DNA of 64,000 nt, from contig OX597826.1 in NCBI GenBank assembly GCA_951406725.2, positions 42,718,001-42,782,000 of the forward strand. The letters are read 5' to 3'. The notes under the pieces are model-generated. The model saw only the letters and a list, made by a program, of their open reading frames with translations. It ran no database searches and was not told the origin of the DNA. The position numbers and the translations under genes were made by a program. Below, in pieces: positions 1-64,000 of this stretch. Position 1 is the first letter of the stretch. Each line of letters starts with the position of its first letter. Source of the DNA: Octopus vulgaris (lineage: Eukaryota).

Positions 1-429
1 GTTGATGATTTGACACAACTGACTAAACATCCCACCTGTTTTGGCACTGGAGGAAAATTCACACATATGCAGAAATATACATGGATAGATATTACAGATA
101 TCTAAAAGGCATAACTAGATGCTCATACACATAAACAAAGCAAGTGGGGGAATTAAAATGCCTGATGTCAAATGAGTCGGTATTGAATCAGCAACACCAA
201 AACAGCTGTGTCAAAACGTCTCATAGCCTGTTTGCTCAGAAACTTTTCTGTTCAGTTAAACATGCTACAATGTATAATTTCTCTTTCTTTTTCAGTCATT
301 CTGAAGATTCTGCCACAAGAGTGAAGTAAAGTGCCATTCAAAAAGGAAGGAAATTAATTGGGTTCTAGGGGTTTTTTTTTTTTTGTTTTCTAAGATTGAT
401 GCTGCTTGCATTCTCTTTAAACAGTTGCA

Positions 430-1200
430 AGTCAACAACTGTAGGAATGAGATATGCAGGTAGAGAATTCCAGAGGGACAACATTCTGGGGGAAGAAGGA
501 CGAGGTGTATGTTGGTCTCATACCACATGAAAGGAGATGGCATGAGACCAACCATCTTTGAGGGGAAGAGGGTGTCTGTGAGTAACTTTATGCCAATCAT
601 TTGAGTGGTTTTTCTCTAGGAGCAGTCTAAAATGTCTTTGTGCAGCAATAACACCATCCCCAGATGTGACCACAGTACTCCATTGTGGTTTTTTCCCTTG
701 AGGGTCAGTAAGGGATCTAAAGTATTTTCTGGCTCTGATGTTACAGGTCAGTCTTTGAAATATAGTCCTAGCTATGTTAAGGATGTGGGTTTATCATGAG
801 ATCTGTGAAAGTAAAGTCTGGCATTTAGAGTAATCACAAAGGTTCCAGTGGTGCTCCATATTAGGGGCAGGTTTGCAATGCTTCCTTGATATGAGAAGTG
901 ACTAGAGTTTCTTGCTGTTGAAGGTGACAAGGTTGGCATGATTTTATTAGATGCTTCTCTTCATGGAGTTGGTGGTCATTAAGGAGAGAGATTTGAGCTG
1001 TTGTAGGACGTAGATGATAATTGGCTAACTCCATTACCCTTGAGATATTGGAAGTGTGATAGTTGACAGGGTATGAGAGGTAGCCCATGTTGGGAACGGG
1101 ATACTTGAGCATGTTTCCAGAGATCATGGTATATTCCTGAAGGAGAGAAAGAATGAAGAATTTGGTGAGTATAAGGATTAGCTCTGGGACATTGTCTGAG
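430..1200 (-). pseudogene. Decayed CR1/L2/Crack-group LINE RT C-terminal fragment
   Basis: Minus-strand translation gives broken motifs ANLVTFNSKK and TMEYCGHIWG typical of the post-RT region of CR1/L2-group LINEs; many stops and frameshifts; boundaries approximate. Confidence 0.6.
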
Positions 1201-2056
1201 AGAAATGGAAGAGGCCAGCAGCCTTGTTAATAATTAAGTATATAAACTTTTAACACGTTTAATTTAACAAATTAAAATAGCCATTTATGTATCACACTTT
1301 ATCTAAGTACATTGTTACTGCAGTATTTGTCTTGAGGTAGCATCATTTATGGACATGCTGTGTTTAAAAAGCACAATAGATATCAGAAGGAGATGAAGAA
1401 AATCATCTCAGTAACAGCTGGTGAAGTTGACAGATGCATGTCTGGGAAGAGATTTTACAAAATATGCATACCTTGAACATAAAATACAATACCCTGACTA
1501 TAATACACAATATACTACCCTGAGTATATAATAATCAATATATATATTTATATCCTGAATGTATATTGCACAATATACAAAGTCTTGTGTGTGAACCCTC
1601 ATGTATATATAATGGATACAGGTGTGGTTCTGAGTGAAGTTTCGTGGCATGCTTCTTCAGCCCTGAGTTGATTAAAGATTTGTAAATAGATTTGGCACAC
1701 AGAAACTGAAAGAAGCCTACCTTATATATATACATATACACACACACACACGTACATATATCTTCATTTAATATTATGTTTTCTAAGCTAGACACAACAT
1801 GCACACATGTATGTGTGCAATGCTAAGTGTCTCCTTGTTTTGGTGTCATGTGATAATTGTTAATGAGTGTCACTGTCATACAAGCAGTGTCGTTCGTTTC
1901 CAGTATTCTGCAGCAACATTTCTGGTAATGGGGGAATTTACCTTTCTAACCCAGTAAAGGTTTAGCAAAGAAAAGGGAATCTGGCTGTAGAAAATCTGCT
2001 TCGGTAAACTCCATCTAACACATGCAATATTAAATGATGTTAAGATTATTTCTATA

Positions 2057-2430
2057 GGTGTAGGAGTGGCTGTGTGGTAAGTAGCTTGCTTACGATCCAC
2101 ATGGTTCCGGGTTCAGTCCCACTGCGTGGCACCTTGGGCAAGTGTCTTCTACTATAGTCTCGGGCCAACCAATGCCTTGTGAGTAGATTTGGTAGATGGA
2201 AACTGAAAGAAGCCCGTCGTGTATATGTATATGTGTGCTTGTCCCCCCAACATCGCTTGACGACCGATGCTGGTGTGTTTACGTCCCCATAACTTAGTGG
2301 TTCGGCAAAAGAGACCGATAGGATAAGTACTAGGCTTACAAAGAATAAGTCCTGGGGTCGATTTGCTTGACTAAAGGTGGTGCTCCAGCATGGCCACAGT
2401 CAAATGACTGAAACAAGTAAAAGAGAGAGT
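2057..2430 (+). mobile_element. tRNA-derived SINE, family A (octopus-type, central TA/TG microsatellite)
   Basis: A-box-like TGGCTGTGTGG and B-box GGTTCAGTCCC, body repeated many times in the window, 3' end TGACTGAAACAAGTAAAAGAG. Confidence 0.85.
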
Positions 2431-2520
2431 AGATATTCTATAGAAATTATAGGCAGCACTGACTTTTGCTACAGATGTCAGATGTAAACAAACAATGAGA
2501 TCGAAGATGAAAAATGGTCA

Positions 2521-2573
2521 ATAGGTGTATATGCCATATTTTGGGGGGGTTTTGCCTCATCATCAGCACCTAT
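2521..2573 (-). ncRNA. Minimal type I hammerhead ribozyme, degenerate (PLE-associated)
   Basis: Minus strand: ATAGGTG-CTGATGA-T-GAGG-CAAAA-CCCCCCC-AAAA-TATGGCATA-TA-CACCTAT; 7-bp stem I; GAAA mutated to AAAA. Confidence 0.6.
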
Positions 2574-2664
2574 CTAGCCCATTAATTGTCCTCGAAAGCA
2601 TTGCTTAAATCTACATATTAAATGCATTCCTGGAATGATTATATATATATATATGTGTGTTTAA

Positions 2665-3025
2665 TCTTTACTTATTTCAGTCATTTGACTGCGGCCATGC
2701 TGGAGCACCACCTTTAGTCGAGCAACTCGACCCTGGGACTTATTCTTTGTAAGCCCAGTACTTATTCTATCGGTCTCTTTTGCCGAACCACTAAGTGACG
2801 GGGACATAAACACACCAGCATCGGTTGTCAAGCAATGCTAGGGGGACAAACATATATATACGATGGGTTTCTTTCAGTTTCCATCTACCAAATCCACTCA
2901 CAAGGCTTTGGTCGGCCCGAGGCTATAGTAGAAGACACTTTCCCAAGGTGCCACGCAGTGGGACTGAACCCATGACCATGTGGTTGGTAAGCAAGCTATT
3001 TACCACACAGCCACTCCTGTGCCTA
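2665..3025 (-). mobile_element. SINE family A
   Basis: Reverse-complement copy of the 2057-2430 element. Confidence 0.85.
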
Positions 3026-4289
3026 TGTGTGTGTGTGTCTGTTTATAATTTGTGCTCTACAAAAGCCACTTGCTATGAGCAGTGTTGTCACATCCTTCAT
3101 TTCATGCCTTAAAACAAGATAAATTATCTAGCTGTATAACACAAATCCTGAGTATATAATACACAATGTACACACCCTCACTATAATACATAATATATGT
3201 ATCCTAATTGTGTAATTCATGATATATAGATATCTTGGTTGTATATTACACCAGTATACACTATATGTTATACAATGGTTGTGTGGTTAAGAAGCTCACT
3301 GCAACCATGAGGTTTTGGGTTCAGACGTTGGACAGGTGTCTTCTATAGTCCTGAGCTGACCAATGCTTTGTGAGTGAATTTGGTTAATAGAAACGGTATG
3401 GAATTAGTAGACAGAAACTGAAAGAAGCCTACTGTATATATATATATATATATGTCTATAAATGTGTTGTTGTGTGTTTACAGCCCCCATAACTTAGCAT
3501 TTCAGCAAAAGAGACCTATAGAAAAAGTAACAGGCCTTAAGAAAATAAGTACAGGGGTTGATTAGTTTGAGAAAACTTCCTTGAGGCAATATCCCAGCAT
3601 GGCTGCAGTCTAATGACTGAAACAAGTAAAAGATACTGGATATTCTCAATATATCTTAAGTGAGATTAAATTACAGCTTGGCCAGGCCAGTACTTCAGTC
3701 AAGAAGGAAAAGAGATCTTCAAATAAGGATAGGTTTTAAATTAACAAACCAACAAATAAATAAACTTCTTTAACTGTATATTTGTGTTTGTGCCCCACTA
3801 CTTGACAACTAGTGTCAGTTTGTTTTTGTCCCAGTAACTTAGCAGTTTGGCAAAAAAGACCAATAGAATAAATGTCAGACTTAAAAGATAGGTACCGGGG
3901 TCAATTTGTTTCACTAAACCCTTCAAGGCAGTGCCCCAGCATGGCCACAGCTCGATGACTGAAACAAGTAAATGATGAGAATATTCATATCCTGACAGTA
4001 TAATAATAAACACTATACAAATTTTTATGGTATAATGACATGTTTTTATAGAATTTTCACTTTATTGAGACTTTAAATCTAAAAATTAGGAGTGTGTATG
4101 ATACACAAAAGCTATTATTCATTTTTCAGTCATGTGAGTGTTGGCATGGTCAGGATGACTTAACCAGATGTCAACTAAATCTATTGTTCAAGCTAAGAGT
4201 TTAAATTATTATACTAATGTTATGGTTCTTTTGTATGATAGTAACACATTAAATGTTCATTATACTTCACAAATATGCTCATACCATAG

Positions 4290-4668
4290 ACGTAGGAGTG
4301 GCTGTGTGGTAAGTAGCTTGCTTACGAATCACATGGTTCTGGGTTCAGTCCCACTGCATGGCACCTTGGGCAAGTGTCTTCTACTATAGCTTCGGGCTGA
4401 CCAAAGCCTTGTGAGTGGATTTGGTAGATGGAAACTGAAAGAAGCCCGTCGTATATGTATGTTTGTGTGTCTGTGTTGTCCCCCCCCCCCAACATCGCTT
4501 GACAACCAACGCTGGTGTGTTTACGTCCCTGTAACTTAGCGGTTCGGCTAAAGAGATCGATAGAATAAGTACTGGGCTTACAAAGAATAAGTCCTGGCGT
4601 CGATTTGCTCGACTAAAGGCGGTGCCCCAGCATGGCCACAGTCAAATGACTGCAACAAGTAAAAGAGA
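4290..4668 (+). mobile_element. SINE family A
   Basis: Full head-to-tail copy matching 2057-2430. Confidence 0.85.
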
Positions 4669-4965
4669 TACCAGATATTGTATTGATCAAAGTTGTTTAA
4701 CAGAAGTAAAATATAAAGCAGAAACAGTGACAGCAAAGTGACTCAATGAACCAAGTTTCTGTTTATATGCTACTGTGTCTTGATCTGAGTATATATACAC
4801 TGCTATAAGAACACATCATCATCATCATTTAATGTCCACCTTTCCATGCCTCCATTGGTCAGGTGGAATTTGTTGAAGCAAGTTTTCTCTCACCAAATGC
4901 CCTTCCTATTGCCAATCCTTACCTGCTTCCTACCAGGTTTAATATTTCCCATAGCTAGGTTTTTT

Positions 4966-5421
4966 GGATCTTTTCGGTTTGAACGGCAGTTTTTAACATA
5001 ATTTCTAGGTAACTAAAAAATTTTAAACTTCGTATACTGGTAGAATGTGTTTATAAAACATCGTTTTCTCTTGGCTTTATTGAGAAAATTCTATAGTTTG
5101 TAAGATATTTGTTGTTTTTTTTCTGCAATTTCAACCAATCAGTGACATCTATTGAGGTAAAAAACATTCTGTGCCGTATGAATATGTCCCTCGTTTAAGA
5201 AACAGATTGGGTTTTTTTTTTTTTTTGTACTTGTTTCAGTCATTTGACTGCGGCCATGCTGGAGCTTACATTTGGGAAGAAAAAAAGATACCCTTCCCCC
5301 ACCCCTAACCCTAACCCTCAAACAGATTGAAATGCAATAGATCGATACTAGGATAATATTTATGGGTGACAATTTCATATGACACTGCTAGAAAAAACTG
5401 CTGTTCAAACCGAAAAGATCC
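4966..5421. mobile_element. MITE with ~30-bp TIRs
   Basis: GGATCTTTTCGGTTTGAACGGCAGTTTTT ... AAAAAACTGCTGTTCAAACCGAAAAGATCC; approximate 8-bp TSD GGTTTTTT; internal CCCTAACCCTAACCCT. Confidence 0.8.
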
Positions 5422-5899
5422 GGGTTTTTTTTCACAGAAGACTGAACATGAACCATATCACTTGTATGACAGATGGCTACTTTAATTTAATTAATGGCAT
5501 ATACTAGGTTTTTATTCAGCCTGATAGCTATTTGCACTATCTATGAATGCATTCTCTGTGTCCTATATTGGAAGTGACAAATCTTGCATGACCGTGTTAA
5601 AGAAGTTTATTTATTTGTCGGTTTTTAATTTAAAACATATCCTTATTTGAAGATCTCTTTTCCCTCTTGACTGAAGTACTGGCCATGCCAAGCTGTAATT
5701 TAATCTCACAAGATATATTGAGAATATCCTGTATCTTTTACTTGTTTCAGTCATCAGTCTGTGGCCATGCTGGGATACCACCTCAAAGAAGTTTTGTCAA
5801 ACTAATCAACCCCTGTACTTATTTTCTTTTTAAGGCCTGTTACTTTTTCTATAGGTCTCTTTTGCTGAAATGCTAAGTTATGGGGACTGTAAACACAAT

Positions 5900-5944
<45 letters not shown>

Positions 5945-5948
<4 letters not shown>

Positions 5949-7381
5949 GTGCAGCAATGTCAAAGGAAGGCTAACTAGGTTTTTATTCAGCCTGATAGCT
6001 ATTTGCACTATCTATGAATGCATTCTCTGTGTCCTATATTGGAAGTGACAAATCTTGCATGACCGTGTTAAAGAAGTTTATTTATTTGTCGGTTTGTTAA
6101 TTTAAAACATATCCTTATTTGAATATAGGACACAGGAAAATAGTTTTTGTCTGTGGCAGATGCTCAGGAGCAATAAACACTGAAAATGTGCAGAGACCAA
6201 CTTCTACCACGTTCCAGGGAGAAAAACTAGAAGTAGTTGATAGCTTCCGCTACCTAGGTGACCAAGTCAGTAGCGGGGGTGGGTGTGCTGAAAGTGTAAC
6301 TGCTAGAGTAAGAATAGCCTGGGCAAAGTTTAGAGAGCTCTTACCCCTGCTGGTGACAAAAGGCCTCTCGGTCAGAGTAAAAGGCAGACTGTATGATGCA
6401 TGTGTACGTACAGCCGTGCTACATGGTAGTGAAACATGGGCTGTGACTGCTAAGGATATGCGTAAGCTCGCAAGAAATGAAGCCAGTATGCTCCGATGAA
6501 TGTGTAATGTCAGTGTTCATAATCGACAGAGTGTAAGTACCTTGAGAGAAAAGTTGGACCCAAGAAGCATCAGTTGTGGTGTGCAAGAGAGACGTTTGCG
6601 CTGGTATGGTCATGTGACGAGAATGGCTGAAGATAGTTGTGTGCAAAAGTGCCACACCCTAGCAGTTGAGGGAACCTGTGGAAGAGGTAGACCCAGGAAA
6701 ACCTGGGACGAGGTGGTGAAGCACGACCTTCGAACTTTAGGTCTCACTAAGGAAATGACTAGAGACCGAGACCTATGGAAGTATGCTGTGCATGAGAAGA
6801 CCCAGCAAGACTAGTGAGACCATAACCCGTGGCCTCTACCTGGTATGTAGCCAGTCGACTTATACATACCTTTCCTTCTTGGGACACAAAACTCCACTTG
6901 TGAAGACCCGTTGAGGCAAGTGAAAATCAAAATCAAATCAGATATCAGAAAGCAGAACCAAAATCGAAGTCGATCAACATCAATGGAAATTGCAGCTGTG
7001 ATACCAGTGCCGGTGACAAGTAAGCAAACCATCTGATCGTGGCCGTTGCCAGCGCCGCCCTGACTGGCCTCCGTGCCAGTGGCACGTAAAAAGCACCATC
7101 CGTTTGTGGCCGTTGCCAGCCTTGCCTGGCCCCCCGTGCCAGTGGTACATAAAAAGCACCATCCGTCCGTGGCCGTTTGCCAGCTCCGTCTGGCACATGT
7201 GCAGGTGGCACGTAAAAAGCACCCACTACACTCACAGAGTGGTTAGCGTTAGGAAGGGCATCCAGCCGTAGAAACACTGCCAGATCAGACGGCCTGATGC
7301 AGCCTTCTGGCTTCACAGACCCCAGTTGAACCGTCCAACCCATGCTAGCTTGGAAAGCGGACGCTAAATGATGATGATGAT
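5945..7381 (+). mobile_element. 5'-truncated RTE LINE with an internal templated insertion
   Basis: ORFs 6119-6499 and 6500-6814 match the C-terminus of the 54138-57260 RTE protein; shared 3' UTR and (ATG)n tail. Confidence 0.9.
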
Positions 7382-8232
7382 ATATATATACTGTAGGCTT
7401 TTTTCAGTTTCTGTCTACTAAATCCACTCAAAGCTTTGGTTGGCATGAGGCTATAGTAGATGTCACTTGCCTAAGATGCCATGCAGTGGGAGTGAACTCA
7501 GGACCATGTGGTTGGGAAACAAACTTTTTAGCACACAACCATGCTTGCACCTATATAATAAAAAAATTAAACTCAATTTTGATAGAAATTTAAAATTTAG
7601 ATTTCTTTAAAATAGGAAGTTTGTATTGTATAACTAGAGGTTATACATAATTGAGATTTTGAACATTACTTTTTCTTTTTGATTTGTATTTTTCAATATG
7701 TCAGGAAGAGATAAAGGGTAAGAGTGGCAGATTTAATCAGGTGATAAGAAAAGTCAAGTTATGTGACAACCAAAATAATATCCTGATTATTTTGGTCATG
7801 TGACCACAGTAGTATGAGGAGAAACCAAGAGGTTTACAATGTACCGTCTATATTTCTTCATGCATAAAGTCCTGGGAGTTGCAAATAAGCATATAACAGC
7901 AGTAAAAAATGCATGAGTAGAGATACTATCGTCATCATCTACTTCGCTATTTCCACAAACAATTGTGCTATTGAGCCATCAACAGTGGATGTTCTGGGCA
8001 GGCACTCAACCTTTTTGAAATATCAGCTAAATTTCTTGTAAATCCTACCTTCCTGTCTTTAAAAAGCAAAGATACACAGGATAATGTAATATAAAAGAGG
8101 AGACAAATTGATCATAGTTGTAACACTTTTGATCATATGTCTGACCTTGGGATTAAATAACAACAGGTGTGATATTAGCAATAAAAAATGATTTTCTCTG
8201 GACACAGAGCAAGTTTCTGAGGGACACATACT

Positions 8233-9448
8233 CTACGCTGCTACTTTTATACTGTGATGTCTTACAGTGCTGAATTCAAATTCTTTCATGGGAAACTTTA
8301 TTACACCTTCAACTCTTGACATCAATCTGCTTGAAACCACCTTTGGTTCAATGACGCTGTTGGTACATGGAGTGCATGAGGCGGTTCACAAAAGTCATTG
8401 GTACCCCTGCCCACACCCTGAGGAAAGCTGCCTCCAGTTCCACATGAGTTTTCAGCCTTGGGACCACCTGGTTTAGCCATCTCTGGATTTTATTCCACAG
8501 GTGTTCAAATGGGTTCAAATCCAGGCTGAGAGCCAGCCACGGCAAAGCTCTGATGTTGTACTGATGCAGGAAGTCCATGATGACTCTGTCCATGTGGGAG
8601 AGAGCATTGTCCTGCTGGAGCATGTAGCTATGGTGACACATGAAGAAGGGCACAATGTGAGGTCTTAGGATCTGGTCAATGTAGCACTGTGCTGTGATGC
8701 CATTCCCTCTGCCTGCACCAACATTTTGGAATACATAGGGGCCAATTTTCTGATTCAGGCCTATGGTACGCCCAAACCATGATGCTTTGGCCACCCCACG
8801 TGTCTGTAGCATTCACCCCTCCTGTGCCACATCCCCACTCTGCCATCCAAGGTGGAAACACAGTACTGGCTCTCATCAGAGAAGACTATCGACCTCCATT
8901 GTGGATGCCACCAATGTCGGTGTTGTGGGCGATGAGGACATGCCCTTGTGCAGGACAACAGCAACGCAGGTTTTTGTTGGTCAGTAGATGTCATACCGTG
9001 TTATCGCTGTCCAGTGCCATTGGTCTCGCAACCAATTGTATTGCTATTGCAGGTGATAGCTCGCAACAACCAGGGCACACTGTCCTGCTTGCAATCGGCC
9101 GATATCTTGTTCTCTCTGCGCTGCTGACAATCGGGTCATACCTGGTGCATCCAAATTACGAATGCCAGGAACGCAGTTCAAGTTGATTTTTATACCCATG
9201 ACCTCTATGTGATGCATGTGCATTTTGGTTTCCATGACAATTGTTTGCAACTGTCACCCATGGCATTCAAAGCAGCTTTATTTTGGCATCTTGTTTCAGG
9301 TAAAGTTGAAAGTTTACCTGCAATTTGGGTCTCAGCCATAAATCAGCATGTCTTAGAATATTTACGCTTACATCCCTGAAATAAATTTTCAGAATTTACC
9401 ATATAAAAATGACATGAAAAAATTGTGTTCCTTTTGCGGTTCAGCGTA
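8233..9448 (-). pseudogene. Fossil Tc1-family (DD34E) transposon
   Basis: Frameshifted motifs MTRLSAAQRE..IGRLQAG, IVFSDESQY, WGGQSIMVW, LQQDNA.SH, SLDLNPFEHLW. Confidence 0.9.
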
Positions 9449-9664
9449 GATATGCAATAACAAAGTCAGCAATGAATGTTAAAATACCAGTTTCTTTTGA
9501 CAAGGCCTGGAACCTTGCATTTTTAGGGCCAATGAAATGATATGCTATTTATAATTTTTTTCCTAAGGGTGTTAGCAGTGTAAGTAATTGAAACTGCTTT
9601 CCAGTGTTCAAATGATGTTAGCTCTATGGTACCTAGTCCACATCAATGCATTCAGTTTATTCTC

Positions 9665-9869
9665 TCTTTACTCTTTTACTTGTTTCAGTCATTTGACTGC
9701 GGCCATGCTGGAGCACCGCCTTTAATCGAGCAACTCGACCCTGGTACTTATTCTTTTGTAAGCCCAGTACTTATTCTATCGGTGTTTTTTTGCCGAACCG
9801 CTAAGTAACGGGGACATAAACACACCAGCATCGGTTGTCAAGCAATGTTGGGGGGACAAACACAGACAG

Positions 9870-9942
<73 letters not shown>

Positions 9943-10107
9943 TATGACGGGCTTCTTTCAGTTTCCGTCTACCACATCCACTCACAAGGCTTTGGTCGGC
10001 CTGAGGCTATAGTAGAAGACACTTGCCCAAGGTGCCACGCAGTGGGACTGAACCCAGAACCATGTTGGTAAACAAGCTACTTACCACACAGCCACTCCTG
10101 CGCCTAT
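9665..10107 (-). mobile_element. SINE family A
   Basis: Full reverse copy with expanded central (TA)n. Confidence 0.85.
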
Positions 10108-10459
10108 TCATTTTACATCTGTTTTATTTTCACACTACTATAGGGTTTGAGTAAGTAGTTATTATCAAGGCATTATTTCACAACCTGATGTCCTTCCTAT
10201 TTACTCGTTTTTCAAATGGATTTCTTTTTATCCAATGTGGTATGATAGATATAGGAATGGCTGTGTGGTTAAGCAGTTTGCTTCCCAACCATAGGGTTTC
10301 TGCTTCAGTTCAACTGTGTGATATTTGGGGAAACTGTTTTCTACAGTAGCCCTAGGCCAACAAAAGCCTTGTGAATAGATTTGTTAGATGGAAACTGAAA
10401 AAAACCCATTGTATATATGTATAAATACATATGCAGAAATATATATATATATATACATA

Positions 10460-11006
10460 TGGACGTGGACAGCTGCGTAAAGAAGTGCTGATCTCTCACT
10501 GTGGAAGGAACCTGTGATGGGACAAGGTGGTGAAGCATGATTTTCGTACTTTGAGCTTCACAGAGGCAATGATTAGTGACCAAGATAGTTGGCACTGTGC
10601 TTGAGAGGACCCATTAGGTAAAGTGCACCCATGCTGGTGGCATGTAAAGAATACCTTTTTAAGCATTGGGTCTCACAGAAGCAAAGTGGTTGAGTTCCTT
10701 TCAAGTGTTGGTCCTCACAGAAGCAATGACCAAGAGATTTGGCATTATGTTGTGCTTGAGAAGAAGACCCATCAAGCTGAGCAAAACTGCAGTTGTGGCA
10801 GATACCAGTGTCACATAAATTGGCACCCATTCCATGGCACATGAAAGCACTAGTGTCATGCAAAATAGCACATAAAAGCACCCATTACACTCTCGGCATG
10901 GTTGATGTTAGGAAGGGCATCAAGCTGTAGAAAACCACGCCAAATCAGACAAGTCTGGTGCAGTGTGCCAGCCCGGTCAAACAGTCCAACCCATGCTAGC
11001 AGGGAA
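10460..11006 (+). mobile_element. Decayed RTE LINE 3' fragment
   Basis: DSCVKKC..VEGTC..VVKHD-like sequence followed by the RTE 3' UTR. Confidence 0.7.
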
Positions 11007-11097
11007 GGCCATAGTGATGGACATATTTTAAAAGCTAGTATCTTGGATTATAAAAATAACATAGAGTGCCAAATATATTTATTACATAACTGACATA

Positions 11098-11747
11098 CAG
11101 GGGTTCAATATATTATCTAAGATTTGAATATTATATCCTGAAGATGGTCACCACCATGAAGAGAACATTCATGAGCTCGTTTACTCCTATCAAGCACATT
11201 GCTGCAATGTCTCTACAGATGCTTTGCGTTAGTTCCACTGCTGTGTGGGGCCATCTTGCGTATACCCTATCCTTGAGGTGACCGCACAGAAAGTAGTTCA
11301 CTGGGGTTAGATCCGTTGATCTGGATGGCTAGTGGATATCAAATCTCGAAATGAAATGTTTGGGGAAGTGTTCTTGAAGAGTTGTCATCGAGAGTTGCAC
11401 TGTATGACTAGTGGCACCATCTTGTTGCATCTATATCTGTGTCGGAGCAAGTTTTTGTAACTCGGTGAAAAAAGGTCTTCAGCATATGGTTACTGTTACA
11501 GCTGCATCAGGTTCATCCTGTCTCATGGCAGTTTGCAACAGCACACAGGATCACCTTTCAGGATGGGTCTTGTCGCTTTCCAAAATGCTGTCAGAAATTT
11601 CTTTGGGCTGCAATGATGACCTTTGGCTGGTGAAGTATAATTCGGCCATGTATGCAATTTCTTTCGGAGTTGGCAGCATTATGAGGGTCACCAACATGAA
11701 CTACCTGTAAAAAATAGTCAAACCTTAGGTAATATATTGAACTCCTG
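11098..11747 (-). mobile_element. Internally deleted Tc1/mariner-superfamily (maT/rosa-like) transposon
   Basis: TIRs CAGGGGTTCAATATATTATCTAAG / CTTAGGTAATATATTGAACTCCTG with TA TSD; minus-strand QQDGATSHT and SRSTDLTPVNYFLCGHLKDRVY. Confidence 0.85.
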
Positions 11748-12767
11748 TAATATCAGTTATGTAATAAAATATATTGGTACTCTACTTCATTTTTATAATC
11801 CAAGATACTAGCATTTAAAATGTGTCCCATCATTATGGCCCACCTTGCATATATATATATAATGAGAAATTATGATAAACACCAGTTTATATCAATTGTT
11901 CTGAAACCCTGTGTTGGATGTTCCAAGTGCAACTGGATGCTTAACCACAATGGATCATCAGGGAACACTTTATTGAATTATCTTAGAAAGAACTAATGTT
12001 TTTCCCTTTCTCTTTATATAGGTGTGTGTGCTTGTGTCTTCTTGTCTTGAATTTGCATAACAGTTGTACATGGGAGTCACGGTCAGACATTCAGTTCCAT
12101 TATTTTGTGAAAACATATCTGGTCATTGGGAAATATCTTACTTGAATACAGGTGAGGGTTGGTGACAGGAAGGGCATCCAGTTGTAGAAAATTTGCCTCC
12201 ATAAACTCCATCCACACCATGCAAGTATTGAGAAGTGGATTTTAAAGTGGTGGTGAAGATGATGATGATGCATCTCCGAAAACAGAGTTATAGGATTATT
12301 TGTTAGCAGGGAATGTCACCATTTTTGCTCAAATGGTTTCACACACACATACATGATAGACTTCCACAAGTTCTGTCCACTATCCACTCAATGCATTGGT
12401 TGGTATGAGGTTACAAAAGAATACACTTGCCCAAAGAGCCACACAGTGAGATAGAACTTGAGACCAGCTAGTTACAAAGCAAACTCCGTATCCACGCAAC
12501 CACGTCTGCATCTGTGTTTAGTTATTATCATTAAATGCTTGCGATAACAAATAAGGTTGATTGTGGTTTTGTTTTACACTTAAAACATTACCGAACATTT
12601 AATCTAATCAGCTGAAGATCAAAGATCACTGTCTATGTGGCGTGAATATGGTACTTAACCAAATTTCTCTAGAGGAACCAAAGTTCATGATCTCCACCAA
12701 AAGAAAAAGTAGAAGGTGATAGTCTATTAGCATGTATAGCAGAACAATAAAAGCAAAATTATTGATG

Positions 12768-13001
12768 TTAACCCTTTTGATACCATATTTCTGTGAAAAT
12801 AGAATATTTTTGTTTCAATTGATTTTGAAAATAATGAAAAATTACTAAAATACCGCTGTCCTTATTATTAATCTAGTGTTTCGAACATAAATTAACATAA
12901 AATATTTATGGAAGGTTTGCATTTATTTGACTTTAAAAAAAATAAGAAGTTTATTCCTTAGAAACAAGTGATCTTGAGCAGGTTGGTATCAAAAGGGTTA
13001 A
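12768..13001. mobile_element. piggyBac-type MITE
   Basis: TTAA-CCCTTTTGATACCA ... TGGTATCAAAAGGG-TTAA; related copies at ~20335-20521 and ~31291-31517. Confidence 0.8.
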
Positions 13002-13196
13002 ACTGAACTGTGAAGGGTTTTGTTTGTTCCTTCTCGAGCCATGCCTGGCTCATAAGGACCGGTTTCCTTGGTGTATAGGTTCCCCACCTGGATGGGACGC
13101 CGGTCCGTCGCAGGTGAGCTGCAAGATGCAGGAGGAAAGAGTGAGAGAAAGTTGTGGTGAATGATATATATATATATATACACATATATATATATA

Positions 13197-14311
13197 TTGG
13201 GTTATTCCGTAAATAATGCGAGTTTTTTTATACTTCTTTTATTTTTCAAAATTAAGAGAAAGTTCTTTTTTAATCTAAGATATACTCTCCTTCATTTTCT
13301 ACAATGCGGTTTTACCTATCTGGTAGACTTGCAAGGCCCCACTTCCAAAATTCATTTGTCTGTGACAAATAATACTCCTCCAGTACTGTTCTGACCTCAT
13401 CGAGCATTTTCTTGTTGGAAGAACACCTATCGTCTTCAAACCAAAGATGGCCATTTTTCTTCTAGTGCTGACTTAAGCCACCCAAGCAGCATGAGTTGCT
13501 TAAATCTCCTTTGTTATCATTTGGTTTGGGTTTAAAAGTTCAAAGTGGACAAAACCTTTCACATCCCACCAAACGGATAACAACGCCTTACGTGGGTGAA
13601 GACCTTCTTTAGCCCAGGGTGCTAGTGTTTCTCCTTTCCCTACCCACTGTCTTTGGCACTTGACATTTTTACAGAGAACCCATTTCTCATCACCAGTCAT
13701 TATTTGGTCCAAAATAGGTTCATTTGTGAGATGTGACAGCTAAGAAGAGCGTTCACTCTTTGCACACGATTAGACTCAGAAAGTTTGTGAGAAATCCACT
13801 GACCTAATTTACTGACTATTCCAATGTCACGCAGATGTCGATGAATGGTTGCATGGTCAAATCCAAGCTTCTTTGCTACTTCCTCAACAGTTACAATGGG
13901 ATTTTCATGCACCAGGGTTTGCAGGTTGTCCTCGTCAAGCTCTACAATTCTTCCAGGACAGGGCTTGTCTTCTAGGCTGTATTTTCCATATTTTCTCGAA
14001 CCACCATTGACACTAGTTTATGCTTATTGTCCAATCCTCATGTATTGCATTAATATTCCTCACACTTTCTGTTGCATTGTTGCCTTTATTGAACTCATAA
14101 AGCAAAATATGCTGAATATGCTCCTTTATCACTTCCATTATAGCTTTGAAAAAAATAACTGTTAAAATCGAACTGCATTCTTCAAAACTTGCACTAAAAA
14201 TAAGAAAAAGGTAAAATTACTACCTGCTTTTATAGCAAGTTGATGCAGGTAGTTTATCCTACCCCACTCCGACTTTTAGTTCATGCAATTGAAAAGATTG
14301 CATTATTTATG
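13197..14311 (-). pseudogene. Fossil mariner transposon
   Basis: HTH region, IMTGDEKWV, GLHPRKALLSVWWD; partial TIRs TAAATAATGC / GCATTATTTA. Confidence 0.9.
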
Positions 14312-14931
14312 TGTGTGCATATGTATGTATTTATATAAATATAAATAAATATATATATATATATATTATACACACATACATACGCAACAGACTTCTTTCA
14401 GTTTCTGTCCACCAAATTCATTCACAAGGCTTACGTCAAGCCAAGTCTATAGCAGAAGACACTTGCTCGAGGTGTCATATAGTGGGACTGAACCCGGAAC
14501 CATGGTGGTTGGGAAGCATACTTAACACAGCCATACCTGCACTTATATATATATTCAAACGTGTGTGTGTGTGTGCATACATACACTATTTTATTGAAGC
14601 TGAAAAAACTTCTGCCACCCATATAAACATCCATGCCAACAATCTGTCCTAGTATCACCAAACCTGGTTACTCCCACAGAAAAGCTGTTGCTACTGATGT
14701 GTTAGTTCTCCACTAACTGGAGACAACACTCTACTTTGCCATGTGTTACAGCAAATGCAACAAACTGATGTCACCAGGTAAACCATAAAATAGTGGTGAC
14801 AGCTGCCTACCTACATCCATGTGGGCCTAAGAATAAAGAATATAACAGATGTCACTTCCAAACCAGTAATAAGACATGTCCTAAGTTGAGGCCTAATACC
14901 TACTATAGCCCTTTTGAATTTGTTTTATAAC

Positions 14932-16300
14932 ATCATCATCATCGTTTAACGTCCGCTTTCCATGCTAGCATGGGTTGGACGATTTGACTGAGGACTGATG
15001 TACCAAGTGGCTGCACCAGGCTCCAATCAGATCTGACAGTTTCTACAGCTGGATACCCTTCCTAACGCCAACCACTCTGAGGGTGTAGTGGATGCTTTTA
15101 TGTGCCACCAGCACAAGGGCCAGTCAAGCAGTACTGGCAATGGCCACGCTCAAATGGTTGTTATTTACATGCCACCTTCACAGGAGCCAGTCCAGCGGCA
15201 CTGGCAACGACCTCACTTGAATGTTGTTTTTCATGTGTCACCGGCACAAGTGCTAGTAAGGCAATGCTGGTAACGATCATGCTCAAATGGTGCTTTTTAT
15301 GTGCCACCGGTATGGAAGCCAGTCAGCTGCTCTGGAAACGATCATGCTCAGATGGTGCTCTTAGCGCTCCACTAGCAAGGATGCCAGTCATCAAATTTGA
15401 TTTTGATTTTGATTTCACTTGCCTCAACAGGTCTTTGCAACCAGAGTTTAGTGTCCAATGAAGGAAAGATACACATAAGTGGGCTGGTTACACCCCTGGC
15501 ATAGGCCATGGGTTAAGGTCTCACTTGGCTTGCCGGGTCTTCTCAACCACAGCATATTTCCAAAGGTCTCAGTCACTAGTCATTGCCTCGGTGAAGCCTA
15601 ATGTTCAAAGGTTGTGCTTCACCACCTCATCCCAAGTCTTCCTGGGTCTACCTCTTCCACAGATTCCCCCAACCGCTAGGGTGAGGCACTTTTTCACACA
15701 GCTATCCTCATCCATTCTTGCCACATGACCATACCAGCGCAATTGTCTCTCTTGCACACCACATCTGATGCTTCTTAGGTCCAACTTTTCTTTCAAGGTA
15801 TTTACACTCTGTCAAGTGTGCACACTAACATTACACATCCAGTGGAGCATACTGGCTTCATTCCTTGCGAGCTTACGCATGTCCTCAGCAGTCACAGCCC
15901 ATGTTTCACTGCATGCGTCATACAGTCTACCTTTTATTCTGAGCGAGAGGCCCTTTGTCACCAGCAGAGGTAAGAGCTTTCTGAACTTTGCCCAGGCTAT
16001 TCTTATTCTAGCGGCTACACTTTCAGCACACCCTCCACTGCTACTGACTTGGTCACCTAGGTAATGGAAGCTATCAACTACTTCTAGTTTTTCTCCTTGG
16101 AATGTGGTGGAAGTTGTTCCCTGCACATTTTCAGTGTTTATTGCTCCTGAGCTTCTGCCACATACAAAAACTATCTTCCCAGTTAGCCTTCCTTTGATAT
16201 TGCTGCACCTCTTATGTGTCCATAGCTTACATTGGGTACACCTTACAGAGTTTCTACCCATGCCTTTTCAAGCAGGGCCATCTACCTGAAGGGATTTGTG
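14932..16300 (-). mobile_element. 5'-truncated RTE LINE
   Basis: ORFs 15812-16261 and 15605-15796 homologous to the RTE C-terminus including the Cys-rich finger; (CAT)n tail at the left end. Confidence 0.9.
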
Positions 16301-16303
16301 GTT

Positions 16304-16347
<44 letters not shown>

Positions 16348-16898
16348 TGGCTTTGTGGTTGGGGTGTTGGCCTCTCATGATCATATGGTTGTTAGTTCAA
16401 TTCCTGAACCAAGCAACATGTGTTCTTGAGCAAGGCATTCATTTCATGTTGCTTCCGTCTATTTAGCTAAAACCAGGTACCAGCTGAGTGCTAGTGCAGT
16501 GTTCTTTGTTTCTCCAGCTGTTACGTCTTTGATGTTCCAGCTCTCTGGTTTGCCAATTCAGGTCAAACCATCTAACCCATGCCAGCATAGAAGATGGATG
16601 TTAAAGAATGATGATGATGTACTTATTCTATTGAGCTTAGAGGGATAAAAAAACAACAAAAAAGCAAAGCAAACCTAATCAGGATGTGAACTTATTTGGT
16701 TGCCATTATGTGACATTAACTACTTTACTGCTACAGGTTGTAAACCAATACTCTTCAATGACAACAGAAACAATTAGCATGGACAGTTAACACATACACA
16801 CACACACACAATTAGGTTAACTGTTTTTGTGTTGGGGGGGGGACTATAATGTAAAGTTTATGCACTATTTATCAACAAATTTCTATTTCAATTGCCAT

Positions 16899-17395
16899 AG
16901 GCGCAGGAGTGGCTGTGTGGTAAGTAGCTTGCTTACCAACCACATGGCTCCAGGTTCAGTGGCACCTTGGGCAAGTGTCTTCTACTATAGCCTCGGGCTG
17001 ACCAAAGCCTTGTGAGTGGATTTGGAAGACGGAAACTGAAAGAAGCCTGTCCCTCTGCGGGCGGAGAACTTTTTTTTCCCAGGTGGTGCTATTAAGTTAG
17101 ACATGGCCTGGGCCAATAATGGCCGAAACCTATCAAAGTATCAAAGTATATATGTATATATATATATATGTGTGTGTGTATATGTTTGTGTGTCTGTGTT
17201 TGTCCCCCAACATCACTTGACAACCGATGCTGGTGTGTTTGTGTTCCCGTAACTTAGCAGTTCAGCAAAAGAGACCGATAGAATAAGTACTGGGCTTATA
17301 AAGAATAAATCCTGGGGGCAATTTCTTCGACTAAAGAGGGTGCTCCACCATGGCTGCAGTCAAATGACTGAAACAAGTAAAAGAGTAAAGAGAGT
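16899..17395 (+). mobile_element. SINE family A with ~100-bp internal insertion
   Basis: Head and tail match family A; foreign segment at 17050-17148. Confidence 0.8.
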
Positions 17396-17787
17396 ATATC
17401 TTTAACATCCTGTCATTAATATCATTATACACATTTCAATAATCAAGAAACATGTAACAAACACCATATATATACATATACAGAGAGAGAGAGATGAACT
17501 GGTAATATTAGATCCTAAATGCATTACATTGCATAACTGAAGTTTTAAAAGGAACTTGAACTACAATGTAAGAAGGTATGAAATTTGCAGGAATAAAAAA
17601 AAAAATTTTTAATTACCCACGTACACACACACACACACACACTTCCTTTTGTTAAATGTTAGGATGAACAGGCACCTATCATTTAAATCTACTAATCTCA
17701 ATGATCCATAGAATGGAACTTAACCCTGCTTTTCATACTGTTACATGATACATGGCAAACCTGAGCTAGGCTAGGATGTAAACATAT

Positions 17788-18176
17788 AGGCGTAGGAATG
17801 GCTGTCTGGTAAGTAGCTTGCTTACCAACCACATGGTTCAGGGTTCATTCCCACTGCGTGGCACCTTGGGCAAGTGTCTTCTACTATAGCCTCGGGCCGA
17901 CCAAAGCCTTGTGAGTGGATTTGGTAGACAGAGACTGAAAGAAGCCCGTCGTATATATGTATGTATGTGTATATGTTTGAGCCTGTGCTTGTCCCCCCAA
18001 CATCGCTTGACAACCGATGGTGGTGTGTTTACGTCCACATAACCTAGCAGTTCGGCAAAAGAGACCAATAGAATAAGTACTAGGCTTACAAAGAATAAGT
18101 CCTGGGGTCGATTTGCTCGACTAAAGGTGGTGTTCCATCATGGCCACAGTTAAATGACTGAAACAAGTAAAAGAGT
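17788..18176 (+). mobile_element. SINE family A
   Basis: Full copy. Confidence 0.85.
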
Positions 18177-18899
18177 ATATATATAATTTCCTCAGAATAG
18201 TTTTGTACCCATTTCTCCCATTAAATGAACAAAGGTAATGTAGAGGGAACTCTCAGGTTGAAATACAATTATAACTAGTTTGAACTAAAATCGTGTTATG
18301 CAGTAGTTTATACCTCATCCAATTGACCATGTTTTGCCTCTATTAAATTTTATGAATGGCCACATACATATAACTGTCTTGTTTCAGGTGAATGTTTACC
18401 AGTTGTCACTTTCTAATCAATGGCACTCACCTTACATTTTGTTATTTTCAAAACTCGGTGACACATAAAAGCACCATCTGTTCGTGGCCGTTTGCCAGCT
18501 CTGTCTGGCACCTGTGCAGGTGGCTCGTAAAAAGCACCCACTACACTCACGGAGTGGTTGGTGTTAGGAAGGGCATCCAGCTGTAGAAACACTGCCAGAT
18601 CTGACTGGGCCTGATGAAGCCTTCCAGCTTCACAGACCCCAGTTGAACCGTCCAACCCATGCTAGCATGGAAAACAGACGCTAAATGATGATGATGATGT
18701 GTGCCTCCTACATCTCCTTGCTCGTTAAGTCAGCTTATTGGTTATATCTACACCAGTACTATGCTAACAACTTATAACAAATTGTACTGCACCTGTGACA
18801 AATCTAATAGCTAAATGGGTGTGACCTTACTATCTCCTTAGGTAAGCTTCTCCACATCTCTCACACAACCAAAACTTTCAATCCTCAAATCTCTAAGTA

Positions 18900-19125
18900 G
18901 TTCACTTGCAGCTGTACTGGTAAAAACGAGGCAATTTCTACTCTTCTCCTCTGGAAGCCATCTACTCGCGATACCAGAGGGCACACACTCTCCTACCCTG
19001 ATGTAATCTCCAGGGATACAGGCATCCAGCAACAAGACCTCCATAATGCTATGATGGACCGTGAAGTCTGGCGTAGCATGGTAAATTCCATTGTCTCGAT
19101 CATGGTCGAACAATGATGATGATGA
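18900..19125 (+). mobile_element. 3' end of a second RTE-like LINE family
   Basis: LLLWKPSTRDTRGHTLSYPDVISRDTG..AMMDREVWR followed by a (TGA)n tail. Confidence 0.75.
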
Positions 19126-19481
19126 CAGGTAAAAAATACTGGAAGAAGGTCTCCATGAATAACAACTCTTGGGAAGTAAGACAGTTCATAATGTCATGAA
19201 ATGCATGAAAATATCCTTTGGTTTCTTGATATTCCTCTTGCAGGGATTATGATGGTGGGCTCGGCAATTGAATGAGAGTAAGATAACAAGCAGCATCTGC
19301 AACTGTACAATACAAGGCAACTTGCACATGCAGACAATTGTTTATTTGGAAGACAACCCCACCACCCGAAATGCAAAGAAAACAACAACAAAAAACTCAA
19401 TTTTCTTTACTCTTCAGTACTGTATAATCTTTCTCCAACTTCTTCATTTTTTTTTTATTGCCAGATGCCTGATGACTGATG

Positions 19482-19543
<62 letters not shown>

Positions 19544-19739
19544 ATGAGGGAGATAAATTGAATATTAATTTAATTAATATCATATGGCCGACCACATAGT
19601 GGTTTGCCCTTCAAATATACATACATATATATATATATTTATATATATATATATAAAATTTAATAACAGTTTCACTCAGCTCCATGGCAACTTATCTGTG
19701 TGCGTTTAAATATGTGTATACATGATATATATACATAAG

Positions 19740-20040
19740 TGAAGGTTCATGGCTCAGTAGTTAGAGTGTTGGGCTCACAATCATGAAGTAGTGAGTTTGA
19801 TTCCTGGACCAGGCTGTATGTCATGTTCTTGAACAAGACAATTTTCACATTGCTCCAATTCACTCAGTTGTAAAAATGAAAGTTGTATTGACCTTTGTAT
19901 TTCCCTTCGATAATATCAGTAGCATGGAGAGGGGAGGCATGGGTGACTGCTGGTGTTCCATAAACAAGCTTGCCTGGACTTGTGTCCAGAAGAACTTTCT
20001 AGGTGCAATCCTATGGTCATTCATGACCGAAGGGGGTCTT
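19740..20040 (+). mobile_element. tRNA-derived SINE, family D
   Basis: TGGCTCAGTAGTTAGAG ... GAGTTTGATTCC head; 3' part matches the reverse copy at ~24630-24830. Confidence 0.65.
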
Positions 20041-20144
20041 ATATATGTATAAATATATATACATGTATATATGTGTATATATATATTTACACATATATAA
20101 TTACATATATATATATATATAATTATATATATATATATAATTAC

Positions 20145-20183
<39 letters not shown>

Positions 20184-20937
20184 CATACATATATATACAC
20201 ACAAACTTCCATGAACAAAAACTATATGTTAAATACATAAAAAGTCGCCCCATATTATATGTATTTGAGTGTGTATTATATTTGAGGCTGGGTAATGTGC
20301 CATAACTTATTACAAAAATAAGAAAGTTTTCAGATTAACCTTTTCATTATCTTTTTTATCTTTATATTATCTTTTTTCAATTAGTTTTGAAAATAACAAA
20401 AAAAAAATGATTAAATGGAACATGAATTAACATGAAATTTTAATTTAGATTACTTTAAGATGGGAAGTTTGTTTCATAGGGCCAAGGGCGGTTTCAGGCA
20501 GGTTGGTATCTAAAAGGTTAATCCTTTGTCTGTGCATGTATATTTTTAGTAGAGGTAGGAGAGCTCTTGGTCCACCTTGAAATTGTGGACCTTCCGGTGA
20601 CAAAGCCTCTAAAGACCTATCCCAAACAAACAAATGAAGAAAAAAAAAATGGCTTGCATTCTTATGACCAGAACAATAATTTAATTTAGTAACTTCATTG
20701 CACACTAATGAATTTACAAAATTTTAAAATAAAGGCATTGGCATAACTGTGTGGTCACAGACACAGGCATGGCTGTGTGGTAAAGAAACTTACTTTGCAA
20801 CCACATGATTTCAGGTTCAGTCTCACCCTGCAGCACCTTGTTTCTTCTACTGTAGCCCTAAGCCAACTAATGTCTTGTGAGTTAAATATATATATACATA
20901 TATGTGTGTGTGTTTGTGGCTGTGAGGTAAGAAGCTT

Positions 20938-21160
20938 GCAGTGAGCTGGCAGAAACGTTAACACGCCAGGTGTAATGCTTAGCGGTATTTCGTCTGCCAT
21001 TATGTTCAAATTCCGCTGAGGTCGACTTTGCCTTTCATCCTTTCAGGGTCGATAAATTAAGTACCAGTTACGCACTGGAGTCAATGTAATCGATTTAGTC
21101 CCTTTGTCTGTCCTTGTTTGTCCCCTCTATGTTTAGCCCTTTGTGGGCAGTAAAGAAATA
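20938..21160 (+). mobile_element. SINE family B (Meta-domain-like core)
   Basis: GAGGTCGACTTTGCCTTTCATCCTTTC core; copies at 39338-39568(-), 47547-47770(-), 53558-53787(+). Confidence 0.8.
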
Positions 21161-22339
21161 AGAAGGTTGCTTCCCAACCACTTGGTTCAGGGTTCAGTCC
21201 TACTGCATGGTACCTTGAGCAAGTGTCTTCTACTATAGCCTTGGGCCGACCAAAGCCTTGTGGGTGGATTTGGCAGACAGAAACTGAAAGAAGCCCATCA
21301 TATATATGTAAATATTCATGTGTGTGTGTGTTTCTTTCCCACTGCCATTGCTTGACAACCAATGCTGGTGTGTATATGTCCCTGTAACTTAGCAATTTGG
21401 CAAAGAGATCAATAGAATAAGTACTAGGCTTACAAAGAATAAGTCCTGGGGGCGATTTCTTCGACTTTAAGGCAGTGCTCTAGCATGGCTGCAGTCAAAT
21501 GACTAAAACAAATAAAAGAATATATATATATATACATATATATATATCCAGGGAATGGCATTAGACATTTTGGAGATCTTTTGCTTGTGCTTGACATCAT
21601 TGCATTCTCACATTCCTGAGCCTGAAATCCATACTGGTACTAGATATCTTGTGTTGGCCTGTGTCTGGATCATGTCAATAGGTTGGAGAGGGTCTCTGAG
21701 ATATCATGCAAGCCTTATTGGACCTAAAATTTTGCACATCTTGTATGAGTATTGCTGCTTGAGTACACAATGATCCTCCTGAGTCACCAGTGGACAGCCA
21801 TCGTGTATATCATCGTGTCTTTGTGTTTCTATGTGTTCCCTCACCACAATCTGGTGTTGGCCTGTTTATATCCCTGTCACTTAACAATTTGGCAAAAGCC
21901 TACGAGAATAAGTATCAGACATAAAACAATAAGCACTGTTCAACTAAATCCTTCAAGGCAGCACTCCAGCATGGTCACAGCCCAATGACTGAAACAACTA
22001 AAAGATCTCATGCACATACAACACACCTCTGGTAATTAAAAAGGTATTCACCCCTAGTAGAAGGCTCTTTATTATTGCATCGATCCTTTAGATTCTAACT
22101 GGGCAGTTTACAAGCTCAACAAGCTGTGACACATTTTATTACACACAGAGAAAACAGAATTTATTAACATACAGCAACAACAGAAACAATTCTATACCTG
22201 TCTCTTGCTCGTTAAATATTTATAAGACAGAAATGATAGATGACAGAATAGCATTTTGTCTATGTATATATATGTCCCTCGTTGTGGATTTGATGGAATT
22301 TGGTTGCTATATCTAGTAGGTCAAGAGACTTATTCCTTA

Positions 22340-22480
22340 GCATGAAGTGTAGCTGTGGATATTGTTCAAAGAACAATTAGAGAAATTTTTATCTGATATA
22401 CCAAATGAACCTACATCATGGAAAGAAATGTAAAGAAAGGCAGCTGTGTCCACCTCATTACATTGCCAGCACCGATTCTG
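22340..22480 (+). pseudogene. CR1/L2-group LINE 3' terminal fragment
   Basis: FKEQLEKFLSDIPNEPT..RKAAVSTSL resembles the conserved ORF2 C-terminus. Confidence 0.55.
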
Positions 22481-23669
22481 GAGATAGGGTTGAGAAGTGA
22501 CTCTAAAATAAGCAAGCATTAGCGCTCATGATGGTGCCCCAGCAAGACACAGCCTCTGGCTGAAATTGATAAAATAACAATATATATGGAGAGAGAGATG
22601 CACATGTTGGATGTTTGTATTATCTGTGCTGTGTCTGATTGATTGTTCATTAACTTTATGATTAAAAACAGTCCAGCTGTGATCATCCCACCTTTTCCAG
22701 ACTAACCAGATATAACTTTTCTTTAAGTTGATAGAATATGATTTGGAAGAGATAATTACTATTATTTCTAATAGGTCTAAGCTTCCTCGTTGCCTCATCC
22801 TGTATGCTGTGTAATTGTATCTTATGTTGTATGTGTGTATGCATCGTGTCTATACATATACAGTGTGTTTAGGTATCAGACAACTACGCACACTATGATG
22901 TGTTAGCTGGCCAAAACTTCAAAGTTACTGTCAACAAGATTCTTGTTTAAGAATAATAAAATTTGTACTGGTAGTCTGAAAATGGCTTAGCTGGCCAAAA
23001 CTTCGAAGTCATTGTCACGAGTTCAGTCCCACTGTGTGGCACCTTGGGCAAGTGCCTTCTACTATAGCCTCAGGCTGACCAAAGCCTTGTGAGTGGATTT
23101 GGTAGATAGAAACTAAAAGAAGCCCATCGTATATGTGTGTTTGTCCCTACACTATCACTTGACAACCAATGCTGGCAGCTTTATGTCCCCATAACTTAGC
23201 AGTTCAGCAAAAGACACCGATAGAATAAGTACTAAGCTTACAAAGAATAAGTCCTGGGGTCGATTTGTTCGACTAGAGGATTGAAACAAATAAAAAAATA
23301 ATAAAGATAGATAGATGTATTGTTTGCCTTACTGTATATATGATGAGCGTATATGTGTCTGTGTGTGCATCTGCGTAGCTAATAAGTAGTGCAATTTCAA
23401 TAGGAAACTGTTTATATTTACTTGTAACTATGTCTTATCAATATTCTATTCTTCCTTGACACTCTGAGATTCTCGGCAGGAAATAAATTTATCATTAATG
23501 GTTGTCAGGAAATGTTGTTTTGTCTGTGTGTTGTCTAGAAGCTTGTTTAGATAGATAGATAGATATGTGTATCCTGTCAACTATGGTAACAGCAAACACA
23601 CACACACACAAAAAAAAACACATGTAAACATGACACATACAAAGACAACACAAATACATAGAAACACAT

Positions 23670-23731
<62 letters not shown>

Positions 23732-24201
23732 TGATGGGTTTCTTTCCGTTTCTGCTTATGAAATCCACTCACAAGTCTTTGGTGAGCCTAGGGCAAAAGT
23801 AAAAGACTTTGCCCAAAAGGCCATATAGTTGGACTGAACGTGAGAACTCATGGTTAGGAAACAAGTTCCTTAACCACACGATCATACCTGCCCTTATTAA
23901 GAAATATTTATGCACAAGTTTAGTATGCATCGAAAACGATGGGGTTTATTTGGGAGTGGAATATATTATGCAAACATACATTTTCGGTTATGGTTTGTAC
24001 GGCACAGGCATGGCTGTGAGGTAAGAAGCTTGTTTCCCAACCACACGGTTCTGGGTTCAGTACCACTGCATGGCACTTTGAGCAAGTGTTTCCTACTATA
24101 ATCTTTGGGCCCGCCAAAGCCTTGTGAGTGGATTTGGTAGATGGAAGCTGAAAAAAAACCTGTTGTGTATGTGTGTGTGTATATATCCATATATAAACAA
24201 A

Positions 24202-24594
24202 CTAGCAGTATCGCCCGGCGTTGCTCGGGTTTATAAGGGAAATAACTATATAAGCATTTTTAGAGATGTAAAGTATAATAGCCATCTCAATATGGCTAAC
24301 CACAAAGGGGGGGGGGGGGGTTACTGCAGCTTTTTACGTTCTGAGATTTAATAAATTTTTAGAGAGTTACTTCCCTTATATATACCAAAAATGCATTAAA
24401 AATGGGAAAAATTGATGGTAAATTTTTTTTTTTAATCGTAGACTCTTCATAGACGCGCGCTAATACCCAGAAGGGCTCGATATGAATCACGACTATAAGA
24501 TACCCGGTTTTGGTTAAACTGCACCGCAAAATGTGGGAGTAGTTAGGAATCTAAATCGTAGGAGACAGACAGCACACAACCTTATATCCGTAGA
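24202..24594 (-). mobile_element. Non-autonomous Helitron
   Basis: Minus strand: A|TC start, 3' hairpin CCCGAGCAACGCCGGG then CTAG|T end. Confidence 0.8.
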
Positions 24595-24844
24595 TACATA
24601 TGTATATACATACACAATATATATATATATTGTGTGACCCCTTCGGTTATGAATGACCAAGAGATTGCACCTAGAAAGTTACATTCCAAGGCACGAGTCT
24701 GGGCAAGGTTGTTTATGGAAGACCAGCAGTCGCCTATGCATACCAGCCTCCCCTCTCCCTGCCACCGATGTTATCCAAGGGAAAGGCAAAGGCCGATACA
24801 GCTTGACACCAGTGACGTCGCAGCTCATTTATCAACGGGCAAGT

Positions 24845-25120
24845 AGCCGAGCATTTCACAGACACATGTACCCTTAATATAGTTCTCGGGGAGATTCAGC
24901 GTGGCCCTTTGAAATACAGGTACAGCAGAAACAGGAAGAAAGAGAGAAAGTTGTGGTGAAAGAGTACAGCAGGGTTCACCACCACTCCTTGCTGGAGCCT
25001 CTTGGTGCTTTTAGGTGTTTTTGCTCAATAAACACTAACAATGCCCAGTCTGGGAATCGAAACCGCGATCCTACGAGCGCAAGTTTGCTGCCCTAACTAC
25101 TGGGTCATTGCACCTCCACT
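24845..25120 (-). mobile_element. tRNA-derived SINE, family C
   Basis: Reverse copy of the 30528-30830 head and body. Confidence 0.75.
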
Positions 25121-26967
25121 ATATATATATAAATTTTTTTTTATATATTATTATATTAATATAAAAAAAACTTTTTGTATAAGTTTTTACAGAATATTGT
25201 TCTTTTCCATACTGAAACTACTTATCTTTTATTAAACTTTTAATACTTTTGATATATATTTAAAATAATATAAATTAATTAATTTTATGTTTTGGCTTTT
25301 TTCATTGTTTTCATTGTTTGATTTGCCTAATAGTGGTTTTATCTCTAATTTAATATAATATAATATTTTACTATAAAATTGGATTCAATCCTAAATCTGA
25401 TTTTTCCCTGTAAGTTTGGATTTATTCCCTAATATTTTATTATATACATATATATATACACACACGCACACAAATATTTGTATATATGGTGAGTGCAAAA
25501 CTTCATCAAGCTGGAATTAGTGAACCTTAGGTGCCTAGTATGCTTTCAATTAATTCTGGCTTGACAAATCTTAGTACATGCCAGCAAATTTATTTTTTGC
25601 TGTTTACTCATAAGAACAGCAGTTCTTAGCAGGTTATGAACAAGTGATTCATAATCCTGCTTGGTGTGTTTTCACAATTTACAAGGTAAAATTCTCCTCC
25701 ATGGCAGTGAAGGTCTTTCTATGTTTTGAGTGAACATGCATGGACATTTTACTGTGAATTTCAGACTGCAAGACAGGGGCTTCCTCTGTATTGTCTTGAT
25801 ATGACTTAGTTTCTATCTGTTCTCATTTTAGAATGACCTTATATTCTCTGCCTTTTCTCCTTTTAACATTCCTCTACACTCCACAATAATTGCAAATCCA
25901 AGTTTTCTACAAAGGTTCTATCTCATTCTCCCGCTGACAATGGAATAGATCACTGCTATATCTCGTTTTCCTTCCGATGATGGAATGAATCACTGCTAAA
26001 TGGAGAGCTACCACTTCTTTTGTACAAGATGCACCATCTTTGCACCTTTTCTTAAAACATGCACACTTGTTTGCTTCCTCCTTATGATCTATACTCATGT
26101 AGCAACTCAACCATTATCTTTAAAGATATGAATGCCAAATGCCATAATTTAAACTGATGCCAGTTGTTTTGCCTGGTTATACTTTTATCCTATTAGTAAT
26201 CTATCTATACATATATATATATATACACACGTGTGTGTTTATGTATATGTACAAGTATATTTATTTTGGTTGTTTATGTCTAAATATGTTCTACACAAAA
26301 TATAAGGTCATGACCCATTTATTTGTTTGTGTTCTTGGATGTGTATATCTGTTTCATAACTTAATTCCTAAGACAGTTACAAGATAGATACCTTAATATC
26401 CAAAGCTCACATGACCATTGTTCTCAACAATCTTTTTCTGTATTGCTTCTCTTTCTTTTCCCTGTTTTCTTTAATTCCTTTTCTTTTCTCCTTTTCTCTC
26501 TCTCATTTATCTCAATATACTTATAAAAGATTCTTGTCCTCTATTCTACTATAAGCATTTTCTTCTATGAGTGTTAATGTAATAAAGTATTTTCTTGAAG
26601 AAGTGCTGTGGATCAGCATTCAGATGCACTATTAACACTGCTTGCAGATGTAAATAGTGAGAATGGTAAAAACTTGTGTAGGAATCAAATGCTATAAATT
26701 GCTGGTGGTGTTTAACCTATTTTGTCCAATATTTGCTCTATATCTAATAACTAGTAATACTGCTAGATGATACTGTGTGACACTGTAGGCGTCTTCTGCT
26801 ATAGTCTCGGGTCGACCAAAGCCTTGTGAATGGATTTGGTGGATGGAAACTGAGAGAAGTCTGTCATGTAAATATATATATATATGTATTCAAAATGTGA
26901 CCGCGTGTGTACTGTTGGCGATTTTTTGTCCTCCGTCTTCCCTTCTTTGGATCTTTCCTTTTCTTAT

Positions 26968-27002
26968 GTTTCTGATGAAGAGCTCCGCTCGAAACATTAA
27001 AC
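26968..27002 (+). ncRNA. Minimal type I hammerhead ribozyme (canonical core)
   Basis: GTTT-CTGATGA-A-GAGC-TCC-GCTC-GAAA-CATT-AAAC; stem III probably CpG-decayed from AACGTT. Confidence 0.7.
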
Positions 27003-27334
27003 CCTCCTGCTTTCCTGAGCATCCAATAATACTATACTTGTTCCACGTCCTCGTGTTGTGTTTTCATGTTTGGATTAACTATATATATATATATATATAT
27101 ATCAATCATCATTCTTGTTTAACATCTGGTTGAACGGTTTGACTGAGGTATGGAGAGCTAGTGGCTGTACCTGGCTCCAATCTGATCTGGCAATGTTTCT
27201 ATAGCTGGATACCCTTCCTAAAGCCAACCACTCTGAGAATGTGGTGAGTGCTTTTTACATGCCACTGGCACAGGAGCCAGTCTGGTGGGCCTGGCATCGA
27301 CCACATTTAGATAGTGCTCTTTACGTGCCACCGT

Positions 27335-28775
27335 AAGTATTTAAGCACATGCACTTCATTCACTGCTATGCCCATAAATTTAATTTAGTATTGAGTAAAA
27401 GTGCTGAGAAGGTGTGCATTTACATCTTCCGGTACCAAGTGGAAAAATGTTTTCGGGCAATTTAATGTCGGGTATTCAATCACTGTGTGAAACAAGATGG
27501 AAGAACTGTGTCATCCATAATACTATTGTAATAATACTAGGTTCTAGTGAAGATACACTTTGTCAAACAGAGAATCTATTGGCAAAGTTGAATTATTTCA
27601 CATTCGTGTTTTCAGTCAATTGCTTTCGTAAGATACTTTCTCAGGCTAGAAAAATCTTTAATATTCTACAGTGTAAGCTACTCGGCATAAAGCATGGTCA
27701 GAGTAAACTAAATGACCTCATTCATTGTGTTGAAGGTTATCGTAAGGACAAACATTATGTAAACATTCTGCGTAATACAGCTGCTGTCACTCAACAGGCA
27801 GATGAGTCTGATCCTCCTTCTAGAAAAAGAGTCAGGGGTGCATAAATTACAAAACTGCCTATTTTGAAATCTCTCTATATATAAAGCTGAAGTTGTCTGT
27901 GTATGGCAGGTTTGGTAGCCTTCAACTAACACTATCTCCTTCGAGACCCTGCGGCACAAGTTGACCAAAATTGAGAGCATGATAGAAGAAGGCTTGTTCT
28001 TCCTTCCGAAGAAGAGAAAATTCAAATCGGACCATGTTAACACCAAAAATTATTTACATCAAAAAGGTGCTTTTTTTCTATGAAAATCCCTATTTTTTAC
28101 GATTTTTTTTACTGCTGTGTCACCATTTTTCGGTGTATTTCAACCAGAAAAATGTTCACTTAAAGAGAATAACAAGCTACATAATGCAAAATTTTTACTT
28201 TTCAAAAATTCCTATTCTAAAGGGTCAAACCCGAGCGATACTGCTAGTAATTGATAACATTTTAATGTCCTTATAAGAGAGATTTTCTGAAATTCAGGAG
28301 TATGCATTTTTTGAATTACTAGCTATGAGTAAGTTTGAAGAGTTTGCTAACTCATTTCCCATGCAACATATGGACTCTCTAGAAAACAAGTATCCTTGTA
28401 TTTTTGACTGTAAGAGCTTAGTGAATGAGCTAAAATATATGTATATTGACAGTGATTTCAAAAAGTGCAAGTCAATCAACCCTTTTTTAGAATTACTGTA
28501 TAAATTGGAATAGACTTCCGCTATGCCAGAATCCATTAAACTAATTAAGTTAGTGCTGACCATCCCCTTAACATCAGCTTCTAATGAGAGAAGCTTCTCA
28601 ACGTTGAATAGAATCTGCTCATATATGAAAAGCACAATGGCCCAAAAATCGCTGTCTTCACTGACTTGTATTTCCATTGAGAAAAGCATTTTGAAGGACT
28701 TGGACAACAAGTTGCATGGCAAAATATTACACTAGTTCACCATCAAACCAAGATGACTGGAGTTCATGTATAATT
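27335..28775 (+). pseudogene. Fossil hAT transposase (ZMYM1/ZNF862-like), interrupted by a Helitron
   Basis: IHCYAHKFNLVL, LCETRW, YFEIIDNIL..ERF, LVLTIPLTSASNERSFSTLNRI dimerisation motif; stops present. Confidence 0.9.
27870..28247 (+). mobile_element. Non-autonomous Helitron nested in the hAT fossil
   Basis: A|TC ... GCGATACTGCTAG|T; same 3' end as 24202-24594; removal restores the YFEIIDNIL reading frame. Confidence 0.85.
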
Positions 28776-28807
28776 GGAGTAATTTTTATATTAAAACTAT
28801 ATTTCTG

Positions 28808-29126
28808 CATGGAAGGTATTTATAAGCCATTTAAAAATTCACTTCAATATTTAAATTTAATTTGTCAAAATATCTTCGTCGCTTTGAGACTATGATCTGT
28901 TCACTGACAAAATTCTGTGCTGCAGCATGGGATTTTGTCAGTGAACAGGTCACAGTCTCAAAGCGACGAAAATATTTTGACAAATTAAAATTTAAATATT
29001 GAAGTGAATCAAATGGTTTTTGTGTGTTTTTAAATGGCCTATAAACACCTTCCACACTGCAATTGTTTTTGTTTCAGCACACGATCTCAGCTCAGGTCAT
29101 GTGCTATGCAAGGACATCTCCATAAT
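28808..29126. mobile_element. Short PLE-like insertion with palindromic structure and 13-bp TSD
   Basis: TSD AACTATATTTCTG at 28795-28807 and 29127-29139; long inverted arms centred on CTGCAG at ~28920-28925. Confidence 0.75.
28934..28984 (+). ncRNA. Variant hammerhead ribozyme fold with G3-C8 core (inverted copy at 28861-28911, minus strand)
   Basis: TTTGTCA-GTGAACA-G-GTCAC-AGTCTCAAA-GCGAC-GAAA-ATAT-TT-TGACAAA; 7-bp stem I. Confidence 0.6.
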
Positions 29127-29273
29127 AACTATATTTCTGTCTTATTGTTAGATTATCAGTGCACATATAAGTCTGGGAGTGCATTACGTCTCATTTCTTT
29201 TATACATGTATCTTATGCAAAATCTGTGATAAGCCCAAGTGACATTGATGACCTGGAGTCACCTCTGATGTAT

Positions 29274-29326
<53 letters not shown>

Positions 29327-29739
29327 CACACAGATAAATAAAAAGAGAGATGTATAAATAAAACAAAAGAACACTGAACACATGTTATGAAAGTTAAACA
29401 TTTATATTAATCTCAGTTGATTGAAAATTTTCCCCTTGCAGTATTACATATCAGAAGGTTTCATCAAGGTTCTTCCTACACACACACACATTCAAACTGA
29501 CTTTGGTGAGATTTTGAACTTAGAACAAGGGGTCAGAATAAATGTCACTATGTATCTTTGATGTGCTAAGGATTCTGCCTGTTCATTCCCTTATATGTAC
29601 ATATTAAATAAATACAGTAATATAAAAACTTATGCACATACATGTTAAACAGTTGAGATAAACACACAGACCTACAAATATATACACACACAGACGTTTA
29701 AATGCACAAGCATAAGACTCATTGTTGGAGACAAAGTGA

Positions 29740-30185
29740 TGCCATCGGACAAGAAGGATGTGGCGTAGACAGAGGTGATCGAAGGATTCTGGTCGCTTAA
29801 TATCTTCCACCCTCATCAGCCAATGCAGACATCTCATCATCCTAACGAGACGTCTGCGTTGGCTGGGTCATGCCCTCCATTGTCAACCAGAATTCATCTA
29901 CGAAGCAATTGCCCCAGCTCCCCTTCAGTGTTGGTGAAAGTGATGTGGTGGACAACGAAAAACCTGGCTGATGACAGTCAAGGCTGATCTGGAACCCAAC
30001 CTAGGCCCCTATATCTACGGTGTTCGCTGCTGGAATAGGGAGTGGTTGGAGATCATGCGGTTGTTAGCCTCAAATCATGAGGTCTGGTAGGCGTTTGTGA
30101 GAGATGCAGCATTGAGGATGAATGAAGCCAGGTCAACCCACCCCGGTTGAATGCTGTCTCAAGACAAGACAAGAAGACAAGACTC
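29740..30185 (+). pseudogene. Decayed RTE-clade LINE 3' end (third family)
   Basis: RRLRWLGHAL..GGQRKTWLMTVKADLE; short-repeat tail CAAGACAAGAAGACAAGAC. Confidence 0.75.
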
Positions 30186-30254
30186 ATTGAGAATGCTGGA
30201 CTCATAAATAATTTATTATCATTTTGATTTTGATATTCTATTAGCAAATATAGA

Positions 30255-30420
30255 TTAAGAGTCACTGCTCATGGCACACAAACATGCAGCTTCAAAGGAT
30301 GACAAAGACAGACATATGAGATAAAAGAAGTGCATAATATGTTGAGAAGTGACAAAGAAAATGAATGTGTTGGGTGGAGAAATTAAAGATAAGTTTTCAT
30401 ACTGCTTGATATAGAGAATC
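30255..30420 (-). CDS. Possible terminal exon of the minus-strand orphan gene
   Basis: Acceptor TTTTCAATCTAG; phase 2 fits the 32204 donor; open to a stop at 30255; AATAAA at ~30212-30217. Confidence 0.25.
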
Positions 30421-30527
30421 CTAGATTGAAAACAAGCCATTGTTGCCTAAGTAATGCTTGGTATATTATTATTATCATCATCAAAGAAATGTTTCTGGAT
30501 TCAATTAGCATACAATATAATATATTA

Positions 30528-30830
30528 GGTGGAGGTGCAATGGCCCAGTGGTTAGGGCAGTGGGCTCGCGGTCGGAGGATCGTGGTCTTGATTCCCAGAC
30601 TGGGCATTTTGTGTGTTTATTGAGCAAAAACACCTAAAAGCTTCACGAGGCTCCAGCAGGGGTGGGGTGGGGTGGATGACCCCTGTTGTACTCTTTTGCC
30701 ACAAATTTCTCTCACTCTCTCTTCCTGTTTCTTGAGTAATGCTGCGATGGACTGGCGTCCCATCCAGCTGGGGGAACACATACGCCACAGAAACTGGGCC
30801 CATGAGCCTGGCTAGGCTTGAGAAGGGAGA
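30528..30830 (+). mobile_element. tRNA-derived SINE, family C
   Basis: TGGCCCAGTGGTTAGGGC A-box head; reverse copies at 24845-25120 and 62255-62550, partial at 13020-13160. Confidence 0.8.
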
Positions 30831-31519
30831 AAAAAAAATATTAGAGGGTATGAGATATTTTTTTGGCACTGCTTATTTCATGTTACTGATCCGATGCTGA
30901 TTTATTTGACAGAGGATGTTTTAATGTTTCTCTCTCTGTTTATGTGTGTGAGTGAGCACATTACTCTAAATGTATGAGGAGAGGTAAACTTTTAATGCCA
31001 ACTGTGTTCAGCTAATAAATTGTACTCTCTCTTCTCTCTCTCCCTATCTCACTCTCTATCTGTATGTGTATATTTTTATACTTCCATGTGTATGTGTGTG
31101 TGTTTGCCTCCAGTGCCAAAAAGCAGTGTCACCAAAACCAGTTCAAAGTCCAGTCGATTATGTCAAATCACCAGTATCCAAACAGCCATACCTAATCCTC
31201 TTATTCTGTATATTAAATTAGCAGGTGCTGTCAAAATGTTGGAAACTTTTAACACTGGACTTGGTGCTACTTAGAAATAGGCATTTGGAGTTAACCCTTT
31301 TGTTACCAACCCAGCTGAAACCGGCTTTGGCTCTGAGTACAAATGTCTTGCTTTCATAAATTTTCAATTAAAATCTTCCACCATACCTTAGTCACTATTA
31401 ATGTTCCTAACACTAGCTTAATGATAACTAGTTATTTTACTAAATTCTTTCTTATATTTAAAGTAATTGAAAGAAACACAGAGCATCTCAAAATAAATAC
31501 AGTAATGTAAGGTTTAAGA

Positions 31520-32190
31520 GACAAATACTGCATCAATTGTAGGCGCAAGGGAAGGCTCCAGATTGGGTGTGATAGAGAATCATAGAGTTCTTGACCAGAA
31601 TACATAGACTTTTGTCACAATTGAAGGAGAGGAAATGAAGGCTCAGAGAAAGTGGAAGCAGTGGCAAGGATGGACTGGAAAAGATGGAAGCAGGCAGGTA
31701 CAGTGGTAAAAGAAGTGTAAGTGAATGAGGTGGATGGGTGTAGAGCATAAGGGCAGCTGACAGCCTTAACTTGGTGGTGGTGGTGGGCTGAGTTCACAGC
31801 AGTTTGTAGGTACTCCTTCACAGGGTAAAAGAAGCATATTGGAAGGACTTGGTCCTTCTTGGAGAGGTAACAGAGATTGAATGGGGATGTAAAATTTAGT
31901 GCGAGTGGAATGGGGCAGGGGAAGTGGAACAAAGTTTTGTAAAAGATGGAGATGCAGAAGTGGGTATGTATGCATCAGTGGAGATGTTTAAGAAACTGAC
32001 AGAAATGTCTGAGAGGGAAGTGAATTCTAGTGTTGAAGAGAAAAGGGCTACTAAAATAAGTGAAGGAAGTGAAGTGGTGTGATACATTCATTGATATAAC
32101 TGAACAAAAAATTTGTGTTGCAAATTAGTCAAGAAAAATTGGTATAGAAGGCGGCCAATCATGGTTCCATGGCCACTCCAGTGAACTGGT
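31520..32190 (-). pseudogene. Highly decayed LINE fragment
   Basis: Purine-skewed on + like 430-1200, with broken ORF remnants; no decisive motif. Confidence 0.35.
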
Positions 32191-32203
32191 AAAAGAAACT
32201 CAC

Positions 32204-32280
32204 TGGAAGCAAAGCAGTTTAAGGTGAGAAGTTTTAAGAAGGGTGCTAAGTCTCTTTGCCATCTTTCGTTGATTAGTTAC
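32204..32280 (-). CDS. Candidate exon 3 of the minus-strand orphan gene (VTNQRKMAKRLSTLLKTSHLKLLCF)
   Basis: Poly-T tract plus TTCCAG acceptor and GTGAGT donor; open only in phase 0, matching the upstream exon. Confidence 0.5.
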
Positions 32281-33379
32281 CTGGAAGAAAAAAAAAAACT
32301 GAGTGAAATATTTGTACATGAAAAAAAAAATGCATGGCTGTGTGGTTAAGAAGCTTGCTTTGCAAACATGTAGTTTTAAGTTCAGTCCTACGCATGGTAC
32401 CCAGGGTAGGCGTCTTTTACTATAGATCTGGGCTGACCAATGACTTGTGAGTAAATTTAGTAGGCAGAGACTGTGCGGAAACCCATTGCATGTATATGTG
32501 TGTGAGTGTGTGTGTGTGTTTTTGTGTCTGTCAGACACTCCCACCCCACTCACTGCTTGACAACCAGTGTTGTGTTGGTTTGTTTCCATCCCTCTAACTT
32601 AAAGGTCCAGCAAAAGAGACCAAGAGAATGAGTACCAGACTTAAAAACAAACAAGTATAAGTATTAGGAGCGATTTCAGTTAAAACCTTTCAAGGTGGTG
32701 TCCCAGTATGTCCACCATCCAATGAATGAAACAAATAAAAGATTACAGATACAAAGCTGAGAATTTTGAAGTGGATGTATGCTAAGATGGTGAAAGGGGG
32801 TCACAGCCATGTATCAAATGTTGGGATCAATGCATTTTAGAAGCAACATGTTTTCATATATCTTCTTAAAAATATCTCATACACAGGGAAGATGACAGTT
32901 AAGTGAAGAAATATCAGACAAATCAAATGAAAAGAGTAAGAATTGGTATGGTTTGATGCCAGGGTGCTGGATCTTACAAAGGAGATGACAAAGGACTGTG
33001 ATTAGATGCTATGCTGAAACAAACCTGTCCAATAGTGGAGAAGAATATATGTAAAATGATGATAATTACGATAATTTCTAATATAGACACAAGGATACAA
33101 ACCATCTACCACAAGATCTACTCTGTGTTGTGGTATGGTGACTTGTGTTGTTCAATGACCCTGGGAGCAGAAGCTCCCAATATTGTCTCCTATGCTGGAC
33201 TGGTCAATATATTGAGGCCAAGCTAATATAGAAACCTCTTGCAAGAGGTAGATATAGGTTTGCATAGGGCCAACACGATATAGGTTTGCATAGGGCCTAC
33301 CTAGAACAAAGTAAAGTCACAGAAGTATTGACGATAATTCAAAACCAAGATCTAGGACAGGATTCTTTTAGACAGAGTA

Positions 33380-33900
33380 TGGAGTGGAAACATCTGGAAT
33401 TGCCAGCAAAAAAGTAATTCAAGACTCAGCCTTCCACAGAAAAAGTGATGCTAACTGTTTTGGGGGATGCAAAAAGAGGGAACATTATCTGGAAAAGGAG
33501 TCTACAGTAACCAGTGCAGGCTACAGTGAAATGCTGGCCAACAAACTGAAGTCAGCAATTTGCACCAAACACTGAGGTCTATTGTCAAAGAAAGTGTTAT
33601 TATTGCATGACAATACATGACCACGTACAACTGCCCACACCATTAAAACCATTGAGAAATTGGGTCTTGAATTGTAGGAACATTCTGCATACAGTCCAGA
33701 TCTTGCCCTCTCCTGACTATCACCTCTTTGGACCACTCAAATAGCTTTTACAAGTTTGCTGATTTGCTATGGATGAAAAAGTGCAGAAAGTGGTGGATAA
33801 ATGGCTGCATAAGTAGATGAAAACCTGCTCCAATGCAATAAGTAAGCTTGTGGACCACTGGAAGTCCATTGAAAAAGCAAGGAGACTATGTTGAAGAATG
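33380..33900 (+). pseudogene. Mariner (DD34D) transposase fragment
   Basis: KTQPSTEKVMLTV, LLHDN, YSPDLALSDYHLFGPLK. Confidence 0.85.
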
Positions 33901-33978
33901 ATGGATGTAAACAAACTAACATTGGCTGTCAAGTGGTGATGGGAGACAAATACAACGCAAAAACACACACATATATGT

Positions 33979-34039
<61 letters not shown>

Positions 34040-34420
34040 ACAGTCTTTCAGTTTCTTTCTACCAAATCTACTTACAACATTTTAATCAGCCCCAGGTTAT
34101 AAGCATGAAAAAAAAAAAAACTTGCTCAAAGAGCCATGCAGTGGGACTGAACCCAAGACCATATGGTTGGAAAGCAAGCTTCTTAACCATACAGCCATGC
34201 CTATATCTAGCAAAATGTACTTCGTCACAGCATACTTGTGAATGGTGATACGCAAATTCGTGAAGCGTCCTATATTTTTATCAAGGTGATGCTCCACCAT
34301 GACCACAGTCCAATGACGAACTAGTAAAGGGTAAACGGATATATTCAGTTGTATGAGTATTTTCAAGTGGTTAAATAAGTTACTATGCAGAAATCCATCC
34401 TCTTCACTTGTTATAAGTCA

Positions 34421-34602
34421 TATAGTAATCCCTCGCCATATCGCGGTTTACTATTTAAGCTGACATTGACTCCTCTATGGTGGTGTTTTGCTTTTTATAA
34501 TAAAATACATACAAATGATAAAAAACAATAAAAAATATACAGTACAGTACTGTTTCTACTTCGCGGATTTTCACCTATCGCGATAGCCAAGGGATTGCTG
34601 TA
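34421..34602. mobile_element. pogo/Tigger-like MITE
   Basis: TA-TAGTAATCCCTCG ... CAAGGGATTGCTG-TA terminal inverted repeats. Confidence 0.7.
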
Positions 34603-34989
34603 GTTATAAATTTCGGTACCAGTGGTATACAAGGGTCCGGAAAAATTGACGGCACAAGTGGGATACAAGGGTCCCGACGATATCCTGTGAATTCTTGATT
34701 GCTTTTAATACCATGCCTATTGAAGAGGCCAAACGTCAACAAACGTCAACAAAATGATTTAATAGTTTTAATCCAATCTCTTGTCGCCACAAACTCAATT
34801 TTTTTGTGGGGAGGTATCTCAATTTTTTAATGGTAACTTTTTAATGGGGATGAGATAGCCAAAAGTACCCTGAGTAGATTGGATCGACATGAAATGAAGT
34901 GCCTTACTCAAGGATAGAATGCATTGCCCAGTAATCGAACCCACGATCATATGGTTGTGAGGTCAACCGGTACTAAAGTACCCAACAGG

Positions 34990-35416
34990 TACTCATGAAA
35001 CAGAGTGGACCCGCGTTAATCATTAAGAAAAGTGAAAATAAGACAAATTTTCAAATTGAAATAAAATGTTATTCAAAAGTAAACCATTCCGAAAGATGTT
35101 TTAGAATGTTCTGAAAACATTCATCTAAGGTTTTCCCAAATTTTTCCCTCCAAAGAAACTCATCTAGATGGGATTCAATCATATTTGTTTGTACTCCCAT
35201 CATACTCTTGAATCTGCCTCTATATAATTCAACACTTTCTTCTCCTTTAGAAATGAATATAGAAAACTCTGAATGTATGGCAAACTATCATAAAACATTT
35301 TAAATAACAATAAATCGAATTATAGCAAAACGAATAACGTTTTATTTCAATTTAAAAAACTGTTTTATTTTCACTTTCTTATTGACAAGCGCGGGTCCAC
35401 CCTTCTTCGTGAGTAC
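34990..35416. mobile_element. MITE with ~85-bp TIRs
   Basis: GTACTCATGAAACAGAGTGGACCCGCG ... CGCGGGTCCACCCTTCTTCGTGAGTAC, with inverted arms continuing inward. Confidence 0.75.
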
Positions 35417-35437
35417 AGGTCAACCCTCTAATCATTA

Positions 35438-35471
<34 letters not shown>

Positions 35472-35732
35472 GCATGCACGAACACACATCAATTCCATTC
35501 ACAAAGTATTGGTCAACACAAAGTGATAGTATAAGCCACTTGTCCAAGGTTCTGCACATACGATAGAACTCGGAATCGTGTTGGAAACCAAATTTCTTAG
35601 CTACATAGCCATGACTTGCATCAACTGAGAATTCAGACTTTTGCGTACACACAAGGACACCCACCACCACACCGACACACATACTAACATGGGTATAAAA
35701 TGTTTGAGAAAAATTAAATATTTTTAACTTAC

Positions 35733-35763
35733 AGGAAATTTCCTCTCCAGTTTGGGATTAAAA
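35733..35763 (-). CDS. Candidate 31-nt exon 2 of the minus-strand orphan gene (FNPKLERKFP)
   Basis: TTTTCAG acceptor and GTAAGT donor; phase 2 in, phase 0 out. Confidence 0.5.
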
Positions 35764-36417
35764 CTGAAAATTCAAAGGTTTTGTCTTACATTGTTGTAGC
35801 TGTTGTTGTTTTAAGCCAATCCCAAGTTGCTTGAAATGATCCAGAACTAGTTTCGGTGAGCCTTAACCTGAATGTGCACAGTTCCCGTTTTTTTTTGTTT
35901 TTTTTTCCAGTGGAAACTAATTATACTCCTCATAAAATGTGCACCACCACCGTACAGCAATTGTCCCAGAAAAACGCATTTCCCCCCCATAGTGTCAGTG
36001 AGTAATTATTGAGGCTTTCTTTATAGATAAAATTTAATTTAGCTGTGGAAGTAGAATGACCAGTCAGTAAATGGGTCGTACATGCTTGATGAAAGACTTT
36101 GATACTTAATATGTATTGTTATATATATAATCAAACAAAACTGAATGCAACAGTTGATGTTCTTCTAGACGGCCAGCATGACTCCTAATGATGAAACTAT
36201 TAGCTTCAACACACGAAAGTCTCAGAATAAATTTCTTGTCAAGCAAGTACGGCACAAGAATAACATTTTTATGATATATATATATAGCATCATGTTCTAG
36301 TTGTCATTCGTTTGACTACATAAAAAAAAAGATCCTTTTTGGTGTTTTTTTCTTCTTTGTTTTAGGTTTTATAACCAAAACTTAAACTTTAAGATCTTCT
36401 ACTCTTTTTCTGGTGTT

Positions 36418-37371
36418 TTACCTTCTGTCCATCGTCGATTCTCGGAGGATTTTTTTAAGAGATTTACAAAAATATTTGACTGTTGATTCATAATTATTAG
36501 CCGGTCTTTTACTCAATGATAGATTCGCTAAACATCCATTTATGTCGTAACTCCAGTACTTTGGACTGTAGTGGAAATCAGATGTTTCACCAAACCTCGT
36601 TGTCTTTCTGGGTAGCTGTAGGTTACCAAGAACTTTAGACCTCAAACAATGGTTCTGCAGACGCGGGCTCTGCTTGATAGAAGTTTTGACCCCTCCACAA
36701 GATGGTTGTGAGAAGCTGTTGCTGTTGATACTATTGATGTTGTTGTTGCTGCTGATACTATTGATGTTGTTGTTGCTGCTATTATTGTTGGTACTGTTAT
36801 TGTAGTTATCATCAGTTCCTTTCATTTGCAGTTCAGTTCTACTCCGTACCAAATTAACTTTCGTTACTTTCAAATCACCTGTTAAAGTCGTATCATCCTT
36901 AGGTAACGAACTACTGTTTATAAAAGTCATATTTCTTTGTAGGTTCTTATCATGGTATCTACGTTTAATTAAGTTCTTTGAAGTTCGCCTGAATTCTGTC
37001 ACCTTACGGCTATCATTTGCTGATATAATATTCGTCTTCAATCTCTCCATGTCACCTCCGTAGTTCATTTTCATGTTGTACATTTTGAAGTCATTTGATA
37101 AAGCAACCTTTAAATGTTCGTTTTTGTTGTTCTCGTCTATGAAATAAATGCTGCTACCACCCAGCAATCTTGAGTAAGATTTACTGGTTTGATTATTTCT
37201 ACAACCCAATGTTGGCTTGTTATTTACTTTCCGGCCAGTGATTTCTGTAGAGCAATTTTTTTGCTGTACTTTGTCAACTTGCTCCAGTTGCTTTCGTATC
37301 AGAATTTCGGTTAATCTGTCAATTGGGTTCTGCTTTGCATTTATTCCTCGCGATTTAGGATTTGAAGTCAT
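36418..37371 (-). CDS. Orphan protein, 317 aa from first ATG (basic, Asn/Ser-rich, N-terminal coiled-coil-like helix); possibly exon 1 ending at 36422
   Basis: 954-nt stop-free non-TE ORF in AT-rich DNA; in-frame AAC/AGC runs; AG|GTAAAA donor overlaps the stop codon. Confidence 0.7.
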   Translation of the reverse strand: MTSNPKSRGINAKQNPIDRLTEILIRKQLEQVDKVQQKNCSTEITGRKVNNKPTLGCRNNQTSKSYSRLLGGSSIYFIDENNKNEHLKVALSNDFKMYNMKMNYGGDMERLKTNIISANDSRKVTEFRRTSKNLIKRRYHDKNLQRNMTFINSSSLPKDDTTLTGDLKVTKVNLVRSRTELQMKGTDDNYNNSTNNNSSNNNINSISSNNNINSINSNSFSQPSCGGVKTSIKQSPRLQNHCLRSKVLGNLQLPRKTTRFGETSDFHYSPKYWSYDINGCLANLSLSKRPANNYESTVKYFCKSLKKILRESTMDRR

Positions 37372-37514
37372 AATTGAATGCCAGAAAGAAAAAAAGACAT
37401 AGATCAGAACACAGAGAAAAAGAACGTTGTAGGTTGGGAGATTCAAATAGCACTTTCATCAAATAAGCAGCTTCAATCCTTAAAAGTTGTCTTTTTTTTT
37501 CTAAATCCTGAATG

Positions 37515-37870
37515 AGCTGAACCGTCATAGAGACAGGTACCTATCCTGCACTCATAAACACGACTCACTCTCTCTCTCTCCCTCTCTCTGACCACTCCAC
37601 CCCATACGATGTCTCTCATTAATTGAACAGTACTAGAATATTCGTGCAATATTAATTTAGAATTAACTGACAGATAGTACTAACATCAACACTATTATCA
37701 TTACCATCGTCATCATCATCGCACACACACACACACACAAACAAAAAAGAATAACAACGACATCAATGAGAAATGTATAAAACAATACCAGAATAAGTCT
37801 AATTGTTAACACCGCGCCATTGATTGGTTAAACATTGACTAAGCACAGTTTTAGCCGGAAATAGAAACTG
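37515..37870 (-). promoter_or_regulatory. Putative promoter region
   Basis: Repeat-poor and CpG-retaining; CCAAT box at 37823-37827 (minus strand); weak RFX X-box-like CCGTCATAGAGAC at 37522-37534. Confidence 0.3.
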
Positions 37871-38409
37871 GGGAAGGAGCCAAACTATTACTGTTTCATC
37901 ATGGCTCGTCAAATCAGTTCTCACTGACTTTCATTATAATTATGTACTTTCCAATATATATTTCTTATATATATTTTTATGTACATTATATATATTTTCT
38001 ACTTATTTCAGTCATTGGTCTGCGGCTATGCTGGGGCATTACTTTGAAGGGTTTAGTCGAACCTATTTTTTAAATCCTGCTATTTAATCTGTGGTCCTCT
38101 TTTGCTGAACTGCCAAGTTACAGGGACGTAAACAAACCAGTGCTGACTGTCAAGCAATTGAGGGGGAGGCAAGCTCAAAGACACACACGCATGATGGGTT
38201 TCCACACAGTTTCCGTTTATCACTTTCATTCACAAGGCATTGGCCAGTCTGGAGCTGTAGTAGAAGACACTTGCCCAAGTTGCCATGTTGTGGGATTGAA
38301 CCCAAAACTGTTTGGTTGCAAAACAAGCTTCTTCACACAGCTATGCCAACACCTTACCAAGACTACATACATTTACACACACATATACATATATACATGT
38401 ATCATACAT

Positions 38410-38459
<50 letters not shown>

Positions 38460-38616
38460 ACACGTAATATATATGTATAACATTTTATATGCATATCTAT
38501 ATAAACATATATATGCTTTTATTTTATTCTTTTACTTGTTTCACTCATTCGACTGTTCATGTTGCAGTACCACCTTGAACGGTATAGTTGAGCAAATCGA
38601 CCCCAGTGCTTACCAT

Positions 38617-39099
38617 AAATCCTCAAGTATAGTCCACCCTTGAGTATAATACGCAGGGGATTTTTAGGGGGCTGTACCTCTGAAAAACCTACACCTTGTG
38701 TATAATACTCACCTCTTCTCTAACTTGAGTCAAGGAGGTCTATATAATGTCCTTGGTTTGTAAAAATGTACACGGTAACGTCCTTTATTATTATTGTATA
38801 TATAACATAATGCAAACGTGTAGCTTTTTTGTGCATTTTGTTTGCAAAAAATAAAGAAATAACAGTAATAACGTTTAATAAATGTTGCTTACTGCAAGTT
38901 ATGGATGATCCCTTTATGACTTCATTGCTTCGCGCCTGACATCACAAAATGCATCTGAATAAACATTGCCAGACAGCAAACAGAGACTCGGACATTGCTT
39001 AGAAAATATTTTTCATTTTTAACCTCGTATATAGTATGCACTAGGGATTTTTACCTTTAAATTTTGGAGAAAAAATGCGGATTATACTCAAGGATTTAA
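38617..39099. mobile_element. pogo/Tigger-like MITE nested in a SINE A fragment
   Basis: TAAATCCTCAAGTATAGTCC ... GGATTATACTCAAGGATTTA TIRs; SINE sequence resumes at AAGCCTAGTACTTATTC. Confidence 0.75.
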
Positions 39100-41379
39100 A
39101 GCCTAGTACTTATTCTATTGGTCTCCTTTTTTCTGAACCACTAAGTTTTAAATATGTATATATTCGTTAAATTAAATCCAATCATGTTTTGTTTTGGAGA
39201 GAATTGAAATAAAGCTTTCACTTCTTTTATTATAGCTGTAATAATGGAAGTCTGGTGGGATTATTATTTGTATGGACTTAAAGATTGGTTGCTATTTAGT
39301 ATATAATTTAGTTATTGTAGGTTTACTATTAATACCTATTTCTTTACTACCCACAAGGGGCTAAACACAGAGAAGACAAACAAGGACAGACAAACGGATT
39401 AAGTCGATTACATTGACCCCAGTGTGTAACTGGTCCTTAATTTATTGACCCCGAAAGGATGAAAGGCAAAGTCGACCTCGACGGAATTTGAACTCAGAAC
39501 ATAATGGCAGACGAAATACGGCTACGCATTTCGCCCGGTGTGCTAACGTTTCTGCCAGCTCGCCGCCTTTTACTATTAATACCGATACAGATGTACATAG
39601 ATTTAGGTGTTTCTTGTTGTAGTTTAATTTTAAAGTTAGTGTTTAATCCTACCTATATTTAGATTGAATACTGTTGTACATAGGGTAACTGTGTTTGAAA
39701 GTTGTGCTTTTTTTTTTTTGGTATGTTTGTTCCCAAACAACACTACTTTTAGTGCTGTTGACACCGCCGGGTTGACTGGTACTGGCCAGGTGTCGAAACC
39801 ATAATGATATCTATTTGGAAGCTGATGATGGTGGTATGTTGGATTGTTGGTATGGCTGTTTTTATATATGTGGAATAGTGTTATAACACATACTTTTGAT
39901 ATATATATATATATATATATCATCATCGTTTAACGTCCGCTTTCCATCCTAGCATGGGTTGGATGATTTGACTGAGGACTGGCGAACCAGATAGCTGCAC
40001 CAGGCTCCAATCTTGATCTGGTAGAGTTTCTACAGCTGGATGCCCTTCCTAACGCCAACCCTTCCGATCACACAATCATAGGCATAGTCATCATCATTTA
40101 GCATCCGTTTTCCATGCTGGCATGGGTCAGATGGTTTGGCTGGAACTGGTAAGCTGAAGAGCTGTACCAGGCTCCAGTCTGCTTTACTTGGTTTCTATGG
40201 CTGGATGCCTTTCCTGATGCCAACCATTCCATGGAGTGTAGTGGGTACCTTTTACATTTCACTAGCTCTGACCACAACTACAATTTCAGTTGGCTTGACA
40301 TGTCTTCTCAAGTACAGTAAATCCCCAAAGTCTTGGTCATTGGTCATCTCCTCCATGAGACTCAACATCCAAAGATAATACTTCACATATTTTACTACCT
40401 TGTCCCATGCCTTCCTAAGTCATTCCTTTGTACATTAATGACCAACTTGTTACTGCATTCAATAACACGCACTCTTTTGCAGATGACAGACACCACATTC
40501 ATCCGTTCCCCCAGTTACCCCAACCATGTATCACTCACATGCCAAACCTGCTTTACGTGAACAAATGGAGACCTTCAGAGCATCCTTCAATGATGCCATG
40601 GTAACCTTGCAGTGGAGTAGATTGAGTGTATGTTACCCAGAGCAGGCCTTGTGTCTGCCGCCTCTCCTCTGGACTGCCAATTCTACACAGGCTTATATAG
40701 CTAACCCCAAAGTAATCCCCTAATAAAAGCATTGTTCAAGGTAGGCTGCCCTTCACACTCATTAGCTATGCTATTGGCTCCAGACTCTAGTCTAGAGGCT
40801 TGCTGTCTTCTCTCTCTCTGTTATATTGCAGCTACAAGGCTTTTGTTCTATGGAGCTGGCTACTCTTGCACCTCCACTCAGGACTTCCAATCCATTCATA
40901 TGTATACTTCTTATTTGCTGCCTGCAACTCCTGCTGAACTTGCATTAACTATTGTGTCCAATCCTTTCTCCCTTAGAAATCAGTCCTCTATAGTCTTCTT
41001 CCGACCCATAACCATCCTACAGTGGGAGGAGTAATGTCGATCCAATCTCTTCCTGCTATTCCTGCTGTATGTTTGCTTCAAATAACAAGTAGAGTGTGGC
41101 AGGATTGCATGCTATCCTCATTAAGTATTGGTAAATGGTTAGATTTTAGCACAAAGAATACACTTTGTGATGTAATGTTAACACTTTTCTAATAACATAT
41201 GTCAAAGGAACAATGCCATATTGAATAAGAAGACTAAAACCAATGGACAGAGTGAATAAAAGAGAAAGAAAACATCTAAGGTAGTGAGAAACAAATAATG
41301 AGTAGAGTGTAGCAGATAGCCTTCCTCCAATTTGAATGAAGAATGTTTAAGTTTGAAAGTTAAAACTGCTGATGAATAA

Positions 41380-41940
41380 TCTATTATATAAAATCCGTTC
41401 TGTCTGTTTGTGTGTGTGTCTTCTAGGATCTCGGGCATCCTCCATCCGATTGCGCTCAGATTTGATATGTAGATACCGATGGTACCAGGGTGTGTATAAG
41501 TCTTGAAAAAATGACAAAAATCGATTCCAGGTGAGAATGCGATCGATAAAGCCGTGGGAACGTGCATTTGTATGCGCAAGTATATCAGCTGTTGCAATCG
41601 ATACTACGCATACGTGAGAAAAATGCACGTGCAGTTTGCACAAAAAAAGCTGGCTGGCTTGAAATAATGCCACAAAATGCAGTATATTTAAGAGACCAAA
41701 AAAGTAAGATGCAAAAGAGATATTTTCTTGAAACTTGGTATGAAGGAAGGAAAGACTATTTGGTTTCTCAAGAAGTTTTTTTTTTGCCTTAAATTCGTTT
41801 AACAAAACCAAAAGTTTTATTGAAATAAAGGCATGCTTAATTATTTTTTAATGAAAAGAAAACACTGATTGCATTTTATTCAGCAGATATGATTCAGCAC
41901 CGTCCATTGGACAGGGTGGGGGAGGCGTTTTGCTCGTATT
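41380..41940 (+). mobile_element. Helitron-like 5' fragment
   Basis: A|TCTATTATATAAAATCCGTTCTGTCTGTTTGTGTG start resembling the other Helitron heads; 3' end uncertain. Confidence 0.5.
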
Positions 41941-43444
41941 ACTATATTTGGTAATGCTGACCAGAGTTAATTTTAGTTATATCTCTGAACTCCATTAGGA
42001 CACCTACTAACATTATTCCAGCCTATCATCTTTGACATCAGTTGTGGTTGGTGTTAGGAAGTGCATCTAGCTGTAGAAACTCTTCCAGATCAGATTGGAG
42101 CCATCTGGTTCACCAGTTCTCAGTCAAATCGTCCAACCCATGCTAGCATGGGAAGTGGACGTTAACGATGATGATGATAACATACATGTGTGTGTGTTTT
42201 AATGAGGGCATTGTTTTGTTTCATGTACACAAAAAAACATGATTGGGCCTGCTAAGAACCAAGTTCTACCAGAAATTATTAGGAACAACAGAAATAAACT
42301 AGTTTCCGTCTGTTTTATTGGCTATTTCCCTTCCTCAAAACATTTTATAGAACAACCAAGGTAAAACTTCTAAGTGGTCACTTGACCAACTAGAAATAAC
42401 AATGACTGCTTCATCAAAATGATACGTTATTATCTAAAGCTGAAAACTGACAGAGTTATTAGTGTTGAGAAGAATATCTTGTGATATTTGTTGTGGTTCT
42501 TTGCACTTGGAGTTCCATATCCCATCAGTATCAATTTTGCCTTTCATCTTTCTTGGATTGGTAGAGTGCTAGGATCAAGTACTGAAGTCAATTCTTCATT
42601 CTCTCTTTCTTTCTCCTTCCTCTACCTCCTCTCTCCTCTCATTCCCTTCTTAGTCCCACCTTCTCTCTTCTTCCCCTCTGCCCTCTCTCTCTCTCTCTTT
42701 TTCCACTGTCTCCCTCCCCTTTACCCTCTCTCTTTACTTTTCCCCTATCAGAATCAGCTACTTTGTACTGTGAGAAGGATCAGAGGGGATGATGGTGCTC
42801 ACAGCATCCCTCTCTATTAATATGAATGCCTTCTCGTAGAAAGACCTACCTGGTACGGGAACTGAACAAAAAATGGAATGATATACATGGAACAGAAATA
42901 AAGAAAAAATAATGAAGTTTTGGAAATGGTGAGACACAACAGATAATGTAGTCTCAGATATGTAATATCTGGGATAATCAGAAGTCTACTCAGTCATAGC
43001 TGACCTGGGGTTAAATGACAATAACATGAGCAACAATAGGAATAGCAACAGTTGTACACATGTCAAACTTTAAATGACAGATTGTACTACTGATTCTACA
43101 GTATTCCTCTTTCAAATTGTCTACACCCTTCATGAGAATAGTCAGAAACAAGATTTGGAACATCTGGTTTTGTTGTAAGAATACAACAAAATATACCTTA
43201 CTCTGTTTTTAACATTAAGTCCTTATCTAATTATGAATTATTGTGATCACTAAATAAAAATTATATTTAGAGTAGAGATTGTCAAGTATGCTGTCTTAGG
43301 GTGAGTATTATCCTTATGTAGGAAGAATTTTCTTATAGGCAAATATGTATTTATCAACATAGGGACATCTAGTAAAAGAAATCACCTCTTATGTTTAAGC
43401 AGTTGCTAGTGTTTTCACTTTGTGAATCTATTCCCTCAGATTTT

Positions 43445-44428
43445 TAATTAATTTTTTTAACTAAACATTTTTGAAACTTCAAATACTGGTAGAATTTCTC
43501 ACGTAGAACATGGTTTACTCTGAACGTTTTTGACAAAATTTTGTATGTTAGAAGTTATTTCATGTTAAAGTTGTCGTATTTGGGTAATTTCAACCAATCA
43601 ACAATATATATTTGGTTGAAGAAAGCTGCTGCTGTTTATAATAGTAATTGAAGAGGAACAACTTCCAGGTCATCTCTACTAAATGTCACCACTCTGTTTG
43701 AAGAATTAATACTTAGAAGGAACAAATATTATTTACGTATATTTATTTGTTTGCTCGACATTGCTGTTTTATCCACACATAAAGCACACCACTGTTTAAA
43801 AGACCTATAGAGCAACGAGTCCGCAGCTAGCTTTTTTATTGTTGCTGTATATGTAGTTTCAAAATGCCTTATTTTACAATTATGAGATATATTGTTATTG
43901 TCATGACTTTATCATACTATAATCAACAACAAAGACATTTCATCAATATAAAAGTCTTTATTAGATAAAAAAATAACATCATCAACACATGAAGGTAAAA
44001 CAAAACAAATAGCGGCTTATACACTGGAAAATATGGTAATTGTAGTGGCAAAGATAAGTTCATTTGCTGGTTGATACTTGATAGTGTTGAAGGGAGAAAA
44101 AAAGTAAGGAATGCACGGTGCTGACTAGGAAGGAAGAAAGGATAAAGGTAGTATCGTCTTCGCATGCCATACAAATAGAACAGAGTGGTGACATTTAGTA
44201 GAGATGACCAGGAAGTTGTTCCTCTTTGATTACTATCGCAAACAGTAGTAGCTTTCTTCAACCGAATACACATCGTTGATTAGTTGAAATTACCCAAATA
44301 CGACAACTTTACACGAAATAACTTCTAAAATACGAAATTTTGTCGAAAACGTTCAGGTAAACCATGTTCTACATGAGAAATTCTACAAGTATTCAAAGTT
44401 TCAAACTGTTTACTAAAAAAAAGTAATT
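43445..44428. mobile_element. Foldback-like element with ~255-bp TIRs
   Basis: 43445-43700 is the reverse complement of 44178-44428; arms partly similar to the interior of the 4966-5421 MITE. Confidence 0.8.
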
Positions 44429-44584
44429 GTGATTGAGATGGAATAGCTGTATAAAGCTAAAATTTATTTGCTAAAATTGATATTCTATCTGAATTTTTCA
44501 AGAATTTCACACTTTATACCATTATTTGCATGGAGTGCTCCTGGTCTCAAAATATGCTGACTTGTTGGATAGCAGTCTGTCAGT

Positions 44585-44746
44585 CATTGTTCCCGAAAGA
44601 CTTCATTGTTCCTGAAAGACTTCGTTGCTCCTGAAAGACTTCATTGTTCCTGAAAGACTTCATTGTTCCTGGACGACTTCATTATTCCTGAAAGACTTCG
44701 TTGCTCCTGAAAGACTTCATTGTTCCTGAAAGACTCATTGTTCCTG
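44585..44746. repeat. 19-bp minisatellite, ~8 copies
   Basis: Unit CATTGTTCCTGAAAGACTT with a recurring variant CGTTGCTCCT. Confidence 0.9.
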
Positions 44747-45083
44747 TGATTATAAAACCTTTACTTGAATTTACCTTCAGTGATGCAAATGCATAGTTGC
44801 TTCTTCATGGTATCATTCAGGTAACTTCAGTTTCATATGTGGCTGATTCCACATTACATGCCTGTTTTAAATAGCATCTTTTGGTCTTCTAACATAACAA
44901 CATGGAATATCATGTTTGGATGGCTTGCTACTGATACGTGTTTTCATGTTAGATGAACAGCTGCAGCTAATTTTGATGCAATCACTGTTGAAAATCTTCC
45001 TATATCTATGATCTACCTTACAATGCTTATCTAGAAGGGCCAGGCATTTCTTTTTTTTACAATAGGACAGAAATTGCTTTTTT

Positions 45084-45324
45084 TACAATAGGACAAATTT
45101 ATATTATTTGATCTCAACCGAAGTGAGGCTCTATAACCCCACTACCTCCTCCTAGTCCAAAAAAAAATTTATAATAGGACAAATTTATATTATTTGCTCT
45201 CAGCCGAAGCAAGGCTCTATAACCTCACTACCTCCTCCTGGTCCAAAACAAAAAAAAGTGTGGAGGGGGTCTCTAATAAACCAACCTTTGGTTGAGATCA
45301 AATAATATAAATTGTCCTATTGTA
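45084..45324. mobile_element. MITE with tandemly duplicated left end
   Basis: CAATAGGACAAATTTATATTATTTG ... CAAATAATATAAATTGTCCTATTG TIRs; ~87-bp internal duplication. Confidence 0.75.
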
Positions 45325-46606
45325 GTCTTGACAGTAATGGAAAAGACGAGGGTGAATAGTTACATAATTTTTCTAGATCTATTTCTGGACTGTGGAGTCT
45401 GTGTGTAGGAGGGTATCAGCCAATAAATTGAAGAGATCAGCTTCAAACTGGACATAGTTTGGGTTTTACATCAGAGATTTCAGTAGCACTCATCAGTTTG
45501 AAATTAAAAAGAAGAGTTATTCAGTATGCAGATTTCACTACAGCCTCCACTTTCTAAGCAAGATATCAGAAAATGATGAATTGAAAGTTAAAAGAGAAGC
45601 TCATTTTGCAATATACATAATTTTTGATTCAGCCCCACTCTGTGGACCCTTGGGTAAGTGTCTTCACTAGTCAGGGTTGACCAAATCCTTGTGAGTGAAC
45701 TTAGTTGTAGTTAAGACACCCGTGCTGGTGACAGAATTGTAGTTAAGACACCCATGCTGGTGACACGTAAAAAGCATCGTCCGAATGTGGCAGATGCCAG
45801 AGCCGCCTGACTGGCGTCCGTGTCGGTGACACGTAAAAGCACCAACCGATCATGGCCGTTTGCCAGCCTGCTCTGGCCCCTGTGCCAGTGGCACATAAAA
45901 AACACTGACTACACTCACGGAGTGGTTGGTGTTAGGAAGGGCATCCAGCTGTAGAAACACTGCCAAATCAGACTAGAGCCTGGTGCAGCCTCCATGGCTT
46001 ACCAGACCCTGGTCGAACTGTCCAACCCATGCTAGCATGGAAAACGGACGTTAAATAATGAAGCTATGTAGAAGTCTGATGTGTATATGTGTGCATGTGT
46101 ACTTGTCCCTACTCATCCCTTGACAGCTGGTGCTGGTTTGTTTATACCCCTGTAACTTAGCAGTTTTGCAGAGGAGACCAGTAGAATAAGTGCCAGACTT
46201 AAAAAATAAGTCCTGGGATTGGTTTGTTTGACTAAACCCTTCAAGGCAGTGTTCCAGTGCAACCATAGTCCAATGGTGGCAACAAGTGATAGAGAAAAGA
46301 AGATAAAAAAGAAAGACAAATTAGTGAACTGAAGGAAAGTCAGTAACAAATAAATAAATTTTTTTTCAAAAATTATTAAATGAAAGATCTATATTTCGGT
46401 TCTCATTGCCTAGATCTGGATGAATATATTATTGCATTTAAGGAGAGCTGACCAGTTTCAAAACTAAACTCATCAACATGATGCAGCTATTGAATATTTG
46501 GGTTTGGCATTCAAATATATTCTTGGTGTCAGTGAATTTTTTAAAGACTTAGTCCAGTTTTTCAGTTATGCAGAAACTACTTTTTCTATCATTTATATAA
46601 AGTTAC

Positions 46607-46968
46607 TTCGTTTTGGGATTTGGTTTGCAAGATTCTTTATATGAGTTCGTGTGTTGAAGCATATTCTGTTGTGTCTGGGGAGAGTCATTTTCTTTTTGTG
46701 CCTTATAATGTAACACACTCACCGGTAAAATTTCCACTTTTTTCTTATTTTTATTGTCCTAAAATTTCCGTTGCGTCTTGCAACCTTTTCAATAGTCTTA
46801 ACTCTAAACTATTGAAAAGGTTGCAAGAGAGTCAAAACTATTGAAAAGGTTGCAAGACGCAACGAAAATTTTAGGACAATAAAAATAAGAAAAAAGTGGA
46901 AATTTTACCGGTGAGTGTGTTACATTATAAGGCACAAAAAGAAAATTACTCTCCCCAGACACAACAGA
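46607..46968. mobile_element. Short PLE-like insertion with inverted arms and ~12-bp TSD
   Basis: TSD ATATAAAGTTAC at 46595-46606 and 46969-46980; ~135-bp near-perfect inverted arms (46661-46796 / 46837-46972). Confidence 0.75.
46838..46874 (+). ncRNA. Variant hammerhead ribozyme fold with U3-A8 core (inverted copy at ~46759-46795, minus strand)
   Basis: CTA-TTGAAAA-G-GTTGC-AAGAC-GCAAC-GAAA-AT-TT-TAG. Confidence 0.55.
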
Positions 46969-47769
46969 ATATAAAGTTACGCTTTTCAACAATTCTCCAG
47001 CTAATTCAGAGTTTGTAGTTTTCTAATTTCAATGATGAGATGTTGAATGCTTGCTTACTTTCCATTTCTCACTGTTTTTGAAGGTGGAGGTGTAATTATG
47101 AAATAATTTCTTCGTTGTCCTTTCTCTCATACCAATATTCCACTTTAGGACGATATCTTTGTCTTTTATCTTTTATTTACTTCAGTTGTTGGACTGTAGC
47201 CATGCTGGAGCACCACTTTGAAAATATTTTAGTAAAAAAAAAAAAATAACCCCTAGTACTTATTTTTAAAAATCTGCTACCTGTTGTATCAGTAACTTTT
47301 GCCAACCCACTAAGCTTTGGGAATGCAAACAAACCAACACCAGTTGTCAAGTGGTGTTGGTTGAGAGGTCAAACACAAATACAAAGATACATACACATTG
47401 ATATACAAACATATAAATCAAGGTTCCACATAGTTTCTGTCTACCAAATTCATTCACAAGGAATTGGTTGACCCAGGGATATAGAAGAAGACACTTTCTG
47501 GTAGGACTAAACTGAAAACCATGTCATTATTATCAATATCATAATTCTTATTTCTTTATTGCCCACAAGAGGCTAAACATAGAGGGGACAAACAAAGGGA
47601 TTAAGTCGATTACATCGACCCCAGTGCGTAACTGGTACTTAATTTATCGACCCCGAAAAGATGAAAGGCAAAGTCGACCTCGGCAGAATTTGAACTCAGA
47701 ACGTAACGGCAGACAAAATACCGCTATGCATTTCGCCCAGTGTGCTAACATTTCTGCCAGCTCACTGCC

Positions 47770-47991
47770 TTTATCATCAATATCATCATTCTTGTTGTTG
47801 TTGTTGTTGTCGCCGTTGTTGTCAACATTATCATCACCATCATGCTCATCATCACCACCATCATTGTAGTCATCAATGTCTCCATCCTAATGTAATGGTA
47901 ATTCTACATACTTTAGGGCGATTGTGGTGATAAGTGCAATGATAATGATGAAGTTGATGATTCAGGATGATTAATCTTATGGTGATGATGG

Positions 47992-48043
<52 letters not shown>

Positions 48044-48236
48044 GATTGTGGTAACCTTCTTCGTCATTTGTCGGTTGGCGGAAATTGTTTTCCCACATCT
48101 AGCCATGCACTCACCCAACTTTGCCCTAACCTGTCTTTCATTTGGTTTTGGATCTGTGTCAAAAAGGGTTTCCTGTCATGCATTTATTATTAGTGTTTTC
48201 TTCATCATCATCACCACCACCACCACCACCACCACC

Positions 48237-48270
<34 letters not shown>

Positions 48271-48545
48271 TCTCTATACCCAGCATCACCAGCACTAGTG
48301 TCACCAGCAGCAGCAGCACCACCACCACCACTACCAAAATCATCATCGTGATCATCATCATTGTCATCATTATTATTGATGACTTACTTATTGATTGCCA
48401 ACATATGGCATGGCTACACAGAAACAAGAACTGAACCACAACAACAACAACAACAACAATGACAACAGCAGCATCAACAGTAGCAATGACATTAATAATA
48501 GCAGTAGTAACCACCACAATAACAGCTGCAGCAACAACAGCTATG
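47770..48545. repeat. Compound trinucleotide repeat field (CAT/GAT, CAC, CAA, CAG)
   Basis: Directly visible. Confidence 0.9.
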
Positions 48546-49319
48546 GAGCATTGTGCCAAGAGCCTGTCTGCTTCTGTTTCCCAAATAATTTGTGTTGAGG
48601 ATACAACGTGTAACCTCCCTGTCATGGTCTGCAGGTTTCAGGTGTGATGAAATGAAAGGAAGAATTGATCAATCTAGATAAGGAAGGAAGATATTAAAAG
48701 TGAAATAAACTGAGTGAGGATATAAACATTCACCACCCACACATATTTACATATAACTATAACAACATATCATCATCATCATCATCATCATCATCGTTTA
48801 ACGTCCGATTTCTGTGCTAGCATGGGTTGGATGGTTCGACCGGGGTCTGGGAAGCCAGGAGGCTGCACCAGGCTCCAGTTTGATCTGGCAGTGTTTCTAC
48901 AGCTGGATGCCCTTCCTAATGCTAACCACTCCGTGAGTGTAGTGGGTGCTTTTTACGTGCCACTGGCACAAGTACCAGGGGAGGCTGGCAGTGGCCACAA
49001 TCGGTTGGTGCTTTTTAAGTGCCACCGGCACAGAAGCCAGTTGAGGTGGTGCTGGCATTGGCCATGTTCGGATGGTGCTTTTTACGTGCCACCGGTACAG
49101 GTATCACAACTACAATTTCCATTTGATATTTATTTTGATGTTGATGTACTTGACTCAATAGGTCTCCTCAAGCACAGCAGGTCACCCTACGATCCAAGGT
49201 AAGCACAGCAGGTCATTCTGCAATCGAAGGTACTTTGGATGGGCTGGGGCTATGCGAAGCAGCCATGAACTCACGTTTATATATATATATGCACATACAC
49301 ATGTCTGAATATAAGTATA

Positions 49320-49351
<32 letters not shown>

Positions 49352-49682
49352 CCATCATCATTTAGTGTGAGCTTTCCATGCTAGCATGGGTTAGATGGTT
49401 TGCCTGAAACTGGTAAGCTGGGGGCTGCACCAGGTTCCAGTCTGATTTGACATGGTTTCTATGGCTGGATGCTCTTCCTAATGCCAACCACTCCAAGAGT
49501 GTAATGGGTGCATTTTACATGCAACTGGTATGGAGGCCATTTACATGACACCGGCAATAGCCACAACTATTATTTCAGGGGTGTCATTTACATGACACTA
49601 GCAACGATCACGGCTACGATTTCATTTGGCTTGATGAGTCTTCTCAAGGACAGCATACCACCAAAGGTTTCATTCACTTGTG

Positions 49683-49733
<51 letters not shown>

Positions 49734-50399
49734 GTGCCTAAGTGGCTAGGGTATTGTGTTCATGATTGTAAGAATGTGGTTTCGATTCCTGGACTGCATG
49801 ATGTTTTGTGCTCTTGAGCAAAAAACTTCATTTCATGTTGCTCCAGTCCACTCAGCAGGCAGAAATGAGTATTCCTGAGATGGACTAACATCCCATCCAA
49901 TGTGGAGGAGTGGGACAGATATATATTTCAGTGAATCCAGGAAATTGGTCTCATAAACCTATGGCTCAGGAAACATCTTTGATCCTTTTTTTAAATATAA
50001 ATATCATTCTTTTAACTTCCAGTGATCACACAGAATTTGCTGATCCAGATTTTCTACTACCAGAGGCCCTAGCTATCACCAACAGAATACTCACACACAC
50101 ACACACACAAATAGGTTTTTATTTAGATTTGTATATACATACATATGACAGGTTTCTTTTAGTTTCTATCAACCAAATCTCCTCACATATCTTTGGTTGC
50201 CCCAGGGTAATATATACATACACACACACACACAAGTTATATGTATGTGTTTATATATTTATATGTTTATGTTTACGTTTCTATATATTGTATCAATTTA
50301 CCTATCTGTATCTATCTGTATACATAAATACATGCACACATGAAAATCTTGCAATATTCATTGAGTTTGTGGCAGATAATATATATATATATATGATCT

Positions 50400-51245
50400 G
50401 ATGGATGTGTAATGTCAGTGTGCATACTCAACAGAGTGTAAGTACCTTGAGAGAAAAGTTGGACCTAAGAAGCATCAGATGTAGTGTGCAAGAGAGACAA
50501 CTGCGCTGGTATGGTCATGTGGCAAGAATGGATGAGGATAGCTGTGTGAAGAAGTGCCACACCCTAGTGGTTGAGGGAACCTGTGGAAGAGGTAGGCCCA
50601 GGAAGACCTGGGATGAAGTGGTGAAGCACGACCTTCGAACATTAGGCTTCACTGAGGCAATGACTAGTGACCGAGACTTTTGGTAATATGCTGTGCTTGA
50701 GAAGACCCCACAAGCCAAATGAGACCATCACCCATGGCCTATAACCAGGGGTGTGACCAGCCCACTTATGCATATCTTCCCTTCATTGGACGCTGCTTGC
50801 AAAGACCTGTTGAGGCAAGTGAAATCGAAATCAAATTCGATGACCAGCATCGTGCTAGTGGAGCACTAAGAGCACCATCCGAGCGTGATCATTGCCAGAG
50901 CGGCTAACTGGCGTCCGTGGCATGTGAAAAGCTAACTGGCGTCCGTGGCATGTGAAAAGCACCATTCGAGCGTGATCGTTACCAGCATCGCCTTACTGGC
51001 AGAAAAAAAAAAAACACCATTTGGGCGTGGCCGTTGCCAGTACCGCCTGACTGGCCCTCATGCTGGTGGCACGTAAAAGCACCCCCTACACTCTTGGAAT
51101 GGTTGGCGTTAGGAAGGGCATCCAGCTGTAGAAACTCTGCCAGATCAAGATTGGAGCCTGGTGCAGCCATCTGGTTTGCCAGTCCCAGTCAAATCATCCA
51201 ACCCATGCTAGCATGGAAAGTGGACGTTAAATGATGATGATGATA
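50400..51245 (+). mobile_element. 5'-truncated RTE LINE
   Basis: ORF 50405-50686 matches the RTE C-terminus; shared 3' UTR and (TGA)n tail. Confidence 0.9.
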
Positions 51246-51264
51246 CATATAATATGCATATACT

Positions 51265-51667
51265 CTCTTTTACTCTTTTACTTGTTTCAGTCATTTGACT
51301 GTGGCCATACTGGAGCACCACCTTTAGTCGAGCAAATCTACCCCATGACTTATACTTTGTAAGCCTAGTACTTATTCTATCGGTCTCTTTTGCTGAACTG
51401 CCAAGTTACTGGGACGTAAACACACCAGCATCGGTTGTCAAGCGATGTTGGGGGGACAAACACAGACACACAAACAGACACACACACACATATATATATA
51501 CATATATATGATGGGCTTCTTTCAGTTTCCGTCTACCAAATTCACTCACAAGGCTTTGGTCGGCCTGAGGTTATAGTAGAAGACACTTGCCCAAGTAGCC
51601 ATGAAGTGGGACTGAACCTGGAACCATGTGGTTGATAAGCAAGCTGCTTACCACACGGCCACTCCCA
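51265..51667 (-). mobile_element. SINE family A
   Basis: Full reverse copy. Confidence 0.85.
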
Positions 51668-51669
51668 TT

Positions 51670-51943
51670 ATGTATATACATATATATATATATACATTAT
51701 ATATATATATAAATAAATACATATACATACATAATATATATACATTATATATATAATATATATATACATTATATATACATAATATATATGATATATATAT
51801 ATATATACATTATATATACAATATATATACACATTATATATTCATTATATATATATATAACATATATATTCATTATATATATATATAATCTATATACATT
51901 ATATATATATATGCATTATATATATATGTATATATATATATGC

Positions 51944-51977
<34 letters not shown>

Positions 51978-52281
51978 TTATATATATATATATATATATA
52001 TATATGCATTATATCATCATCATTGTTTAGCGTCATTGTTTATATAGACATATATAATATATATATACATTATATCTATATATACATTATATATATATAC
52101 AGTACATATATATTTATAATATATATAACATATATGTTATATATATGCATATATATATATGCATACATATAAATGTGTATATATATATATACACACACAC
52201 ATATATGTATGTACATATATATGCATCATCATCATCATCATCATCATTATATATATAAGAATATGAACGTACATGCATATG

Positions 52282-52324
<43 letters not shown>

Positions 52325-52325
52325 A
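51670..52325. repeat. Degenerate (TA)n microsatellite field
   Basis: Directly visible. Confidence 0.9.
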
Positions 52326-52749
52326 CTCTGATGCATATGTGAGAATGAAAGTGAGTGAGAGATAAAGGAAGATTGTATCAGTATGAAAGAGGCTGGTGAT
52401 GATGTGGCTGAAGTTGTCTCGTACACAGCTCAGTGTGGATCGCGTGTAGCAAAGCTGCTACTCTATAAGGTACTATTCTTGTATTTACATAAGATTATCA
52501 CTTAACTATACACACACAGACACATGTACATGACATATATATATACATTCATATGAACCAACTAAATTGTTTCCCCATTTTCTTATTTGTATTATAAATT
52601 AATGGTAAAATATTTCTTTACCTTCACCCATTTAATACAATAAGTAAGTTAAAAATACTTGTGTATTAATAATTTGGGTATTATACCAACAATATATTGG
52701 ATAAATATTATTCCTTAGTGAGTTGGAACCACAACCCCTAACTTACTTG

Positions 52750-52791
<42 letters not shown>

Positions 52792-54137
52792 TTATTTGGA
52801 TGCTTATATATATACATATATACATATCATCATCATCATCATCATCATCGTTTAACGTCCGTTCTCCATGCTAGCATGGGTTGGACGGTTCGACCGGGGT
52901 TCTGGGAAGCCAGAAGGCTGCACCAGGCTCCAGTCTAATCTGGCAATGTTTCTACAGCTGGATGCCCTTCCTAACGCCAACCACTCCGTGTATATATATA
53001 TACACTTTAATGGATGCATATATAATATATATATATATATACATGTATATATATATGATGATGATATATACACAAACACACATATAATATAAAATATATA
53101 ACATACATTTCACATAAATCTGTAGAAATCACTTTCTGTCATATACCTGTGTGTGTGTGTATACATGTATGTATATATATATATATATACATGCATAGAT
53201 ATGCACATCTTTCACTCACCCTCTCTGTATCTGTATATAACTCTATCTAGTTTTTGTATTATTTTCGAATGTGCCTTCATTTCAGCTACTCTGTATCATT
53301 GCTGTTTATCCAATTTTCAAAAAAATACTTTTATTGTGCTTTCTGCTAACTATTTTGTTGATAAATACATTTACTATCATTGCAAAGTATTATTGTTTGA
53401 CTCTGTGTGTTTCTGAATGTATATACATGTATGCATACATACAAGCACACGTACACATGCATGTGCACACACACACACACATGCATATGTACACACACAT
53501 GTGCATGTTTGTGTGCTTGTATGGGTGCATGTGTGTATATATATAATTGTGTATGAGACGGCAAGCTGGCAGAAACGTTAGCATGCTGGGTGAAATGCTT
53601 AGCAGTATTTCGTCTGTTGCTACGATCTGAGTTCAAATTCCGCCGAGTTCGACTTTGCCTTTCATCCTTTCGGGGTTGATAAATAAAGTACTAGTTACAC
53701 ACTGGGGTCGATATAATCTACTTAATCCCTTTTTCTGTCCTTGTTTGTCCCCTCTATGTTTAGCCCCTTGTGGGCAATAAAGAAATATATATAATTGTGT
53801 ATATATAATTAAGGATAACATTAAAAAAATGCATGATTTTACCAGTGGTCAGCATAGAAAAAAACACCCATATTTCTAAAATTAGTATCATCATCATCAT
53901 CATCATCATCATCGTTTAACGTCCGCTTTCCGCGCTAGCACGGGTTGGACGGTTTGACCGGGTCTGGGAAGCCAGGGGCCGCTCCAGGCTCCAGTCTGAA
54001 TCTGGCAGAGTTTCTACGGCTGGATGCCCTTCCTAACGCCAACCACTCCGTGAGTGGATTGGGTGCTTTTTACGTGCCACCTGCACAGGGGCCGGAGGGT
54101 CCGGCATCGTCACGATCGGTTCGAGCATTTTAACGTG

Positions 54138-57100
54138 TCAGCGGCACGGGGGCAACGAGGTCCGGGGTACTTTGGGGATCGGGGTACTTTGGGGATCCAG
54201 GGTACTTTGGGGATCCGGGGTGCTTAGAATGGGTAGGGGATATGTGGAATTGCTGCAGAAAGCAGCCCGGGTCTTTGTAGTCACAGCATATCTCCAGAGA
54301 TCTCGGTCCTTCGCCATTGCCTCAGTGAGGCCCAATGCTCTGAGGTCATGCTTGACCACCTCATCCCATGTCTTCCTGGGTCTACCTCTCCCCCTGATAC
54401 CTTCAACTGTTTGGGAGTGGCACTTCTTCACACATCTCTCTTCATCCATCCGCAGCACATGACCATACCATCGCAAGCGTCGCTCTTGCACACCACATCT
54501 GATGCTTCTTATATCCAGCATTTCTCTCAGGATACTTACACTCTGTTTTGCGTGCACACTGACACTACACATCCAGCAGATCATGCTAGCTTCATTTCTT
54601 TCAAGTCTACGCATGTCTTCTGCAGTCACAGCCCATGTTTCATTACCGTGAAGCATGGCAGTTCGCACACATGCATCATACAATCTACCTTTTGCTCTGA
54701 GGGAGAGACCTTTTGTTGCCAGTAGGGGTAGGAGCTTTCTGAACTTTGCCCAGGCTATTCGTATTCTAGTGGTGATACTCTCTGTGCATCCACCTCCGCT
54801 ACTAACTTGGTCTCCCAGGTAGCGGAAACTATCAACTACTTCTAGTTTCTCTCCCTGGAGTGTGATGGAATCTGTTTTCTGAGTGTCTGTTGTGTCTATT
54901 GTCCCTGTGCATCTGCCGCACATGAAAGCTATCTTATCTGTTAATTTCCCTTTAATGTTGCTGCACCTCTTATGTGTCCATAACTTACATTGGGTGCATC
55001 TTATGGAGTTTCTACCTGTACCTTTCCTACAGGTTGAGCAGGGCCACCTACCCGAGGGGATGTGTGCTGAGTACCTCTTGCTGCTTACTAATACTTTGGT
55101 CTTTGCTACATTTATTCTAAGGCCCTTTGATTCCAACCCTTGCTTCCACACCCGAAATTTCTCTTCTAGTTCCGGTAGTGATTCTGCTATGAGAGCTAGG
55201 TCATCGGCATAGAGGAGCTCCCAGGGGCATCCCGTTTTGAATTCCTCTGTTATTGCCTGAAGGACTATGATGAATAAAAGGGGACTGAGGGCTGAACCCT
55301 GGTGCACACCTACTTCTACTCGGAATTCTTCACTATATTCGTTGCCAATCCTAACCTTGCTGACAGCCTCTCTGTATAGAGCCTGTACAGCCCTTATTAG
55401 CCATTCTTCAATCTCCAGTTTCCGCATCGACCACCAGATAAGGGAACGGGGAACCCTGTCAAAGGCTTTCTCCAAGTCTACAAAAGCTATGTAGAGGGGT
55501 TTATCTTTAGCTAGGTACTTCTCCTGCAGTTGTCGGACCAGGAATATAGCATCAGTGGTGCTTCTACCTGGTACAAAACCGAACTGCATTTCATCTAAAC
55601 AAATTCTCTCCCTAATGAGATTGGTTATGACCTTCTCTGAGACCTTCATCACCTGGTCCAACAGTTTGATACCTCTGTAGTTATTTCTATCTAGAGCATC
55701 ACCCTTACCCTTGTAGCAGTTGACTATGGTGCTGCTGTACCAGTCATTGGGTATGGCTCCATTGTGAACTACCTGGTTTACAATGCGGGTGACTATGGCA
55801 TGGCCCACATAGCCAGCTGCTGTTTTAAGCATCTCAGCAGTGATTCCTGATAGGCCAGGGGCTTTGCCTGGTTTCATATCCTTAATTGCCTTATCTACAA
55901 GGGAGCTGTCTATTCGGGTAGCTGGTCCCTCTACTGGGTCAACATTTGGCAGGCTCTCCTCCTCCCATTCATTCTCCTCATTCAGCAGTCTTTCATAATG
56001 GCTTCTCCAAGCCTCTTTCTTTTCACTAGTAGTAAAAGCAAGTGCCCCATCATCCATGCGGACACATTTCTCTCCTATAACATCGCTATTTTCTCTGACA
56101 CACTGTCTGGCAATCCGAAATACTTCAGCTCTTTGATCCTCGCGACGCTGGACATTGGCAAACTTCTTCTTTTCTGCTACATCTTTGGCAATGTATACCT
56201 GCCGCCCAGCCTCCCTTTTGGCTATCTGGTACAGTTCCCTGCTGCCCCCATCCTTCCAGGCTTTCCAGGCCCGTCTCTTTTCACAGATGGCTTTATCTAC
56301 TGCACTATTCCACCACCACGTAATTCTAGGTCTGGAAGGGACTTTGCACCATCCACAAACTTGGTCTGTGGCACTCAACAAGCTGTCCCGTAGGAATTCC
56401 CAGCTACCTTCTATGTCTGACGTCTGAACCTCCTCTTCCCTCTCATCAAATTTCTTGATGAGTATGTCCCTAAATTTCTGACCATGCGAAGGGTTCTTTA
56501 GCCTCCAAATCCTTCTTTTCTGGATTGGTTTGTTTCTTGGAGTCCTTCTGGCCTCAAGCTTAAAGTCACTGATGATTAGTCTATGCTGAGGGATACATTC
56601 TTCACCCGGGAGGGTCTTTGTATTCAAGAGCAACCCTGCATCCCGTTGTCTGGTGAGGATGAAGTCTATTTGGCTAGCGGAGTCTCCTGACTGATAAGTT
56701 ATAAGGTGGCAGACTGGCTTCTTGAAGTTAGTGTTGCAGATTGAAAGGTTACATGCATCACAGAATTCCAGCAGTCTAGTTCCCTCATCATTTCTGGTGC
56801 CAATACCATAGCCACCATGTACCCCAGTGAAGATACCCGATTCCCACCCAACATGCCCATTAAAATCTCCACCTACAAAGATGAGGTCCTTGTTACTAGT
56901 CTTTGAAGTAGCCTGCAGAAGGGTATCATAAAAATTGTCCTTCTGATCATTTGGTAGTCCCGCTTGTGGGGCATAGGCTGAGATAATCATAGCTGTGCCA
57001 CTCTGTAGGACCAACCTGAGCTTAAGCACTCTATCACAAACCCTGACAACCTCTATGACCTTATCCACCCATTCCTCCGCAAGGAGAATGCCTACACCCC

Positions 57101-57260
57101 CTACACCTTCCGCGTTACCTTGCCAGTAGAGTTTGTATCTAAGTGCCTTGCCCGTGAGGACCCTAGCCGAAGCATCTCTCCATCTTACCTCTTGTATGCA
57201 GCATACATCAACCTGTCTTCTCTCTAGCATCTCTACAATCTCACTAGACTTGCCTGTCAA
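54138..57260 (-). CDS. RTE ORF: APE endonuclease, reverse transcriptase and PHD-like finger
   Basis: CIQEVRW, GDFNGHVG, QIDFIL, QHRLI; NYRGIKL, QFGFVPGRST, FVDLEKAFD, GVHQGSALSPLLF, YADD, FRYLG; frame stays open upstream to ~57429 without an ATG. Confidence 0.95.
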   Translation of the reverse strand: MTGKSSEIVEMLERRQVDVCCIQEVRWRDASARVLTGKALRYKLYWQGNAEGVGGVGILLAEEWVDKVIEVVRVCDRVLKLRLVLQSGTAMIISAYAPQAGLPNDQKDNFYDTLLQATSKTSNKDLIFVGGDFNGHVGWESGIFTGVHGGYGIGTRNDEGTRLLEFCDACNLSICNTNFKKPVCHLITYQSGDSASQIDFILTRQRDAGLLLNTKTLPGEECIPQHRLIISDFKLEARRTPRNKPIQKRRIWRLKNPSHGQKFRDILIKKFDEREEEVQTSDIEGSWEFLRDSLLSATDQVCGWCKVPSRPRITWWWNSAVDKAICEKRRAWKAWKDGGSRELYQIAKREAGRQVYIAKDVAEKKKFANVQRREDQRAEVFRIARQCVRENSDVIGEKCVRMDDGALAFTTSEKKEAWRSHYERLLNEENEWEEESLPNVDPVEGPATRIDSSLVDKAIKDMKPGKAPGLSGITAEMLKTAAGYVGHAIVTRIVNQVVHNGAIPNDWYSSTIVNCYKGKGDALDRNNYRGIKLLDQVMKVSEKVITNLIRERICLDEMQFGFVPGRSTTDAIFLVRQLQEKYLAKDKPLYIAFVDLEKAFDRVPRSLIWWSMRKLEIEEWLIRAVQALYREAVSKVRIGNEYSEEFRVEVGVHQGSALSPLLFIIVLQAITEEFKTGCPWELLYADDLALIAESLPELEEKFRVWKQGLESKGLRINVAKTKVLVSSKRYSAHIPSGRWPCSTCRKGTGRNSIRCTQCKLWTHKRCSNIKGKLTDKIAFMCGRCTGTIDTTDTQKTDSITLQGEKLEVVDSFRYLGDQVSSGGGCTESITTRIRIAWAKFRKLLPLLATKGLSLRAKGRLYDACVRTAMLHGNETWAVTAEDMRRLERNEASMICWMCSVSVHAKQSVSILREMLDIRSIRCGVQERRLRWYGHVLRMDEERCVKKCHSQTVEGIRGRGRPRKTWDEVVKHDLRALGLTEAMAKDRDLWRYAVTTKTRAAFCSNSTYPLPILSTPDPQSTLDPQSTPIPKVPRTSLPPCR

Positions 57261-57568
57261 TGTACCAACATTGATAGTGCCAACTCTGAAAACTGGGAAG
57301 GAGATGTGGGGGGGACGGGGGGATTCGGCGCCTGAGAAGAGGAGGGTTGTAGTGGTGGTGATAATTTTCGTGGTATTTTTCTTTTGATCTCTCTTCCAAC
57401 CTGACCACGCCGTGGGCAGGAGCTGGTGTTAGCAGTGGACATTCGTTATCATCACTGAGTAACGTAATTAGGTAGAGGAAAGAAATACAGATATTCTAGA
57501 GTTGAGTTGGGGAGGGGGGGGTCCAGTTGAGGCGGGTAATATAGGGGAGCAACCAGTGGGGAAGGTTG

Positions 57569-57596
57569 GGGTTAGGGTTAGGGTTAGGGTTAGGGT
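57569..57596 (+). repeat. Telomere-like (TTAGGG)4 inside the RTE 5' region
   Basis: GGGTTAGGGTTAGGGTTAGGGTTAGGGT. Confidence 0.9.
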
Positions 57597-58489
57597 AAGG
57601 AGGAACGATGGCAGGAAGGGTTGGTGTAGGTTCCTAAGAAATAAAAACGTAGGATATTACGAGGCGGGAGGGTACTAAAAGGGGATGGTCAGATTGAGGC
57701 AGTGTCAGGAGGAAGCGTAAGATCGGTGGGCAGTTGATGAGCTATGGCGCTAGCAGCTTGTCTTTTCACAGTGAAAGCATATGAGGAGAAGGGGTAGTGG
57801 GGGGAGGAGGAGGGAGTAGGGCGTACCCGGTGTAGATGAGTAGGGCGTATCCGGTGTAGATGGTGAGAACAGGGTATACTGGTATTGGTGGTGGGGGGTG
57901 AGAACAGTGTTCACCGGTATTGGTGGTGGCGGTGAGAACAGTGTTCACCGGTATTGGTGGTGGGGGTGAGAACAGTGTTCATCGGTATTGGTGGTGGGGG
58001 TGGGGGCGGGCGCACCGCCAATGGCGGAAAGAAGGAAAAGATGGGATTACGGCTTGAGGTAGCCTAAGGTTAAATTTTGTAGAGAGAGAGATAGGAAAGA
58101 TAAATCAAGTTATGGCGAAGGCTTGAAAGTAGCCTAAAAGGTTAAATTTTCGTAAATTTTCGATGGGTAAGACGAATCAAGTTATCAATGTATGAATAAA
58201 CGTAGTAACAACGAATAAAAATAGTAAGATAAATTTTTTTAAGAACTTGCTGCGGGCATCGACCGGGAGTTGAAATTGAAGAAGAAGTAAGTTGAATTGG
58301 GAATTTAAATTGCAGAATCGTAATGGTAATGGCGATTTTCAAGTTTTAGCATAAGAAGAAGAAGAGGAGGAAAGACCGCCAATGGCGGAAAGAAGGGAAA
58401 AGATGGGATTACGGCTTGAGGTAGCCTAAGGTTAAATTTTGTAGAGAGAGAGATAGGAAAGATAAATCAAGTATATATATATATATATA

Positions 58490-59378
58490 TATGAGGGGAG
58501 ACTGACTTGGAAATGCCACTATGAAAGGTTGCTAAATGAAAAGAATGAATGGGAGAGAGTCTGCTAAATGTCAACCCAACAGAAGTACCATCTATCCAAA
58601 TTAACAGTACCTTGATAGATAAAGCAATTAAGGGTATGAAGACAGGGATAGCCCCTGACCCATCAGGAATCACTGCAGAGATGCTTAAAATATCTGGTAG
58701 TGTCAGCTATAGTCTTGTCACCTGTATAGTCAATCAGGTGATACATGAAGGAGTCATACCCAGTGACTAGTGTAGCAGCACCATAGTCAACTGCTACAAA
58801 GGTAAAGGTGACACATTAGATACAAATAATTACAGAGGTATCAAATTGTTGGATCAGGTGATGAAAGTCATGGAGAGGGTCATAGCCCAACTAATTAAAG
58901 AGAGAGTTAGTTTAGACGAGATGCAGTTTGAGTTTGTGTCTGGAAGAAGCACCACTGATGCCATATTTCTGGTAAGACACATACCATATTTCTGGTAAGA
59001 CAGACAAAGATAAACCTCTGTACTTGGCTTTCATTGACATGGAGAAAGCCTTTGACAGGGTCCTCCAATCCCTTACCTGGTGGTCAATACAGAAACTATG
59101 GATAGATGAGTGGTTAGTGAGAGCTGTACAAGCCATGTACAGGGATGCTGTCAGTAAGGTGAGGGTTGGCAACGAGTATAGTGAAGAATTCCGGGTAGAG
59201 GTAGGGGTCCACCAAGGATCAGTCCTCAGTCCTCTTTTATTCATCATAGTCCTCCATGCAATAACAGAGGAATTCAAGACAGGATGCCCCTGGGAGCTCC
59301 TCTTTGCTGATGACCTTGCTGAGTCACTATCAGAACTAGAGGAGAAGTTTCAGGTGTGGAAGCAAGGTCTAGAATAGA
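58490..59378 (+). pseudogene. Decayed internal RTE RT fragment
   Basis: NYRGIKLLDQVMK, FIDMEKAFD, GVHQGSVLSPLLF, FADDL, with stops and frameshifts. Confidence 0.9.
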
Positions 59379-59581
59379 CGAAATAACATGAATCTTGGAA
59401 GGCAACACTGGAAGTCTATGACTTATTTCCCCTTCCTATACCTAATCCATTTTACTAAGTTGTACTCCTCTCACACTAAAGTTTTGCTCCTATTCTTCTT
59501 ATGCTCTCTTCAATAAGAAAAATATACTGTACCTATTGGTAGCTGATTCTTGTATGTATTGGCTCTCCTAACCATTTAGAC

Positions 59582-59705
59582 CCTCTGATGAAGCCTAGAG
59601 GCACACTCAACATCCAAACTTTATCTACCCATCCCTACAGAACACGAAAGAGATAGTGATAAGCATGGAGGATATTGTGGCCTCTTGGCTGAAACGGCTG
59701 TAAGG
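59582..59705 (+). ncRNA. Type I hammerhead ribozyme with greatly extended stem II
   Basis: CCT-CTGATGA-AGCCTAGAGGCACA-(~70 nt)-TGTGGCCTCTTGGCT-GAAAC-GGCT-GTA-AGG; GUA cleavage triplet ending at 59702. Confidence 0.7.
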
Positions 59706-60565
59706 AACTGATCTTTTACTAGTTTATGTATTAAGAGTACATATGTATGTAACACACAGTTTTGCATGTGTATGTATTCTTATAATACTTCCTTATGTTT
59801 TAGAATAAATAGACATAGTAGAATGTCTACTGGCTGATGTATGTCATTTTTGCAACCCCTCCATTTTCTTTTTTGCCGTATAAATTAAGGGTAAACCACT
59901 TTTTACCCCTTCCCATGTATGACACTCGATTGCGAAATTGCCATGCAATAATCAACACTTGGGTATTAATAATTGGGTACACTACCAGCAATATATTGGA
60001 TAGATACTATCCCTTAGTTGGTTGGCTTACCAACCTCTAACTCTCACGGAAATATTCATACATATACATGCATGCACACATACACACACTCATATATACA
60101 TACACATATATATGCATATGTATGTATTTATATATGTATACATAATGTATGTTATATAATTTGTTGATAGTAAATTCAATGCTTTACTGGTTGAATGCAA
60201 TCAAACTATCATTTAAAGATACCATATAAGTTAAATTTTGGAGTCACTGTCAAGAAATTATGATGAATATTAACCTCTACATATGTGCCAAGTCTTTTAA
60301 TTGGTTTATATTCTTTTTTTATTTATATATTTATAAGCTCATATCTTTAACTGTAAAGATGTGTGTGTGTGTGCGCGTAGATACACATACATACTCTTTT
60401 GCTTTTACTCATTTCAGTTATTGGACCTTAGCCAAGTTGGTGAAGCATCTTGAAAGATTTAGCAGATTGTACCAACCTCAAGTACTTCATCTATTACTTA
60501 TTTTTATCTGCCTTTGAACTGAGAATTTAAAAGGACATATCCAAGTCCCTTTAACACTTCCTGAA

Positions 60566-61153
60566 ATGTATGCAGAGTTACAGTGTCAAACACAAGAAGA
60601 GAGATTGCAACGTGAGTTAAATATCACATTTTACAACCTAGACAAACAACGACAAGTCATGCTTCAGGGAATAACATGTGACCAACACAAATGGAGAAAA
60701 AAGTTGCTAAAATACCAACTACAAATAGAAATTAACAAATTTAACAATCTTTTCAGTGACAAACCGCAAGAAACAGTGCGACAGATGACATCCTTGTCTC
60801 AGAATCTTACCCAAAAGTCAGAGCAAGATATTCTTTTAAATCTGAAGAAAGTAGGTGACAGCTGTGATGCCAACCAGGGCAAACGGTTGCGTAGGGTTTT
60901 ATTCAGCAAATATATGAACCAAGTATTTAATCGTTCCACTGGAGCGCGATCCGTTAACCAGACACGTCAACTTCATTCCAGTGATGGAACTACATCTTCC
61001 CAACAAGGAAATAATGCATTTTTGCGGGACGCTACCAGGTTATCTTCATTTGGATACAGACGGAATATTGACAAGTCAGAGATTTTCAGTGGGAAAAGTG
61101 TACAGCTACCAAAACTTGTTAACACTAATGGGAGGGAAAACAGATCTCACTGA
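60566..61153 (+). CDS. Orphan protein, 195 aa, predicted N-terminal coiled coil
   Basis: ATG-started, stop-free, non-repetitive ORF; helical EERLQRELNITFYNLDKQRQ..DQHKWRKKL segment. Confidence 0.6.
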   Translation: MYAELQCQTQEERLQRELNITFYNLDKQRQVMLQGITCDQHKWRKKLLKYQLQIEINKFNNLFSDKPQETVRQMTSLSQNLTQKSEQDILLNLKKVGDSCDANQGKRLRRVLFSKYMNQVFNRSTGARSVNQTRQLHSSDGTTSSQQGNNAFLRDATRLSSFGYRRNIDKSEIFSGKSVQLPKLVNTNGRENRSH

Positions 61154-61508
61154 GAATGATGGAGGTTACAAGAAACAAAAAAAAAAAAAGAATAATGACA
61201 ACAGTCACATCAATATCATCATCATAGTCGTCATCAGCAACAACAGTTATAACATTATCAACAACAACAACAACAAAAGCAGCATGGCATCATGGGTGCC
61301 TTCTACTTATCCTGGGCAAACTAATGCCTTGTGAGGCAATTTGGTAAACAGAAACTGCCAGGAACTGTTGTGGAAAAAGAACTTTAAATGATGATGATAG
61401 TGATGATGATGATACACACACGTGTGTATATATATATGTATGCACATACATACATACATACAAACATACATACATACATACACACACACGCATACATACA
61501 TACATACA

Positions 61509-61539
<31 letters not shown>

Positions 61540-61886
61540 GTATGTTTATACATGTATATATATTGCTGATGCCATAAAAATTTATAAACTTTTAAGTGAA
61601 CATGGAATTGGATCTCGAAGTATATATAAAGCTATAAATGATAGCATGTAAATATTGGATTGCAAAACCTTTCTGGATAGAAAAAGTCAAAGGCTGACTT
61701 TGACATTTTCTATTATAGCTTTTATGAACTTCAAAACCCAATTCCAATATATATATATATATACTTTTAAGGTTATCTCAATAGATTTCTTAAAGAATCC
61801 AAAGCAAGCACTGCAAGTTACAACACTTTGTAAACATATGCGTCTTTGTAAACAATGTGATCAAAGATAGGAAAAATAGATAATGG

Positions 61887-61929
61887 GTGTATATACATAT
61901 TTCGAGAGTTATTGCTCTTTCATCAGCAC
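61887..61929 (-). ncRNA. Minimal type I hammerhead ribozyme (canonical core), same family as 2521-2573
   Basis: GTG-CTGATGA-A-AGAG-CAATAA-CTCT-C-GAAA-TATGTATA-TA-CAC; flanks similar to 2440-2640. Confidence 0.65.
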
Positions 61930-62254
61930 TACAACTAACCCATCAACTATCCATGATCACATTGTTTAAATACCAACTAAACTGTGATTGCCTTGTTTAC
62001 ATAGATCTATTTGTTTATGAAACATCATAACTTATAGTGCTGGCTTCAAATTCTATAGGAAATCTGAAGAGATAAACTGAAAAGTGAGTACATTGCATTA
62101 CTAACACAAGATAAGACACAATATTGACTTGTAAACATCTAATATACTTGGTAGTATATTATAGTTGCAAAAAAAAATACTGTCTTTGCCAGTAATTAAT
62201 ATATGTGTGTGTGTGCAAAGGGAATGTTGTTTAGTGTTGTGTTTATTTATTTAT

Positions 62255-62550
62255 GCGTCCTTTTCAAGCCTAGCCAGGCTCATGGGCCCGGTTTCCGGGT
62301 TTCTGTGGCGTAATGCTGGACGGGATGCCAGTCCATTGCAGCGTTACTCAAGAAACAGGGAGAAAGGGTGAGAGAAAGTTGGTGTGAAAGAGTACAACAG
62401 GGGTCGCCCCCCCCCCCCCCTGCCGGAGCCTCGTGTAGCTTTTTAGGTGTTTTCGGTCAATAAACACACACAGTGTCTGGTTTGGGAATTGAAATCGCGA
62501 TCGTCTGACCGCGAGTCCGCTGTCCTAACCATTGGGCCATTGTGCCTCCA
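62255..62550 (-). mobile_element. SINE family C
   Basis: Reverse copy of 30528-30830. Confidence 0.8.
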
Positions 62551-64000
62551 TTAGTGTCGTGTAGTGTAATATAATTTTGTGGTGCATTGTTGTTATTTTG
62601 TTGTTGTTGTTGCCCTCCCCATCTTCCCCGATTGAGCTAATCTATGATTATAGGAGGACTCTGCTGGGATCCAGTGTCTACTGATGCATAGTTTCTATAG
62701 CAGGATGCTCTTTCTAATGTTAGCCACCTCACAGGGTGAAGTACTAGGTGCTTTTTTTAATGGCGCTGACACTAGTGAGGTCACCAAGTGCTCACAAGAC
62801 AAGACCCCCACCACCACCACCACCTCAACTGAGTAGGAGAGCTGTACTGAAGGATGTGAAAGTATGATAGAGGGACAGATGTGTTGTCGATTGAAGTATA
62901 GTTGTATAGGGTTTTTTTTAAATGAAGTATACTGTAATGTGTTTTGAAAGTTTTGTGCAGCAGTGTTTAATGTATATTGTATTGTGACATCTAATGGAGT
63001 ATTGCTTTGTGTTGTGCAGTGTTGTAGTATGAAGTACAGTATTTTGTAGCACCATATAATGTTGTGTGGTGTATTGTATAGCAAAGAGATGTGTTGCTTA
63101 ATGGAATTTGATATTGAGTGGTGAAGTCGAGTGTTGTGTAGTTAAATATGATGTTATGAAGCAGAGTGTTGTGTAGTTAAATATTATGTTACATAGTATT
63201 GTATACTCACAAGGATATGCCTCAGTTATCACTCAAAGATTTTGCTTCTTATGATATTTTTCAGTAATTGTTTTTATTATTTACTGATCAAATGTTATTA
63301 AATTTTTACCCTAAATATATTTCCAAACACAAAGCAATATCATTAGGTGTGTTAATAATAATTTGAAGGTATTTGGGGGCTTCAAACAAAACCTATTTAT
63401 TTTCTCATATGTTCTATTATTCAGCCAGCACAGTGCTTTTTGAAACCAAACACCCATGATAAATGAAGATAGATGTATAGCATTGGGTAGTAAATAATAC
63501 TGTGTAATGAAATATTGTATACTTTAATCCTATGCCTATCATATATAACACATGTGATACACAAGCCATATTTCTCTGGAATCCATGCAATATATATGGT
63601 ACACATTCTCAATTATTTTCACACACTAAAAAACTTGGGACTTAGGAAAGGAAAGCTTTGTTATTCAGAATGTATGAAACAATGACTTATTAAAGGTCTA
63701 ATAGCAATGCTTAGAATAAAAAAGCCTGATTATCTTAGTAATGAGAAATAGGCCATGGCAAATCAGGTAACTTGCCCTGAATTCTGGTCATTCATATTTC
63801 AGGTACATCTTGCGATTGTATGATTTGAATGGGAGTTTCCACCATATGGTCATAACTGTAGAGGAATTGGACAATGAGTGCAGAGGTTCCTGAGAAAGCA
63901 GAGGCTGAAGGGATAGATAGATGAATACAGAGGATTCTTGGCTGCTGCTCAACCCAAAGTTTATAAAAGAATCACATTGTCTACAACAAACACAGAACTT

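What the first reader, a model, noticed from the sequence alone, without database searches (positions are those of the whole stretch)
46607..46968. Second palindromic TSD-flanked element, with U3-A8 hammerhead folds
Seen: ~12-bp TSD and ~135-bp near-identical inverted arms, suggesting a young insertion. The arm begins CTA TTGAAAA G GTTGC AAGAC GCAAC GAAA AT TT TAG: perfect 5-bp stem II, AATT palindromic stem III, 3-bp stem I. A truncated third copy sits in the spacer (46808-46828). The longer arm runs into an ATG-started frame (MTLPRHNRICFNTRTHIKNL, minus strand). The primary sequence is unrelated to 28808-29126, yet the architecture is the same: divergent ribozyme pair, extra G after A9, UUU triplet. 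Inference: an independent PLE pLTR family with a different compensatory 3-8 pair.
Basis: partly seen in the sequence, partly recalled or inferred. Interest (0 to 1): 0.72.

Follow-up and report, generated by a model that had tools for sequence, protein, structure and literature searches.

The report
Palindromic Penelope-like retroelement fragment with hammerheads
This is a 362-base insertion scar, probably in an octopus genome, made of two back-to-back copies of the front end of a Penelope-like retrotransposon, each with a minimal hammerhead ribozyme motif of an already described type, so it is a real but largely ordinary example.

Summary
The anatomy is real: an exact 12-bp target-site duplication, 141-bp head-to-head arms with 4 mismatches, a 58-bp one-sided tail, and a junction hairpin. 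The right arm holds a complete minimal hammerhead with a U3-A8 core (0.01 expected by chance per 64 kb). The outward-running frame is the N-terminus of a Penelope-like element (PLE) ORF: it aligns at the start of an RT-bearing protein whose relatives carry GIY-YIG-type cores and a Nematis-like Cys linker; octopus proteins belong to the same family. The element at 28808-29126 is a homologous sister family, not unrelated, and the two hammerheads differ by four compensatory pairs with none broken. U3-A8 cores, the extra base after A9, opposite-strand hammerhead pairs, inverted pLTRs, tails and junction palindromes are all published for PLEs. Most likely it is a dead-on-arrival product of two internally primed cDNAs made on uncleaved RNA. 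The exact parent, copy number and cleavage activity are untested. Verdict: new member of a known kind, interest 0.3.

The parts
46595..46606 (.). Target-site duplication, left copy (12 bp, AT-rich)
   Evidence: 12/12 identity with 46969-46980; only 2 occurrences in the window
46607..46664 (-). One-sided tail: 58 nt by which the long arm outruns the short arm (ORF +25 to +82); its end is 90% A+C over the last 20 nt
   Evidence: a level reached by 0.45% of window 20-mers
46607..46688 (-). First 27 codons of a PLE-type ORF (MTLPRHNRICFNTRTHIKNLANQIPKR), cut off by the insertion end
   Evidence: Profile of database N-termini scores it E 3.9e-6 among 2136 six-frame chunks; P0005 residues 1-45 alone finds it as best window hit, E 0.0026
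46665..46805 (-). Long (left) arm: short leader, hammerhead, 73-nt 5' UTR, start of ORF
46759..46795 (-). Left hammerhead copy, U3-A8, with core change A13G at 46768; probably inactive (inferred)
46776..46828 (.). Junction hairpin: 21-bp arms, 11-nt loop; its right arm (46808-46828) is the truncated third copy holding stem I 5' strand, core box and stem II 5' strand
   Evidence: -21.9 kcal/mol as DNA; it can also supply the 5' half of an alternative fold on the same GAAA box
46828..46968 (+). Short (right) arm, ending at ORF +24; start codon position reads ATT (46945-47)
46831..46877 (+). Intact minimal type-I hammerhead motif: stem I CUA/UAG plus possible GUC/GAC extension, core UUGAAAA, extra G, 5-bp stem II, GAAA, AAUU palindrome, UUU triplet, predicted cut after 46871
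46969..46980 (.). Target-site duplication, right copy; its first 4 nt (ATAT) equal the element's own continuation (microhomology at the joint)

Best explanation
The 362-bp element is a non-coding, dead-on-arrival insertion of an endonuclease-bearing Penelope-like retrotransposon (probably of the Nematis/Neptune type), mobilised by the parent's RT and GIY-YIG protein. Shown in sequence: TSD, two head-to-head copies of leader + hammerhead + 5' UTR + ORF start, unequal ends at ORF +24 and +82, a junction hairpin. Inferred: the protein nicked both strands of an AT-rich target 12 bp apart; each nick primed cDNA at an internal A/C-rich site a few codons into the ORF (one at about +24-28 helped by a 4-nt microhomology, one at about +82); both cDNAs ran back through an uncleaved hammerhead and stopped 10-12 nt upstream of stem I, possibly the RNA 5' end; a short snap-back synthesis (the third copy) and microhomology joined them. 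The hammerhead is inherited cargo that was under structural selection in the parent family. At this locus it is probably silent: a read-through transcript would fold the arms into one long hairpin about 30 kcal/mol more stable than the fold with hammerhead stems, the left core is mutated, and the AAUU stem III needs a partner copy or protein help.
For: TSD, arms, tail, junction hairpin. Descriptor far above chance. Against the sister element's right arm, of 9 tabulated pairs 5 are identical, 4 change on both sides and stay Watson-Crick, 0 break. Homology chain: el1 peptide 79% identical over 24 aa to Octopus bimaculoides protein P0001; P0001 leads to O. sinensis P0003 and O. vulgaris P0004; their profile finds 20 proteins of 706-1158 aa, 20 of 20 with YVDD, 18 of 20 with a DK(S/G)(G/S) motif, 15 of 20 with a Y-x-G-E-(T/S)-x-(R/K) nuclease core, 14 of 20 matched by a CX2-5CxxC-x6-8-C linker pattern. 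This element's peptide aligns with residues 3-26 of P0005 (48% over 25 aa; 2 of 5000 shuffles against the full protein). Sister element has the same asymmetry: ends at +23 and +93, 13-bp TSD; a third remnant ends at +94. Published precedent for both-strand nicking and extension, internal starts and uncleaved template (PMC11167929), and for inverted pLTR, tail, 8-10-bp TSD and junction palindromes (PMC3846280). Hairpin energetics: -233.0 versus -202.9 kcal/mol with stems forced.
Against: The exact parent ORF was not found: the direct 41-aa search gave nothing at E<=10 and the atlas gave nothing above 0.79. Pairwise protein matches of this peptide are individually weak (tblastn E 0.71 against the window). 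P0001 was retrieved with a profile that contained this peptide. Pfam RT and GIY-YIG scores of the relatives are all below curated cut-offs (6 of 20 and 3 of 20 at E<0.1). No Rfam hammerhead model matches. The monomer fold is only modestly better than shuffles (z -2.2, 8 of 200). The tails (58 and about 70 nt) are longer than the 30-40 bp reported. The A+C richness is clear here (0.8, 0.9) but not at the sister element's ends (0.55, 0.6). Twin priming versus fold-back cannot be separated with one locus.
Confidence: 0.82

Rival explanations
1. Same PLE origin, but one priming event: the long cDNA reached the RNA end, folded back and copied itself (self-priming on an antisense strand), and the copy jumped to the second nick through the ATAT microhomology.
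For: Junction hairpin and third copy show at least one snap-back; the short arm is nested within the long arm; self-priming was proposed for head-to-head junction palindromes in PMC3846280.
Against: Short arms of both palindromic elements end at almost the same offset (+24, +23), which suits a fixed second start site. The three non-canonical changes near the junction are on the long arm only and are not in the short arm, so they would all have to postdate insertion (possible; n is small).
Confidence: 0.35
2. The palindrome is itself a propagating non-autonomous unit (a miniature PLE derivative or retrozyme-like family) with an active ribozyme that processes its own RNA.
For: Two such palindromes of related families in 64 kb; one core intact; pLTRs suffice for mobilisation in trans (PMC3846280); animal retrozymes are proposed to derive from pLTRs (bioRxiv 10.64898/2026.07.22.740005, abstract and introduction).
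Against: No second copy of this element in the window; junctions of the two palindromes differ; no head-to-tail hammerhead array; a full transcript would bury the motif in duplex; left cores of both elements are mutated.
Confidence: 0.1
3. A MITE or fold-back DNA transposon with long inverted repeats; the hammerhead look is chance.
For: Long inverted repeats and a TSD; no coding capacity.
Against: The repeats are not terminal: the left end overhangs by 58 nt and the termini do not match; PLE ORF start runs outward into the TSD; compensatory pairs; chance rate 0.01 per window.
Confidence: 0.03
4. Assembly or amplification artefact (chimeric fold-back read).
For: Palindromes are a known artefact class (general knowledge).
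Against: Exact flanking duplication, 4 arm differences, asymmetric tail, and a second element with the same design.
Confidence: 0.02

Closest known systems
Minimal hammerheads (min-HHR) of metazoan PLE pLTRs, incl. the U3-A8 variant of Schistosoma mansoni Cercyon (Cervera and De la Pena 2014, PMC4209133)
   Same: U3-A8 covariation; same core heptamer UUGAAAA as their S. mansoni(4) row; unpaired base between 9 and 10.1; G10.1-C11.1; palindromic 15.2-16.2; pairs on opposite strands 100-700 bp apart. The Crassostrea gigas PLE row reads A U U U after the GAAA box, which I parse from the extracted table as the same AAUU palindrome and UUU triplet.
   Different: Extra base is G, whereas their >80% consensus has H (a Nasonia row has G); 3-bp proximal stem I; the two motifs here start under 50 nt apart; no cephalopod row in the supplement parts read (2 of 3).
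Inverted-pLTR insertions of EN+ PLEs (Adineta vaga Pen2-Pen6, PMC3846280; general scheme in PMC8557442)
   Same: Head-to-head inverted copies, TSD, pLTR that includes the first codons of the ORF, one-sided tail, palindrome at the inverted junction.
   Different: No ORF body or direct pLTR at all; TSD 12 bp versus 8-10; tail 58 nt versus 30-40; extra third partial copy.
Poseidon PAc of Anolis in vitro (Frangieh et al. 2024, PMC11167929)
   Same: AT-rich target, both strands used, two internal A/C-rich start points in the ORF that define the tail, uncleaved RNA as template.
   Different: PAc hammerhead overlaps the start codon and has C3-G8; here it lies 73 nt upstream of the ATG with U3-A8; start offsets differ; relatives here have a Cys linker that Penelope/Poseidon lack.
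Nematis and Neptune PLE clades (as described in PMC8557442)
   Same: Relatives of the ORF have RT, then CX2-5CxxC linker, then nuclease core; the 6-8 residue spacing to the next Cys matches the Nematis rows of their Fig. S2 (7) rather than Neptune (about 25).
   Different: Clade placement rests on linker spacing read by eye, in relatives only; no reference sequences were in the tree.

Membership tests
Insertion derived from an EN+ Penelope-like element (pLTR-type fragment) | Sequence homologous to a PLE ORF or pLTR | tested here: met
   Outward frame matches N-termini of RT-bearing PLE-type ORFs (profile E 3.9e-6; P0005 alone E 0.0026), through the chain
Insertion derived from an EN+ Penelope-like element (pLTR-type fragment) | 3' end lies a few codons into the ORF, with optional one-sided tail | tested here: met
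   Ends at +24 and +82
Insertion derived from an EN+ Penelope-like element (pLTR-type fragment) | Direct or inverted pLTR arrangement with TSD | tested here: met
   Head-to-head arms, 12-bp TSD
Insertion derived from an EN+ Penelope-like element (pLTR-type fragment) | Hammerhead motif in the pLTR, sense to the ORF | tested here: met
   73 nt upstream of codon 1, same strand
Insertion derived from an EN+ Penelope-like element (pLTR-type fragment) | Exact parent copy joined to RT + GIY-YIG ORF | not testable with these tools
   No eukaryotic genome DNA collection on hand; direct protein search negative
Autonomous full-length PLE | Single ORF with RT and GIY-YIG domains | tested here: not met
   Only 27 codons present; a full-length profile finds no RT or nuclease core beside it
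Minimal type-I hammerhead motif (min-HHR) | Core boxes with a Watson-Crick 3-8 pair, GAAA, UH (right arm) | tested here: met
   UUGAAAA / GAAA / UU; U3-A8 is a reported natural variant (PMC4209133, PMC3088659)
Minimal type-I hammerhead motif (min-HHR) | Same core, left arm | tested here: not met
   GGAA, A13G
Minimal type-I hammerhead motif (min-HHR) | Stems I and II with G10.1-C11.1, extra base after 9, palindromic 15.2-16.2 | tested here: met
   4 compensatory pairs versus the sister element
Minimal type-I hammerhead motif (min-HHR) | Self-cleavage at H17 (as dimer or with protein) | not testable with these tools
   AAUU self-duplex is predicted unstable (+2.2 kcal/mol versus -1.7 for ACGU)
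Rfam hammerhead families | Match to a curated covariance model | tested here: not met
   No hammerhead family at E<=1 over the window or E<=10 over 46825-46900
Nematis clade of PLEs | Short CX2-5CxxC linker between RT and nuclease; RT phylogeny | tested here: inconclusive
   Linker spacing fits in 14 of 20 relatives; closest N-terminal match P0005 ends before the linker; no reference-anchored tree
Non-LTR retrozyme | Head-to-tail tandem units each with a complete hammerhead | tested here: not met
   Copies are head-to-head; third copy is a 21-26 nt fragment
MITE / TIR DNA transposon | Terminal inverted repeats at both ends | tested here: not met
   Termini do not match; 58-nt overhang

The most novel reading that the evidence does not exclude
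ORF-less head-to-head minis such as this one are a stereotyped, common product of twin internal priming in an undescribed octopus PLE lineage: each records the RNA 5' end (all 4 arms of the two palindromes stop just upstream of the hammerhead) and two fixed RT start sites (about +24 and +82 to +94), and sister families have swapped the hammerhead 3-8 pair between two non-canonical states (U-A and G-C) with compensation throughout. A genome census would then test directly how PLE inverted pLTRs and tails arise and whether the 3-8 pair is selected in vivo.
Probability: 0.35. Interest if true: 0.5.

Novelty: new member of a known kind. Interest (0 to 1): 0.3.

Why it matters
It adds a probable cephalopod example of PLE minimal hammerheads and a clean record of a PLE insertion reaction. 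The steps that make inverted pLTRs and tails are still described as undefined (PMC8557442) or unvalidated (PMC11167929), and short intact scars like this give end points that can be counted genome-wide. The natural covariation between two sister families supports selection on the hammerhead fold although its role in PLE mobility is unclear. None of the individual features is new.

Tried and rejected
Rfam: no hammerhead match, only hairpin-driven miRNA hits below gathering scores. Direct search with the 41-aa open frame: 1 candidate, none at E<=10. Atlas searches with the peptide and with P0001: nothing above 0.79. Pfam on the two short peptides and P0001/P0004: nothing informative. P0002, the second hit, is a repetitive protein with no PLE features and was set aside as chance. 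Single-sequence fold of P0004 was unusable (pLDDT 34.5). tblastn of P0001 against phage records: no match. The sigma-70 scan is not relevant to an animal genome. The tree was the quick version without reference PLEs and was not used for clade placement. Flank translations show no interrupted ORF. No stable stem-loop at the putative RT start region (z +1.0 and +1.5), unlike the stem-loop reported for PAc. MITE, retrozyme and assembly artefact were considered and rejected (see rivals). A-to-I editing of the template as source of the two A-to-G changes on the left arm was considered; too few changes to test. Lunse et al. (PMC5785218) could not be read and may already cover further core variants. 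Source names for the long relatives could not be obtained. Metagenome and viral contig collections stayed unchecked; no animal genome collection was available.

Full report
Observation. The element spans 46607-46968 between two identical 12-mers (46595-46606, 46969-46980) that occur nowhere else in the window. It holds inverted arms 46661-46805 and 46828-46972 (145 nt, 97%); 141 nt are inside the element and four (ATAT) overlap the right duplication. The arms point outward, head to head. The left arm runs 58 nt further. Between them lies a 21-bp hairpin whose right half is the third partial copy. The four arm differences are at 46833/46800, 46836/46797, 46865/46768 and 46947/46686.

The hammerhead. 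The right arm reads stem I CUA, core UUGAAAA, extra G, 5-bp stem II, GAAA, AAUU palindrome, U17 at 46871, UAG. Predicted folding gives stem II, stem I and a GUC/GAC extension, z -2.2, 8 of 200 shuffles as good. A descriptor accepting any Watson-Crick 3-8 pair with stem II >=5 and stem I >=3 hit twice in the window, both on this GAAA box (the second using the third copy), versus 0.01 per shuffled window (100 shuffles) and 0 of 20000 arm shuffles; a looser setting gave 3 hits versus 0.07. The descriptor was written after seeing the motif, so these figures are favourable. Stronger evidence is comparative: against the right arm of the element at 28808-29126 (core GUGAACA, G3-C8), 5 of 9 tabulated pairs are identical, 4 change on both sides and remain Watson-Crick, none breaks. 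Rfam has no matching hammerhead model.

The parent. A direct search with the 41-aa frame failed. A two-sequence profile of both elements' peptides found 2 proteins among 1.84 billion: P0001, an uncharacterised Octopus bimaculoides protein, and P0002, set aside as repetitive. P0001 is 79% identical over 24 aa to the sister peptide and weakly similar to this one. It led to O. sinensis P0003 and O. vulgaris P0004, and a P0004/P0001 profile to 20 proteins of 706-1158 aa among the 8000 candidates scored. All 20 have YVDD, 18 a DKG-like motif, 15 a nuclease core pattern, 14 a CX2-5CxxC linker followed by Cys after 6-8 residues; Pfam gives only sub-threshold RT (6 of 20) and GIY-YIG (3 of 20) matches. 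This element's peptide aligns with residues 3-26 of P0005 (48% over 25 aa). The first 45 residues of P0005 alone pick this frame as best of 2136 window chunks (E 0.0026); a profile of P0001, P0003 and P0005 N-termini gives E 3.9e-6, with the caveat that P0001 was found with a profile containing this peptide. So the frame is the start of a PLE-type ORF, from a family whose own full-length copy I did not find. Linker spacing resembles Nematis more than Neptune in Fig. S2 of PMC8557442, read by eye. The host is probably an octopus, by these homologues; species not determined.

Relation to 28808-29126. The two elements are homologous in peptide (0 of 5000 shuffles) and DNA (0 of 2000). Both have a 12-13 bp AT-rich TSD, a short arm ending at ORF +23/+24, a long arm ending at +82/+93, junctions just upstream of the hammerhead, and a left copy with core damage. 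A third, single-arm remnant at about 36130-36271 (nhmmer E 3e-4; peptide support weak, 78 of 5000 shuffles) ends at +94.

Mechanism. Shown: the anatomy above, and that both arms span the predicted cut site. Inferred, using PMC11167929 as model: nicks on both strands of an AT-rich target, internal priming at two sites in the ORF start (last 20 nt 80% and 90% A+C here, only 55-60% in the sister element), copying of uncleaved RNA back to just before the hammerhead, and joining through a snap-back and microhomology. A single cDNA that folded back on itself (the self-priming idea of PMC3846280) remains possible. At the locus the motif is probably silent: the whole element folds to -233.0 kcal/mol as one hairpin versus -202.9 with hammerhead stems forced, and the AAUU stem III duplex is predicted unstable. 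Using 0.09 substitutions per site for 25 My as quoted in PMC13282606, 4 differences in 141 nt give about 4 My (1-10); conversion between arms or RT errors would bias this.

Comparison with known work. PMC4209133 (main text parts 1-2 of 4, supplement parts 1-2 of 3) reports U3-A8 in Cercyon PLE hammerheads (about 1,300 hits), the extra base after A9, palindromic 15.2-16.2, opposite-strand pairs, and low in vitro activity; its alignment includes the core UUGAAAA and an oyster PLE motif that I parse as AAUU/UUU. PMC3088659 (passages) notes natural U3-A8 covariation and earlier in vitro activity of covarying cores. PMC3846280 (parts 1-4 of 5) describes inverted pLTRs, TSDs, tails and junction palindromes. 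PMC11167929 (parts 1-2 of 4) gives the biochemistry. PMC8557442 (passages, supplement search and part 54 of 59), PMC6765202, PMC8969392 and PMC13282606 (passages) and bioRxiv 10.64898/2026.07.22.740005 (part 1 of 5) were also used. Lunse et al. was seen only as a title in a reference list. I found no report of octopus PLE hammerheads in searches; the O. vulgaris repeat paper counts 31 recently active Penelope-like families and has no occurrence of 'ribozyme' in its main text. Repbase, Dfam, subscription journals and unread supplements could hold this family.

Verdict. A real, well-preserved PLE-derived insertion; new member of a known kind. Filed as a pLTR-type fragment, not an autonomous PLE, and as a min-HHR motif on the right arm only, activity untested. 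Interest 0.3.

Noticed in passing
window 28795-29139: Sister palindromic insertion: 13-bp TSD, G3-C8 hammerhead core on the right arm, left arm with A15.1G and G10.1A, 10-bp palindrome at the junction; its peptide is 74-79% identical to N-termini of octopus proteins P0001/P0003.
   Followed up: yes
window 36117-36284 (+): Third, single-arm remnant of a related family without hammerhead, ATG at 36178, between 12/13-identical TA-rich repeats; ends at ORF +94. Peptide support is weak.
   Followed up: partly
window 18774-18884 (-): Degraded fragment resembling the PLE thumb-to-Cys-linker region (profile E 0.009; weak tblastn hits from 7 relatives).
   Followed up: partly
window 54138-57428 (-): Open 1096-aa ORF with endonuclease, RT and PHD-like matches: an apparently intact LINE; decayed relatives at about 6100-6900, 15400-16300, 50400-50700, 58700-59400.
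   Followed up: partly
P0003 (Octopus sinensis protein): PLE N-terminal region (about 220 aa) joined to a methyltransferase domain in an annotated gene model: exon capture or an annotation merge.
   Followed up: no
window 36418-37455 (-) and 60518-61153 (+): Open frames of 345 and 211 aa with no Pfam match; possible host exons.
   Followed up: partly
window 8348-8812 (-): DDE_3 transposase fragment (E 2e-4).
   Followed up: no
window 44565-44773: Tandem array of a 19-bp unit, about 10 copies.
   Followed up: no
window, many sites (e.g. 2054-2444, 4286-4686, 17786-18194): Abundant 400-bp SINE-like repeat family and (TA)n microsatellites.
   Followed up: no
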